Assembly: GCF_018350175.1 (NCBI RefSeq) | Contig: NC_058368.1 | Span: forward strand, 68,202,001-68,266,000 | Direction of reading: 5' to 3' | DNA from: Felis catus | Lineage: Eukaryota | DNA length: 64,000 nt | In this document: positions 1 to 64,000 of the stretch, piece by piece | Layout of the letters: each line of letters starts with the position of its first letter | How positions within the stretch are numbered: position 1 is the first letter of the stretch | The notes under the pieces: generated by a model | The model's input: the letters and a program-made list of their open reading frames with translations, nothing else | The model's database searches: none | Told to the model about the DNA's origin: nothing | Made by a program: the position numbers and the translations under genes

Positions 1-569
1 TAGCTGTCTCTTTAATCAGCAGACCTCAGGCTTGTTTCAGTGAGAATAACCCAGGTGCTGATCACCTTAATGACAACACTATTTTAAAAAGCATTTTAAA
101 CACATTATACTGTAGATTATTCTATTTTTTTCCCCTAATGGAGCTGTCCTTGAAGGACCATTATGCCATTCCTTTCAGATGTTTAATAAAGCACGAGATT
201 ATAATGATCATGCTTGAGAATAGGTTTTGTGCAGCTGGGAATTGCAATATAGCAATCTTCTATTAAATCATTGAGATGCTAAAATGTATCTTTAGAGGGG
301 TGGTGATGGGGTTTTATTAAATTGGTCTAATCAGTATTCCCTATGATCATTCATACAATTTTATTTTTAATTATTATCATCCTAATCAAAAAGCATGTAT
401 CCAAAATTCCTTTGTGCATATTCCTGAGTTGAGATCTATGAGGGTTTCAGCCAGGCCCTCCACAAGCTTATAGTTGGAAATAACCTTGAAGCTTATCCAA
501 CCTCTTAAATGAACGACGGGCACATTATTTATTATAGAAGGTATTGGTGTGTGGGGTTGAGTGGGGGCT

Positions 570-730
570 TCTGAATGTGCTGGTTTAGGTTCAAAGACTT
601 CGCTTACTAGTGGCCACACATTGGATGTATTACCTAATCACCTCTGAGAACAGTGTTACCTTGTGAGCAATAAGGTGATTTGTATTAAGTAAATCCCTAG
701 CACCAAGCTCAGTAGAGTAGCTCTTTAAAA
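570..730 (+). mobile_element. MIR SINE fragment (degraded)
   Basis: Resembles MIR core/3' part (ggttcaaa...cttactag...cctctgag...gtgagcaataag...tagcac); boundaries approximate. Confidence 0.45.
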
Positions 731-743
731 ATAAGATGTTGGA

Positions 744-2027
744 TGCTCAACGTCGCTCCTCATCAGGGAAATACAAATCAAAACCACACTCAGATATCAC
801 CTCACGCCAGTCAGAGTGGCCAAAATGAACAAATCAGGAGACTATAGATGCTGGAGAGGATGTGGAGACACAAGAACCCTCTTGCACTGTTGGTGGGAAT
901 GCAAACTGGTGCAGCTGCTCTAGAAAACAGTGTGGAGATTCCTCAAAAAATTAAAAATAGACCTACCCTATGACCCAGCAGTAGCACTGCTAGGAATTTA
1001 CCCAAGGGATATAGGAGTACTGATGCATAGGGGCACTTGTACCCCAATGTTTATAGCAGCACTTTCAACAATAGCCAAATTATGGAGAGAGCCTAAATGT
1101 CCATCAACTGATGAATGGATAAAGAAATTGTGGTTTATATACACAATGGAATACTACGTGGCAATGAGAAAGAATGAAATATGGCCCTTTGTAGCAATGT
1201 GGATGGAACTGGAGAGTGTTATGCTAAGTGAAATAAGCCATACAGAGAAAGACGGATACCATATGGTTTCACTCTTATGTGGATCCTGAGAAACTTAACA
1301 GGAACCCATGGGGGAGGGTGTGGGGGGCCGGGCCCGGTGCCAGGCTGAGACCGGGTCGAGCAATGTTCCCCGTTGACTCAAGCCAACCTGGTGGTTACCC
1401 CTCCCATTCCCCCACTTTCAAGGGCATACGAAAGCCTTGTCAAGGCTGAGAGTTAATTCCTGAAGCCTGTGGTCTGCAGGTGTTGGCAGTAATGCTACCT
1501 CCCTTTTTCTACCCCTAGTCAGATAGACACAAACATGGGAACTGTGTTTTGCTAGCAATCTATCAACAAGGTCTTGTGACCTGTTCAGAAAGTTCACAAG
1601 GTATACAGAACTAAATGTTTTGGCTGGCAGTGATCATGTGAAACCTGTTTATTCTTAGAATGACCTGATCCATAAGAGTCTTATATTATAAAAGATTGTG
1701 TACAGCAACAATAAAGCCGTCACTTGGGCCATCAGCCCAGGTGTTCCCAAACTTTCTCTTCTCTCTTTTTTCTTGCATTCCCCTACCCTCAGGACCCTGA
1801 CCTCAGTGTTTGTCGCGCCGGTCGCGACAGGAGGGGAAGGAAAAAAAAAAAGAGGTTAGAGTAGGAGAGAGCCAAAGCATAAGAGACTCTTAAAAACTGA
1901 GAACAAACTGAAGGCTGATGGGGGGTGGGAGGGCTGGTGATGGGTATTGAGGAGAGCACCTGTTAGGATGAGCACTGGGTGTTGTATGGAAACCAATTTG
2001 ACAATAAATTTCATATATTTATAAAAA
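744..2027 (+). mobile_element. 5'-truncated feline-type LINE-1 (L1_Fc-like): ORF2 C-terminus + 3'UTR, interrupted by an LTR
   Basis: Translates as the ORF2 end ([18 protein letters not shown] zinc knuckle; ...PYDPAVALLGIYP...KLWFIYTMEYY...) with one TAG at 921-923; 3'UTR ends acaataaatttcatat + A-rich tail; TSD atgttgga at 736-743 and 2028-2035. Confidence 0.95.
1319..1829 (+). mobile_element. Solo LTR of a class II (betaretrovirus-like) endogenous retrovirus
   Basis: TG...CA termini; perfect 6-bp TSD GGAGGG (1313-1318, 1830-1835); the L1 3'UTR resumes exactly after it; TATAAAA 1687-1693; AATAAA 1710-1715. Confidence 0.9.
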
Positions 2028-2183
2028 ATGTTGGACATCAGAGATAATATTTAACCAGTAAATGTAGACTTATTTCCCACACAGTTTCTGAAACAGTTGT
2101 GATTACATCATCCTTGACGATTCAGACTTTAAAAATGTAGATTTAAAGGTCTGTTAAGCAAGTTGAATCTCTCTTTTGGGATC

Positions 2184-2219
<36 letters not shown>
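2184..2219. repeat. (CAA)n microsatellite
   Basis: Perfect CAA run seen directly. Confidence 0.95.
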
Positions 2220-3329
2220 TCTTGCCTAGCTGTTGAGTTTTGGTAAAATAATCAACTATGTTTTACTGTGTCCCTGCACCAGGCAAGGAAAGTGTAAAGT
2301 GTGTGACTGGAATTAGCATCTTGCATCCAGAAGTAAGGAGTCAGACGGCCTCTGTGCAGCAGGCAGGGGGGAGAAGATGGCAGGTACTTTGCAACTCAGC
2401 AAGTGGCAAGAGGCGCCTTGCTTGTGGTTCACCAAAGGCCAGGGAGGCAGAGAGAGAAAGCAGCCAACACTGAGACTGGGAACCCAGATAGAAACTCTCA
2501 GGTTTCTGAGATCTAGCTAAGGAAAGAGAAAGCAAAGCTGCTTCCTGGAAGTCGGGCTAGACTGAACAATGGATCCATCTAGAAGAAACAGAAAAAGAGC
2601 CTCAGGATGAAAAGCTAGTTAGCAATTCAACAGGTAAAATATTTTCTTTTGATCTCCTTTTAATTTTTCTAATAAATCACACTTCTAGTCATCCTATATA
2701 GAGATTTGAATAAAAAGGATCCCATGATGTAGGTCTGGCAGTGGCTTAGGCAAGGCTGGGTTTCTTTCTATCACATTGTCTCAGACCCGTTCCTGATTAA
2801 ATGGGAAAACCTATCACATTTATGTATATTTCAAAGGAATGAAAAAAAAAAACCTTAAAAGGAAACCAAACCCCAGGTGTCTTCGATGGTGACAGAGCAA
2901 CAGCATTTGTTTTGCTTTGAAAGTTATTATTTTTTTTTGATCCTTGCTCTTTTAGAATGAACACCCATTAGTCTTAATTTTTTTTTTTTTTTTTGAGAAA
3001 GCTGCCCCGTCTTCAGGTATTTACTTTTATGCTTGAAGAAGTCTTGTAGCAATGGGGAGAAAACCCTTCAAGTTCCATTTGAGAGGAAGAATCTGAAGCA
3101 TGTAAGAAAGGGAAAGGAAGTCTGGTCACAGTCCACAGGTCTTACTGGCAGAAACTCTAGTGGGTGTACAGGTATGGGGCCTATGACAGTCCCAGAGAAA
3201 TAGTCACTCTATATAGAGCTACTCAAAGGTTTGAAAAGTGTGCCCTGCTCTTTAGTGTAGCATCGCAGCATGAGAATGAGACCCAGTTTAATGATTGGGA
3301 TCTGACAGGTAACACGGAAGGGGGATTCA

Positions 3330-3490
3330 AAGGAGCTTAATTGTGCACCTATTAAGTATGCATCGTGCTGTCTGTATTACCTGGATTGTCTCTCTCTTAG
3401 TCTTCATGGAGTCCCTATGAAGTGTGTATTATCATACCCTCTTCTCCCAGATGGTTAAGTGACATGCCTGAGGCCAACATTTATCACCTT
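3330..3490 (-). mobile_element. MIR fragment
   Basis: Antisense MIR-like text (ttgtgcacctatta...ccctatgaagt...attatcataccc...cagatggttaagtgacatgcctgaggcca). Confidence 0.5.
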
Positions 3491-4929
3491 CCTTTACGAC
3501 ACAGCCTCCTTCTGGGCTGATGGGCTTTTGGAAGAGAATGGAGCCCAAGGAGCTTCTCACGCATACGTTTCCACCCAATCCCCACTCACGGCTTCAGCCC
3601 CAAGCCTCAGGTCTGTGCTCTATCAGTGTGGTCAGCCCGTGTGCAAACAGCTTGCTGACTTTACTCCTGCCTCTATTTGTTGCCCTGCAGATAACATAGA
3701 AAATAATATAATTGGCTGCAGCCTCCTCAGATATAAATGATAATGATACATATCTAGTTTATGAGGTTGCTCATTTTTCACCGCCCAAAAATAGGGAAAG
3801 AAACTATTTTGTTGTTCCTTGCAATTGAAAATGAACTAACAAGTTCAGCAAGTGGTGTGAACTGCATTTTGAAAGTTTCTGTAGAGCATGAGTAATTGGG
3901 CAATTTAGCACAGTACTTCTGGCTGATGCATTTTGTAGAACTTTTCTTCTACCTGTTCAGGAACTCTTTGTTTGGGAAAAACTCAGAAGGCATGCAGCTT
4001 ATGTGTTTTTAAGCCAAGATAGCACATACTTGCTATTCTTTTGTCTTGTAAAACTACGTGAGACTATTTTTTTGTCCCCTTTGTGGTGAACTGCTATAAT
4101 CTGTCTTGGAAAGTACTTTTAAAATACCAAAGATGAAGTTCTGTTTCCTTCACAGATCATTGGGTGCTTTGCCTTAGCACCTTGCATAATGAATGTCTCA
4201 TTGGCATACCGCTTAAGCACCATTTAGTCACACAACCAAAAGAAATTCCCTATTTGACGAGAAGTGACTCTTTAAAACCATAGCAATAAGCACAGGAAAA
4301 TAAAAGAAGAAGAAAGCACAAGGTCCTGAGAATTAATGGGGGGATGTTTTCCCCACGAAACGATCTGGGCAACTCTAGACTACAGAGCTCTTCATTAAAT
4401 TTACAGAAATGATAGACTATCTCATTAAACTCAATCTTCCCTCATCCCCATCCCTAGTTTTAAAACAAGCTAGATACTTCTCATTACCCTAAATAGGTAC
4501 TCAATTGACTTCTGGGATGGTGCTCTAACATATCAAGAATAGAACAAACAAAAAACCCAAATTCTTTAAAGAACGCATCGTAACAAAATTCATACTAAAT
4601 CCCTGGAAGTTACTCGTTTTCCATGTGCGTTTGCAGAATAATTACATTATCTCCACCTGTCTCTTTGGTGAGAGAAGAAATCAGAAGTTCTATGGTGGTT
4701 GGTATGTTAGAAGGACAAGTTTAGAAGCCACGGTGACATTCTAGCCGCAGCTATGTGCAGACCAGCATGCGTGACAGAGCATAAGTCCATATATATGACA
4801 GACCCCTTTCATATATGAAGAGGGTCTTAACTATGGAACGTTCAGAACTTGTAGTTGACATAGTGAGTCAGCTACATGCATTTAACTCCTTTTTCCTTCC
4901 CAAACTCTTATAGAATGAGACTAAAGGAA

Positions 4930-6661
4930 AGCAGGAATTGTGGTGCCTCCAGCTTGATTCTTCTTTCTCAAGATTGCTTTGTCTATTTGGGGTCTTTTGT
5001 GGGTCCATATAAATACTGGAATTATTTTTTCTTTTTCTATGGGAAATTCCATTGGGATTTTGATTGCAATTTTATTGAATCCATGAATTGCTTTGGGTAG
5101 TATGAACATTTTAACAATACTAATTCTTCCAATACGCGAGCATGAGCTGTCTTTCCATTTTTTTGTGTCTTCAGTTACTTTCAACAGTGTCAGCTAGTAT
5201 TCAGTGTACAGATCTTTCACCTCCTCAGTTTACCACTAAGTATTTTATCTTTTTGTTGCTATTTTAAATGGGATTGTTTTCTTAATTTCGTTTTCAGGTA
5301 GTCCATTGTTAGTGTATATAAACATAACTAATTTTTGTATATTGATTTTATATCCTGCACCTTTACTGAATTTATTAGTTCTAATAGTTTTTTGGTAGAA
5401 TCTTTGGGGTTTTCCATGTATAAGATTGATCGTGTCAATTTAACTTCTTCCTTTCTGATTTGGATGCCTTTTATTTCTTTATTACATAGCTATAGTAATC
5501 AAAACAGTATGGTACTAGTTTAAAATCAGACACATAGACCAATGGAGCAACATAGAAGGCCCAGCAATAAACCCACACATATATGGTCAATTAATCTTTA
5601 TCAGCGGTGCTAAGATACACAATAGGAGAAAGAATAGTTTCTTTAAAATGGGGAAACTGGATAGACTCATGCCAAAAAAAAAAAAAAAAAAAAAAAAGAA
5701 ATTTAGGCTCTTGTACCCTACATGAAAACTAACTCATAATGAAGTAAAGATGTAAATTAAGATCTGAATCATAAAACTACTAGAAGAAAATGGGAAAAAG
5801 CTCTTTGACATTGTCAATGTTTTGTTTTTTTGTTTTTCTTTGTTTTTTTTTTTTTTTGTGACAATAAAAGCACAGCCACAAAAGCAAACATAGACAAGTA
5901 GGACCGCATCAAACTAGAAAGTTTCTGCACAGCAAAGGAACCCATCAACAGACTGAAAGGACAACCTACAGAATGGGAGAAAATATTTACAAACTGCGTA
6001 TCTGATAAAGGCTTAAACCCAAAATATGTAAGGAACTCCTACAAATCCATAGCAAAAAACAAAAGCAAAAACCACCTAAAAACAAAGCAATCTGACTAAA
6101 GAATGGGCAGAGGAACTTCACAGACACTTTTCCAAAAGAAGACACACAAATGGTCAACAGATAAAGGAAAAGACGCTCAACATGAGGAATCATCAGTGAA
6201 ATGCAAATCAAAACAATGAGATACCACCTTATACTTGTCAGGGTGGCTATTATCAAAAAGATAAGAGATTTTAAAAAGATAAGCGATAACAAGTTTGGGT
6301 CAGTGTGTGGAGTTTCCTTCTGGGGTCCTTTGTATACTGTTGGCGGGAATGTAAATTGGCACAGCCATTTTGGAAACAGTACGGAAGTTTCTCAAATATT
6401 AAAATTTGAGCTTCCATATGATTCAGCGGTACTTCTGGGTGTATATGCAACGGAGATGAAATCAGTGTTTTGAAGAAATCTCTGTACTTCTGTGTGAGGC
6501 ACGGGATGTGTGCATTAACTTGATTGTGCTGATCATTTCACAATATAGAGGCATATAAAATTGTCACACTCTAGCCCTTTAAAAAATCACATTGAACTAC
6601 CTAAATATACACAGTAATTTTTATTTTTCTACCATACCTCAACAAAACTGTAAAAAAAGAA
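4930..6661 (+). mobile_element. Older LINE-1 (L1MA9/L1_Carn-like 3' end) with 5' inversion: 4930-~5479 inverted (-), ~5480-6661 sense (+)
   Basis: Minus part encodes KEIKGIQI...[19 protein letters not shown]...[13 protein letters not shown]; plus part continues YYIAIVIKTVWY...MRYHL...PYDSA; L1MA-type 3' end and A tail; TSD aatgagactaaaggaa 4914-4929 / aatgagagcaaaggaa 6662-6677. Confidence 0.9.
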
Positions 6662-6739
6662 AATGAGAGCAAAGGAATAGAAAAGGCATCAACCCACAAA
6701 AAGCAACATACATGTGAAAAACTTACAAAGTCATGTGAA

Positions 6740-7385
6740 CTAGAAAAGATCCCAATAGAAAAATGAACAAACAGAACAGGTAGGCTTTTTTTTTTAATGT
6801 TTATTTATTTTTGAGACAGAGAGAGACAGAGCATGAACAGAGGAGGGTCAGAGAGAGAGGGAGACACAGAATCTGAAACAGGCTCCGGGCTCCGAGCTGT
6901 CAGCACAGAGCCTGATGAGGGGCTCGAACCCACGGACTGCGAGATCATGACCTGGGCTGAAGTCAGATGCTCAACCGACTGAGCTGCCCAGGTGCCTCAG
7001 CATTTTTTAGTAGGAGAAAGGCTTTTTGTGGCTAATGAACCTACAAGAAAGTGTTCAACTTTAATCTCACTGGGGATCTGGGAAGTGCAAACGAATTAAA
7101 AAATGAGGTGCTGTTTCTCACCCACTGGAATGCTAAAAATTAAAATGTCTCATCATAGCATACGTTTGTGGAGAATTCAGTGAAACAAAAACTCTAACAT
7201 ACAGCTGGTGGGATTTAGGACAGCCATTTTGGAGGTAATTAGCAGCAGTCATGAAAATGGAAAATGTGGTTACCCTATGACCCAGAAGGAGTTCTACTAC
7301 TAGGTCTCCAGCACAGAGAAACTGTCACTAATATGTTTCAGAAGGCACGTGTGTGAGTGTTACTACCACATTGTTGGAAAAAAGA
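6740..7385 (+). mobile_element. Ancient L1 (L1M-type) ORF2 3' fragment
   Basis: Degraded L1 motifs (cccaatagaaaaatg, tgttcaactt, acagccattttggagg, ccctatgacccag). Confidence 0.6.
6786..6998 (-). mobile_element. CAN-SINE (SINEC_Fc-type)
   Basis: T-tail + tttatttatt + (GA) tract + tRNA-derived head ending ...cccaggtgcctc. Confidence 0.95.
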
Positions 7386-7550
7386 AATAAAGATCTATTT
7401 AGATTTTCTGTGATATAGTTATACTACACTGTTTTTTGTTTTTGTTTTTTGTTTTTGTAAACAAATCCCAGAGCCATTTGACTCTGGGAATATTTACATT
7501 CAAGTGCCTGGATATTATGATTATGATTTTTATCACATACTCCATTTTTA

Positions 7551-7762
7551 TTTTTATTTATTTAAAGTTTATTTATTTATTTTGAGAGACAGAGAGTGGG
7601 AGCAGTGGAGGGGCAGAGAGAGAGGGAGAGAGAGAATCCCAAGCAGGTTCCACACGGTGTGCAGTTCCTGAGGCTAGGTGTAAACTCACGAATCTGTGAG
7701 ATCATGACCTGAGCTGAAATCGTGAGTCAGTCGCTTAACTGACTGAGCCACACAGGCACCCC
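7551..7762 (-). mobile_element. CAN-SINE
   Basis: SINE structure; TSD acatactcc(a/c)ttttta at 7535-7550 / 7763-7778. Confidence 0.95.
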
Positions 7763-8874
7763 ACATACTCCCTTTTTAGACTCTAATGTAATACTTATCA
7801 TCTCAAAATCAGGTTCTATCTGAGAAGAGTGGATTTGGGAATTAATTGTACATACCATCTGTGATATATGACATATTTTAATCTATAGCAACTATGATTA
7901 TGTTTTGGATTATACTATGTTTACCTTGCTGAAAATTTTATTCTAGATATCGCAGGAAACCCTTGGTTTCTAGCCACTATAATCTGAAATGCATTCTGCA
8001 TCGCTGAGCTTTAGTCACTTCAAGAACAAGGTCACTGCAGCCTGTGATAATGAAATAATTTTCATTTAAAAGTATGGAATTTCTTAAGTATGGAATTTAA
8101 TGGTATGGAATTTCTACTATTCTACAAGTATGAATGAGGCAACACTGTCTAACTATACCTGGAGATTCAGCTAGGACTGGGTTAACCTCATGGAGAGTGT
8201 TTGTGTCCTGTTTTTAGACTCTGGAACAGATATGCTTGATTTTCTGTATCAGTCATGATTCCACAGTGAAAGAGTGAATGGATTTTCCTTAATACTTTTC
8301 ATTGTATAACTAACAGCTCCTAGCACCATACTGGACTTCTAGGGATTCAGTGGTTACTTTCCAAATTACCTTAATAATGTGACAGAAAGAAGAAGGTACT
8401 TAGATGAGTTGTTGGCTGTTTGCTTAGAGGAGAATGATGACATTATCCGAGGATATTGGAAGTTATGAGTCCCGTCTTTGTATTCCCTATTGGACCATTG
8501 TACCAAGATAGCTGTCTTACTAGAAATCTGAAGAACAGACTGACACAAAGAGGGTAGGGGCGAGAGATGGAAAGAACCTTTGTCTTTGATGATACCTTCA
8601 CCTGAGCCCATCTCCACCCTGCCTATCCTAGTATATGAAATAATACTTGCATGAGGCTAGGCTTTCTATTAGGTGAGGCTAGAAACACCAAAATGGATAA
8701 AATTTTTCAATAAACTGACTTTTCAACTAACCAAAAATGCTACAAAATGGCATGTGTTTTTATCAGACCACCACCTTTTCCCTCTGTGTGAGAAACAAGA
8801 GCAGGGAAAACAAATCAAATAAACTTTAGAAATACCGATGATTGAATACTCGCTGAAAAGAAATAAAGATGAAC

Positions 8875-8990
8875 TATTCTAGTCCTTTCGTTTACGTTGG
8901 GAACTTCAGGCCCAGAGGAATACAGACCTTACTCATGGTCATTCAGCATGTTTGTGGCATGTCAACATAAGATCTCAGGACTGGATCAGC
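8875..8990 (-). mobile_element. MIR fragment
   Basis: gaacttcaggcccagag...cttactcatggtcattcagc...gtggc resembles the antisense MIR core. Confidence 0.4.
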
Positions 8991-9759
8991 CACTTCATAT
9001 TGTCTGTCTGTGGTGTTAGGGTCAAAGAGAGGATATTTAATGAGAGAGGAGACTGAGGTATTAACCTAATGGGTACCATTTCTGGGTGGTCATCAATGCG
9101 TGCCCACCTAAAACTTCACAGGATCCTTTTTCAAATGTATCATTAACTTGAAGGGATTGTATAAAATTGAGGCATTATTATTTTATGTTTCATTTTATGG
9201 GAATATGCAGTGTCAACACTTCCAGTGTTGTTTATAAATAATTAATAATTACAGGCGCTTTAGGGAGTTGAGAATATTTTTTAAGGAATAAATACGCCTC
9301 TGCTTTGGTTTATGTCCTTTCTGATTAATGCATAGCCTGTAACACGTTCATTTCATCCTGTTTTAATTGTGAAATGTTTTAGCCTTAATTTTAGCTCTCA
9401 GTTTTTACACAGTACAATTTCTTTACTCATACTTCTTTGCCTAGTTAATGTTTAATGTCATTTGTATTTTTACACCTCTGAATATTAACCCACAGAAGGG
9501 TTTTTCAGTGGTATAAATGATAGCTTCTATCAAAAGTGCTGGTGGAATTAATATCCCAGATTAATGTAAGGCTGAAATCTAAGTGTATAGCACATTAAAA
9601 AAAAAAGTAAGCAAAGATTCTTGCAGTCTGGTTTGCAGTGTAAATGAAAGGTCAGGGAGTTGAGACTTTAGGTCAATGCATTATGTTTAGGAGGGTTTTC
9701 ATCACACATAAATCTAACTACCCGTTAGATCCTGATTATCCATTGGCCACTTCCACTCT

Positions 9760-10260
9760 GGTTCAGTCAATAAGCATTTATAGAATACCTACTGTATGCC
9801 CAACAGTGTGCAAGACACTGGGAAGCATATTGGCAAGGGTCACATTTAAGAGGCAGGCTACGAAGGAGTAGCAGAAAGGAATAACACAATGACCCAGGCC
9901 ATGAAGAATGTGCAGTCTACTGGGTGAGGTAACTAATCAAATAATTGCAGAACATTACGGTCAGTGCTATAATAATGGTGTGACCAGCATATTTTTGAAT
10001 ATAGATGAGTGCACATTTCCTGAGGGCTTCTCTCAGGAGGTGATGTATAATCTGGGTCTTTAAAAATGAGTAGAATTCCATGAGTGGAGAAGAGAAAGGA
10101 TAAAGGGGCTTTACAGGTAACAAAATACTATTTGCAAAGGAACAGCGTGAGAAAATTATTGTTGAAGCAACCATGAGTAAATAGTCAAGGGGGCCTGGGG
10201 TGGAGGATATGCATGAGAAATCAAGCTGAAAAATCTTGACAATAAAGAACAAAGAGAGGG
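9760..10260 (-). mobile_element. LINE-2 3' fragment
   Basis: L2 3'-end signature (ttcagtcaataagcatttatagaatacctactgtatgcc...gtgtgcaagacactggg). Confidence 0.6.
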
Positions 10261-11189
10261 ATGTAAGAAATACTCATGTAAGCCACTCACAGCATTACTT
10301 AAAGCTCAAGCCTTCTTTCCTCCCCTCTACGCATGTTGGTCAACTCCAGTGTTGATCAGTCATTAGGTATTAGCACCCTCATCTGCTGTCATAGGCAGTA
10401 TTACATGTGGGCACACTTCAGTCGAAAAAGATCTCCCTTGTATCATATACAGAGGCTGAGAGGTGACATTTTACTATTAAAAACTTCAAACTGAGTCTTG
10501 TCTAAGATCATATCTTTATCAACATAAGTAAGGCCATAAACATAATATTGGCATACACACAGGCTCAGGTGAAAGAGACTCTTGAACGAGTGCATGCTTA
10601 CTTCATCTGCCTCTTTATTAATTAAATTAGCAGCATAAACAGCATAAAGGCTTTTTTCTTATCCTGCATATGTCTCTTAGTTTAACAAATTAATCTCCAA
10701 GGTTCTTTCTTTTGGTGTCTCTGCTCTCCTTGCCAAAGTGAGGCTCACAGTAGCTGTTGCCTGAGAAAATAAGATTATCCATATATCTAGGTGTTGGTAA
10801 TGTTAATGGTAGATTAGGAGCTATCATTTTTCCTCGCTGTTACAAAACTAAGGGATAGTTGATTTTGTTTCCTTTATAAATTAAACCCAGTGTTTAGGAA
10901 AAAAAGATAGTTTGAATATTTATGCCCACCTCATGTCAACAAGGAGTTGAGGTGGTGAACATAGGTACTGATCCACGGAACAATGATCACACAGAAGGGC
11001 AATCCAGTGTCCCTGAAATACAGGGAAGCTAAGCCCCAATTACACATATGTGGATTTTGTACCTTTCTCTTTGATGCCATAGTGCACATGAAGCCAGGCA
11101 AATGTAGACCCTGCTAGCAAGAAAAATGACATAGGGCTCATCTGGCCTAACCCAGAGCACTGTGTTCTATCATGGAGAGTATGTGGAGA

Positions 11190-11350
11190 AGCAAAAGGGC
11201 ACATGGCAGGGGTCAGAAGACCCAGGTTCTAGTTCAGGCTGTAGAACATAGTTGCTATTAGATCTTGGGTAAGTCCTGTCACCTCTTTGTACCCTCAGGG
11301 CACAGAGCTCTGTTAGAGTACAAATTAGAAAATACATATGGACTCCCTCG
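11190..11350 (+). mobile_element. MIR fragment
   Basis: ggggtcagaagacccaggttctagt...cttgggtaagtc...acctct...cctcag. Confidence 0.55.
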
Positions 11351-12149
11351 AAGGAACAGAAATGAATTATTATTACTATCTTTATCACTTCTTATAGTAG
11401 TAAGAGCATTATTAGTAGGAGACTTTTTGATAATTTAACTACAAATATACTAATTTTTCCCTCTCTGCTCCCTGTAGGGAAGAGTTTTCCGTGTGAAGTT
11501 TGGAATAAATAAGATTCAATGGCACATTTTTAATGTGCTAAAGTATTTTCAAATGTTTTCTGATGCCATTTGCATATAAACAATTTGTCTGCTAATTACA
11601 GCTGAGTTATTCAGTTATTAAAATAAGCCCTACAGGACTCATATTTGGCAGTAGTGGAGTGGGTTACTTTTGCTTATTTCAAAATAATTCATTTGTATTT
11701 CTTCAAAACTATTTAATTTTAGACTTCGTCTTTTCACCACTTCACTTGTCCCCATCTTGTACCATATTCCTCCCAAATAGTCTGAATCAATGAAGCTGTA
11801 AGTGTTTTGTCCCAGCCTGTGCTTGACACAACGCTTAATTCTAAAACATGTGATGTGTTGGTCCTGCCTGCGTTCCTGTTTGCCCATGATGAACTAACGG
11901 ATTAAAGACACATGAGCAGTACCCTAAGGCAATGGTTGTTTATCCATTCTAATTGCAAGGAACAATAATAGACTCATTGTAGAACACCAAATAATCAAAA
12001 CATCTATATCCGGTTTTGGAGCATGGTGTTTGCATTTGTAATTAATATGATGATCTAATTCAATGAAGAATTCCATTTCAATGTTACAATGAAGCCTCAC
12101 CCTGAAGACACAACTCAAGGACAAGATGCAAATGAAAGAACCTAGACCA

Positions 12150-12300
12150 GACGGGTACACGGGGTTCTAGCCCCATTCCTGCCACCAGCTAGCTGCGTTA
12201 ACATGGAGCAAGCCATAGCGCGTCTCTGGACGTCCCTTTGTTCATAGATATTTAGACAAAGTTGAATGTGAAAATCTCCTGGGCTCATTTTTCAATTCCA
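12150..12300 (+). mobile_element. MIR fragment
   Basis: gggttctagcccc...tgccaccagctagctgcgt. Confidence 0.45.
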
Positions 12301-12519
12301 TTTCTTGCTCGATATCTGCCAGTCTACTCTTGATGTGTTTTTACATCCCTGACCAAAGAGCACTTCAAACCCCTCGCAAACTTTCTTAGAATAGATAGAA
12401 TCTTCAGCCTTTCATTTAAACAAACAAGTGAAGAAACCAACAAACTACAAGCAAGATATCAGCAGGGCAAGTAATTAACCAAACAAATTCAAGAGCTACC
12501 AGGGTTTTTTTCTAAAGCA

Positions 12520-12675
12520 AAAAGTCCCAAGTTTCAGCCCTTTCTCTGTCACTGACAAATTGAGTGACCTTGGGAAAGTCATTGTATGAGGTTTCCTTGG
12601 TGGTATTTCTAGAGTTTCAGGTCTTAGACACTCATTAAGATCCCTTCCAAGTGCTAATGAGACATATGATTCTAT
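12520..12675 (+). mobile_element. MIR/MIR3 fragment
   Basis: ctctgtcactgac...gtgaccttgggaaagtca...aagatcccttcca...tatgattctatg. Confidence 0.5.
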
Positions 12676-13178
12676 GCAAATGATATTAGTAAGTCATGTG
12701 CTGTGTTATGAACAATGTAATTTCCCTTGGATAATTAAGGGCTGCTGTCTTACATTTGAGTTGATCATTAATTTTGTTTGTTTATTTTTTGTATGTTCTT
12801 TTATTTTTTATTCACCATATGATCTTATGATTTAGAGTAAATCATACCAGAAACATGAAATCTGAGTCAATCTAATCAGAAACCAATGTCCTTGTATATA
12901 CTTTTCCCTTAAATTCTTCTATATTGTGCTAAAGATTCAATTGCTTGAGCAGTGCATTTTTTTCTTATTTGTTAATGAGTAAGCATCTTTCAAGCCATAT
13001 ATATTTATGTGTAAATTTACATACATGTAAATTTATGAAAAATGCAGTTCATGTTTCACATAGCATATTGACATATAAGCCTTTCCTAAAAGATTTATCT
13101 GGAATGTTATTTTCATTTCTACTGATTATGATGAAAATAGCTAAGCCATGCCTGTTTGCTGCTTTATTCACCCCTTTG

Positions 13179-13180
<2 letters not shown>

Positions 13181-13229
<49 letters not shown>
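13181..13229. repeat. (GT)n microsatellite
   Basis: Seen directly. Confidence 0.97.
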
Positions 13230-13232
<3 letters not shown>

Positions 13233-14544
13233 TGGTTGTACCTTATGGATGAGTTCTCGGCAGAAAGCCCATTTAAAATTTGTCATGCCTCATGATCCTG
13301 ACAACACATCGAGAGGAGCTGATTTAGGAAAACACAGACTGTTTGCTAATCCCTACTGCGAGTGGATTTCTTACTAATTATTTTTTGACTTTGAACCTCT
13401 TTAAAAATATTCTTTAGAGGTAATTATTGTGTGGAATGAATTTTTTTTTTTCGTTAAGGAAATACTGCGTTTTGGACCACTTTAAATCTTATTTTTTTAA
13501 GGTGTACAATTAAAGTAAATGATTTAAGACTCACTGTTTCTTACATACCAGTTTAAATAGATTTTGGTATCTGCTCACATAGTTAATTTTTTTTCCCCTT
13601 AGGATTCAGGCTTCTCATCTATTCCTTTGTGCTTTAATAGATACATACAAACCCAGAGAATGCTTTATTTCCTCATTTCAAGCTTTTAACATTTAAATAA
13701 TCAGCCTTCTTAAAACGATAGAAAATTGGATCTTTGAGTTTAATAATCTCATAAGAAGTAAGGGCAAAATGAATGAAATTTTTAGTTTTTATTGGTCATA
13801 GAATCAAATATATCTGTGGAATAAAGTAAGATAATGTGGTTTAATACAAAGGCTTTATTAAATTACTTTAAACAGAACTTTAAAGAGCTTTCTCAGTTTC
13901 TATTTCTTATATGCTATTTTTAAAAATAGTTGATGTCAGGAAAAATGACCAGTTTCAAACCATACTAGTATCATTCAGAAAAGGAATAAATTCAGGCCCA
14001 CTTTTCTCTTTACATGCTGATTAGGTTGTGGTAGAGTCATTTCACGCACCAACTACTTTTTGAGTGCTTTTGGATGCCCAGAACTGCTAGAAGAGGTAGC
14101 AAGGAAGGCTCTTGTCCTCAGGGAGCTGACACAGTCATCTTGGCGAGAAAAGGCAAGTTCCTAAGAAACGCCTAGAGAATATCTGCATGTTAACTTTCAG
14201 AAAAAAAATCCAGGTAATGAACAATGTGGGTGAGATTGTATGGAAAAAAACTTTACATAGGAAATCAACATAAAGATAAACCAATCTGAATTGAGGAAAA
14301 GAAATGTGGATTCAGCCTCTCCTGGCTATTGCAGGTGAAGGAAGAAGGAACAAAAGGAGATTGCTGGGGCTATCAGCCTAATCCAGAGTTTGGGTTCAAG
14401 TGGAGAGCAAGAAAGAGCTTTTAGAGGTCTCCGACGCTCACTATAGAGGTATTTGAATGTGATCTAATGTCAGATGCCAGCCAGGTCCCAAAACAGAGGA
14501 GGACTTACAAGCTCTGTCAAAGAAGGAAGTTTTCATTCAACTCC

Positions 14545-14735
14545 AGCTGTGGTAACCATGAGTAGATAGATCTGGTGTGGCCAGATCTTCAGATCTTTCA
14601 AATGTAGCCAGATACCCACATTTTAAAGGAAATGCTCCTAATTTTAAACGTTTACTCTTTTTTTGCTACTGTGTGAGCCAAATTAAAGACACCTGCTGGC
14701 TTGATACAGCCTAGGGATGACCAGTTACCACTTCC
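14545..14735 (-). mobile_element. MER102-like hAT-Charlie DNA transposon fragment within degraded L2
   Basis: ggccagatcttcagatctttcaa...agccaga...aattttaaacgtt...actgtgtgagccaaattaaa matches my recollection of reverse MER102. Confidence 0.55.
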
Positions 14736-15248
14736 ATGGTAAGGAACAAGGGAACGGTTAAACTTGAGAGTGTAGGAAATGAGCAGGAGTCAGATCCAGA
14801 CAAAAATGGGTCTATGGGAACTGGGAAGGAGGATCTAATTTAAGAGAATTTGCAGAATAATTGACAGAATTTGGAAATTTTATTAGTTCACATGTAAAAT
14901 TAAAGCCATGGAAGAAGCCTACCGCAAAGTTTTGAACTTGGGGGTCTAGGTCGCTGGAGACTTAGAAGACAGCTCAGGGGGCAATGAGAACCAATTTACT
15001 ATATATGTTCCTACTTTCATTAGATTTTAAACTAATGAGAGGAAGACATAAATGTCAAAATTGATTAGAGACTTAGTTGATCTCCTCTATAAACACTATA
15101 TATTTAGACACACCCCTCTTCTACATATAGGAACCATTTGTGCAGAACCTTTTATTTTTGAATTTGAGAAATGTAGCAGTTGGCTTATTTTCCAAATACA
15201 CATTATTCTCTGTTTACCTATGTGGATATTCATCCATTCATGCATGCA

Positions 15249-15438
15249 CAGGGTTGCCAGATTTTGCAAATAAAAATACAGGATGCCCGGTTGAATTTGG
15301 ATTTCACATAAACAACAAACGATTTTTGTATAAGTATATACCAAATATTTTGTGGGCTATCTTTATACAACAAAGTATTAATTGTTTCTCTGAAATGCAA
15401 ATTAAGCTTGCCATCCTGTATTTTATTTGGCAACTCTG
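15249..15438. mobile_element. MER53 palindromic hAT MITE
   Basis: TIRs cagggttgccag...tggcaactctg; internal symmetry (aaaatacaggatg / catcctgtatttt); 8-bp TSD tgcatgca 15241-15248 / tgcatgta 15439-15446. Confidence 0.9.
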
Positions 15439-15499
15439 TGCATGTACCATCCTATTTCTCTTGGATCGAGTCTTCCTTCTCACCCTATTGTTTCCACTT

Positions 15500-16355
15500 G
15501 GCTCTTCTACAAGCCGTTCTTCACAGAACAGGCAGGGTGATTTTTTTTCATGGAATTACGGTCATCTCCTTGCTTAACACATCTTAGGGGTTTCCCTTTG
15601 GACTTAGAATCAAATTCGAACTCCTTACTGTGACTTGCAAGGCCCTAAATGATGTAGTCCATGCCCCCTCGTCCAGCTTTATCTTCCAGGTACAATTACC
15701 TGCCCAAATTCATCATGAATACACCATTCTTCCCCCTGGCTAAGTTCAGCCCCTCTATCCTTCATTTTCTTCACATTGCCCACACTGATTTGCACGCTAC
15801 GGCTTTTGCACTTGCTGTCCCTGAGCCTTGGAATGTTCTTTCTCCAACGCTTTGCTCACCTGCCTCTATCATTGCTCAGCTCTTAGCTCCAATGGGACGT
15901 CCTCAGAGAGGCTTCCCCTGGTCACTCTATCAAGCACAGTTTCTCAGCCTCGGAACTATTGACATTTTGGGTTGGATAATCCTTTGTGAGGATGGCTTGT
16001 CCTGTGCATTGTAAGATGTTTAGCAGCCTCTACTCACTCGATGCCCTCACTTGAGACAATTAAAACTGTCTCATCAAATGTCCGCAGAGGCAAAGTCACT
16101 GCTGGTTGAGGGCCACGGAAGCAACCAGCCCCCTTCCACTTTATTTCTATCACATTATCCTATTTTCCTAACTTCACTATCTGCAGTTTTTCTATTTGCA
16201 TTTATTTGCTATTTGTTTATCATCTCTTTCTCTCTCACTAGAAGAAAAGTAATGTGTGCAAGATTTGGCCTATTTTACTCAAGTCTATATCCTTATTATT
16301 GTCCAGAACTATGCCTGGCATATAAAGGTGCTCAATAAACATTTATTGAATATAT
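15500..16355 (+). mobile_element. LINE-2 3' fragment (interrupted by MER20)
   Basis: L2 motifs (ggcttttgcacttgctgtccct..cttggaatgttctt; tcctcagagaggcttcccctg; tgcctggcatataaaggtgctcaataaacatttattgaat). Confidence 0.75.
15935..16118 (-). mobile_element. MER20 hAT-Charlie MITE
   Basis: cagtttctcagcctcggaactattgacattttggg...tgtcctgtgcattgtaagatgtttagcagc...ggttgagggccac. Confidence 0.85.
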
Positions 16356-16479
16356 GCCAAATAAATTCAGATGACCTTTATTGAAGAGCTAGCATGCCCC
16401 AGGCACTGTTGGGTTTAGATGGAATAACAATGTACAAGACATTATGCCTGGTCTCTTGTCTCTGAAATCTTACCCTGAA

Positions 16480-16650
16480 GCCCAGTCATGAACTCCAGGC
16501 TACATATAATAACAATGACACATCCTACAGGCTTGCCACCATCTTGCATAAGGTCCAGGGAATCTAACCACGCCACAGTGCTTGGCTCAGTTCCATACAA
16601 CAAAAAATTATCCTACCCCAAATGAGAACACTGTCCCTGAGAGAAACACT
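16480..16650 (+). mobile_element. MER20/MER20B-like fragment
   Basis: ...ccagggaatctaacc...acaacaaaaaattatcctaccccaaatg...gagaaacactg. Confidence 0.5.
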
Positions 16651-17029
16651 GGCTTCAGCCATTCCTGGTGAGAACATCATTGGGCATAGACCACGGAGGA
16701 GAACTGGGGAAAGGAATTTCACCAAGGAAAGTTAGGATACTCACCAGGAAGAGGAAGGCCCAGTGCTTGGGAGAAATAACATAGGCCTTCTTTAACCGGT
16801 AAAGGTACAAAAGAGAAGTTACTGAAGGCTTTCTTGGAATACGAGGATCAGAGAATTTTATGAAAAAAGTGTTCACATAGTATTTGTTGTATTATGTTAC
16901 TTGTGTTACCTCTGATAGAGTATAATTCTTGCTATTAATCCTAGTGTGATTTCTTTATGTGGCATTGATACAGAGGACTTTTTTCTTTCATTCGTAGTGT
17001 CTGTTTAGCTTCTAAAGTAAATTTCAGAA

Positions 17030-17600
17030 AAAAAAAGTCATCATACTTCCTAAGAACCTACTAACAACCTCCCGGATCAGGAAATAGAGCTTGGCCAGCA
17101 CCCCCAAAGAGCCCCGTCCTGTTTCAATGACTGTTCCCCACTCTTCCCCCCACAGCTACCTCTATGCCAAGTCCTATCATCACAGAGTGATTTTTTTCAA
17201 CCTTTGAAGTTTCTACCTAGGGAATCACATAGTACACGCTCTTGTGTTTGCCTTCTTTTGCTCAGCTTTGTGTTTGTGACATTGACTCAGGTTGTTCTTA
17301 TAACTGTTGTTCCTTGATCTTCATTTCCTATATTATACCATTGTATAAATATGTCACCGGTTATTTATTCATTCTATCTGGGTTGTTTCCTGGTTTGAGC
17401 TTTTTCAGATAGTGCTTCTGTGAATATTCATATTTTTTGTCTTTTGTAGGTATGAGTGTGCATTTCTGTTGGGCATATAATGAGGAGTGGAATTGCTGGC
17501 CCATCGAGTGTATGTATGTTCCGCTGTGATAGAGACTGCCAAACACCCTTCCAGAGTGGTTGATTCAATTTACTTGCATGAGAGTTCCATTTACTCTACA
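17030..17600 (-). mobile_element. Ancient L1 (L1ME/MC-type) 3' fragment
   Basis: Antisense L1 3' text (ggaatcacatagta; tctgggttgtttcc; ggagtggaattgctgg; ctgccaaacaccc..ccagagtggtt). Confidence 0.75.
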
Positions 17601-18616
17601 TGAGAAAAGAATTTTTGAAAAAGGCAATAACTTGTAAGATCAGGATATGATGGGGGGAAAAAAGCATTGCCTTAAGAGAAACACTGCCTACTCTGTAATA
17701 ATTTTATGTATGCTTGGCATACTTAAGCGTTTATAACAAAGCTGATCACTTCCTTTTGTGAAATTTTACCCATGTGCCTACTTGAACCTCCTTCAGACCA
17801 GATAATGATGGCAAGGATCTACTGAGTCTAGGAAATTCAAATTATCCCCAGAATATTGGGGATATGGGAATAAGTTGCTCTGTAAGTGTATAGTGTTCCT
17901 TTAACTAAATCATAAAAATCATTGCTGTGCTATATGAAAAGTTTATGAGGTCACATGAATGCTTGCTTACTGTGCATATGGTAAGAGCTGTGCATTTCAA
18001 GTTAAATATAGGAGCAGTTCTGGCTGTAAAGAAGTAGTTTAAGAATTCAAGAGAACTATAAATGGCCATCTGCTCTCTTCTCCATTTTTATTTGCTGAAT
18101 TAACCCAGTGCAATATTTTAATGAATAATGGGTTGGCATTCCATCTGCTCATTAATTTTTTCACACTATACAATAATCCATCATTTTTACCGAGCGGAAA
18201 CAATTTGCTACTTTGTAAAAATATTTTTAAAAATAAAGGCAGTGGGTGTAATTCAACTTTCCATTAATTTCAAGTGTATTTTAGAGATGGAGATACCGAG
18301 AACATCATTTGAGTCAGGGTGCTGGGAAAGAAATTTCAGGTCTTAGGGATGACAGTGCATATTAGATGAGATGTGTCTTTGTTTCATAAGATATGTATAT
18401 TTGGGCTTATTTGAAAAGAACAAGAAGAGAGTCTTTCTCTGTATGACCAAAGGTGGCAGAGATGTAAATGGCATCGATAATATAATGGTTTGGCAAAAGA
18501 GCATAAGGATTAGTTCTTTCAAAATAATGCAAAACATGCGTCACTATCAGAATGGAGCGTGTGGTATTCCAATTCTGTGCTCAATGCTACGAATCTAAAG
18601 CCAGTTGAGCATATTA

Positions 18617-18617
<1 letters not shown>

Positions 18618-18657
<40 letters not shown>
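18618..18657. repeat. (TG)n microsatellite
   Basis: Seen directly. Confidence 0.97.
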
Positions 18658-18659
<2 letters not shown>

Positions 18660-19687
18660 CATGCACGCCTGTGCACACACTTACATTCAAATTTCATTTA
18701 AGTAATTTTTAATTTGTTTCTGTTTTCTTGCTTCTGTTTTTTTTATTTCTCTTAAGTTGGCATGGCACATTATATGCATTATATGCTTTCGGGCCATTTA
18801 AGGTTCATGTGTCCGGGAGCAGATGTCAGTTTAATGGCATCTTTAATGCCTGCTGTGGCACTTCCACAAGTGGATTCCCTGAAACAGGATTTGGCCAGAG
18901 GGTTTAAGCTGACATTTGGAGAATTGATGAGTGAGGTGTGAGGTGGAGAAGAAAAGGGAAAAGGCTTTAAAATATTCCAGTATTGATGATTTTTAAGATT
19001 TCTACATCATTTACCAAATATTTTCTCTTCTGGTGGTTTTCTAGCTCAGTCAGTTTTAAATAATTTATCAACAGATTTTTTTTTAAAAGCCTCCACTCCA
19101 GCTCTTATAGGTTCTGGGACCTGAAGGTATTCTTACCTATCAGTAGAGATATATTATTCCCTTTAAATATAAGGGATATATTGTGCAGAGGGAATGGAAA
19201 ATAATTAATAATAGGGTTCTATGGATTTGAGGAGCCTATCCCACATTAATATTATTTTGAAATAATGACTGAATTCTGAAAAAATATGACAATGCACTAA
19301 TCATCATGTCTGTAATAAATGAACCATCTCAGAGGTACGCATTTTAATCCCATCAGATTTCATTTGTATCTTCTTCGTATTGGTTTGGAAGAATTAAAGC
19401 CAAAGCTTTTTATTTACTCCTTAGAGTTTGTCTGTGAAATATTACCTACTTATATTTTTCTAAGACTTTTGGGCCCCACACATTGTTCATAGGACTCCCA
19501 CACCAAAACTTTCCCTATATTACTAACCAGAGGATCTGGTATAATTAGTCCTACTCCATCCCAATACATAAAGCAAATGATATATTGTGAATCTTTTTTC
19601 ATGAGAAACTTACATTAAAATTTAAAGACCAAACAAAAAGAAACTCAGAAAAATTAAATTAGTCATTATTTTCAATGGTCCAGTATA

Positions 19688-19906
19688 GGGGCACCTGAGT
19701 GGCTCAGTCGGTTAAGTGTCTGACTTTGGCTCAGGTCATGATCTCATGGTTCATTGAGTTCGAGCCCCATTTTGGGCTCTATGCTGACAGCTTGGAGCCT
19801 AGAGCCTACTTCGGATTCTGTGTCTCTTTCTTTCTGCCCCCCCCCCCCCCCCGCTCATGCTCTGTCTCTGTCTCTCAAAAATAAATAAATGTTAAAAAAT
19901 TAAATA
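19688..19906 (+). mobile_element. CAN-SINE (SINEC_Fc-type)
   Basis: ggggcacctgagtggctcag head; A/B boxes; TSD aatggtcca(g/a)tata 19674-19687 / 19907-19920. Confidence 0.96.
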
Positions 19907-20699
19907 AATGGTCCAATATAAGAAGTCAAGGATCTCTGTCTGGTAGATGAATATGAAAATGTCTGGATAGATAGCACCAAGTTTTACCGTGGTTTTCTGT
20001 GTGGGTTTACACCTTGAAGGAATTTTATTTTTCATTTTTTACATCCTTATAAATTTAGTTTCAAAACAGACTGTGTGGATATCTTCATGAACCAGTGTTC
20101 AGAGAGAGGACGCTTTAAAAATGCTTCTATGAGCTACAAACCATAAATAATAAATGAGTGTTTATTGACAACAATCTGTTATAAACTGAGGCATGCATAT
20201 GACGCACTTCTTTTAGTAGGAACTGACTCTTATCATGGCAACACCAGGACCAGAACTCAGCTGACACTGGCTCCAAATAGGTGCCGGTAGATTCATCAGC
20301 AAGTCCTGTCGATAGAGTCGTACATTTTCAAGATCATAGAAACATTTTCTTCAGTTACAAAGTAGGAATCTAACAGGGGAAGATTCATTATGTTCTATGA
20401 AAATTTACCTGTGAATCTAGTGGAAATAATTCCATTAAAACGTACTTTAATTTGAAATATACTACCATACTTTACTGTTTCTAATAAAATGTGGTGATGG
20501 AAAATGAACTGGGAAGGTCAATATTGCCTTCCACTTGAATCTTCAAAATATACACTAGGGAAGCCATTTTCCTTCCTCTCGGAATGATTAGGGAGGCTCC
20601 ATGAGAGTGGTTACTGAACTTTTCTCCACCAGTTCATTCCTTGTGACAACACAGGCACATAGGTACACAGGAAGATCAAGGAAATTGGTAGTATCCAGA

Positions 20700-20930
20700 A
20701 TCCATGATTCTGGACGTGGATTCTGGCATCAGGTAGCCTGGGTTCAAATCCCGACTTGGACTGTTAATGACTTCTGTTGCCTTGGAGCAATTACTTAATC
20801 TCTCTCAGCTTCAATTAAAACATGTGGGGATAATATTAGCTATCCTCTGGATTATTGCAAAAATTTAAGATTTTATATATGAAATGTTCAGTTCAATGCC
20901 TGGCTGAGTTTGTACTCAATTAAGAGTAAC
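20700..20930 (+). mobile_element. MIR
   Basis: cctgggttcaaatccc...ttacttaatctctctcagcttca...tggggataatatta...tgcctggc. Confidence 0.75.
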
Positions 20931-21680
20931 TTCATATAATAAAGGTTGCTATCATCGTGCCCCAGGTGAAATTATTTATTTATTTTCAACAAATAATATG
21001 GATGGAAAGTGAGGCTTACACACCAGTATAAAGAATGGTAGAGGATTTCTGAGACCGTTATTGATTTCCAGTGTCCCCAGTATGATTTATTTTAATCAGC
21101 ATCAGAAGAGTCAGGGAGTGGTGTTATTCCCTTATGTAATAGTCAATTATTAGCTCATTTATAAGTTAATGTCTGGTTCTTTCTTTGTTCTTTTACCTTA
21201 ATTGTATACCTTGGTATCCAGAAAAGAGAAATAACACCAGAAGCTTGAAATCCCTCAGAGAATAAAGTATGTTTATCAAAATCCATAAAAAATGTTCGAT
21301 TATACAATCTCTTCCAATGAAAAGGACTGTGCTGATTATCATGTTAATTAGAATACCTTCCACTCTACTGAAATGTTGTATACAATCAATGTTTTACTTC
21401 CTATGTCTCAAAGCACATAATTTGTAGTTTTCTGAAATGGAAGAGACAGATAGTGTACCAAATCTTTGTGTTACAGCTGGTTCCCCAGAGAAGCTTGTAG
21501 CTGTGCTGGAAAGAGAAAGAAAAAATAAAAACTTAAGGCATATTGCCTGAACTATATGCTGGGATATCATAGAGAAAAATTTTAACCTTATCATGTAAAG
21601 CTCAAGAGTATTACCTACATGATCAGCCAAAGAAATGTATCTGGCTGAAAAACAAACGCAAAAAACCAGAGGCACATCAA

Positions 21681-21843
21681 TCCTCCCTTTCCTTTTTCCT
21701 TTTTCCTTTTTCCTTTTTCCTTTTTCCTTTTTCCTTTTTCCTTTTTCCTTTTTCCTTTTTCCTTTTTCCTTTTTCCTTTTTCCTTTCCTTTCCTTTCCTT
21801 TCCTTTCCTTTCCTTTCCTTTCCTTTCCTTTCTCCTTTCCTCT
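21681..21843. repeat. Compound polypyrimidine repeat (CCTTTTT)13(CCTTT)10
   Basis: Counted by eye: 21691-21781 heptamers, 21782-21831 pentamers. Confidence 0.95.
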
Positions 21844-21982
21844 ATGATTTACCTATTGGCATTCTATAAGTGAAGAAAATGTTAAATATATGTTTATTTG
21901 GTGAAATTAAAAAATAGCAAAATTCTGAAATTAGCATATTTTGAAGAGAGCACTTGCTTGTTTCCATATCAAAAGACATTTT

Positions 21983-22172
21983 TTAAGTTTATTATTTTGA
22001 GAAAGAGAGAGAGGGAAGGACAGAGAGAGATGGAGAGAGAGAATTCCAGGCAGGCTCAATGTTGTCAGTGCAGAGTCTGATGCAGGGCTTGATATCACGA
22101 ACCCCGAGATCATGACCTGAGCAGAAATCAAGAGTCGGGTTCTCAACCAGCTGAGCCACGCAGGTGCTCCCC
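21983..22172 (-). mobile_element. CAN-SINE
   Basis: SINE structure; TSD aaaga(c/t)atttt 21972-21982 / 22177-22187. Confidence 0.93.
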
Positions 22173-22209
22173 CCCGAAAGATATTTTCAGTGATACTAAT
22201 ATTAATCTC

Positions 22210-22740
22210 ATTTCAACAAAAATTTGAATTATTTTTAATGCAAGCAGTGTGTTAGGAACCGTGGATCTATTCACATAAATAAGAAATGATTTCTACCTTC
22301 AAAGAGCATACAGTCTACTCGATGAAACGGGAAAACAAGTATGTAAAATAATTTAAGGTGAAATGAGGTGTGTGTGACAAGAATAGAAAGCCCAAAACTT
22401 TCTGCCAAGAAATATCAGAGAAGGCGTCATTGGAGAGATGGACTTTCGAGTTAATCACTGAAGGACTGAGTAACTTTTACTTAGGCACACAAGAGGAGGA
22501 AGTGCTTCCAGGAAAGGGAAGATCAAGGAAAAGTCATTAAACTGTGAAGGTTTGGGGACCAGCAATGGGTCAGGTGTGGCTGAAGCAGAAAGAGCATGTG
22601 TGAAATGGATGGGGGCAAGACTGTGGTGTCAGCCAGCAGGACCTCGAATCGAATGCCAAGAGGGCTGGACTTACTTCACAAAGTAAGTGGGGCCCACCGG
22701 AGATTTCTGAGGAGGAAACTGATTTGACTTGTAGTAGATA
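22210..22740 (-). mobile_element. LINE-2 fragment
   Basis: ttcaacaaaaattt...gcagtgtgttagg; taccttcaaagagcatacagtcta; cttccaggaaagggaa. Confidence 0.55.
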
Positions 22741-22789
22741 AAACTGTCCCTTGGTCTGCACATCTCCATGGATAATAATTTCATCATTG

Positions 22790-23119
22790 CAGAGGCTTGG
22801 ACCAAAAACCCTGGAGTCGCCCTGGACTTCTCTTTCTCTCCCTGCTTCCCTCAGTCAGGAAATCCTGGGACTATACCTCGAAACTAACCTGAGACTGGCC
22901 ACATGTTATGTTCTCCACTGCTACCTTGTTCGTCAAAGACAGATCGTCTCTCATCTAGACTGTTTGTGTGCTCGCTGATCTTCTATAGCAGACACAATTG
23001 TCCTTTTACCACAAAACCCCAGTAACATTAATATTCCATTCTGAATCCTCCAGTGGCTTTTCACCTCATGCACATTGAAACGTGTGGTCCTTTTCACGAC
23101 CCACAATGCCCTGTGGGAT
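22790..23119 (+). mobile_element. LINE-2 fragment
   Basis: ccaaaaaccctggagtcgccctggacttctctttctctc; atcgtctctcatctagac; cctccagtggctt. Confidence 0.6.
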
Positions 23120-23121
23120 TA

Positions 23122-23511
23122 CGGTAATCCCCCTTTATCCATGGTTTTGCTTCCTAAGGTTTCAGTTGCCTGTGGTCCAGAGCAGAAGAGTTACGTCCCT
23201 CATCTCACTTCATCTCATCACATGGGCATTTTATCACCCACAGCGTCACACGAAGAAGGGTGAGGACGCTGACAATAAGAGAGACCACATTCACACAGCT
23301 TTTTTTTTTCAGTACATTGTTACAATTATTGTCCTGTTTTTTTATTAGTTATGTTGTTAATCTCTTATTGCACCTAATTTATAAATTAAACCTTATCATA
23401 TGGATATGTGTATAGGGAAAACATCGTATAAATAGGGATCAGTCCTATTTGTGGTTTCAGGAATCCACTGGGGGTCTTGGACCGTATTTCCCACGGAAGC
23501 AGGAGCTATCA
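23122..23511 (+). mobile_element. MER44-family (Tigger7-derived, TcMar) MITE
   Basis: Begins cggtaatccccctttatcc; contains gagaccacattcaca...cctaatttataaattaaac...atccactgggggtcttgga; TA dinucleotides flank (23120-21, 23512-13). Confidence 0.88.
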
Positions 23512-23739
23512 TACTCCCTCAGTTCTTCTGTGACCTGGCCTCCAGCCAGTGTCCTGCTCCTTTAGTCCCTGTGGTTCTTCCAGTGACCCAGGAATAAAGT
23601 AGCAGCGACCTACCCCCTCTGTTCCCTCCGCCTCCTGCTTTTTTTCACAGCGGTTGTCACCAGGTGACAGATCATAGAGAGATGTGTTCTGTGTCTGTCT
23701 CTTTTTGGTAGAATTGAAGCACCTTGAAATTTTGTCAAA

Positions 23740-23950
23740 CACTTACATCATATGTGCCAGGAACGCTTTAAAGAACTTTCCAAATATTAACTCATCGACT
23801 ACTCATAACCCTGCAACATAGGTAGTATTATTTTCTAGACTAGGACATTGCAGCAGAGAGAGGTGTAGTAAATTACATGAGGTTTCACAGCTCCTATGTG
23901 GCAGAGCTCAGAGTCAAACTCAGGTCGTCAACCATCGTCACCACCACTAA
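23740..23950 (-). mobile_element. MIR
   Basis: acttac...tatgtgccagg...attaactcat...ctcataaccctgc..taggtagtattatt. Confidence 0.65.
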
Positions 23951-26068
23951 GTTTTTGCCTTTTGAAGGCAGAGACTTAGTTGTGGTCACTGTTATGCTGC
24001 TTCCCTGGCACCTACGATGTGCCTGGCTCAGCATTTAATGAATAAATAAATAAACATTGACTTTATTAATTTGAGGTGGTGGTTTGCCATTCCTTTCTTG
24101 TGTTCAGAGACCGGTGGAAAAATAGAAAGATACAAATCAGGAAGTTTGTTTTTGTTCAGTCTCTATATACTATTTCTTTTGAGAGTATCACTTAAGTTGC
24201 TTTTTTGGGAGCCGTTTATTTTATCGGCCTGCATGATTCCATTTTCTATTAAAATGCTGTTATTGTAAACTCAGCAGTAAATACTAAATATACTAAATAC
24301 TTGACTGCTTTTCTATGATCACGTGCTGAGTTGAGTAAATTAATCAAAAGAAGGCTTGTGTCTAAAAGTTCCTCCCTTTAATTGCACTGTGGGAAATAGT
24401 CAATAAAAAGATATTTGATGAGGAACGTTAGCCTTATCAAACTGAGCAAGATTATTGGTCATGGCAAGCTCCAAGCACTGTGCTGTGAACGTAAAGGCCT
24501 TTGAGTTGTTCCTACGTCTATGGAGTCTACGGTTTAAGAGGTAGACTATAAGTAAGCACAAAAATGATCACTAGCGTACAACAGGAGCCGAGAGCTATAC
24601 GTTAGGAGGATTGGATAAAGCAGGAGAAGTGACAAGGAAAGGCTTGATGGAGGTGAGGGGGGTAGGTGAGCATCTGCAAGGCCGACTCAGGGGGGGTCTA
24701 CTTCAGGGCAGAGAGAATTGGTGGCAACGGTGGGTGGAAGCCTTTCCAGGCAGAGGAACGAAGCAAGAATAATGGAAACTTACCATGTTGTGAATCTTTG
24801 TTCAAGTTGGTTTTTCATGGTGAAAAAGTCTATTAGTTTGTGAGAATCCAATTTCTTATTAATTCTATAAATTGCTGTAAGACTATTGAAGGTTCAGAGT
24901 TGCGTATGTATACACATTGCTGACAGAAAATAAAAACAAAATAATACGCTATCATTTTATGGGTGATTTAAATATATTCCCATTTAATTATGAAAATGGA
25001 AAATCATGGTCTTATTCAACTCCATCCCCTTAGAATTGGCATTTTGGTACAGTTTTCAAAAGCAGCCAAATTTCTACAAATGCTGGTTAACCTTTGGCTA
25101 AATTTCAGGTTTGTTTTCATCTCAGATATGCTTTGGTAATAAGATTGTTCTTAACATTTGCTTACAATACATCTTTAAAATGTATCCGGTCAGTTTGCTT
25201 GTGGGTAGAACTTGGCTTGGATATTTTGTGGTATCCCATACATTTTTAGCAAGACACCTCGGTTTTTCTTTAAGAAACTTTCCATATAACAATGTCTTAG
25301 GTTATGTGGTCTTGAAAATGCCTTATATTTGCATTGTGCTTTACAATTTACAAAGGCTGTTGCTTTAAGAGTTTACCTACTTCATACCAGTTGCTCCTAG
25401 TGATCGTTCTGTGAGTTAGCATAAGCCAGCTAGTCCAGAATTCCATGTACAAATTCCTGCTTCTCATATTTGCTCTTCAAATGTCTGGATGCCATACACT
25501 CACATAGCTGTTGAGAGCGTGGGATTCCAAAGAAGGTGTCAGGGCACCATCCAAGATCATTGATCAATGGGCACAGTGAGACCAATGCCAATGGACGGCG
25601 AGTCATGTGACCAGGGCCTCAATCAACCTTGGCTCTTTCATCACCCAGATGTAGACCCTGGACATATCACCAGACTTCTCTGGGTCTCAATGAATCATAC
25701 CTGAGAGTGAGCTGGAAGGAGGGGACTAAATCATCTCCAAGATTCCTTTTAGTTCAAAGTTTTGAGACTTGATGTGAACTTGAAAGTCAATGAAGCAGAA
25801 TAAACACAACCATTAGAGGAATCTGTTAGAGAATTTTGGTGAAGCATGAAGGATTTATGACATTGTGACACCAGTGAAGTGTGTTTGGACACGTCATCAT
25901 AGGCATTGAGCAAACAGGCAGCATTCCTTGTGTGGAATGTACTGAAAGTTTGTTTCATATTGACATAGGCACGTTTTTGATATATATGACCTGAAGTTTA
26001 CTTTGGTAAGGCTGCTGCAACATTTAAGTCATCTGTTTCTATTAGAAACTTATGATTTCCCTTAATTA

Positions 26069-26273
26069 ATTTTTTTAATGTTTATTCACTTTTGAGAGGG
26101 ACAGAGCATGAGCAGGGGAGGGGCAGAGAGAGAGGGAGACACAGAATCTGAAGCAGGCTCCAGGCTCCGAGCTGTCAGCACAGAGCCTGATGCAGGGCTC
26201 GAGCCCACAAACAGTGAGATCATGACCTGAGCTGAAGTCAGATGCTTAACCGACGGAGCCACCCAGGCGCCCC
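26069..26273 (-). mobile_element. CAN-SINE (SINEC_Fc-type)
   Basis: TSD ttccctt(a/g)atta 26057-26068 / 26274-26285. Confidence 0.96.
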
Positions 26274-26990
26274 TTCCCTTGATTATACTAAATAAAAGTT
26301 TCTGCTAACAGCTTTAAGAGAGGATCAAAAGAATTATTCCCATATATTGTAGATTAATAGAAACACGGTTGACACTGGCTAGGAAATGTTTTTTTATTTT
26401 GTTTTGTTTTGTTTTTTGTTTTTGTTTTTGTTTTGTTAAACGGTATTTTTTTAAACCATCTGCCTATGAAATGTGTAGTAAAAATACATTTATAGCAGCC
26501 GTTTTTAGAAAGCAAGAATAGTATCAAATGTTGATATTATAAATATTAACATATATTTTCTTATGGACTCTCTTATAAATGAAGGTGCTTATAGCCCATG
26601 ATAATTGAAGGGAATTCATTGTTTTCTTGTGTACTGGTCCATAAACTAGGTAATTGACTGGAATCAGAGCTAAGATTTGTTGTTACCCTTGGTACATTTT
26701 CTAGGCAATTGCAGAGCTTCCATGTATATCACCTTATTGATCTAAAATTTGATCATTTTATCACTAGTTCTTTAAAAAAAAAATCTGTGGTTCCTTTTCA
26801 GAATCTGTTTCTACTTGAAAAACTCTTAATTTCTTTTCATTATCAACACTTTCCTATTCTTTAGACAATTCATATACAAATGCCCATGCACACAAGCCTT
26901 CCTTATGAACCTCTCTGCTCCTAGAAGCAGAAAGTATTCTAAGTGGGGCCATATTCACCTTATGTATATATTTTTAGAAATCAGTCTGTT

Positions 26991-27171
26991 TTTTTCTTTT
27001 TTCTTTTTTAATGTTTATTTTGAAGAGCAAGAGATCAGGGGAGAGGCGGGGGGGTGGGTGGAGGATGTGAAGTGGACTCTGTGCTGACAGAAGAGAGCCC
27101 AATGCGAGGCTTGATCCCACGAGCCACATCATGACCTGAGCCAAAATCCACTGGGCCACCCAGGCACCCCC
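26991..27171 (-). mobile_element. CAN-SINE with ~20-nt deletion in the tRNA head
   Basis: TSD agtctgtt 26983-26990 / 27173-27180; lacks the aagagtcgg..cttaaccga segment seen in other copies. Confidence 0.9.
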
Positions 27172-28134
27172 TAGTCTGTTGATCACCACATGAGGAAACT
27201 ATGGATCTCTGAACATCCATTTCTGTAAGTCACATGGAGTTAGCAGAAGAAAACCTCCCTGAACCCAAAACTCAGATTATATTTTTCTATCTCTGACATG
27301 ACTTGCTAGATAGTTGTATTACTTCTACTTTCTTTCTTCAAGTAAAGGAGACAAAGAGAATAATGTAGTTGGCTAATTCTTTGAAGGCTGAATCGGTATC
27401 TTATTAATTTGTGTATCTTTGGCACCTAGTAGGTGTCAGTAATTCTTTGTTGAATAAACAAAGCTCCTCATAGGCTTTCAACCAAAGGGCAAAATACACA
27501 AGATGCTTTACTACAGAATAATTCATGAGATGCTAGTGACAAAAGGGTCATTTTTTTTCTTTCCGTAAACATGTTCAAGAGACATAAGAGTTCAGAGAGA
27601 ACTGAAGTCTTTCAAATCTTAATATACTTAGTGCTGGCATCTTAAAATAATTTATGGATGTGACTTTTGTAGTATGTCACAGAGATAATTTGTCTACAAT
27701 CATTTCATAAGTATCACTGAATAGCTGTCTTGTAATAAAAGTCCATCATTATTATATTGAATCCGACTTAAATACAGAATGTATGTTGTACTCTATTGTA
27801 GAATGCATTTAAATACCTTGATTAAATCCTACTAACTCAATTTTGAATGACACTTCATGCCCTTAGTGTCTTAGGGTCTCCCCCCCCCCCACCACCAACA
27901 TGGTGATTGTCTTTCCTTGGCTTCTCACCATATTCATTGATTTTATTTTTCTATTAGTTTACAGAAAATTTGGGGCATTTATATGAGTTTTCATTAACTA
28001 CAGTTACTTAACAATTTTAAATTATGCTATAGTGAAGCTAATTTAAATACGCTGAGTTTATCACTGTTGAATCAGATTTTAGGAATCAGTCTGTACTTCC
28101 AACATAATCTTTCACTAACATTTTTCCTTTGCAG

Positions 28135-28218
28135 CATCTTTTGGATTTTAGCCACTGTTCATCCAGCCTAAGGCTTTTACAGAAAAGGGTGGGGTTTAGC
28201 TCCGTTTGAGCTGAGCTG
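28135..28218 (+). other. Candidate non-coding (UTR/lncRNA/poison) exon, 84 nt
   Basis: Branch point CACTAAC 28113-28119, pyrimidine tract, GCAG acceptor at 28134, donor CTG|GTAAGA at 28218/19; stops in all three frames. Confidence 0.35.
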
Positions 28219-28310
28219 GTAAGAGTAAACCTGAACGACAGTAGCTGTAGGTGTACCAGAGGAAGACAACGGATGGATGGAATGCTGGGATTAATCCAGC
28301 TTCGCTAGGT

Positions 28311-28480
28311 CTGTCTCTGAAAGTATAGTCCAGGGCCAGCAGTATCAACATTGCCTGGCAGATTCTCAGGTTCTGCCCACACCTACCGAGTGAGAATCCC
28401 CGGAGGTAGGATCCAGCAATCTGTAGTTCACAAGCCCTCCAGGGGAATCTAATTCTTGCTCAAATCTTCCCTTGCCGTGA
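28311..28480. mobile_element. MER5A hAT-Charlie MITE
   Basis: ccagcagtatcaacatt..ctgg..cagattctcagg...cccacacctac..agtgagaatc...ccagcaatctg...acaagccctccagggga. Confidence 0.75.
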
Positions 28481-28749
28481 AGAATTCTCTGGAGGCTAAA
28501 GCAACCAATAGTACCTTCCCATCTCAGGGAGGTCCAGCTAATACAACCCACACCTTCATCAATATAAACTGAAACTCAATAGTATACGTGGGTTTCCGTG
28601 CAGACAAACTTGAGCTTGCATTCCAAGGAATGGATTCCTAACTCCTCATCTGGGATAACCCATGTAAGCAGCAGGTTCCTCAACTAAAGAATAATGCTGA
28701 CCTTGCCGGGCTGTAGGGAGGATAGAATGATATGTGAAAAGCAAGACTC

Positions 28750-28921
28750 AGAGATGCTTTTACCACTTTGTTACCAAAGCTTCACTTGTTTCAAGTCCCT
28801 TCTAGATAATATTAAGTTTGCAACCTAGTTTTGTAATTTTTTTGAAGCCTGTATTCTTTTCTTAAGGAGAATCCTCAAACTGGATTAGCTTCAGGACCCG
28901 CAGAATCCCAGTGCACTCCTG
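28750..28921. mobile_element. MER96-like hAT fragment
   Basis: End resembles recalled MER96 (ctcaaactggattagcttcaggacccgcagaatcc...cctg). Confidence 0.4.
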
Positions 28922-29620
28922 GCATAGTGCAATGGTTGGCACGGGCCAGAGACGTAGTGAGTGTTGGTTATTTGAGTACTGAGTCTCCTCCCTTTTCCTG
29001 CCATTTTCTGTCATGTACATCTGAGCCCTGAACTATAGTCTGGAATGACTTACCAGCGTAGAACATAAGCCAGGTGAGGGGTGCATGACGCACATTTCTG
29101 GAGACAATGAGTTGGAAATGTATTTAGGGAATGAAACTTAAGTGCCAACTCTCACAAAGCAAGAGTCTGCTTCCTTTTAGCTCAGGCGAAGATTCCAGCC
29201 ACTCTGTTTACATTTATCTAACACCTGGCAAGCAAAGCTTATGGAGACCGATTTTTTTTTTAAGATCAAAACCTTTTTAAACTAATGTGAAGTTGCTTAA
29301 GATTCAAATGACTGTTCTCCGAAAGATTGTATTCTCTGCCCTCTCTTTGACAATGATTATAGTAATTGAACACAATATAGGCTTCTCCATTGAAGTGTAT
29401 GAATGTAGACACTTAAGGTTATATTTGCACAGTAGCATGTGTAGACTTAGCCATGTGTCTTCTTGCAATACGGATGGTGTCATGCAAAAAGTGCTTTTGC
29501 TCATTGGCTTGAAAACGTACCCCAGCGACATTAATGCAAGTATCCTTCAGCGTCATCAATTATCCTATTTCTCTATACTTCTTTTCAATTAATTTCATTC
29601 TAGAATGTAGAGTTATCTAA

Positions 29621-29623
<3 letters not shown>

Positions 29624-29666
<43 letters not shown>
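29624..29666. repeat. (GT)n microsatellite
   Basis: Seen directly. Confidence 0.97.
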
Positions 29667-29667
<1 letters not shown>

Positions 29668-31659
29668 TTTAATGACAGTAGTCTAGCGTTTTCAGTATTT
29701 ATCAAATGCTGACTGGATCTTTTTGGTTGAAGAGTTGGTTAGGAAAATTACTGTCAAGCTCACTCACCACCATAGTAACCGAATTTTAATACCTTCTGGG
29801 GATACAGACATTTATGTAATCTAACTCTGTGGCACTGAGGTACAGTGTATGTAGTGTATTTATGATTGAACAGAAAGTTTCAAACAGCGGCCTGTGAAAT
29901 TGGATTTTAGATGTAATGTACCATAAATAAGTGCTATAAAGATTGCCTTTAATGCTATAAATCAGATTTTATTGGTTTCAGCTATCTCATTCTGGTTATT
30001 GTATTACCCACAAAATCAGAGGAAATCAAAGAGCTGGAATATTTTTTATTTTAATATCCCATATTCTACAGTAATGGCACATGCACCCTTACAGCTTCCT
30101 TTTTGGGTAGGTTGGACAAAGTTGACAGGTGGCAGGCCCTGGCAACATATCAGTGGCAGGATCGATGTAAACAACCAAACTTTGGGACTTGAAACCTTTT
30201 AAAATCGCCTGTCTATGAAATATACAAGGTAGGTGAATTGGCAGATCCCTTCCGTTTCTGAGAAGCTGGCTGTCATGTTCTTCCTGCAAGGCTGACACCT
30301 GTAGAGATTGGCAGGTGAGATGTGCTTTGCATCTTTGGGAAGTGGACGGAGTTTGGTGATGAAGCTCTCCATTGGGGCTGAAGGTACCCGTGCATGACCT
30401 GAGTTATTTAAAGCTCCAAAAGCTGTTGCTATGAAAGAAAGTTGTGTCTTCAAACAATCTCTCAATGTTCCATTTAGAATCTACGCCCACCCACCCCACA
30501 CACTTTGATGCTTTTAATTCAGTATGGTTTGGTCAAGAAAATCAACATACTGGCGTTTTAAAAAATGCTTGGAAATGCAAACACGATGGACTGATAGAGC
30601 CCAGGAAGCCATAGTAATTTAAAGGTGAACCAGTTAGGATTAGAACAGTTTTCAAGCTCTTAAAAATGCAACTGTACTTGGTTCATGTGTAGTTTTCCTT
30701 AGTGTTTACTTATGTAAGTACCCCACATTCAAGACACTGAGTAGCCTGTGCACGCCTTGTGGGTATGACTCTCACTGTTCAAGGTCAAAGCCGTGGGACC
30801 TGAAGAAGGTGAGAGGAGCCACAAGGGTTTCTTGAAACTGAGGATATCAGAGAGCTACATCTTCATTATGCTCCACTTTTTATTTTTACTGCTGCATTAC
30901 ACCAGATTTTTCTTATTAGTTCCCCCAGCTGAAAAATAACCATACTTCGCCATCAGAGAAGGCACCAAAAGGCTGTGTTTTGTCTTGATTACAAAGAAAT
31001 CTAATTCCCACAAACGCTTAAGTAATCTTGAACCTGCTGGAGATAAAGGCCATAGATAACGTTAATACTATAATATTATGCCAATCTGAGTTCAGCAATT
31101 ATTTTTTTTTTCCAACATAGGAAATCTTCTTCATGCCACCTTTACTCGCTGTGAACTAAGCTGGAAGAACTAAGGGGATTATGTTGATCAGGGCTTGACA
31201 TTTATGACTGCCAGTTCTCTGCTGAAAATACAGCCCAGGAGCTCAGCCCTAGCCCTGGGAGGCAGCTGGATCCCAGAGTGTGCTTTGGCACTTGTTTTAA
31301 GCTTCACTCAGTTTTCTGGGAGCCCCATGGCCACCTGCATTGAACAAGGAACTGTCCCTGTCTGGAAGCATACATGTGGCGAGGGGAGGGGGAGGGGGGC
31401 CTTTTTCTTTAAGGACCTCTGTTGCTAGTTCCATGTTCTTAATGGAGCAAAGGGAATCTCTCTCTCTCCAAAACTCGCCTTCTCCAAGAAGCTATCATCA
31501 ACGAAAACCCTCCCTATTTAGTTACAGACCAACCAAATGATTCTGTCATTTGCCTCTTTTGTACTCCTCTCAACGTGACTCTCTTCAGGCAAATACTAAA
31601 AATATACTTTTATATTTTGAGTTATTTAGTTTGCTTTCTTTTGCCTTCTCTTCTAGCCC

Positions 31660-32276
31660 AGTTGGCCTGAGATCACCAGAAACGAGCTTTTATTCAGCAA
31701 AGTCAGGTTTATTGTGCCATTGCAGTGAGGGAGACCACATACCAGGGAACTATGGGGCATTTCACCAAACAGAAGAAAACATAGGGGTTATTATAGGATT
31801 TTGAGGGATAATGGAGTTTAGGTTACATTTAAATAAAGCAGTGTTTGGATAGGCTCAAGCAAAGCAGGGCTGTGTGCAAAGGGTTTAACATCAAGTCCGG
31901 GCTGTGAAGTGGATCTAAAGTCCTGTTTCCTTGGAAACTACAAAGTTAAGACAGACGTACAGTGTAGGGTCTCGAAACCCTATTTGAAGCTCTGCACCAG
32001 GATTGGAAATTGAGGATGCCTTTGTGTCAAAGTGGCTTAGATCCTCTACAGGAGTGTGATGTTTAATTTTTACTGATACAATTCCCCCAAAAAACCCAGT
32101 TTTTGATAATTAAAATGTTAATTTTTTTAAAAAAATTCAATTCAAATTAGTTAACATACAGTGTAGTATTGTTTTCAGGAGTAGATAGAACCCAATGAAT
32201 CATTGCTTAGAGCAAAGTATCTCAGTGAGTAAAAAAAGCAGTAGTCACCCAAAGGTGTTTGTCGAGACACTTTACA
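31660..32276 (-). mobile_element. Old ERV-type LTR (family uncertain), interrupted by a short L1 tail
   Basis: Minus strand starts TGTAAAG at 32276; AATAAA signals near the other end (tttatt ~31689 and ~31708); LTR-like composition; no TSD found. Confidence 0.45.
32120..32210 (-). mobile_element. Very short carnivore L1 3'-terminal fragment
   Basis: aaattagttaacatacagtgtagtattgttttcaggagtaga..accc is L1_Carn-like 3' end in antisense. Confidence 0.65.
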
Positions 32277-32349
32277 TCGGCAGTATGTACTTGGGAGAAG
32301 TATTGTTTCCTGTTAACTTTCAGCTGGCTTTATCTGTATCTGTTTTTCT

Positions 32350-32571
32350 TTCTTTCTTTTTTTTTCAACGTTTTTTATTTATTTTTGGGACAGAGAGAGA
32401 CAGAGCATGAACGGGGGAGGGGCAGAGAGAGAGGGAGACACAGAATCAGAAACAGGCTCCAGGCTCCGAGCCATCAGCCCAGAGCCCAACGCGGGGCTCG
32501 AACTCACGGACCGCGAGATCGTGACCTGGCTGAAGTCGGACGCTTAACCGACTGTGCCACCCAGGCGCCCC
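32350..32571 (-). mobile_element. Young CAN-SINE (SINEC_Fc)
   Basis: CpG-rich; perfect 15-bp TSD tgtatctgtttttct 32335-32349 / 32572-32586. Confidence 0.98.
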
Positions 32572-33532
32572 TGTATCTGTTTTTCTAGATGCTGCGTGTA
32601 GAGGTACCTTGTTTACTTTTTCAATTTAACTAATTTTTATTTTCTTACTCCCCATGTCAGTTAGAAAAACTTAACTTGCAAAGAACTAAATACTCAACAC
32701 AAATAGGCTTAAATAATTAAGAAAATGTATGGACTAACAACAGAAGGGCTGAGTAATGGAAAGGGCTTCAGGCAAGGTTTGATCAAGCATCTTTTGAAAA
32801 TCACTAAATATCTTCTTTCTTTCTCTTCCCATAGCTCTCCATACTGCCTGCTTTACCCACATCTTATTGCTTCTTTTGGAACTCAGATGTTGTTGGTCTT
32901 TTTAATGACTCTTTCAGGTTTTATACTTCTTTCTCAGTCCTGCTTTCTTAATATTTTTACCATCTCTATATTTCAGTTTATTAATTTTGTCTTCAATTAG
33001 GTCATATTCAGCTGTTAATCTGTCTCTTGGATTTTATATTCCAATTATATTGTTTCTAGAAATTCCAGGTGGCTATTTTTCACGTCTGCCTGCCTTTGTG
33101 ATAGTGCTCATTCCTTTTAGGTATTTTCAACTTCTCCTTTTATGTCCTCAATCATTTTAATATACTTCATTTTTATTCCATATCTCATAGTTCTATTATC
33201 CAAAATCTATTTCAAGATCTATTCTTATTTATCTGTTGACTTTTACCTAATGGATTTTTTTTCCTGTTTTTATTTGGTAATTTAAGATTGTGAATTTATT
33301 TCCCTTGTGGTTTTATTCGTTGGAATCCTTTGTATCCTGGGTTGAGATTAGAGTAGGGGTGGGGATGGGAGTCAGGAATCTCAGGAATTTTATTGGCAGA
33401 GAATATTCTATGTTAAATATCAGGTTGTAATTTCCTGTATCATGTTGTAGTAAAGATTCAGACACCAAATCTATATGAGAACATACTTGTGAGTAAATAT
33501 TCTCAGGGAAACTTTTATTCACCCAGATCTCA

Positions 33533-33535
<3 letters not shown>

Positions 33536-33567
<32 letters not shown>
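33536..33567. repeat. (TG)n microsatellite
   Basis: Seen directly. Confidence 0.95.
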
Positions 33568-33570
<3 letters not shown>

Positions 33571-34295
33571 ATGAGGTCATATATTTATTTTCCACCATTT
33601 TTGAAAGGTTAGACCTTAAACTGTATGTATGTTTCCACTGTAACATCATATGGGTTGCAAATAACTTACCCCAATTTCTGTTAGCTCTTTTGTTCTTTTT
33701 ATGATTATTTTTATAAAGTGAAGTTCTTAATTTTAACATAGTCCAGTTTATCAATATTTTCCTGTTTTGATATTATAAATATTAATCTGTAGCAATTTTG
33801 CAGAGATATTCTCCTCTATTATCTGTTAATATGCCTAGATTTGATTTTTTCTGTATGGTGTGAGATAGGGAATCCAACTTTATTTACTTCACATAGAAAA
33901 CCAACTCTTCAGTATCATATAGCTTTCTCTATAGCTTTTCAACCAGCTCCATCAACTGTTAGTTTTCATACACGATTGGGTCAGTTTGAAAGCTTTCAGT
34001 TCTACTTCTCTGGTTTATTTACATATACTTGAATCAGCATCTTACTGTCTTATTATACAGTAAGTACTAATACCTGTTAGGCAGGTGTTCTCACCTTGTT
34101 TTCTTCTTCAAGTGTATCTGGGCTATTCTTCATTATTTGGATATTCCATATAATTTTAAAATCTATTTGTGTGTAGAAAAATTGGGGAAAACCTGTTATT
34201 TTCATAATATTGGTTCTTTCTGTTAATGAATTTGTCATTCCTATCAATTTTTTTATTTTTATAGACTAATTTTTTGTTTAAAATGATTAACTTTT

Positions 34296-35539
34296 ATTTA
34301 TTTATTTTAATATGAAATTGGTTTCTATACAACACCTAGTGCTCATCCCAACAGGTGCCCTCCTCAATGCCCATCACCCACTTTCCCCTCCCTCCCACCC
34401 CCCATCAACCCTCAGTTTATTCTCAGTTTTTAAGAGTCTGTTGTGGTTTGGCTCCCTCCCTCTCTAACTTTTTTTTTCCTTCCCCTCCCCCATGGTCTTC
34501 TGTTAAGTTTCTCAGGATCCACATAAGAGTGAAAACATATGGTATCTGTCTTTCTCTGCCTGACTTATTTCACTTAGCATAGCACTCTCCAGTTTCATCC
34601 ACGTTGCTGCAAAAGGCCATATTTCATTCTTTCTCGTTGCCAAGTAGTATTCCATTGTGTATATAAACCATAACTTCTTTATCCATTCATCAGTTGATGG
34701 ACATTTAGGCTCTTTCCATAATTTGGCTATTGTTGAAAGTGCTGCTGGGGCATCTGGGTGGCTCAGTCAGTTAAGCGGCTGACTTCAGCTTAGGTCATGA
34801 TCTTGTGGTCCGTGAGTTCGAGCCCCGCGTCGGGCTCTGTGCTGACAGCTCAGAGCCTGGAGCCTGTTTCAGATTCTGTGTCTCCCTCTCTCTGACCCTC
34901 CCCCATTCATGCTCTGTCTCTCTCTATCTCAAAAATAAATAAACGTTAAAAAAAATAGAGAAAGTGCTGCTATAAACATTGGGGTACAAGTGCCCCTGTG
35001 CATCAGCACTCCTGTATCCCTTGGGTAAATTCCTAGCAGTGCTATTGCTGGGTCATAGGGTAGATCTATTTTTAATTTCTTGAGGAACCTCCACATTGTT
35101 TTCCAGAATGGCTGCACCAGTTTGCATTCCCACCAACAGTGCAAGAGGGTTCCCGTTTCTCCACGTCCTCTCCAGCATCAATAGTTTCCTGATTTGTTCA
35201 TTTTAGCCCCTCTGACTGGCGTGAGGTGGTATCTCCGTGTGGTTTTGATATGTATTTCCCTGATGAGGAGTGACGTTGAGCATCTTTTCATGTGCCTGTT
35301 GGCCATCTGGATGTTTTCTTTAAAGAAGTGTCTATTCATGTCTTGTGCCCATTTCTTCACTGGATTATTTGTTTTTCAGGTGTGGAGTTTGGTGAGTTCT
35401 TTATAGATTTTGTATACTAGCCCTTTATCCGATATGTCATTTGCAAATATCTTTTCCCATTGTCTGTCGCCTTTTAGTTTTGTTGATTGTTTCCTTTGCA
35501 GTGTAGAAGATTTTATCTTCATGAGATCCCAATTGTCCA
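34296..35539 (-). mobile_element. 5'-truncated feline-type LINE-1 (L1_Fc-like), interrupted by a SINE
   Basis: Minus-strand ORFs give [11 protein letters not shown]...RYHLTPVR and [11 protein letters not shown]...[13 protein letters not shown]; same family as 744-2027; TSD taaaatga(t/g)taa(c/t)tttt 34279-34295 / 35540-35556. Confidence 0.95.
34747..34959 (+). mobile_element. CAN-SINE nested in L1 ORF2
   Basis: Perfect 12-bp TSD gaaagtgctgct 34735-34746 / 34960-34971 made of L1 sequence. Confidence 0.97.
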
Positions 35540-35635
35540 TAAAATGAGTAATTTTTAAAAAGTATTGTATATCATTGGTTAAATTTATTTCTTGGTACTT
35601 AATAGGATTTGGTGCTATTTTAAATGGTATACTTT

Positions 35636-35853
35636 TAAAAATTTTTTAATGTTTTATTTATTTTTGAGAGAGAGAGAGAGACAGAGTGCAATCAGGGGAG
35701 GGGCAAAGAGAGAGGGAGACACAGAATCTGAAGTAGGCTCCAGGCTCTGAGCTGTCAGCACAGAGCCTAATGCAGGGCTTGAACCCACAAACTGGAACAT
35801 CATGACCTGAGCCAAAGTCGGATGCTTAACCAACTGAGCCACCCAGGTGCCCA
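35636..35853 (-). mobile_element. CAN-SINE
   Basis: TSD taaatggtata.. 35621- / 35854-. Confidence 0.95.
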
Positions 35854-35955
35854 TAAATGGTATATTTCAAAATTTACATTTCTTATTGCTGCGGTATTGG
35901 AAATATAATTTAATTTTGAATATTTTGTATCCAACAGTTTTGCTAAAAAATCTCT

Positions 35956-35976
35956 TTATTTTTAATATTTATTTAT

Positions 35977-36024
<48 letters not shown>

Positions 36025-36178
36025 CAGGGGAGGGGCAGAGAGGGAGAGAGAATCTCAAGGAGGTTCCATGCTGTTAGCACAGAGCCCCACTGGGGCTCAG
36101 TTTCAATAACCATGAAATCATGACCCGAGCCAATGTTAAAAGTCAGATGCTCAACTGATTGAACCACCCAGGTTCTCT
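35956..36178 (-). mobile_element. CAN-SINE with expanded (GA)n
   Basis: TSD ctaaaaaa(t)ctct 35943- / 36180-; long GA tract. Confidence 0.92.
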
Positions 36179-36339
36179 ACTAAAAAACTCTAATTATTTA
36201 TAATGTATAATCTGTATATTATTTTTGTGTTCTGTGGATGTACTCATATCTTTTGCAAATGGGGACAGTTTTATTTTTTCCATTCTGATTCTTCTATTTA
36301 TTTGTATTTTCTTACTGGCAGAGATCTCACTAATTCTCT

Positions 36340-36470
36340 TAATCTGAGTTATAATTGACATGTAATATTGTGCAATGTAAGGTCTATAGCATGTTGATTT
36401 GATACATTTACATACTGTAATATGTTTGCCATTATAGCATTAGCTAGCACCTCTGTCATCATATAATTTA
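36340..36470 (-). mobile_element. Short L1MA9/L1_Carn-like 3' end fragment
   Basis: ctgagttataattgacatgtaatattgtg...aaggtctatagcatgttgatttgatacattt. Confidence 0.6.
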
Positions 36471-38006
36471 ATCATGTTTGCATGTTAAATTTTAACCAAT
36501 GATTTTATGTATCTGTGTTGAACATGATATATTTTTCTCTTTTAATCTTTTAATGTGATGAGTTAGAATCATCAATTTTCTAACAATTTTGTACTTATGG
36601 GAGGAAAACAATTGGCTATGGTGAGTATATTTTTAATATAATGCTAGATTTTATTTCCTAATATTTTATTTAGGAATTTTGGAACTGTGTCCAAGATTGA
36701 CTTGGCCTATTATTTTATTCTCTCATACTCTTCTCTGTTTTTTTAAAGCTATATTAGCTACATAAAATAAGTTTAAAAGTGTGGGTTTTTTGTATTGTCT
36801 GAAAGAGTTTGTTTATGCCTTATATTTTTTATTTCTTGAATGTTTAATAGACTTCTCCGTAAAGTAATTTGGGCCTGGAGTTTTCTTTGTTAAAAGATTT
36901 TGAACGGTGGATTTAATTATATTAATGATTATATGACTATTTAGGTTTTCTACTTTACTTGAACCAGTTTTGATAAGTTGTATGTTCTAAAAGATTACCC
37001 ATTTTGTCTGTGATTTCAAATGTTTTGGTATAAATTTGTTTATAATAACCTTTCACTATAATTTAAATCTCTTCTGCATCTAAAGTTATGCCTTCTTTTT
37101 CATACCAATTATTATTTATCTGTACTCTTTCTCCTTCTTAAAATTAATATCACCAGCAGTTTTCCTATGTGGTTGATATTTTCAAAGAAATGGCTTGGCA
37201 TTTTGATGCTTTCTATTGTATGTTTGTTTTCTCATTCTTTAATTATGGATTGCTCTTTATGAATTCCTATATCATGCTTTATTTGGATTTATACTGTTGT
37301 TCGTTTTCTAACTTTTGAAGCTTGGTACTTAATTCATTTATTTAAAGATTTTATCCTTCTTAATACATTCATAGAAGTGTACAAATTTCCCTCAGAACTT
37401 ATTAGCTGAACTTATTAGCTAAATCCCACAAGTGTTAATATGCAGTTTTTTTTAAAGAATCATTCAACAGTTCATTAAAAATTTTTCTCTCATGACTTCT
37501 TTGATCCATGTATTTTTTAGAAGCAGATGCTCTTTTAATATTGCCAGTATATAGTTCTTGTGCTATATACCTTTCTGTTTTTGATTTCTAACCTGATTGC
37601 TTTCTGTTAATGGAATACAATCTACCTGAGACCAGTCTTTTGAGAACTATTGAGATGTACTTTATGGCTGCTCATGCGGATGATTTCATAAATAGTTCAT
37701 CTGTTCTTAAAAGGAAGGTAACTTCTGGAGTTATTTGGTGCAGTGCTCTGTATTACATACGTCCATGTGAGTCAAGTAGGCTGTCCAGGTCTTCCATCTT
37801 TACGCTGGCTTTTTTGTTGGTCACATCTACCAATTTATTAAATGTTTTATCTTTATGAAGAGACCTTATTTTTCTCTGCTCATGCTCTTTTCCCCTTAAA
37901 ATCTATTCTCTTTGTGATATTTTGGGTTAGCATTTGTTTGACTTAACTGATACTTTTGCATTCTTACTTGTTGAGAATATATGTATGTTAGCGTGTGTGC
38001 CTGTAA

Positions 38007-38014
38007 ACACACAA

Positions 38015-38075
<61 letters not shown>

Positions 38076-38102
38076 TATATATATGTGTGTGTGTGTGTGT
38101 GT
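38007..38102. repeat. Compound (AC)/(AT)/(GT) microsatellite
   Basis: Seen directly. Confidence 0.95.
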
Positions 38103-39329
38103 CAACTCTAGCAATCTTTTTAAAAAATTCCCCAAAGATTATTTCATTGGAATTTTCTTTTACCTTTTTATTTTAAATTTACGTCTTGCTTAGTTACTCA
38201 ATTTTTCTAATTTCTTGCTTTCTTTTTAATTTTATCTCTGCACTCATTTAAAAAATTTATTCTTTATGTTTCTTTTTAGTAGTTACTATGGATATGTTAA
38301 CATTTGTAAATGAGCACAGCTTAAAATTAATCATAACTTCACTCTCATCCCAAATGATGCAAAAACCTTAGAATGCTTTAGCTTTTTCACCACCTTCCCA
38401 GCTTACAAGCTATTATTTTCCATTTATGATGTTCTATATTTTTAACCTTCACAAATTAAGCTTTTTTAGATGTTAGTATTGGTATTTACCATATAGTTAC
38501 TAATCTCATTGCTCAGAATCCAATCTTACATTTTAGGCCTTCCATCTGGACTAGATTTCTTTCTTTCTAAAGCATATCCTTTAGAGTTGCAGTTAGGGAT
38601 AGTCTGTGTATGATGAAAACTCTCAGGTTTTACCTTTCTGAAAATGTTCTTATTTTGCCCCTGTTCTTAAAAAGTTAGTTATACTGGGTATGAAATTCTA
38701 GGGTAATGACTGCTTTGTCTCAGTGTGTTGCAGTTTATCTTCTGATATCCATTGCTATGCTGAGAAATCAGTATCTGTATCATTGTTTCTTTATAAGTGA
38801 TAACCCTTGTTTCCTCTGATTCTTTCAAATATCTTTTCCTTATTTTCATCGATATATATTTTTACTTTCAATATGTCTAGGTATGGATTTCTTTTTATTT
38901 GGTATGCTTGGAAATCACTAAGCTTTCTGAATAAGTTTAGTATCTTTCAAACACTGTTGAAAATATTTTTCCAACATTTCCTTCTAGTTTTATTCATTGT
39001 GAGTAAATGAAACTATGAGACTCCATGTATATGTACGTCAAACTTTCTCAGTGATCCCATCTATTTCTTTTCAACTTTTTTCTATTTTTAATAGTTTTCA
39101 CTCTGGGGTGATTACTTCAGATTTATCTTCAAGATCATTAGTTCTCTCTTCAGCTATGTTAAATCTGCTAATTTATCATACTGATATTTAAGTTTCAGTT
39201 GAAAAATCAATAAATCCAATAGATACTTTGAAATATTGATTGGTTTTAAAAATGTCTTATTTTTTCATGTTTTTGAGTCTTTTATGTCTTGGAGCATATT
39301 AAATTTTTTTATGTTAAGAGTCTTACATA

Positions 39330-39507
39330 GGGGCACCTGGGTGGTTCAGTCAGTTGAGTGTCTAACCTGATTTGGGCTCAGGTAATGATCTCACGGTCAT
39401 GGGATTGATCCCTGCATCGGGCTCTGCACTGAGTGGAGCCTGCTTAGGATTTTCTCTCTCCCTCTCTCTCTGCCCCTCCATCCTACACACATGACATACA
39501 CACACAC

Positions 39508-39550
<43 letters not shown>

Positions 39551-39579
39551 CATGCTCTCTCCCAAAATAACATTGAAAG
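39330..39579 (+). mobile_element. CAN-SINE containing a (CA)n microsatellite
   Basis: Head ggggcacctgggtgg; degenerate TSD aagagtcttacata / aagagtattatgta; (CA)n ~39498-39548. Confidence 0.92.
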
Positions 39580-41235
39580 AAGAGTATTATGTATTCAATA
39601 TCTGAGGTCTTTGCAGATAATTCTGTCATCTCTCATTCTTGGTGTGCTGTTTCTTGTATGTGTTGTGATCATTTTTATTGTGATTTCCTTGTTTTTCTTG
39701 GAATTACCTGTGAGAACTAGAACTCCATCCTGATGTTGAGTTCTCTAAAGGATGTCAGGGATTAATATTAATCTGGCTGCACATTTAACTATTTTCCATG
39801 CTTGTGGTTTTTCAGTACATACAAAGAACCCAAATGTGGGTTACAAATCACAAATTGTCCCTAAGGATTGACTTGTGATTATTAATTCTCAAGGATATTT
39901 GTTTTTCCTCATACCTAGTGTCAAGTTTATGGTAGCAAGTTCCCTTACTCTCCTTTCCTGAGGGTAAAGATTATTTATTTTTTACTCTTCCACTTTGGAA
40001 TCTCAGCACTGTGTAGAATTCTATTAAGTTCCTCACTCTGAGCAGACCCAGACTCTTGTCTGTTACCTCCTATGCCTGGACAATCTACCTAAATAGAGAG
40101 TCAAGGTTACACAATTCGGCCAATACCCTCAAGACAGCTGAGGCTTTGATGCTGGCTTACCTCTCTGGGGCTGGCTTTTATTTCATTTTGGGGATTCAGT
40201 TTATCTGGGATTCCTTTTTTCTCATGAGTTCCAAGATGGCTTTAAAACGCTGTGCTTTAAAAAAGATTTTATTTAATCATTTTGGGAGCTTTCAAAGGGA
40301 AACAGAAAATTTAGTCTGCCATACTTTCAGAAATGGGAAATTCTCCCTAAATGGGCTTTTTTCTATAGTGCCTGCTGGAATAGGGATATGAATGAAATTT
40401 ATTTCATTGAGTTCTACATTGTTTTAGATGTGAAGCTTACCATTATAATTAGAAATCAATGGTTTTCAGTACTCTTCAATGTAAAATCAAGGCAGAAACA
40501 TTCTAAATGTGAGAGTACAAACACATATGAGATAGATATTGTTGCTAATTTCCTATAAGAAAATAAAGGTAGATAGAACCGGCTTGTAACCAAATGAGCT
40601 GGGAGGTGAAGGTAATACTTCAGACAAGCTGCTCTGGTGTTAAGGGCAATGTAAGGCATACGCAAAAAAGCTCATCTTTTTCCAGAATTTTCTTCAGAGT
40701 AGTTTTATTATGGCTTAGATTATGGTCCTTTTCTCTCTTTTGTTCCTGGGTATCATCTATCAATTCTTCTCTGTTTCTAAAAATAAAAGTTTAGCAGCCC
40801 ATGGCCCTGTTTAGATCAGAGGGCACAGCAATAACAAATGTTTTTATCATGAAGTAACAGCAATGAACGTTGTAAATTTCATTCTCAGAAGGCTGGTAAC
40901 ATAAGACACTGACTTTGTCCAAGAGTCGTAAATTTAATGAGGTAAACAAGAATGTTCTAAGAGTAAACAATGTTGTTTGTGTGGGAAAAGAAATAGCCAT
41001 TTATCCTATTTTTCTTTTTCTCTGCACCAACCCTTACTGCCAGTCACTCTATTGGGAGATTCTGTTGCCCTAAGGGACTGGTTTTCAGCCCTAGTCTATA
41101 GCATCTTATCTACTGATATCCTAGACAAGTTGCAAAATTCTTAAAATATAATTATCTTCGGTGCACTTTGGTTGTATGTCATATGTTTATTTTTTGTGTG
41201 TCTTATTTTAAAACATCAACTAAAAGTTTTCTCTA

Positions 41236-41448
41236 GGGGCACCTGGGTGGCTCAGTAGGTTGGGCATTCGACTTCGGCTCAGGTCATGATCTCACAGTTC
41301 GTGAGTTCGGGCCCCGCATCGGGCTCTGTGCTGACAGCTCAGAGCCTGGAGCCTGCTTCGGATTCTGTGTCTCCCTCTCTCTCTGCCCCTTCCTCACACG
41401 TGCTTTGTCTCTCTCTACCTCTCAAAAATAAAGAAAACTAATTTAAAA
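41236..41448 (+). mobile_element. CAN-SINE (SINEC_Fc-type)
   Basis: TSD aaaagttttctc(t/c)a 41222-41235 / 41449-41462. Confidence 0.96.
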
Positions 41449-42099
41449 AAAAGTTTTCTCCATATATTTCCAGATAATATTGCAAATTTCTCAAAAAGTC
41501 AATTAATTACAATTCACTTTGGTCGAGATGTCATACATTTCTTAAACATTTCTTGCAATGATTGGATGTCAGGATCAGTGCTCTGGGGCTCATGAAAATC
41601 TTCAAGAAAAGCAAAAGATTATGAGTGCCAGAGCAGAGTAAGAAAGGGCTGCCATTTGGCAAGCCCAATAGGGAATATCTGGAAATACATGCAAGTTAGA
41701 GCTCTGACTAGGTGAGAGAGGAGGGAGGAGGCTGTTCTCTTGTTTGAACCAAATGGAGAGCTGTTCTAATTCAAGAATATCAAAGAGTGGACTGTTATTT
41801 GGGGGGAGCTCCAGAATACCAGATATTCTGACTTGTTTTCTGAACATCAAAACATTGCCTGCTTTCTGCAATTCAGGCTTTTTAAATACCTTTGCGAAGC
41901 AGTTCCAAAGCACCAACCCTTGGAAACGTTGAGAATTTAGGCGGCCATTAAGGACTTAGATGTATGTTAGTGAAAGAAGATGGGCTTGCGGGTTTCGCTA
42001 TTTAGTCACTGCCTGGTGAGCTCTGAGAACAGTATATAACGTAAACAAGATCCCTGCCCTCTGCAGCTTCCGTGCTGAAAGTGAATCACTGTTTTGCAA

Positions 42100-42630
42100 C
42101 AGCAGTACCATTTCCTTTTGTGGTTAGTGTTGGTGATGGAACTTGGATAGTTCGGGCTGTACACTACACTAAGGATTAAGGAAAACATTGTCTCTGTCCA
42201 TATGGTGAGTCATCTGAATACACCAGGCAAGACATTAGTAGATGTCAAAATCCGGGAACACGTGAGTGAGATGCGCATGTTCCCAGTGAAATCAGCCAGG
42301 TCATTTGTTTGTGTTTCTCCCCTCACGGTGCTGCAAGCCACACTTGGAATCAGAACCTCTTCTCATTCTTTTCTTTGTTCTTTCATCTTGCTGTCCTGTC
42401 ACTCTTCTAACCCTGGAAGCTGCAAACTTGGCAGTGTGCTTCTTCCCTGCAGTGAGTCAAAACATGGAGGAGCGGATCTCAGTACCTTCCTTGGATGAGT
42501 CAGCATGGGTGTATGCGTTGGCAGCAACCAGTGTTTCTCAGACTTCCGGAGAGAAAGGCAGGAATATAAAGTGAAGGCATATGTACCAACACAACAGGGA
42601 AAGCAGAAACGAAGAACAACCACAGCAAGC
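42100..42630. promoter_or_regulatory. Candidate enhancer (AP-1/ARE, ETS, RUNX, E-box motif cluster)
   Basis: TGAGTCA at 42206, 42453 and 42496; ATGAGTCAGCA 42495-42505; ACTTCCGG 42542-42549; TGTGGTT 42119, AACCACA 42618; CACGTG 42259. Confidence 0.35.
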
Positions 42631-43276
42631 GAAATAAATCTCTGCTTGGTTCAGGAACAAACAGCACACCGTTCTGTTCGCTTCAGTGTAAAGCTTTCGG
42701 TCCGGAGGGACTGAATTAGTGGCTGAAATCTTTGTTGAGCACTTATTAAGTGAATATAGTATGCTTCACAGGCATCAGAGAGTGAGTATCTAGAAAAACT
42801 TTAAAATGGAAGAAAACGTCGAAGTCCATTAGTCTGTCACTTCAATTCAAGGATGAACAGGTGCGGACCCAGAGATCTCTTTGTGGGCAATAAAAGAGCT
42901 AGTGCTAAAACTTGGACGTTGTGACACCTAGTTGTCAATGTTTCCGAACACAGACCTATGGCCCTTAACCTACATGAAATGTGGAAGTGGGTCCTATTTG
43001 TGACCATTGATGAAGGGAGCTTATCCCTGGATCCTGCATTTCCACCTTAGTTCTTGCCTCATCTATCACTGCTAATATGCATGGTGGCAAGTTCTATGGA
43101 GAGGAAAAGTCGATAAGAAACAGCTTGGGACAGAATGGCTTATTTTGTGTTACCAATACTAAGTAAGTAAGTAATTAAGGCTAGAGATTGGACTACTCTG
43201 AAGCTCAGCCTTCACCCAACAAATGAAGCCTCCCCCTTTATATCCTAAGGTAACAGAGTCTCTGAAGTTTTGGTCT

Positions 43277-43303
43277 CATTCATTCATTCATTCATTCATT
43301 CAT
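43277..43303. repeat. (CATT)n simple repeat, probably L2 tail-derived
   Basis: Seen directly. Confidence 0.85.
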
Positions 43304-43434
43304 GTATTAAGTAAGCAATAGGTAGAAGTGTCTTTACTACACAAAGGTCTTCAAAGACTATTTTATTGCCAAAGTTATATGACATTATGTTGACTAATCA
43401 CAAAGTGGCATTGACACTGTTTTCTTCCCTTTCT

Positions 43435-43655
43435 TTGTAAAATGTTTTTTTAATCTTTATTTATTTTTGAGAGAGAGAGTGCCAGAGAATGAAGTGGGAA
43501 GGGGGTGGAAAGGGGGAGACACAGAATCCGAAGCAGGTTCCAGGGGATCTGAACTGTCAGCAAAGAGTCCAGTGCGGGGCTTGAACTCATCAGCCATGAG
43601 ATCATGACCTGCGCCAAAGTTGGAGACTTAACCGACTGGACCACCCAGGTGCCCC
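43435..43655 (-). mobile_element. CAN-SINE
   Basis: SINE structure; degenerate TSD tgttttct... 43418- / 43656-. Confidence 0.93.
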
Positions 43656-43779
43656 TGTTTTCTGCTTTTCTATGAAAAACTTTACTGCTGAACCTCTAAG
43701 GTCTCACCCTGTCTTTGTCCCACATGTAGGTCTCTGAAGGGTCTTGTCACCTTGAAAGACACCTGCTCCCCTGCTCACC

Positions 43780-44960
43780 CCCTAAATGGTATTTTTCCCC
43801 AAGGATGCCCAGCTACTGCTTTTCTCTTTTAACAAGTTCTTCATGGGGAATCTCATCTGCTCTCAAGGATTATTCTGATTCCAATAAATTTAGGAGGCAC
43901 ATAAGGCAACTTTAATCTCTCACTCTACTCTGAACTTCAAGTTTACATAACCCAGGGCCCAGTGAGTACCTCCATCCACCCCCTTTCCAGCACGATATCC
44001 TTCCCATTCTGCCTTGTCAATGTTTCTTGCATAACCTTACTCCCAGGCCTAATAACAATGCCCTAACACAGGCTGCCCTGGTCTTTCACCAAGATGATTA
44101 AAATTGTTTCCCAGTTGGGCTCCTTGTTTTCTGTCTTGCACAGATAAAATCCGTCCTCTTTATTAATTTCCCAATTCAAACTGTTTAATTTTTTTTTCAA
44201 CGTTTATTTATTTTTGGGACAGAGAGAGACAGAGCATGAACGGGGGAGGGGCAGAGAGAGAGGGAGACGCAGAATCGGAAACAGGCTCCAGGCTCTGAGC
44301 CATCAGCCCAGAGCCCGACGCGGGGCTCGAACTCATGGACCGTGAGATCGTGACCTGGCTGAAGTCGGACGCTTAACTGACTGCGCCACCCAGGCGCCCT
44401 CAAACTGTTTAAAACACAGATACGAACCTGTTTTCTCAGTGTTGAAATTAGTCTCTATCTTTTTAAAAACTTAGACAATTAAAAAGAAAGTCTTGGCTAG
44501 CTGGACACTGTCCACCTCCTCAGTTTTAATGGCCCTACTATTCCCAGGCTGGCCCTTGAAATTTGCATGGCACACCACATGCTGTTCCCTGCCCTCTTGC
44601 TCTTGACAAGCATGTGCCCCTTCACCGGCATGTGGCCCATGCATAGAACTCCCTGTCTTCCATGCTCATTCTTGACGTAATTCCTGGTTAGTGTCACTGT
44701 CAGCATTCAGCTCTGGCATAGTCCTCTCTCAGCAGTCTTCTTGACTATACCATCAGGATTACACACACATCTGCCGTGTTCCCTTTGGCGCCCTGGTCAT
44801 ACTCCACATAACCTTGACTCGCATTACGCATAAATGTTATGCTTAAGCATCCGTGTCCTGACTAGGCTCTAAGTTCCTCAAGGGATAGAAGTATGCAACC
44901 CCACCCTATCCCTTTCCCTGGGAGGAGCAGCAATGCCCAACACAGAGTAGGTAGAGAGCA
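43780..44960 (+). mobile_element. Degraded LINE-2 (interrupted by SINE)
   Basis: aatctcatctgctctcaaggatt; ctctgaacttcaa; gactaggctctaagttcctcaagggatag; tgcccaacacagagtagg. Confidence 0.55.
44189..44400 (-). mobile_element. Young CAN-SINE (SINEC_Fc)
   Basis: CpG-rich; perfect TSD caaactgtttaa 44177-44188 / 44401-44412. Confidence 0.98.
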
Positions 44961-46203
44961 AATGTTTCTTGATGAGACATGCCAGCATTATAGAGATGAA
45001 GACACTGCTGGTCCTGCCTCAGGGAGCCCACCTTAGACGGTGGGGGATGTATGCACCTGGTAAATCCCACCCCCACACGAAAGGATGTGAGATGTACATA
45101 GGAAATGGAAACCACCACCTCAGCCTGAGGACGGAGAGCCAAGGGAAGGACGAGAACTTGTTCATGAGGTGAACCTTCCGCTCTTTTCTTCACTTACCCT
45201 CTTCTGAAATTTTACTTCTTCAATTAAGGAAACACAATCCACTCAAAACTGGACTGGAGAAACCTAAGACTACTTCACCGATGAACTGATGAAATCCTGA
45301 GCTTTCCCTGGGAGCTGTTTTCTTTCATCTGGCTTCCGCAAGTTTTCAAGCCAAGGAGAAAGTACACTTGTGTTTGCCAGGGACTTGCAAAATGTACTCC
45401 TGACTGGCAAAACACAAAAAGCTTTAAAAAGTGAGGAAATTGTACAGCAAGTGTTGCCATCTGATAATAGCAAACAGGCTCACGTTTGTGCAGAAATTGG
45501 TGGAAAAGCACTTACCACATAGTAAGTATGTGGCCGATAAGAGAACTAAATGGCACTATTTCCAAATGTCCCTTTTAGATATGCACTCTACACCTACTGA
45601 CTTTGGATGAAGTTGCCTACACAGAGTTGAGGGAGGATTTGGCTCCAATTGTGCAATTTGGCCATGGCTACAGCTCTGACTATTGAGAAAACAGCAGCAT
45701 ACAATTGGAGGTAGGGTCTGAGCACATCAACTGGATTTCTCGTCCTATCTCTAGGGCTCCTTCATGCCTGGAGCACAATGCGAACCATTTTATTTACTTT
45801 CAGTGCTTTGTGCTGCCAGATTTGCAGCAGCCCAGCCCTGAAGGGGAGCTCAGAATATTTTTCCAAGGGTCTCCATTGCTCGAAACTCAGAATGGAGTTG
45901 ACACAAATCTAATGAAATGAAAGAGCTCTCTTACCCTCCCCTGATTCCCAGAAAGCAGTGGCATTTGGAAAATTGTGTTCTAAACGAGTTGACAAGGGCA
46001 GGAGTTCAGTAGAAGCTAGCTATGAATCTATATATATTTGAAGATTTCTACTCACCTCCCTCCTCCCTGCTGTTTGAAGATAAATCATATTCAGCTCTAG
46101 GGAGTTTAGTTTAAATATCATGCATGTACACCTGAGAATTCTTTTCAAAAAAAAAAAAAAGGAGAAGAAGAAAGGAGAGCTTTAAGAGCTACATTGGTTA
46201 TGG

Positions 46204-46247
46204 AAAATAATAAAATAAAATAAAATAAAATAAAATAAGATAAAATA
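46204..46247. repeat. (TAAAA)n repeat
   Basis: Seen directly. Confidence 0.9.
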
Positions 46248-47075
46248 GAAATTTAAAAATGAATGAAAATGGTTTCCTTGATTGTCTTAGAAATTAGAAG
46301 AAGAAACAACTTTGGGAAATTATATTATTATGGACTCAAAATTTGCTAGTGCCTGAGGAATTAAGAGGTTATTATTACAACTACAATAACTCTGTGTAAA
46401 TTTGAACTGAATTGGAGAGGAACCCAGGTGAAACTCCCAGATATGAAAAATATTTAGCTTACCAGATTGGCACGCTAAACAATATGGGAAGCATGGAGAA
46501 GCGGTCTCTACAAGGAATGTTAGTAAGCATCTGATGTTTTGTACTTTACACTGTGTGGGTATAGAAATATTTCTTGCCACAAGCATGATGGAGTTGAGAA
46601 ATTACAGCACACATTTGTGGAGCAAATACAAATTAACTTTGAGGTCTTAGACAAGTTTTTTAATCTCTCTTTTCCTCATCTGGAAAATGGGAATAATTAC
46701 CTCAAAAACTTGGTCTGTCAATTAATTATAATATCATTCCTGGAATGTTGTGAGTAGTTCATACTGTTAGCCTGTGTTACTCTTAAGGCAGGGGAATTAA
46801 AATATTACATCAAAGCAGGTAGATGGTGATTAAGAGCAAGGCCTTAGAAGTTACATGGTCCCTGCTTCAAATGTTTATTGGATAGTCACCAGATGCCAGG
46901 CCTTTGCTACATGCTGCATATTTAATGGTGAACAAAAATGTAAGCCACCTGCTCTTATGGAGTAAATGGAAAAGAAGGGGAATAAACAAGTAAACAATAA
47001 TGGTACCCAAAATGGGAGTTCCTTCTCACAGAGTTTCCATTTTTATTCAAAACCTGGGTTAAAAATCCCATCTCT

Positions 47076-47295
47076 TGGCACGCCTGGATGGCTCAGTTGG
47101 TTGAGCATTCGACTTCGGCTCAGGTCATGATCTCGCGGTTTGTGGGTTTGAGCCCCGCATCAGGTTCTGTGCTGACAGCTCAGAGCCTGGAGTCTGCTTC
47201 GGATTCTGTGTCTCCTTCTCTCTCTGCTCTTTCCCCACTTGTGCTCTATCTCTCTCTGTCTCTCAATAATAAGTAAATGTAAAAAAAATTTTTTT
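47076..47295 (+). mobile_element. CAN-SINE (SINEC_Fc-type)
   Basis: TSD aatcccatctct 47064-47075 / 47296-47307. Confidence 0.96.
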
Positions 47296-47523
47296 AATCC
47301 CATCTCTATTTAGTTTCTACACAGTGTGTCCATGGTGACTGAAAAGGGTGCCTTGTAGCGGGTAGACACAGAGACGCTCCCATGACTTAGAAGCCACTTA
47401 GGATTGTCAGGGGAAAGAGGGTTGGCTATAGCACTAATGTCCTGGTGATAGCTCTGATCACTTATGGAGGGAATGTCTTGTTGTGCGACATCAACGAGGA
47501 AACACCTGTAGCTTGTTTATTCT

Positions 47524-47637
47524 TAGTGTGACAAACCACTCTAGTTTCCCCAGGACTGAAAGGATTCCTAGTACTTGGAACTGTCAGTGTCAACCCTGGG
47601 AAAGTCCCAGGCAAACAAAGACAAGTTGTTCACACTA
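47524..47637. mobile_element. MER81-like hAT-Blackjack MITE (114 bp)
   Basis: TIRs tagtgtgacaaac...gttgttcacacta; internal ccaggact / agtcccagg symmetry. Confidence 0.8.
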
Positions 47638-47839
47638 CTCATGTTATCTACTTGTCCATCGTCAGACCAGAAATATAGAATTTCACATTGTAAAAAGTTC
47701 TATGAAGAAAAAGAATAGGATGCTATAAGAGTGAATTGCAGGGGGGATCTTGTGTAGATTGGGCAGGAAGTATCTCTGATGAGGCAGCGTTTAAGCTGCG
47801 ACCTCAAACATGAGTAGGGCATTAAGTTTAGCTCGTACC

Positions 47840-48030
47840 TTTGTTCCTTATGAAGTGTTCCATCATAGGTAGGTCATATAACCCTCACTACTGTAGTTTC
47901 TTCATCTGTAAACGTGGATAATCATCATACCTAATCATGCTTCTTAGACCCAATATTATCAATACTTCATAGAATTTTTTTTCAGAATTAATTAAAATAA
48001 CTCATGTAAATGACTTAAAAGATTGCCTGG
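47840..48030 (+). mobile_element. MIR
   Basis: agtttcttcatctgtaaacgtggataatcatcataccta...catgtaaa...tgcctggc. Confidence 0.7.
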
Positions 48031-48031
48031 C

Positions 48032-48200
48032 TGGGTCACCTGGGTGGCTCATTCGGTTATTCATCTGACTCTTGATCTCAGCTCAGGTCTTGATCTCAGG
48101 GTTGTGGGTTCAGGCCCCATGTTGGGCTCCATGCTGGACATAGAGCCTACTTAAAAACAAACAAACAAACAAACAAACAAACAAACAAACAAAAAGAAAA
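48032..48200 (+). mobile_element. Short-form CAN-SINE (no CT tract) with (AAAC)n tail
   Basis: tRNA-like head then gagcctacttaaaa and AAAC repeats. Confidence 0.85.
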
Positions 48201-48968
48201 CACACACACCAGAATATTATCCGGCTGTTGATTTTTGAATAATTCCATTTTAGTAATATAGATTTAAAATTAATGAGACTTGTTTTGTGGCCTGACATAT
48301 GGCATGTCCTGGAGAATGTTCCATGTGCACTTAAGAATGTATATTCTGTTGTCGAGTGGAGCATTCAGTAAATGTCCGAAGGTCTAGCTGATGTATAGTT
48401 TTTTCAAGATTTTTACTTTTTGTTGATCACCTGCTAGTTCTTTCAAACATTTTTGGAAGTGGGTTATTGACATTTTCATCTATTATTGTTGAATTATCTA
48501 TTTCTCTAATATTGTCAATTTTTGCTACAAGTATTTTAGAACACTGTTGTTAGGTACATATATGTTTATAATTGCTGTATCTTCTTGATGGATTGACTCT
48601 TTTAACATTGTAAAATGTCTGTATTTCTAGTGACAATTTTGGTTTTGGAGTCTATTTTGTCTAATATTCATATAACCACTTCAGTTCTCATTTGGTTTCT
48701 GTTTGCACGATATATTTTTTTACCTCCAACCTATTTGCGTCTTTGAAGGTTTGTCTCTTGCAGACAGCATATAATTGGATTATATATTCTGCCAATATCT
48801 TTCTCTTAATTGGGTTGTTCAATTAATTTTTGTTAAATGAAATTATCTATAAGGTAGAATATACATCTGCTATTTTTCTATTTGTTTCCTGTAGGTCTTA
48901 TGTCTTTAATGTCTTGCCTATAACAGCTTTTTTTCTTGTGTTACATAGATATTTTCTAGTGTTATTTT

Positions 48969-49002
48969 ATTTTTTTTAATTTTTTTATGTTTATTTATTT
49001 AT

Positions 49003-49050
<48 letters not shown>

Positions 49051-49215
49051 ATGAGCAGGGAAGGGCAGAGAGAGAGGGAGACACAGAATCCAAAACAGGC
49101 TCCAAGCTCTGAGCTGTCAGCACAGAGCCCAACATGGGGCTCGAACTCATGGACCGCAAGATCGTGACCTGAACTAAAATCGGACACTCAACCAACTGAG
49201 CAACCCATGCACCCC
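48969..49215 (-). mobile_element. CAN-SINE with long (GA)n
   Basis: TSD tagtgttatttt 48957-48968 / 49218-49229. Confidence 0.95.
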
Positions 49216-50222
49216 TATAGTGTTATTTTCAATATAATTTCAATAATATACAAATCTTTGCTGTTATGTAGCTCCATTTTCTCCCCCTTCTTGTGCTATT
49301 ATTGTCCTGGAAATATCTTTATCCATTTTGTGCCCATAGACACATATTTATAAGTATCATTTTATATAGCTGTCTTTTAAATCAGATAGGAGAAAAAATG
49401 AGTTACAAGTGAATAAACATTTATATCATTTTTTTATATGTACCTATGTAGTTACCTTTACCAGTGGTTTTTATGTCTTTATGTAGATTTGAGTTGTTGT
49501 CCAGTATCCTTTTATTTCAACCTAAAGGGCTTCCTTTAGTATTTCTTGTGGGGCAGAAAAGCAAGCAGATACATTCTCTCAGTTTTTATCAGTGACTATC
49601 TTAATTTCTACTTCATCTTTGAAGGATAGTGTTGCTGGATGTAGAATTCTTGGTTGGCAGCCTTTATTCTTTCAGCATTTTGATTATGTCATACCACTGC
49701 TTTCTGGACTCCCTGATATCTGATGAGAAATCAGCTTGTCATTTAGTCTTGTCGAAGATCCTTTCTGTATGCTAAGTTGCTTCTCTCTTGATACTTTCAA
49801 GATTCTCTCTTTGTCCTAGGCTTTCAATGATTTGATTATGAAGTGTCTAGCTGTGGATCTTTTTTCGTTTATCTCACCTGGAATTTTTTTGAGCTTATTG
49901 ATATCCAATAAGCTTGATGGTTTTCTTTAAATTGGGATGTTTCAGCCATTAGTTCTTCAAATATTTTTCTGCCCCTTTTTCCTGCTCTCTTCTCTTCCTC
50001 TGAGGCTCCCGTTATGCATATATTAATCTACTTGGTGCTCTTAGGCTATATTCATTTTCCTTTATTCTTTTTTCTTTCTGTTCCCTAGACTGGATTATTT
50101 CAATTGACCTATCTTCAAGCTCACTAAATATTTTTGAAATCATTTTATATCTTAAAGGCACATGTGTATGACTTGGTGATAGTTCTAGAAGCCACTTCCC
50201 AAAAACCCAAAATTGAACATTA

Positions 50223-50224
<2 letters not shown>

Positions 50225-50252
<28 letters not shown>
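50225..50252. repeat. (CA)n microsatellite
   Basis: Seen directly. Confidence 0.95.
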
Positions 50253-50253
<1 letters not shown>

Positions 50254-50294
50254 GCATGTACACCTTCTCTGTACATGAAGTCCAGATTATGTTG

Positions 50295-50949
50295 TTTACT
50301 TTTATTATGATTACTATTATCAGAGTATAGTTGGCAGCGTTATATTAGTTTCAAGTGTACAACACCATGATTCAACAGGTTTGTGCACTATCCTATGCTC
50401 ACTGCAAGTGTTGCTGCCATGTTCCAGTACAACACTATCACAGTGCCACTAACTATATTCCCTATGCTGTACCTTTCACTCCTGTGATTCACTCATTCCA
50501 TAACTGGAAACCTGTACCTCCCGCTCCCTTTCACCCATTTTACCCATCTCCCCACACCCCTTCCTCACTGGTGGCCATCAGTCTGTTCTCTGTTTTCATA
50601 AGTCTGATTACGCTTTTTGTTTATTTATTTGTTTTGATATTTGAGGTTCCACTTGTGAGTGAAATCATATAGCGTTTGTCTTTTGCTGACTTATTTCACT
50701 TAGCATAATACCCTGTAGGTCCATCTATGTTGCCACAAATGGCAAAATCTCATTCTTTTATGTGGCTGAGTAATATTCCATTGTATATGTGTACCATAGC
50801 TTCTTTATCTCTTCATCTGTCTATGGACACTTGGGTTGCTTACATATCTTGGCTATTGTAAATAATGCTACAGTAAATGTAGGGGTGTATATATCTTTTC
50901 AAATTTTTGGTTTTTTGGGTTTTTTTTTTGTGGGAGATAAATACCCACC
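50295..50949 (-). mobile_element. 5'-truncated carnivore L1 (L1_Carn-like) 3' end
   Basis: ttatattagtttcaagtgtacaac...tgattcaaca; tgacttatttcacttagcataata; gagtaatattccattgtata; ttggctattgtaaataatgct. Confidence 0.9.
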
Positions 50950-50967
50950 AAAAGCTCACTAGTTTTT

Positions 50968-51186
50968 AAAAAAATTTTAATGTTTATTTATTTTTAAGAG
51001 AGAGAGAGAGACAGAGCATAAGCAGGGGAGGGGAAGAGAGAGAGAGGGAGACAGAATCTGACTGAAGCAGTCTCCAGGCTCTGAGCTGTCAGCACAAACC
51101 TGACACGGGGCTCAAACCCATGAGCCGTGAGATCATGACCTGGGCAGAAGTCAGATGCTTAACTGACTGAGCCACCCAGGTGCCTT
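50968..51186 (-). mobile_element. CAN-SINE (SINEC_Fc-type)
   Basis: TSD aaaagctcacta(g/a)ttttt 50950-50967 / 51187-51204. Confidence 0.96.
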
Positions 51187-51376
51187 AAAAGCTCACTAAT
51201 TTTTAATTCTGCCTGCTCAAATCTTCTGTTGAGCTCTTGTAGTCAAGTTTTTATTTCCTTTATTATACTTTTAGTCTTCAGAATTCCTATTTGGTTCCTT
51301 TGTATAATTTCTGCCTTTTTATTGACATACTCTCTTTGGTGACCATTCTTAGACCATATTTAAAATAGCTAATTTA

Positions 51377-51616
51377 GGGGTGCCTGGGTGGCTCTGTCAT
51401 TTGAGTGTCCAACCCTTGGTTTGGGCTCAGGTCATGTTTCTGCAGCTTTGTGGGTTTGGGCATCATGTTGGGCTCTGTGCTGGAAGCATGGAGCCTGCTT
51501 GGGACTCCTCTCTCTCTCCCCCTCTCTCTCTCTTCCCTTCCCACATGCGCACTGTGTCTGTCTCTTTCAAAATAAATAAATAAAACTTTAAGAAAATAAA
51601 ATAAAGTAAAATAAAT
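51377..51616 (+). mobile_element. CAN-SINE (older subfamily)
   Basis: TSD aaa(a/g)tagctaa(t/c)tta 51362-51376 / 51617-51631. Confidence 0.93.
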
Positions 51617-51887
51617 AAAGTAGCTAACTTAAAGTCAGTGTTTTAAGTCCCAACTTTTAACCTGCCTCAGAGATAGTTTCTATTAATCGCTTTTTTTCCC
51701 CTGTGTGTGTATGTGCCATACCCACTTACGTCTTTGTATGTCTCCTACTTTTTGTTGAAAAATGAACATTTTAGCTAATACCCTGTGGTAACCCTGGAAA
51801 TCAGATTCTTCCTCCTCACCAGGGTTGCTGTTGGTGTTTGTTCGGTGACTTTACTGAACTCTGTAATTCTGTAAACTCTGAATTCTT

Positions 51888-51915
51888 TGTGTGTGTGTGT
51901 GTGTGTGTGTGTGTG
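51888..51915. repeat. (TG)n microsatellite
   Basis: Seen directly. Confidence 0.95.
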
Positions 51916-54109
51916 GTCAGTGAAGTCCCTGCCCAGTTCTCTTAACGGTCAGATAATAATTGGATAGATATTTTCTTAAATGCCTGGAATTAATAAGTCG
52001 CCCAGTCTTTGCCAGGAGCTCTATATGTGTCCTGGGGAACACCTTCAACACTCAACTAGGCTACTTCTTAGCCTTCATTTTCTACTTGCACGGAATGTCA
52101 ACTTTAGCAAGAAGGTAGAGTTTCTTAAGTCTTCCTGAATGTGCACACAGTCCTGGCCATGTGCACAGCCCCGCACATGCACACGGGCTTCTAGATGACT
52201 AGGAATATGTTGGGGATGTTCAAAGCCCCCTCTGGACATCTCATTCCCTGTCTTTTTCTTTTAAACTTTTTCCCTACCCGTTGTCCCATTGTTGCCCACT
52301 GCCTCAGGTGGCTGCAGTGTTAAATAGGAGCCTAAGATTCTTTCTGGAGGGGGGCAAATACCCCTGGGACAAAGGCTTTTCACACTGGATGAGTTTCAAG
52401 TCATGTCATATAAAGATATCTTTGCAAATAAGGTCTTCTGGGGAACCACTAGACAGGTCAAATAATGATTAATTCTCTAAGAATTGGGCTTTCAAGAAGC
52501 TCCAGGACCATTCTGCCCCTTGTGAGGGATGCCAGACTGCTGGTTTTAACAGTGATTGTGGCTGTCAGTTTTCAAGAGGACTGTGAATTTAGGGGCGGGG
52601 TGGAAATAGGGCAAGTAAAAACACAATGAAGCTTGCTCCTCTTAACAAGGCTTATCGTTTACCAACGACAACCCAGCAAAAGTTCCGTGAATGGTTGCAA
52701 GCCTTCAGCTAATATACAGAGGTATAAAGAAGTAACTTCTGATGATATTTGCCAGTGCTCTCCTTGCTTTTATAAAGGAGAAGCTTTTTGGAGCTTACCA
52801 GCGTTTTCACGGTGCTGCTTCTCACTGTTGAGCGACTCAGTAAATGGTGTTTATTTATTGTTCAGTTAGCTGAAGAACCTCAGGAGATTAACATCATGCT
52901 CCTATCACAAATAATAATGAGGCAAAAAGGAAGCAAAATATGTGGTGTCTTTCACCTCCTTTTGCTGTACTTTCCCCATTTCGCTAGCCAGTGGGGCTCC
53001 CCCATCAGAGTCCTTCCTCAGGAAAGGATTTGATATTAATCAATTTTGTCAGAATAATCAATTATATAGATTTCAGGTTATATGTTTCCTATCCCAGAAA
53101 AATGTGTGCTGAGTCAAAGCATGTCTTTATCCTCTTAAGGGAATTTGAAGCAGCAGTTAGAAAAGTAGAATTTTGTTTTTAAGGCAAGGAAGCCCTTGAG
53201 ATGCCTGAAATGGTATCATATGGGCAGGAGACCTGAATCTCGTTAGTGGGTCTAGTTTAGAGTCCAACTCCAAGTGTGGGCATGGAGATCATCCAGGGCT
53301 CCTGTGAGATGATTAGGGCACTGCCTCAGGGGTGTGGGGGCAGGGAGTAGAAACAGCCTGGAAAACCGATTGACATTCTTGGTGGGATGTAGTGAGGACT
53401 GGCTTCGTAACATGCAGCTGATGCAACTCAAAATTGGACATGAGAATCAATAGCAGGAACCTATGGCTGTACTTCAGGATCAGAAATGTCCTAGGAGCAC
53501 CTTACTCCAAAACACAGAATGGTCAAGCTCTTTTGTTGGTACAGTGAATAGACAAACAATGCTTCAGGAAACAAATCTCTGGAAATGATTTTCCTCAATG
53601 GATCTAGCTGCAGAGATGATAATACTTCCAAAAATGTCAGTTATTTGAAGAATGATCTCGAAGAAGGCTCTATTTTAGGTGGAGGAAATATTCCACCTCA
53701 TAATGTGGACCTGTCCTGAACCAGAAATACCGACTGTTCAAGTTGTGATATGTATGCTACGATCACTGGGGATGAACCATGAAAAGATCCAGAAATCTAA
53801 GAATCCTATTGTTTAATAGGATTCAGAGCATCATCACAGCATCAGAGCATGGGTTGCCACAGTAGTGCTTCTCACTGCTAGCACACACTCACAGTGCTCA
53901 GGAAGCAGGCATGCAAAACTGGGAAACTCAGCACGTCTCAAGCACAGACTAGAGCCAGTTTTGTCTCCTTGCCCCCTTTTCTGTGTGTGTGTGTTTGTTT
54001 GTTTATTTATTTATTTATTTTTTGCTTTGCTTTGTTTTGCTTTGGGAGAAGAGGGAGAAATGAAGAGGGAGCAATGAATCCGGTGTTTACTTGTAGCAAC
54101 GTAGACTGA

Positions 54110-54260
54110 TAGGATCGTATGACTTCAGAGACAGTTTCATGAATGAGGAAGTAGAAGCCCAGGGGGTTCGAGTGAATGTCTAGTAGAATTCACAAGAGTC
54201 AGAGAGCTGGACTCAACCCCATACCTGTGATCCCTTTTGGCCAGTGTCTGTTCTGTGTTG
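54110..54260 (-). mobile_element. MIR fragment
   Basis: atgaggaagtagaagcccagggggtt..gtga...cagagagctggactcaacccca. Confidence 0.5.
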
Positions 54261-56102
54261 CTGCTCTACCTTTCATAACCCACTTGGGTGAAATGTAATA
54301 TGGAGGTGAGAGAGCCTGACCACACACGGACATCTCTGTAAGTGTGTTTTACCTTATTACGTGCACTTTAGTGACAGCATTCACGCTATCTGAAAAAAAT
54401 CAAGCACATGTAATAGAGAACATCACTTAGTGTGGACACTCTACTGACACCAGTACAATATGTATTGAACTATACTCTCTTAGTTCATAAATCTATTTAG
54501 GAATGATGAATCATCTTGATCATTGATTTGTTGGGTTTAACTCCAATTTAGGCAAGAGAATTTGGATCCCATCTACCACATTAAAGGAAATGAAATGCCA
54601 TGCAGATTGCCAAGAGAAGGGCTGGGTTTTTGAACTTGCAAATAGTTTATTAACAATTTGGTAGGTCATTTCCCCTCTAGTTCAGTTTGTTCATGGTCTA
54701 CTTGAAACTATGTGACCTTTCAGATTTCTTCAAAATCTTTGACACTTGATTGGATGCCTTTACAAAAAAGATTTGTTACTAATAGTCAAGATGAAATTCA
54801 ACAGACTCAGAAAGATGATTTCATAGCAGACAGCACTTAGGATTTTTAATGATAAAAAGGAAGACACAGAAGAACCCATATTAAAAGCATAAGTTTGGAG
54901 GGTTGAAAAATAAGTAATGTAGCCGTATTATGCATTGTGATTATAAACTGCTGAATTCGCGTTTACTGTGACAAGAGTCTCCAATTTATTGGATGCATGT
55001 CATTGCAATTTGCCCTTTCTTTTACGTGTCTTTCCATGATGAATGCCAGTGCTGGGAAATGAAGAGCTCTTACCCTTTTCATACTTTGCTGAATGCTGGT
55101 GAACTTGCCAATTGATGCTTCTATAATTTTTTGTTTCAAGGTCACCTGGGGGGACAGAGTCATCCAAACAAGGTCACTGACTATGTTGAAGGTTAATAGC
55201 TGTTTCTTGAAAAGAAAAGTCATGGAAAAATTAGGACGCTGAGGATATAATTACTAGAAGATGGAAAATGGATTAGGAGAATATTTTTCTTTCAATAACG
55301 TAATTCATTTACAGTACAATGTGATAAATAGTGCTTGGACAACTAAGGTCATTTGGTCTGCTCTGAGTAATTCAATTAGGAGAAATCTGAAAGCGATAAG
55401 TGCATGGTAGGTGGGAGCTGTAAAAGCACTGGACTGTTAATAATTTGAGACTTTCTCATCCCTTTATGCGGATGAAAGTGGATCAATTATGTGAACAGGC
55501 AGGTCTCCGTATTGTCCTCATTTTGTGTATGGGTCCTGAGGGAGATTGCACAAGGACCCCAAACGGTGAAGCAGAACTTTGCCTTTTGGAAGAGTTTCAC
55601 TGTCTTCAGTGTGATTTTCAATCCAGGAAAAATGCAATAACACGTTTTTTTTTTTTCTTTTCAAGTCATAATTTCAATGTCCTAAGAACGGAGAGCTCTT
55701 TTGATTCAGAGCAGCTACTAAGAACTAGGACAAACATTCAACTGCTATTTGAGAATACTTGTAGTGTTATAGCAAGCTTGGGCTGGCCAAGCTTTCTTGA
55801 GAGTACAGCCCCAATGAGCATGTCGGGTAGGCTTTTAGTGCATTTTCCTTAGATTTAGTAGCCTTCTCTCTACCATCCAGCAGACACTGGGGGTGGAATC
55901 TAAATTGAATTTAGCCCAAAGCAAATCTGCTAACAGTGTTCATGTTTTTCAAATGAAAAAAAATTAGAATACATGATTCGACAATTACAAATACATTTGT
56001 ACTTGAATCTTGAAATATCCTAGAAATGTGATTAGCACACATATGCTATACTTGAAAGGTACATAGAGACTTTTAAAGGCTTTTAAAAAGTCGCATCACA
56101 TT

Positions 56103-56306
56103 GGGGTGCCTGGGTGGCTCAGTTGGTTAAACATCTGACTCTTGATTTCAGCTCAGGTCATGATCTCACAGGTCGTGGGTTCGAGCCCCACGTCAGACTC
56201 TGCGCTGACAGTGTTGAGCCTGCTTGGGATTCTCTCTCTCTCCCTCTCTTTCCGCCCCTCCCTCACACACTCTCTCTCAATAAACAAACAAACATACATA
56301 CCTTTA
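56103..56306 (+). mobile_element. CAN-SINE
   Basis: TSD aaaaagt(c/t)gcatcacat 56085-56101 / 56307-56323. Confidence 0.96.
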
Positions 56307-57296
56307 AAAAAGTTGCATCACATGTTTGATTGTTCTAACATATGTCTCGTTTTCTGTAGCATGACCTGTATCTAAATAGCTAAGAATGAATCATAGTCTT
56401 AATTCTGTTCTTCATCAGTGCAACTAAGTTGCACACGAAAAAGCAAACTAAGACGCCACTGTTTCCTACTGGTTGTTCTCAGTATTAATCAGTGTAACAG
56501 GACTTTTGGCTATTAAGTACAGCGCTTTATACCAAATGTAAATTGACTTAAAAATTTTTTTTGAACGTGTCTAAAAAAACACATTGACCATTTGGAAAAT
56601 CCAAATGGTATAAATGTTGGAGTATGCAGATATCCTTATGACATTTTCTTTTATGGAAAGCTGGAAATGGGTAAAACTATTCATAAGCACGTTCATACTA
56701 AAGTTCTTCTATCGATAAGGAAAAGGCTTTGTTGTGTCCATTCTCTGAGGCACTGAAAGAAAAACTCTTACCTGAGTCATATACTTTCACCTGCCAGGGG
56801 AAAACTAGGAAGAAAAGAAAGAAGAAACACAACAGTAGCAAAAGGATCCCAGTTTATAAAACCTTTCTGGAATTTAGCTCTTTGCGTTTCTTTCTTCCCT
56901 TGGACATCTCTCGAGCCCCCTTAATATGGACATTTACCCATGTTTTGCCTTGTCTCCTGTTTATCACAATATGCCCTCTGAAGATTTCATCCTTTCCTAT
57001 CACTTTAATTGTCCCCTCCCTAGAGCTGATTTCTCAAAATCAAAAAAGTAATACATTTTTGTTTTGGGTCTTACTCCTGTATTTCCATCAGCCACTAAAA
57101 TGCAATGACTTCCAAGTTTGTAGCTCCTAATTGGCAATGATGGGAGTATATAACACCAGAGAAATTGGCCAAGTCTACAAATTACACTCTCCTCCCCTGA
57201 AGTCGGTTGTTTACTATTTACCAGTGCACCATTAGCTGTCACCTGAATTTCATAATTTCACCTCAAACACAACATGGATAAAAAAGAATTCATGTA

Positions 57297-57508
57297 GGGG
57301 CGCCTGGGCGGCTCAGTTGGCTGAGCGTCCAACTTCAGCTCAGGTCATGATCTCACAGCTCATGAGTTCGAGCCCCGCATTGAGCTCTGTGCTGACAGCC
57401 TGGAGCCAGGAGCCTGCTTGGGATTCTTTGTCTCCCTCTTTCTCTGCCCCTCCCCCACTCGTGCCATGTCTGTGTCTCTCAAAAATGAATAAACGTTAAA
57501 AAAATTTA
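57297..57508 (+). mobile_element. CAN-SINE
   Basis: TSD aaaaaagaattcat(g/t)ta 57280-57296 / 57509-57525. Confidence 0.96.
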
Positions 57509-57599
57509 AAAAAAGAATTCATTTATCGAACCAGTCATCTCTCCCCACACTCAGACTATCTCTTGTTGCCTCAGGGACAGCACCATTTTTCCACCCAGT

Positions 57600-58775
57600 C
57601 TCTTAATGTGGAGTGCCCCTGGCCCCAGTCCTTGGTCCTCTTTGTTTCGCTGCCTCATCTTCACTCGCTCCTTTGGTGATTTTATCTTGTCTCATGACTT
57701 TATGTACGGTTTCCATGCTGAGCACATCTCCATTTATGTCTCCATCGCAGACCTTTCTGCAGACCCCCACATCCCATTGCCTACTGAACATGCCACGTGG
57801 ATAGCTCACAGACATCTTGAGCTTCCATATCTGCTGCACTGTGCTCCAGGTAATCTGCTCCAACCTCAGTTCTCTCTATGTTAGTTTATAGCAACTCTAT
57901 CTTTCTAGTTGTCCAGGCCAAAAAAATGCCCTTGAACTCTTCCTTGACTCCTCTCTTTCACACCCCTTATCCAGGTTTTCAGGAGGAACTCTCGTTGGTT
58001 TAACCATGAAAATATATCCTGCTCACTTCTCACCCCCTATTTTGCTGCATCCTTGCTGTGAGAACATTGTCCTGTCTCACTCGGATTACTGCTGAGCCCT
58101 ACTCAGGGACCTCCCTGTTCTATCCTTGCTCCTTTGTAATTTTCCTCAATGCACACTCAGTGTAATCCCACAAAATGTAAATTGGATCATGTTCCTCTTT
58201 GGCCCAAATGCTCTAATGGCTCCTACTTCACTCAGAGTGAAAGCCAAAGCCCTTACTATGGACTGTAAAAGTCTTCACGATCTATCCCAGATTTACTATG
58301 TTTTTCATTTCCTATTATCCCCTTCTTGTTTGCTCTGAGGTAGGTATACTGACGTTCTTGTTGCTCACTGAACCTGCTACACATGCTGCTATTATTCCTT
58401 CTGCCTGGAATGTTCTTCCCCCCAGATACATGCTTGGCTAATTTCTTCTGTCTCTTTCCTGCCTTTGCTCATATCACTCCTCCTTAGTGAGGCCAACCCT
58501 GACAACCTTTTCAATATAGCATTCTGCTCCACTTTTTCCCACAGTACTATTTCTGCCATAGCCCGCGCTGATTTTTTCAGAACACTTAACATCTTCAAAC
58601 ATGCTGTATCATTTATATTTTTATGATACCTATTGTTTATTGTTTGTCTCTCCCACCTAGAAGTCAAACTACATGAGAGCAGGACTGTTGGCCATTTCGT
58701 TCCCTAATTTATGTAAAGCATGAAAAACCATGACTGCAAACAGTGGAACTCTAGAAATATCTATGAGTGAATGAT
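57600..58775 (+). mobile_element. LINE-2 (L2a-like) ~1.2-kb 3' portion incl. RT remnant
   Basis: ggagtgccc..gg.cccagtccttggtcctct (GVPQGSVLGPL remnant); ccttctgcctggaatgttcttccccca; ends gagtgaatga. Confidence 0.85.
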
Positions 58776-59349
58776 CTCTCTTGAAAGGTAATTCACCTTT
58801 GACTTTTCTTTCCTTCTCACTTTCAATCTCTACTGAAATCCCTCCTTTTGTAAGTCCTTCCTCGTGGCTTTACCTCTGAGGGGCTCAAAGAATACGGTAA
58901 GTTGTAAACGAGTGGGCCATCTTTGGGGTTTTGTTCCAGAAGCTGAGGCTGAGATGAGGGCTATGTTTATCGGAAACAGTCAGGCACAGGAAGAGTACAA
59001 GAATGAGGGTTGAATGTCACATCAGGAGGTAAAACTTATTTCAAGTCCAAGAGGCATGTGCAGACTTGCCTGGAAACAGGTAACAGAGCTAAAGGGTCAG
59101 AAGATTGAAATAGAAGAATCATGCACCAGGGGAAGCAAAGTGTGAAGCCCCAGACAATGGCCACAAGTAGGCCTGTGGGTATATTTCTACTGGCCTGCAA
59201 ACCTTGCTGTGTGTGGGTGGATGTCTTTCTAATGTTTCTTCCATTCATTCTGTCTATTACATTCCTACTATTACCTAAATCCCTGCCAACAGGAGTTGGT
59301 GATACATGCGTAGCCTTTGCTTTGTGACAACCCCTCTCTAAGCCAACCT

Positions 59350-60305
59350 TTTTCTCAATCTCAATACCAGATTCCTCTTCCAGATCACAGTGTCAATCCT
59401 GTCACTCCTTCCTTTTAGAATTCTTTAGTTCCTCCTCAATGGCTACTGGCTAAGGGCCTGACTTGTTAGTCTAGAATTCAAGGTTTGACTCCAACCTAGA
59501 TTTTGAAACTTCTTTCTGCCTGACGTCCCTGTGATCAATCATTTATTCATTCATTCAACAAATTTTTGTTGACCCACAGTACATGCGAGGAATGGGCCAA
59601 AATTTATTATCCTACTTGTACCATTCCCTAAGTCCCCACTATTTGTTCTTGTCGCTGCCCCTTTCCTAACTCAATTCTCTTTTCCTGCAATGTTCTTCTT
59701 CATTATACCTCTGACTATAGAAATCATATTTATCTTTCAATACTTAGTTCAGATGCCTTGCCTTCCACATCGTCAGCCCTGACCGTATCCATAATGGCCT
59801 ATCTTCTGATACAGACTCAACATAGAATGCACACCAACAGACAATCTTGTCTCTCCTATTGCCCCTGGCTTGGCTCCCTTGCTGCACCTTCCTCTTAACA
59901 TAAGTGAATCTACTTGTTATCCCTAAGTATGCGATACCTTCCTCACCTCATCCCCTGGCTCACATTTCTCTGTTGGCTTGTAGATCCCATATTCCTCCTT
60001 TGGTCATTAAAATGGTTCAAAAGCATCTCCTTTAACAATGATTTCCTTGTCTCCTTTCTCAGACCAAATCATAATAACCCTTCCTTCCTTCAGACACTCT
60101 CAGCATCTGGCTCTGTCTGCCTTGGGACATCTGCTCCATACTGATTTGTATTCAATGAATTACTGACATACATTTTCTGTCATGTGGCTTGAAGCTCATT
60201 TGGACCTCAGGAACTGTATTCTCTTTGGTTCCCTATCCTCACAGTATGTGGTCCAATTCTGTGTTCATAGGAAAACCTTTGGTAAGTATAGAATGAATGA
60301 ATGCA
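59350..60305. mobile_element. Degraded L2 fragments (both orientations)
   Basis: ttcattcattcaacaaatttttgttgaccc..gtacatg; gaatgaatgaatg tail at ~60291-60303. Confidence 0.45.
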
Positions 60306-60419
60306 GAATGTGGAATGCATATCTGACTTGATACGTTCACTGTCATGATAAATACCAGATATGTAAAAGTTTAATACCTGGTATATAGTCTCAAGCATAT
60401 AGTCTAAGACCTATAAACT

Positions 60420-60780
60420 GCATTAAATTCTACTATTATATATAATGCTGTCAATTCTATATATACATACATACACATACACATCTATGTATGTATAAAA
60501 TATACCTTGTTAAGTTTCTACTATATATCTGGTATGTGTGGTTGTGTATAGTAGATATGTGTATGTGTATATATACACATGTGTGTATGTGCATATATAT
60601 ATATACACACATGTGTATGTGCATATATGCATATATATGTATGTGTATATATATAATACTGTATTAAATCTCTACTATTTTATATAATACAGTAATATAG
60701 TACAGTTTTTCTGTATAGATACATATATAAACACATCTTTATATATACACATGCATAAGCATACACGTGTATATATAAAA
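60420..60780. repeat. Low-complexity alternating purine-pyrimidine (TA/CA/TG) tract
   Basis: Seen directly. Confidence 0.9.
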
Positions 60781-63700
60781 TTTGAATAATAGAAATGTAA
60801 TGTCATTGCCTTTCCTTGGGCTAAATGTATCAAGAAAACTCAATAATTAAATAATAGAAAGTATAGTAGGTCAGAGTATCATGGTCTCATGGCTGTCTAG
60901 TGCAGGACATGGGCCACATGTGTGACAGTAGTGACACCTGCATGGTGTTGACACAGGCCACTTAGGACATCTCTTGCCACAGGGAATATGCTATGAGCTG
61001 TGAGAGTATCTCATAGACCTCCCAATGGCCACTGGAAACAATGGTGCTTTTCTAGTTCCTGACCTTGTCCCTTTGTCCCAGCTATTCTGATACTCTGCCT
61101 GTCAGGTCAACCCTTTCCCTAGTTCCTGACTCTCTTTTCATCTAAGGGAGCAATCATCTCTCCAAGAAGAGGTTAGGCCTTCTGGAGCACTGGGAAAGGT
61201 AGTGCTGGGGCATGCTAGATGACTCTGCTGTGTGAAAAATGGATTTTCTGAGTGTAAAGGCATCCCCCACCTGACCCCCACTCAAACGTAAGTAATTCAC
61301 TCCCTGACAGTCACCACATCAGCGAATCCCCATCTGTGGGCTGAGGCCCAGGAAGAAATGCACAAACACACATTTTCTTTCCTTTCCACCCTCCTTTCTT
61401 TTCCTTCCCCTCTGTCTGCCCACCTATCTCTTGCTTCCTGGTTCTTTGAGATATGGCTCCATTTTGATGTATTTGGTACACACAATAAAAGGTTCTGATG
61501 ATGGTTAAACTAACCATTGTCACCTTGTATTGAATTGTTGAGATATAGGCTTATGGGTTGAAAGCATCTCACCCATTTGTTCTTGATTATACAGTGCATT
61601 AGAAAAAAAGTTTTGTGTGCTTCTTTGAAAGAAAGATTGAATTCAAACAGGCAAGTCGTAATCTGTGAATTTTGCCTCTAGTCTTTGAAGACCTTTGTGG
61701 GGGTATGGGTTCTGAAAATATTGCTGCAGTTAGCAACGGGACTCTTAATTACTCTAAAACTGAATTTAAAAAGGCATTGCTGGCCATCTTTGAGCTCATA
61801 TTTGGTAGCTCTTTAGAAACGCCATAAAAACAAGCGGCACTGATAAAGGAGGTAAGGAAGGCTTTCTTATGGTGTCACAAAGTTCAATCACATATAATAA
61901 TCACATCATAATAATCATCAGTGAATTGACAACCAAACTCTCATGGTTGACCGTTTGCTCTGCAAGAAAATGGAAATGCTTTTAAAAAAAAACATATTTT
62001 TAAAATGTCAATACTATTTGGGGTCTTGTGTTTGCTAAAAGCTTTTCTGAGGTAAGTGTGAAGGCAGGAGAATCTCACTTCATGACTCATTCTGGTCTTG
62101 AACCAAGAAGGTGGGAAGACCTGATTGTCTATTCGCCGTGTGTCTGATTCTTACCTCCCACCCCTTCCCAAGGAAACTGAGGCTGAAGAGTAGGCAACGT
62201 AGGAAATCTTCTGAAATTTTTGTTTTTAATTTTTGTTCAATCAAATATTCTGATTGAAATGAAGGAAATCTATACCGAATCAGACTCTCTATGGTTCATT
62301 TTTCATCATGAATGTAAGAACACACATCCCATCTTTATCTCTTGTACGCATACTTAGATGTACCTGTTCCTCAAGCCATCATTATTAGAAAACAGCCCGG
62401 AGTTACCGTGTCTGCAGCGATTATTTAATTTGACAAGGGCAGTACCAATTTTTCCCTACAAGAGTTTACATTACAAAATGTTGAAGAAGGAACTTCTTGG
62501 CCGACTTGGCCGCTTCACCAGCAATTTTTGTTATTTTTAAGGTGTTTTAGAAGTGAGGTAAAAGCTCACCTGAGCCCTTAGGACACTGTTAAGTTTATAT
62601 CTTCTCTCTGCCAGTATCTGTCAAGGGAGAATAAAATGAGCATCTTAGTTCCTTACTTTATGCTTTTCAGTGCAACTGAATTTCTCAATCTCACACACTT
62701 ATGATGACAGGGATTGGAGACACTGAACCCCAGAGAGTGGGTGGGTCATCCCCTTTCCTTGAGCAGGCTAAATCAGGGGGCATTGCAGATGTGTTAGAAA
62801 ATGTGCTTCAAAGACTAGTTCAACAGGGAATACCAAAGTGTTTGGAGCAAACAAGATTATTGCTTATCTCCGGGAAGTTGAATGTCTTAGAAAACATTAT
62901 TATCGATGTTCAGAACGTCATTGAATTCTTACTCAAAACTTGTAAATGGGCTGCCAAGGGGAGGGTTGCTGATTTTTGTTTAGGTTTTTTTTCATTCGTT
63001 ATCTATCCTCAAATAGTTAGACTTCTTGGAGGCCTATATAAAACACTAGTCCTTTCATTTAAAAGACTGTTAGAAGACTGTCTGTTATACCAGAAATGAG
63101 CTGTCTGCAGGAAAATTCTGATCGTATGCTGGAGAATATCAATGCTAGCGCTGAGAAAAACCAGGCATTATGGATAAAGAATGAAATGAAACTCCACCAA
63201 GTACACACAGATCTTTTCCCTTCCATATTTGCCACATACGTATTTTGATCCTGGGAAAGAAGGAGAGACAGGCAGACAACATGATGATAGAAGGTAAAGA
63301 TGTGTCTTCCAACCTTTATTTTCCTGTTAACCTTCTATCATGCTGTTTTAGAGCTCTCTACAGATTCTGAAACCAGATCCCACATCTCAAGAACAAAGGA
63401 GTGGGCTGAACACAGTTCATGCTAGTAAGAGATGTCACTCATTTTCATTGTTATTATGATCACCACAGTTATAATTCAGAATCTGCGGTTGCCAAGAGGA
63501 AATTAGATAATGTATAAAACATAGCAATAGATATAATCCCCTCTAGAGCTTCCAATTTAGACTCCTATTTCTGTGCCTTTGTTCATAACCTGAGAGAATT
63601 ATGAAGATTGTCTTTGTCCTACCTTTGAAAACACATTATTAAAAATAACTCGTGTGAGTTTTTAAAAAAGGCAAGCAAAACAAATTACAGTGATGGGACT

Positions 63701-64000
63701 AGAGGCCAGGTATACTTAAAAGTTATACTCTGAGTTGAGCACAGAAGACCACTAATGCAATTAGTAACTTATTCTCCATTATGCTTTCCATCGTGATTTC
63801 TCAGGATGCTTTACGATATCCCAATTATATCACATACACTTTCATTTATTGAGGGAAACCTCATTTTATTCCTATCACAAACTTATCTTCAAAAGATAGA
63901 CTAGGAGTACATTGTTGGAATTAATTCTGACCCTATCTCAAACTTCTCCTCTGGGACTAGAATAAGGGCCAGGAAACAAAATGAAACCAAAATATGACAG

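Follow-up and report, generated by a model that had tools for sequence, protein, structure and literature searches.

The element at 1319-1829 of the plus strand is a solo long terminal repeat (LTR) that was inserted into a pre-existing L1 with duplication of 6 bp of the target. It lies in a window of 64,000 nucleotides of Felis catus DNA (contig NC_058368.1, positions 68,202,001 to 68,266,000). From its anatomy and its single target-site duplication (TSD) the LTR is very probably of class II, with an MMTV/JSRV/ASLV-type layout. The element and its host L1 were delimited as follows, in window coordinates.

733 to 743 (+): left copy of the probable TSD of the host L1 itself, 11 bp, matching 2025-2035 with 1 mismatch
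742 to ∼2024 (+): host L1, 5'-truncated, split by the LTR
742 to 1318 (+): left part of the host L1, comprising the end of ORF2 (by translation, with one in-frame stop) and the start of the 3'UTR, 92-93% identical to the second L1 at 34483-35284 (-)
1313 to 1318 (+): left TSD of the LTR, GGAGGG
1319 to 1829 (+): solo LTR, 511 bp, TG..CA, delimited by the exact TSD, the empty site and a multi-copy family with a common 3' end
1830 to 1835 (+): right TSD of the LTR, GGAGGG
1836 to 2024 (+): remainder of the host L1, 3'UTR and short A-rich tail, by alignment with the second L1 copy

A sequence-only reading had described a 511-bp TG..CA element flanked by a perfect GGAGGG duplication, and both the coordinates and the exact 6-bp repeat were found as claimed. 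Duplication lengths of 4 to 9 bp were tried at 1319-1829 and 6 alone fitted. By chance, an exact 6-bp flank match was obtained for 53 of 160,970 random TG..CA pairs placed 300-800 bp apart in the window. The empty site was provided by a second L1 copy in the window (34306-35284, minus strand, 92-93% identical), which is without the LTR. The left part of the host L1 was identical to this copy over 34483-35284 at 300/325 and 246/264 positions. When the two flanks were aligned to it separately, the end of the left flank and the start of the right flank shared six bases of the copy and no other sequence was absent, and the L1 3'UTR is thus seamless without the element, as had been read from the letters. 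Since flank matches of 6 bp do arise by chance, the empty site is stronger proof of insertion than the TSD match. Many L1 contigs from three public DNA runs also skip the element; the sides of these joints (≤45 bases) lie within L1, and paralogous L1s are therefore a possible source.

One whole LTR with TG..CA ends, a matching duplication of the 4-6 bp type, a clean empty site and membership of a multi-copy family together uphold the earlier call of a retroviral solo LTR. No second copy of the LTR was found within the 64-kb window. The second L1 is itself interrupted at ∼34747-34959, with a ∼12-bp duplication, by an insert that we take to be a carnivore-type SINE. An (ACA)12 microsatellite is located at 2184-2219, just downstream of the host L1.

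Within the LTR the following signals were placed.

1687 to 1693 (+): TATAAAA, putative TATA box
1710 to 1715 (+): AATAAA, poly(A) signal, predicted to lie in U3 from the TATA spacing
1716 to 1734 (+): predicted short R, ending at 1731 or 1734, from spacing
1721 to 1743 (+): predicted 9-pair hairpin over the R/U5 border with candidate CA sites in the loop, from the fold of 1716-1829
1752 to 1774 (+): T/C-rich tract 3' of the poly(A) site, putative downstream element
1811 to 1829 (+): terminal 7-bp inverted repeat in U5, with 5 CpGs

TATA, AATAAA and a downstream T-rich tract were found in the order of a retroviral LTR. The TATA hexamer (1687) and AATAAA (1710) are separated by 17 nt, as had been noted; TATA followed by AATAAA occurs at 4 places in the window on both strands, and a 17-nt gap at the LTR only. 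No difference was listed at either motif in four public runs at a threshold of 10% of depth. Position 1716 is 29 nt past TATA and the candidate CA ends at 1731 or 1734 are 16 or 19 nt further on. The spacing agrees with a very short R preceded by a U3 poly(A) signal, a trait that is shared by RSV and AMV and missing in MPMV. Folding of 1716-1829 gave two predicted hairpins in R-U5 at z -2.0, a weak result that was equalled by 6 of 200 shuffles. In some family members 9-10 extra bases are present at 1741-1742, close to the R/U5 border and inside the arm that lies on the 3' side of the predicted hairpin. Of 12 CpGs in the LTR, 10 fall within the first 62 and last 29 bases, in line with the observation that CpGs are kept at both ends, and the CpG observed/expected ratio is 0.40 in the LTR, compared with 0.25 in the window as a whole and 0.19 in the host L1. 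The longest plus-strand frames in the LTR are ≤55 aa.

Duplications of 6 bp are given for ASLV, HTLV-1, HERV-K and MMTV, that is for alpha-, beta- and deltaretroviruses, those of 4 bp for MoMLV, PERV and XMRV, and those of 5 bp for Rev-A and lentiviruses, in the available part of PMC4422553. Reported R lengths are 11-15 nt for MMTV, 21 nt for RSV and ∼70 nt for gamma ERVs (PMC3601003 and PMC12789967, from the sections available). The poly(A) signal lies within U3 in RSV, AMV, MMTV, JSRV, BLV and HTLV and within R in MLV and the betaretrovirus MPMV (available sections of PMC12789967). A CCAAT box is conserved in gamma LTRs according to the accessible text of PMC2664473; none was found in this LTR. 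Three traits favour class II: the 6-bp TSD, seen at one insertion only, the gap of 17 nt from TATA to AATAAA and a missing CCAAT box. Deltaretroviruses have AATAAA upstream of TATA and an R of >200 nt, and here TATA comes first with 114 nt to the end of the LTR. The element had been called betaretrovirus-like on its 6-bp TSD and a poly(A) signal just upstream of a very short predicted R. The class II-like part of that call, resting on the 6-bp TSD and the 17-nt gap, holds, but beta itself was an overstatement, since the traits are common to alpha- and deltaretroviruses and MPMV differs; a 6-bp TSD and a short-R layout cannot separate beta from alpha-like lineages.

Assignment to a class I (gamma-like) or class III family with an atypical 6-bp duplication is quite unlikely. 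Class I predominates among felid ERVs in the literature as far as it was available, and Table 2 of PMC4313119, in the part accessible, lists 6-bp TSDs for RD-114-related proviruses, which contradicts the 4-bp TSD that had been put forward as established for RD-114. In the same table 4 of the 5 listed 6-bp duplications begin with TG and may include two LTR-terminal letters. The ends of the LTR fit the degenerate gamma att motif (6/8 and 4/4) as well as the HML motif (8/11 and 5/6), and the comparison does not discriminate. The spacing speaks against both classes, with 17 nt between TATA and AATAAA vs the gamma R of ∼70 nt and, in the partial sources, ∼180 bp between the boxes in class III. Against class I there are also the missing CCAAT box and gamma TSDs of 4-5 bp in large data sets (PMC4422553, part available), 4 bp being typical (PMC4643047). 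An alternative within class II would place the LTR in an alpha/beta-intermediate felid clade or make it a non-autonomous class II retroelement. Such a variant of the favoured explanation, which we rate as possible at best, suits the predicted short R, the predicted U3 poly(A) signal and the 6-bp TSD, all as compatible with ASLV as with MMTV/JSRV, and Mata et al. reported a felid clade that branches off before alpha and beta, without statistical support in the portion available (PMC4373062). It is weakened by the LTR 5' end, which equals the first 8 letters of the HML att motif, and by the naming of felid class II families mostly as beta (FcERV beta1-4; PMC4133949, as far as accessible).

Collapse of near-identical LTRs by assemblers is a known class of artefact, and a provirus whose two LTRs had been merged in this way would resemble a solo LTR. 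Among the listed contig pieces none spans the stretch, as this explanation would allow. The copy is 1-2% from its kin, however, and a second LTR of it would probably not be identical to the first. In another ERV family in cat and tiger, solo LTRs exceed proviruses by ∼10:1 (PMC4643047, Table 1). Collapse is therefore considered very improbable.

The favoured history, insertion of a class II ERV into the L1 followed by LTR-LTR recombination to a solo LTR, is likely. A class II ERV with an MMTV/JSRV/ASLV-type LTR would have integrated into the G-rich 3'UTR of the resident truncated L1, its integrase presumably cutting with the 6-bp stagger that the observed duplication records. LTR-LTR recombination would then have deleted the internal genes so that a single LTR stayed behind, as the complete LTR between matching TSDs suggests. 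U3 would be ∼397 bp long, R ∼16-19 nt and U5 ∼95 bp. With a predicted start ∼29 nt past TATA and just behind AATAAA, the poly(A) signal would work only in the 3' LTR. The window copy is most likely neutral; no sign of co-option was found, and no Pfam family was matched by any of 7 window frames tested.

Betaretroviruses have a tRNA-Lys PBS after the 5' LTR, a dUTPase in pro and a beta-type gag-pro-pol-env arrangement. No PBS, PPT, gag, pol or env was seen for this family. Protein-based locus scans confirmed 0/598, 0/9 and 0/87 pattern matches, and the viral, metagenome and prokaryote collections yielded no internal region. An 18-base LTR motif was found at 5 IMG/VR loci, none of them similar beyond the motif, and these loci were rejected as relatives and taken as chance matches. 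A 23-base LTR motif gave 0 matches in metagenome, prokaryote-genome and viral contigs.

The 5' part of U3 varies in copy number within the family and is delimited as follows.

1319 to 1410 (+): U3 5' unit of ∼92-93 bp, single in the window copy and three in tandem in another member (P0001)

The 42-residue plus-strand frame of the LTR start was used as a phmmer query against 1.84 billion proteins and returned one real match, P0001 (E 5e-37), which had been called as an ORF from an ENA metagenome contig of 543 bases. P0001 contains three tandem units of 31 aa, which are 74-84% alike at the amino-acid level and each identical to the window frame at 22-24 of 27 residues; past the third unit it follows the window frame with 13/15 identical. 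P0001 is not a protein but a translation of the DNA of another LTR copy with the first ∼93 bp triplicated. Bins at 1346-1441 were also deeper than the middle of the LTR in runs X1 and X3. The first 46 residues of P0001 do not derive from the window locus, and in the other frames of this segment an env-like hydrophobic or transmembrane stretch did no better than shuffled sequences (387 and 58 of 1000). P0001 matched 0 Pfam families, and two further protein searches returned P0001 alone. P0002, a pomegranate repeat protein, was rejected as a family member and taken as a chance match.

Parts of the LTR were found in 20 of 24 listed public sequencing runs. These come from 18 studies, and besides 9 organism labels they include metagenomes labelled feline, gut and mammal. 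The best 14 of these runs shared 0.49-0.53 of the 47 words of the LTR, and none of the 20 exceeded 0.53. Four of the 24 were compared with 1250-2180, three of DNA (X1, X2 and X3) and one of RNA (X15), and the whole LTR was covered in all four. Contig evidence was taken from 32 listed of ∼127,800 pieces. Seven listed pieces reach the last 10 bases of the LTR: 4 end their match at 1829 and 1 at 1830 with other sequence beyond, the sixth departs from the match at 1823 but extends further, and the seventh finishes at 1822. As independent copies stop matching at ∼1829, the 3' terminus is fixed, and the family is a dispersed one with a common terminus. For the 5' end there are just two indications, the empty site and the point where unit one of P0001 begins; record 9 of run X15 has 59 extra letters before 1322, possibly a previous U3 unit, and was for this reason not used as a 5' boundary. 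The RNA contigs of X15 cover the LTR at low depth and, being contigs, say nothing on expression or R borders.

Two interior variants were seen in X1. The deeper one (1434) has 12 differences over ∼180 bases and the other, at a depth of 712, has 3 over 148, so that LTRs about 93% and 98% alike to the window LTR are present. Contigs of single loci in X1 have a depth of 14-25, giving an interior to single-locus ratio of ∼90-150; the ratio in X3 is 87. Depth is no copy number, and these ratios suggest ∼100 copies per genome as an order of magnitude. A single-copy element, which would have told against an LTR, was thus not what the public runs contained. The family is widespread among felids on the basis of the 9 organism labels, and about half of the LTR words under these labels speaks against a lineage-specific family. 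It comprises at least 2 variants and a variable-number U3 repeat of ∼93 bp.

In X1, 5 places of the LTR have another letter in ≥94% of depth, a divergence of ∼1%. The word share of 0.53 (95% interval 0.38-0.68) corresponds to ∼10 scattered differences or ∼2%. With 1.8e-9 per year, the felid rate applied in PMC4643047, these values would put the insertion at no more than ∼5-11 My, and with other rates from the literature at 0.8-8.5 My. The age is an upper bound because the species of the window is perhaps absent from the runs and some differences may be those of subfamilies. The insertion is younger than the host L1 and ∼1-2% from its kin, and was thus correctly read as relatively recent.

The junction of the host L1 tail with its unique flank is present in run X1, and in organism A the junction of the window L1 tail with this flank shows 4 differences in 189. 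The unique flank is covered in X1 and not in X2, X3 or X15, a coverage gap that proves nothing. None of the listed pieces links the LTR to the window locus. With no run above 0.53 of the words, and with organism A having the L1-flank junction without a higher share, it is conceivable, if doubtful, that the LTR represents a felid class II lineage undescribed at the level of the LTR or full provirus, perhaps of the alpha/beta-intermediate clade. Such a lineage would have a 93-bp variable U3 enhancer repeat and two subfamilies, would have inserted after the cat lineages split, and would have left an insertion in the window that is species-specific or polymorphic.

Felid class II ERVs as such are already in print, and the element is a real but ordinary retroviral fossil, probably of this class. 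The families FcERV beta1-beta4 were described by Song et al. 2013 (as cited in the available part of PMC4133949), and Mata et al. 2015 reported three felid class II clades in at least 5 species of four lineages (PMC4373062, portion available). Like these groups, the LTR family is widespread, being found under 9 organism labels; the published groups are defined on pro-pol in the text available, whereas the window family is known from its LTR and can be likened to them by description only. The layouts of MMTV and JSRV are alike in the U3 poly(A) signal and very short R, both predicted for the window LTR, and MMTV also in the 6-bp TSD, but MMTV has a long U3 with a sag ORF and AGTAAA, in contrast to the 511 bp, AATAAA and no plus-strand frame >55 aa of the window LTR; only layouts are compared here, from partial sources. 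ASLV/RSV share the 6-bp TSD and the predicted U3 poly(A) signal and have an R of 21 nt in the accessible text, and as these are avian viruses the comparison is again one of layout. FcERV gamma6 / ERV1-1_FCa (PMC4643047) is similarly felid-wide and mostly present as solo LTRs, with ∼15 My of insertion and many cat- or tiger-specific sites for gamma6, but is gamma-type and has ∼700-800 copies vs roughly 100 for the window family.

No paper describing this LTR was found in a search of mainly open-access literature. The youngest Repbase cat LTR families in a 2011 listing are ERV1 types, and families 1-5% diverged are not covered in the available part of that source (PMC3183009); cats are unmentioned in the accessible portion of PMC12584738. 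The family may well already be catalogued in Repbase or Dfam. The single locus is of little weight: L1s often harbour solo LTRs, and no link of the window LTR to a gene was found. Its use is as a probe, felid class II ERVs being known mainly from pro-pol fragments: the LTR would allow retrieval of the family, its linking to a PBS and a pol clade, dating of its activity and phylogenetic presence/absence markers across cats. Through its variable U3 repeat the family would also provide, on a small scale, a natural test of how LTR enhancers evolve.

A comparison with Rfam gave 5 weak miRNA matches, which were rejected because all fell far below gathering scores. Elsewhere in the window, two adjacent stop-free frames of 139 and 61 aa at 62680-63248 (+) are less repeat-like than the other long frames. 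Neither had a Pfam match and the first (139 aa) had no Atlas match; they are possibly chance frames or a pseudogene.
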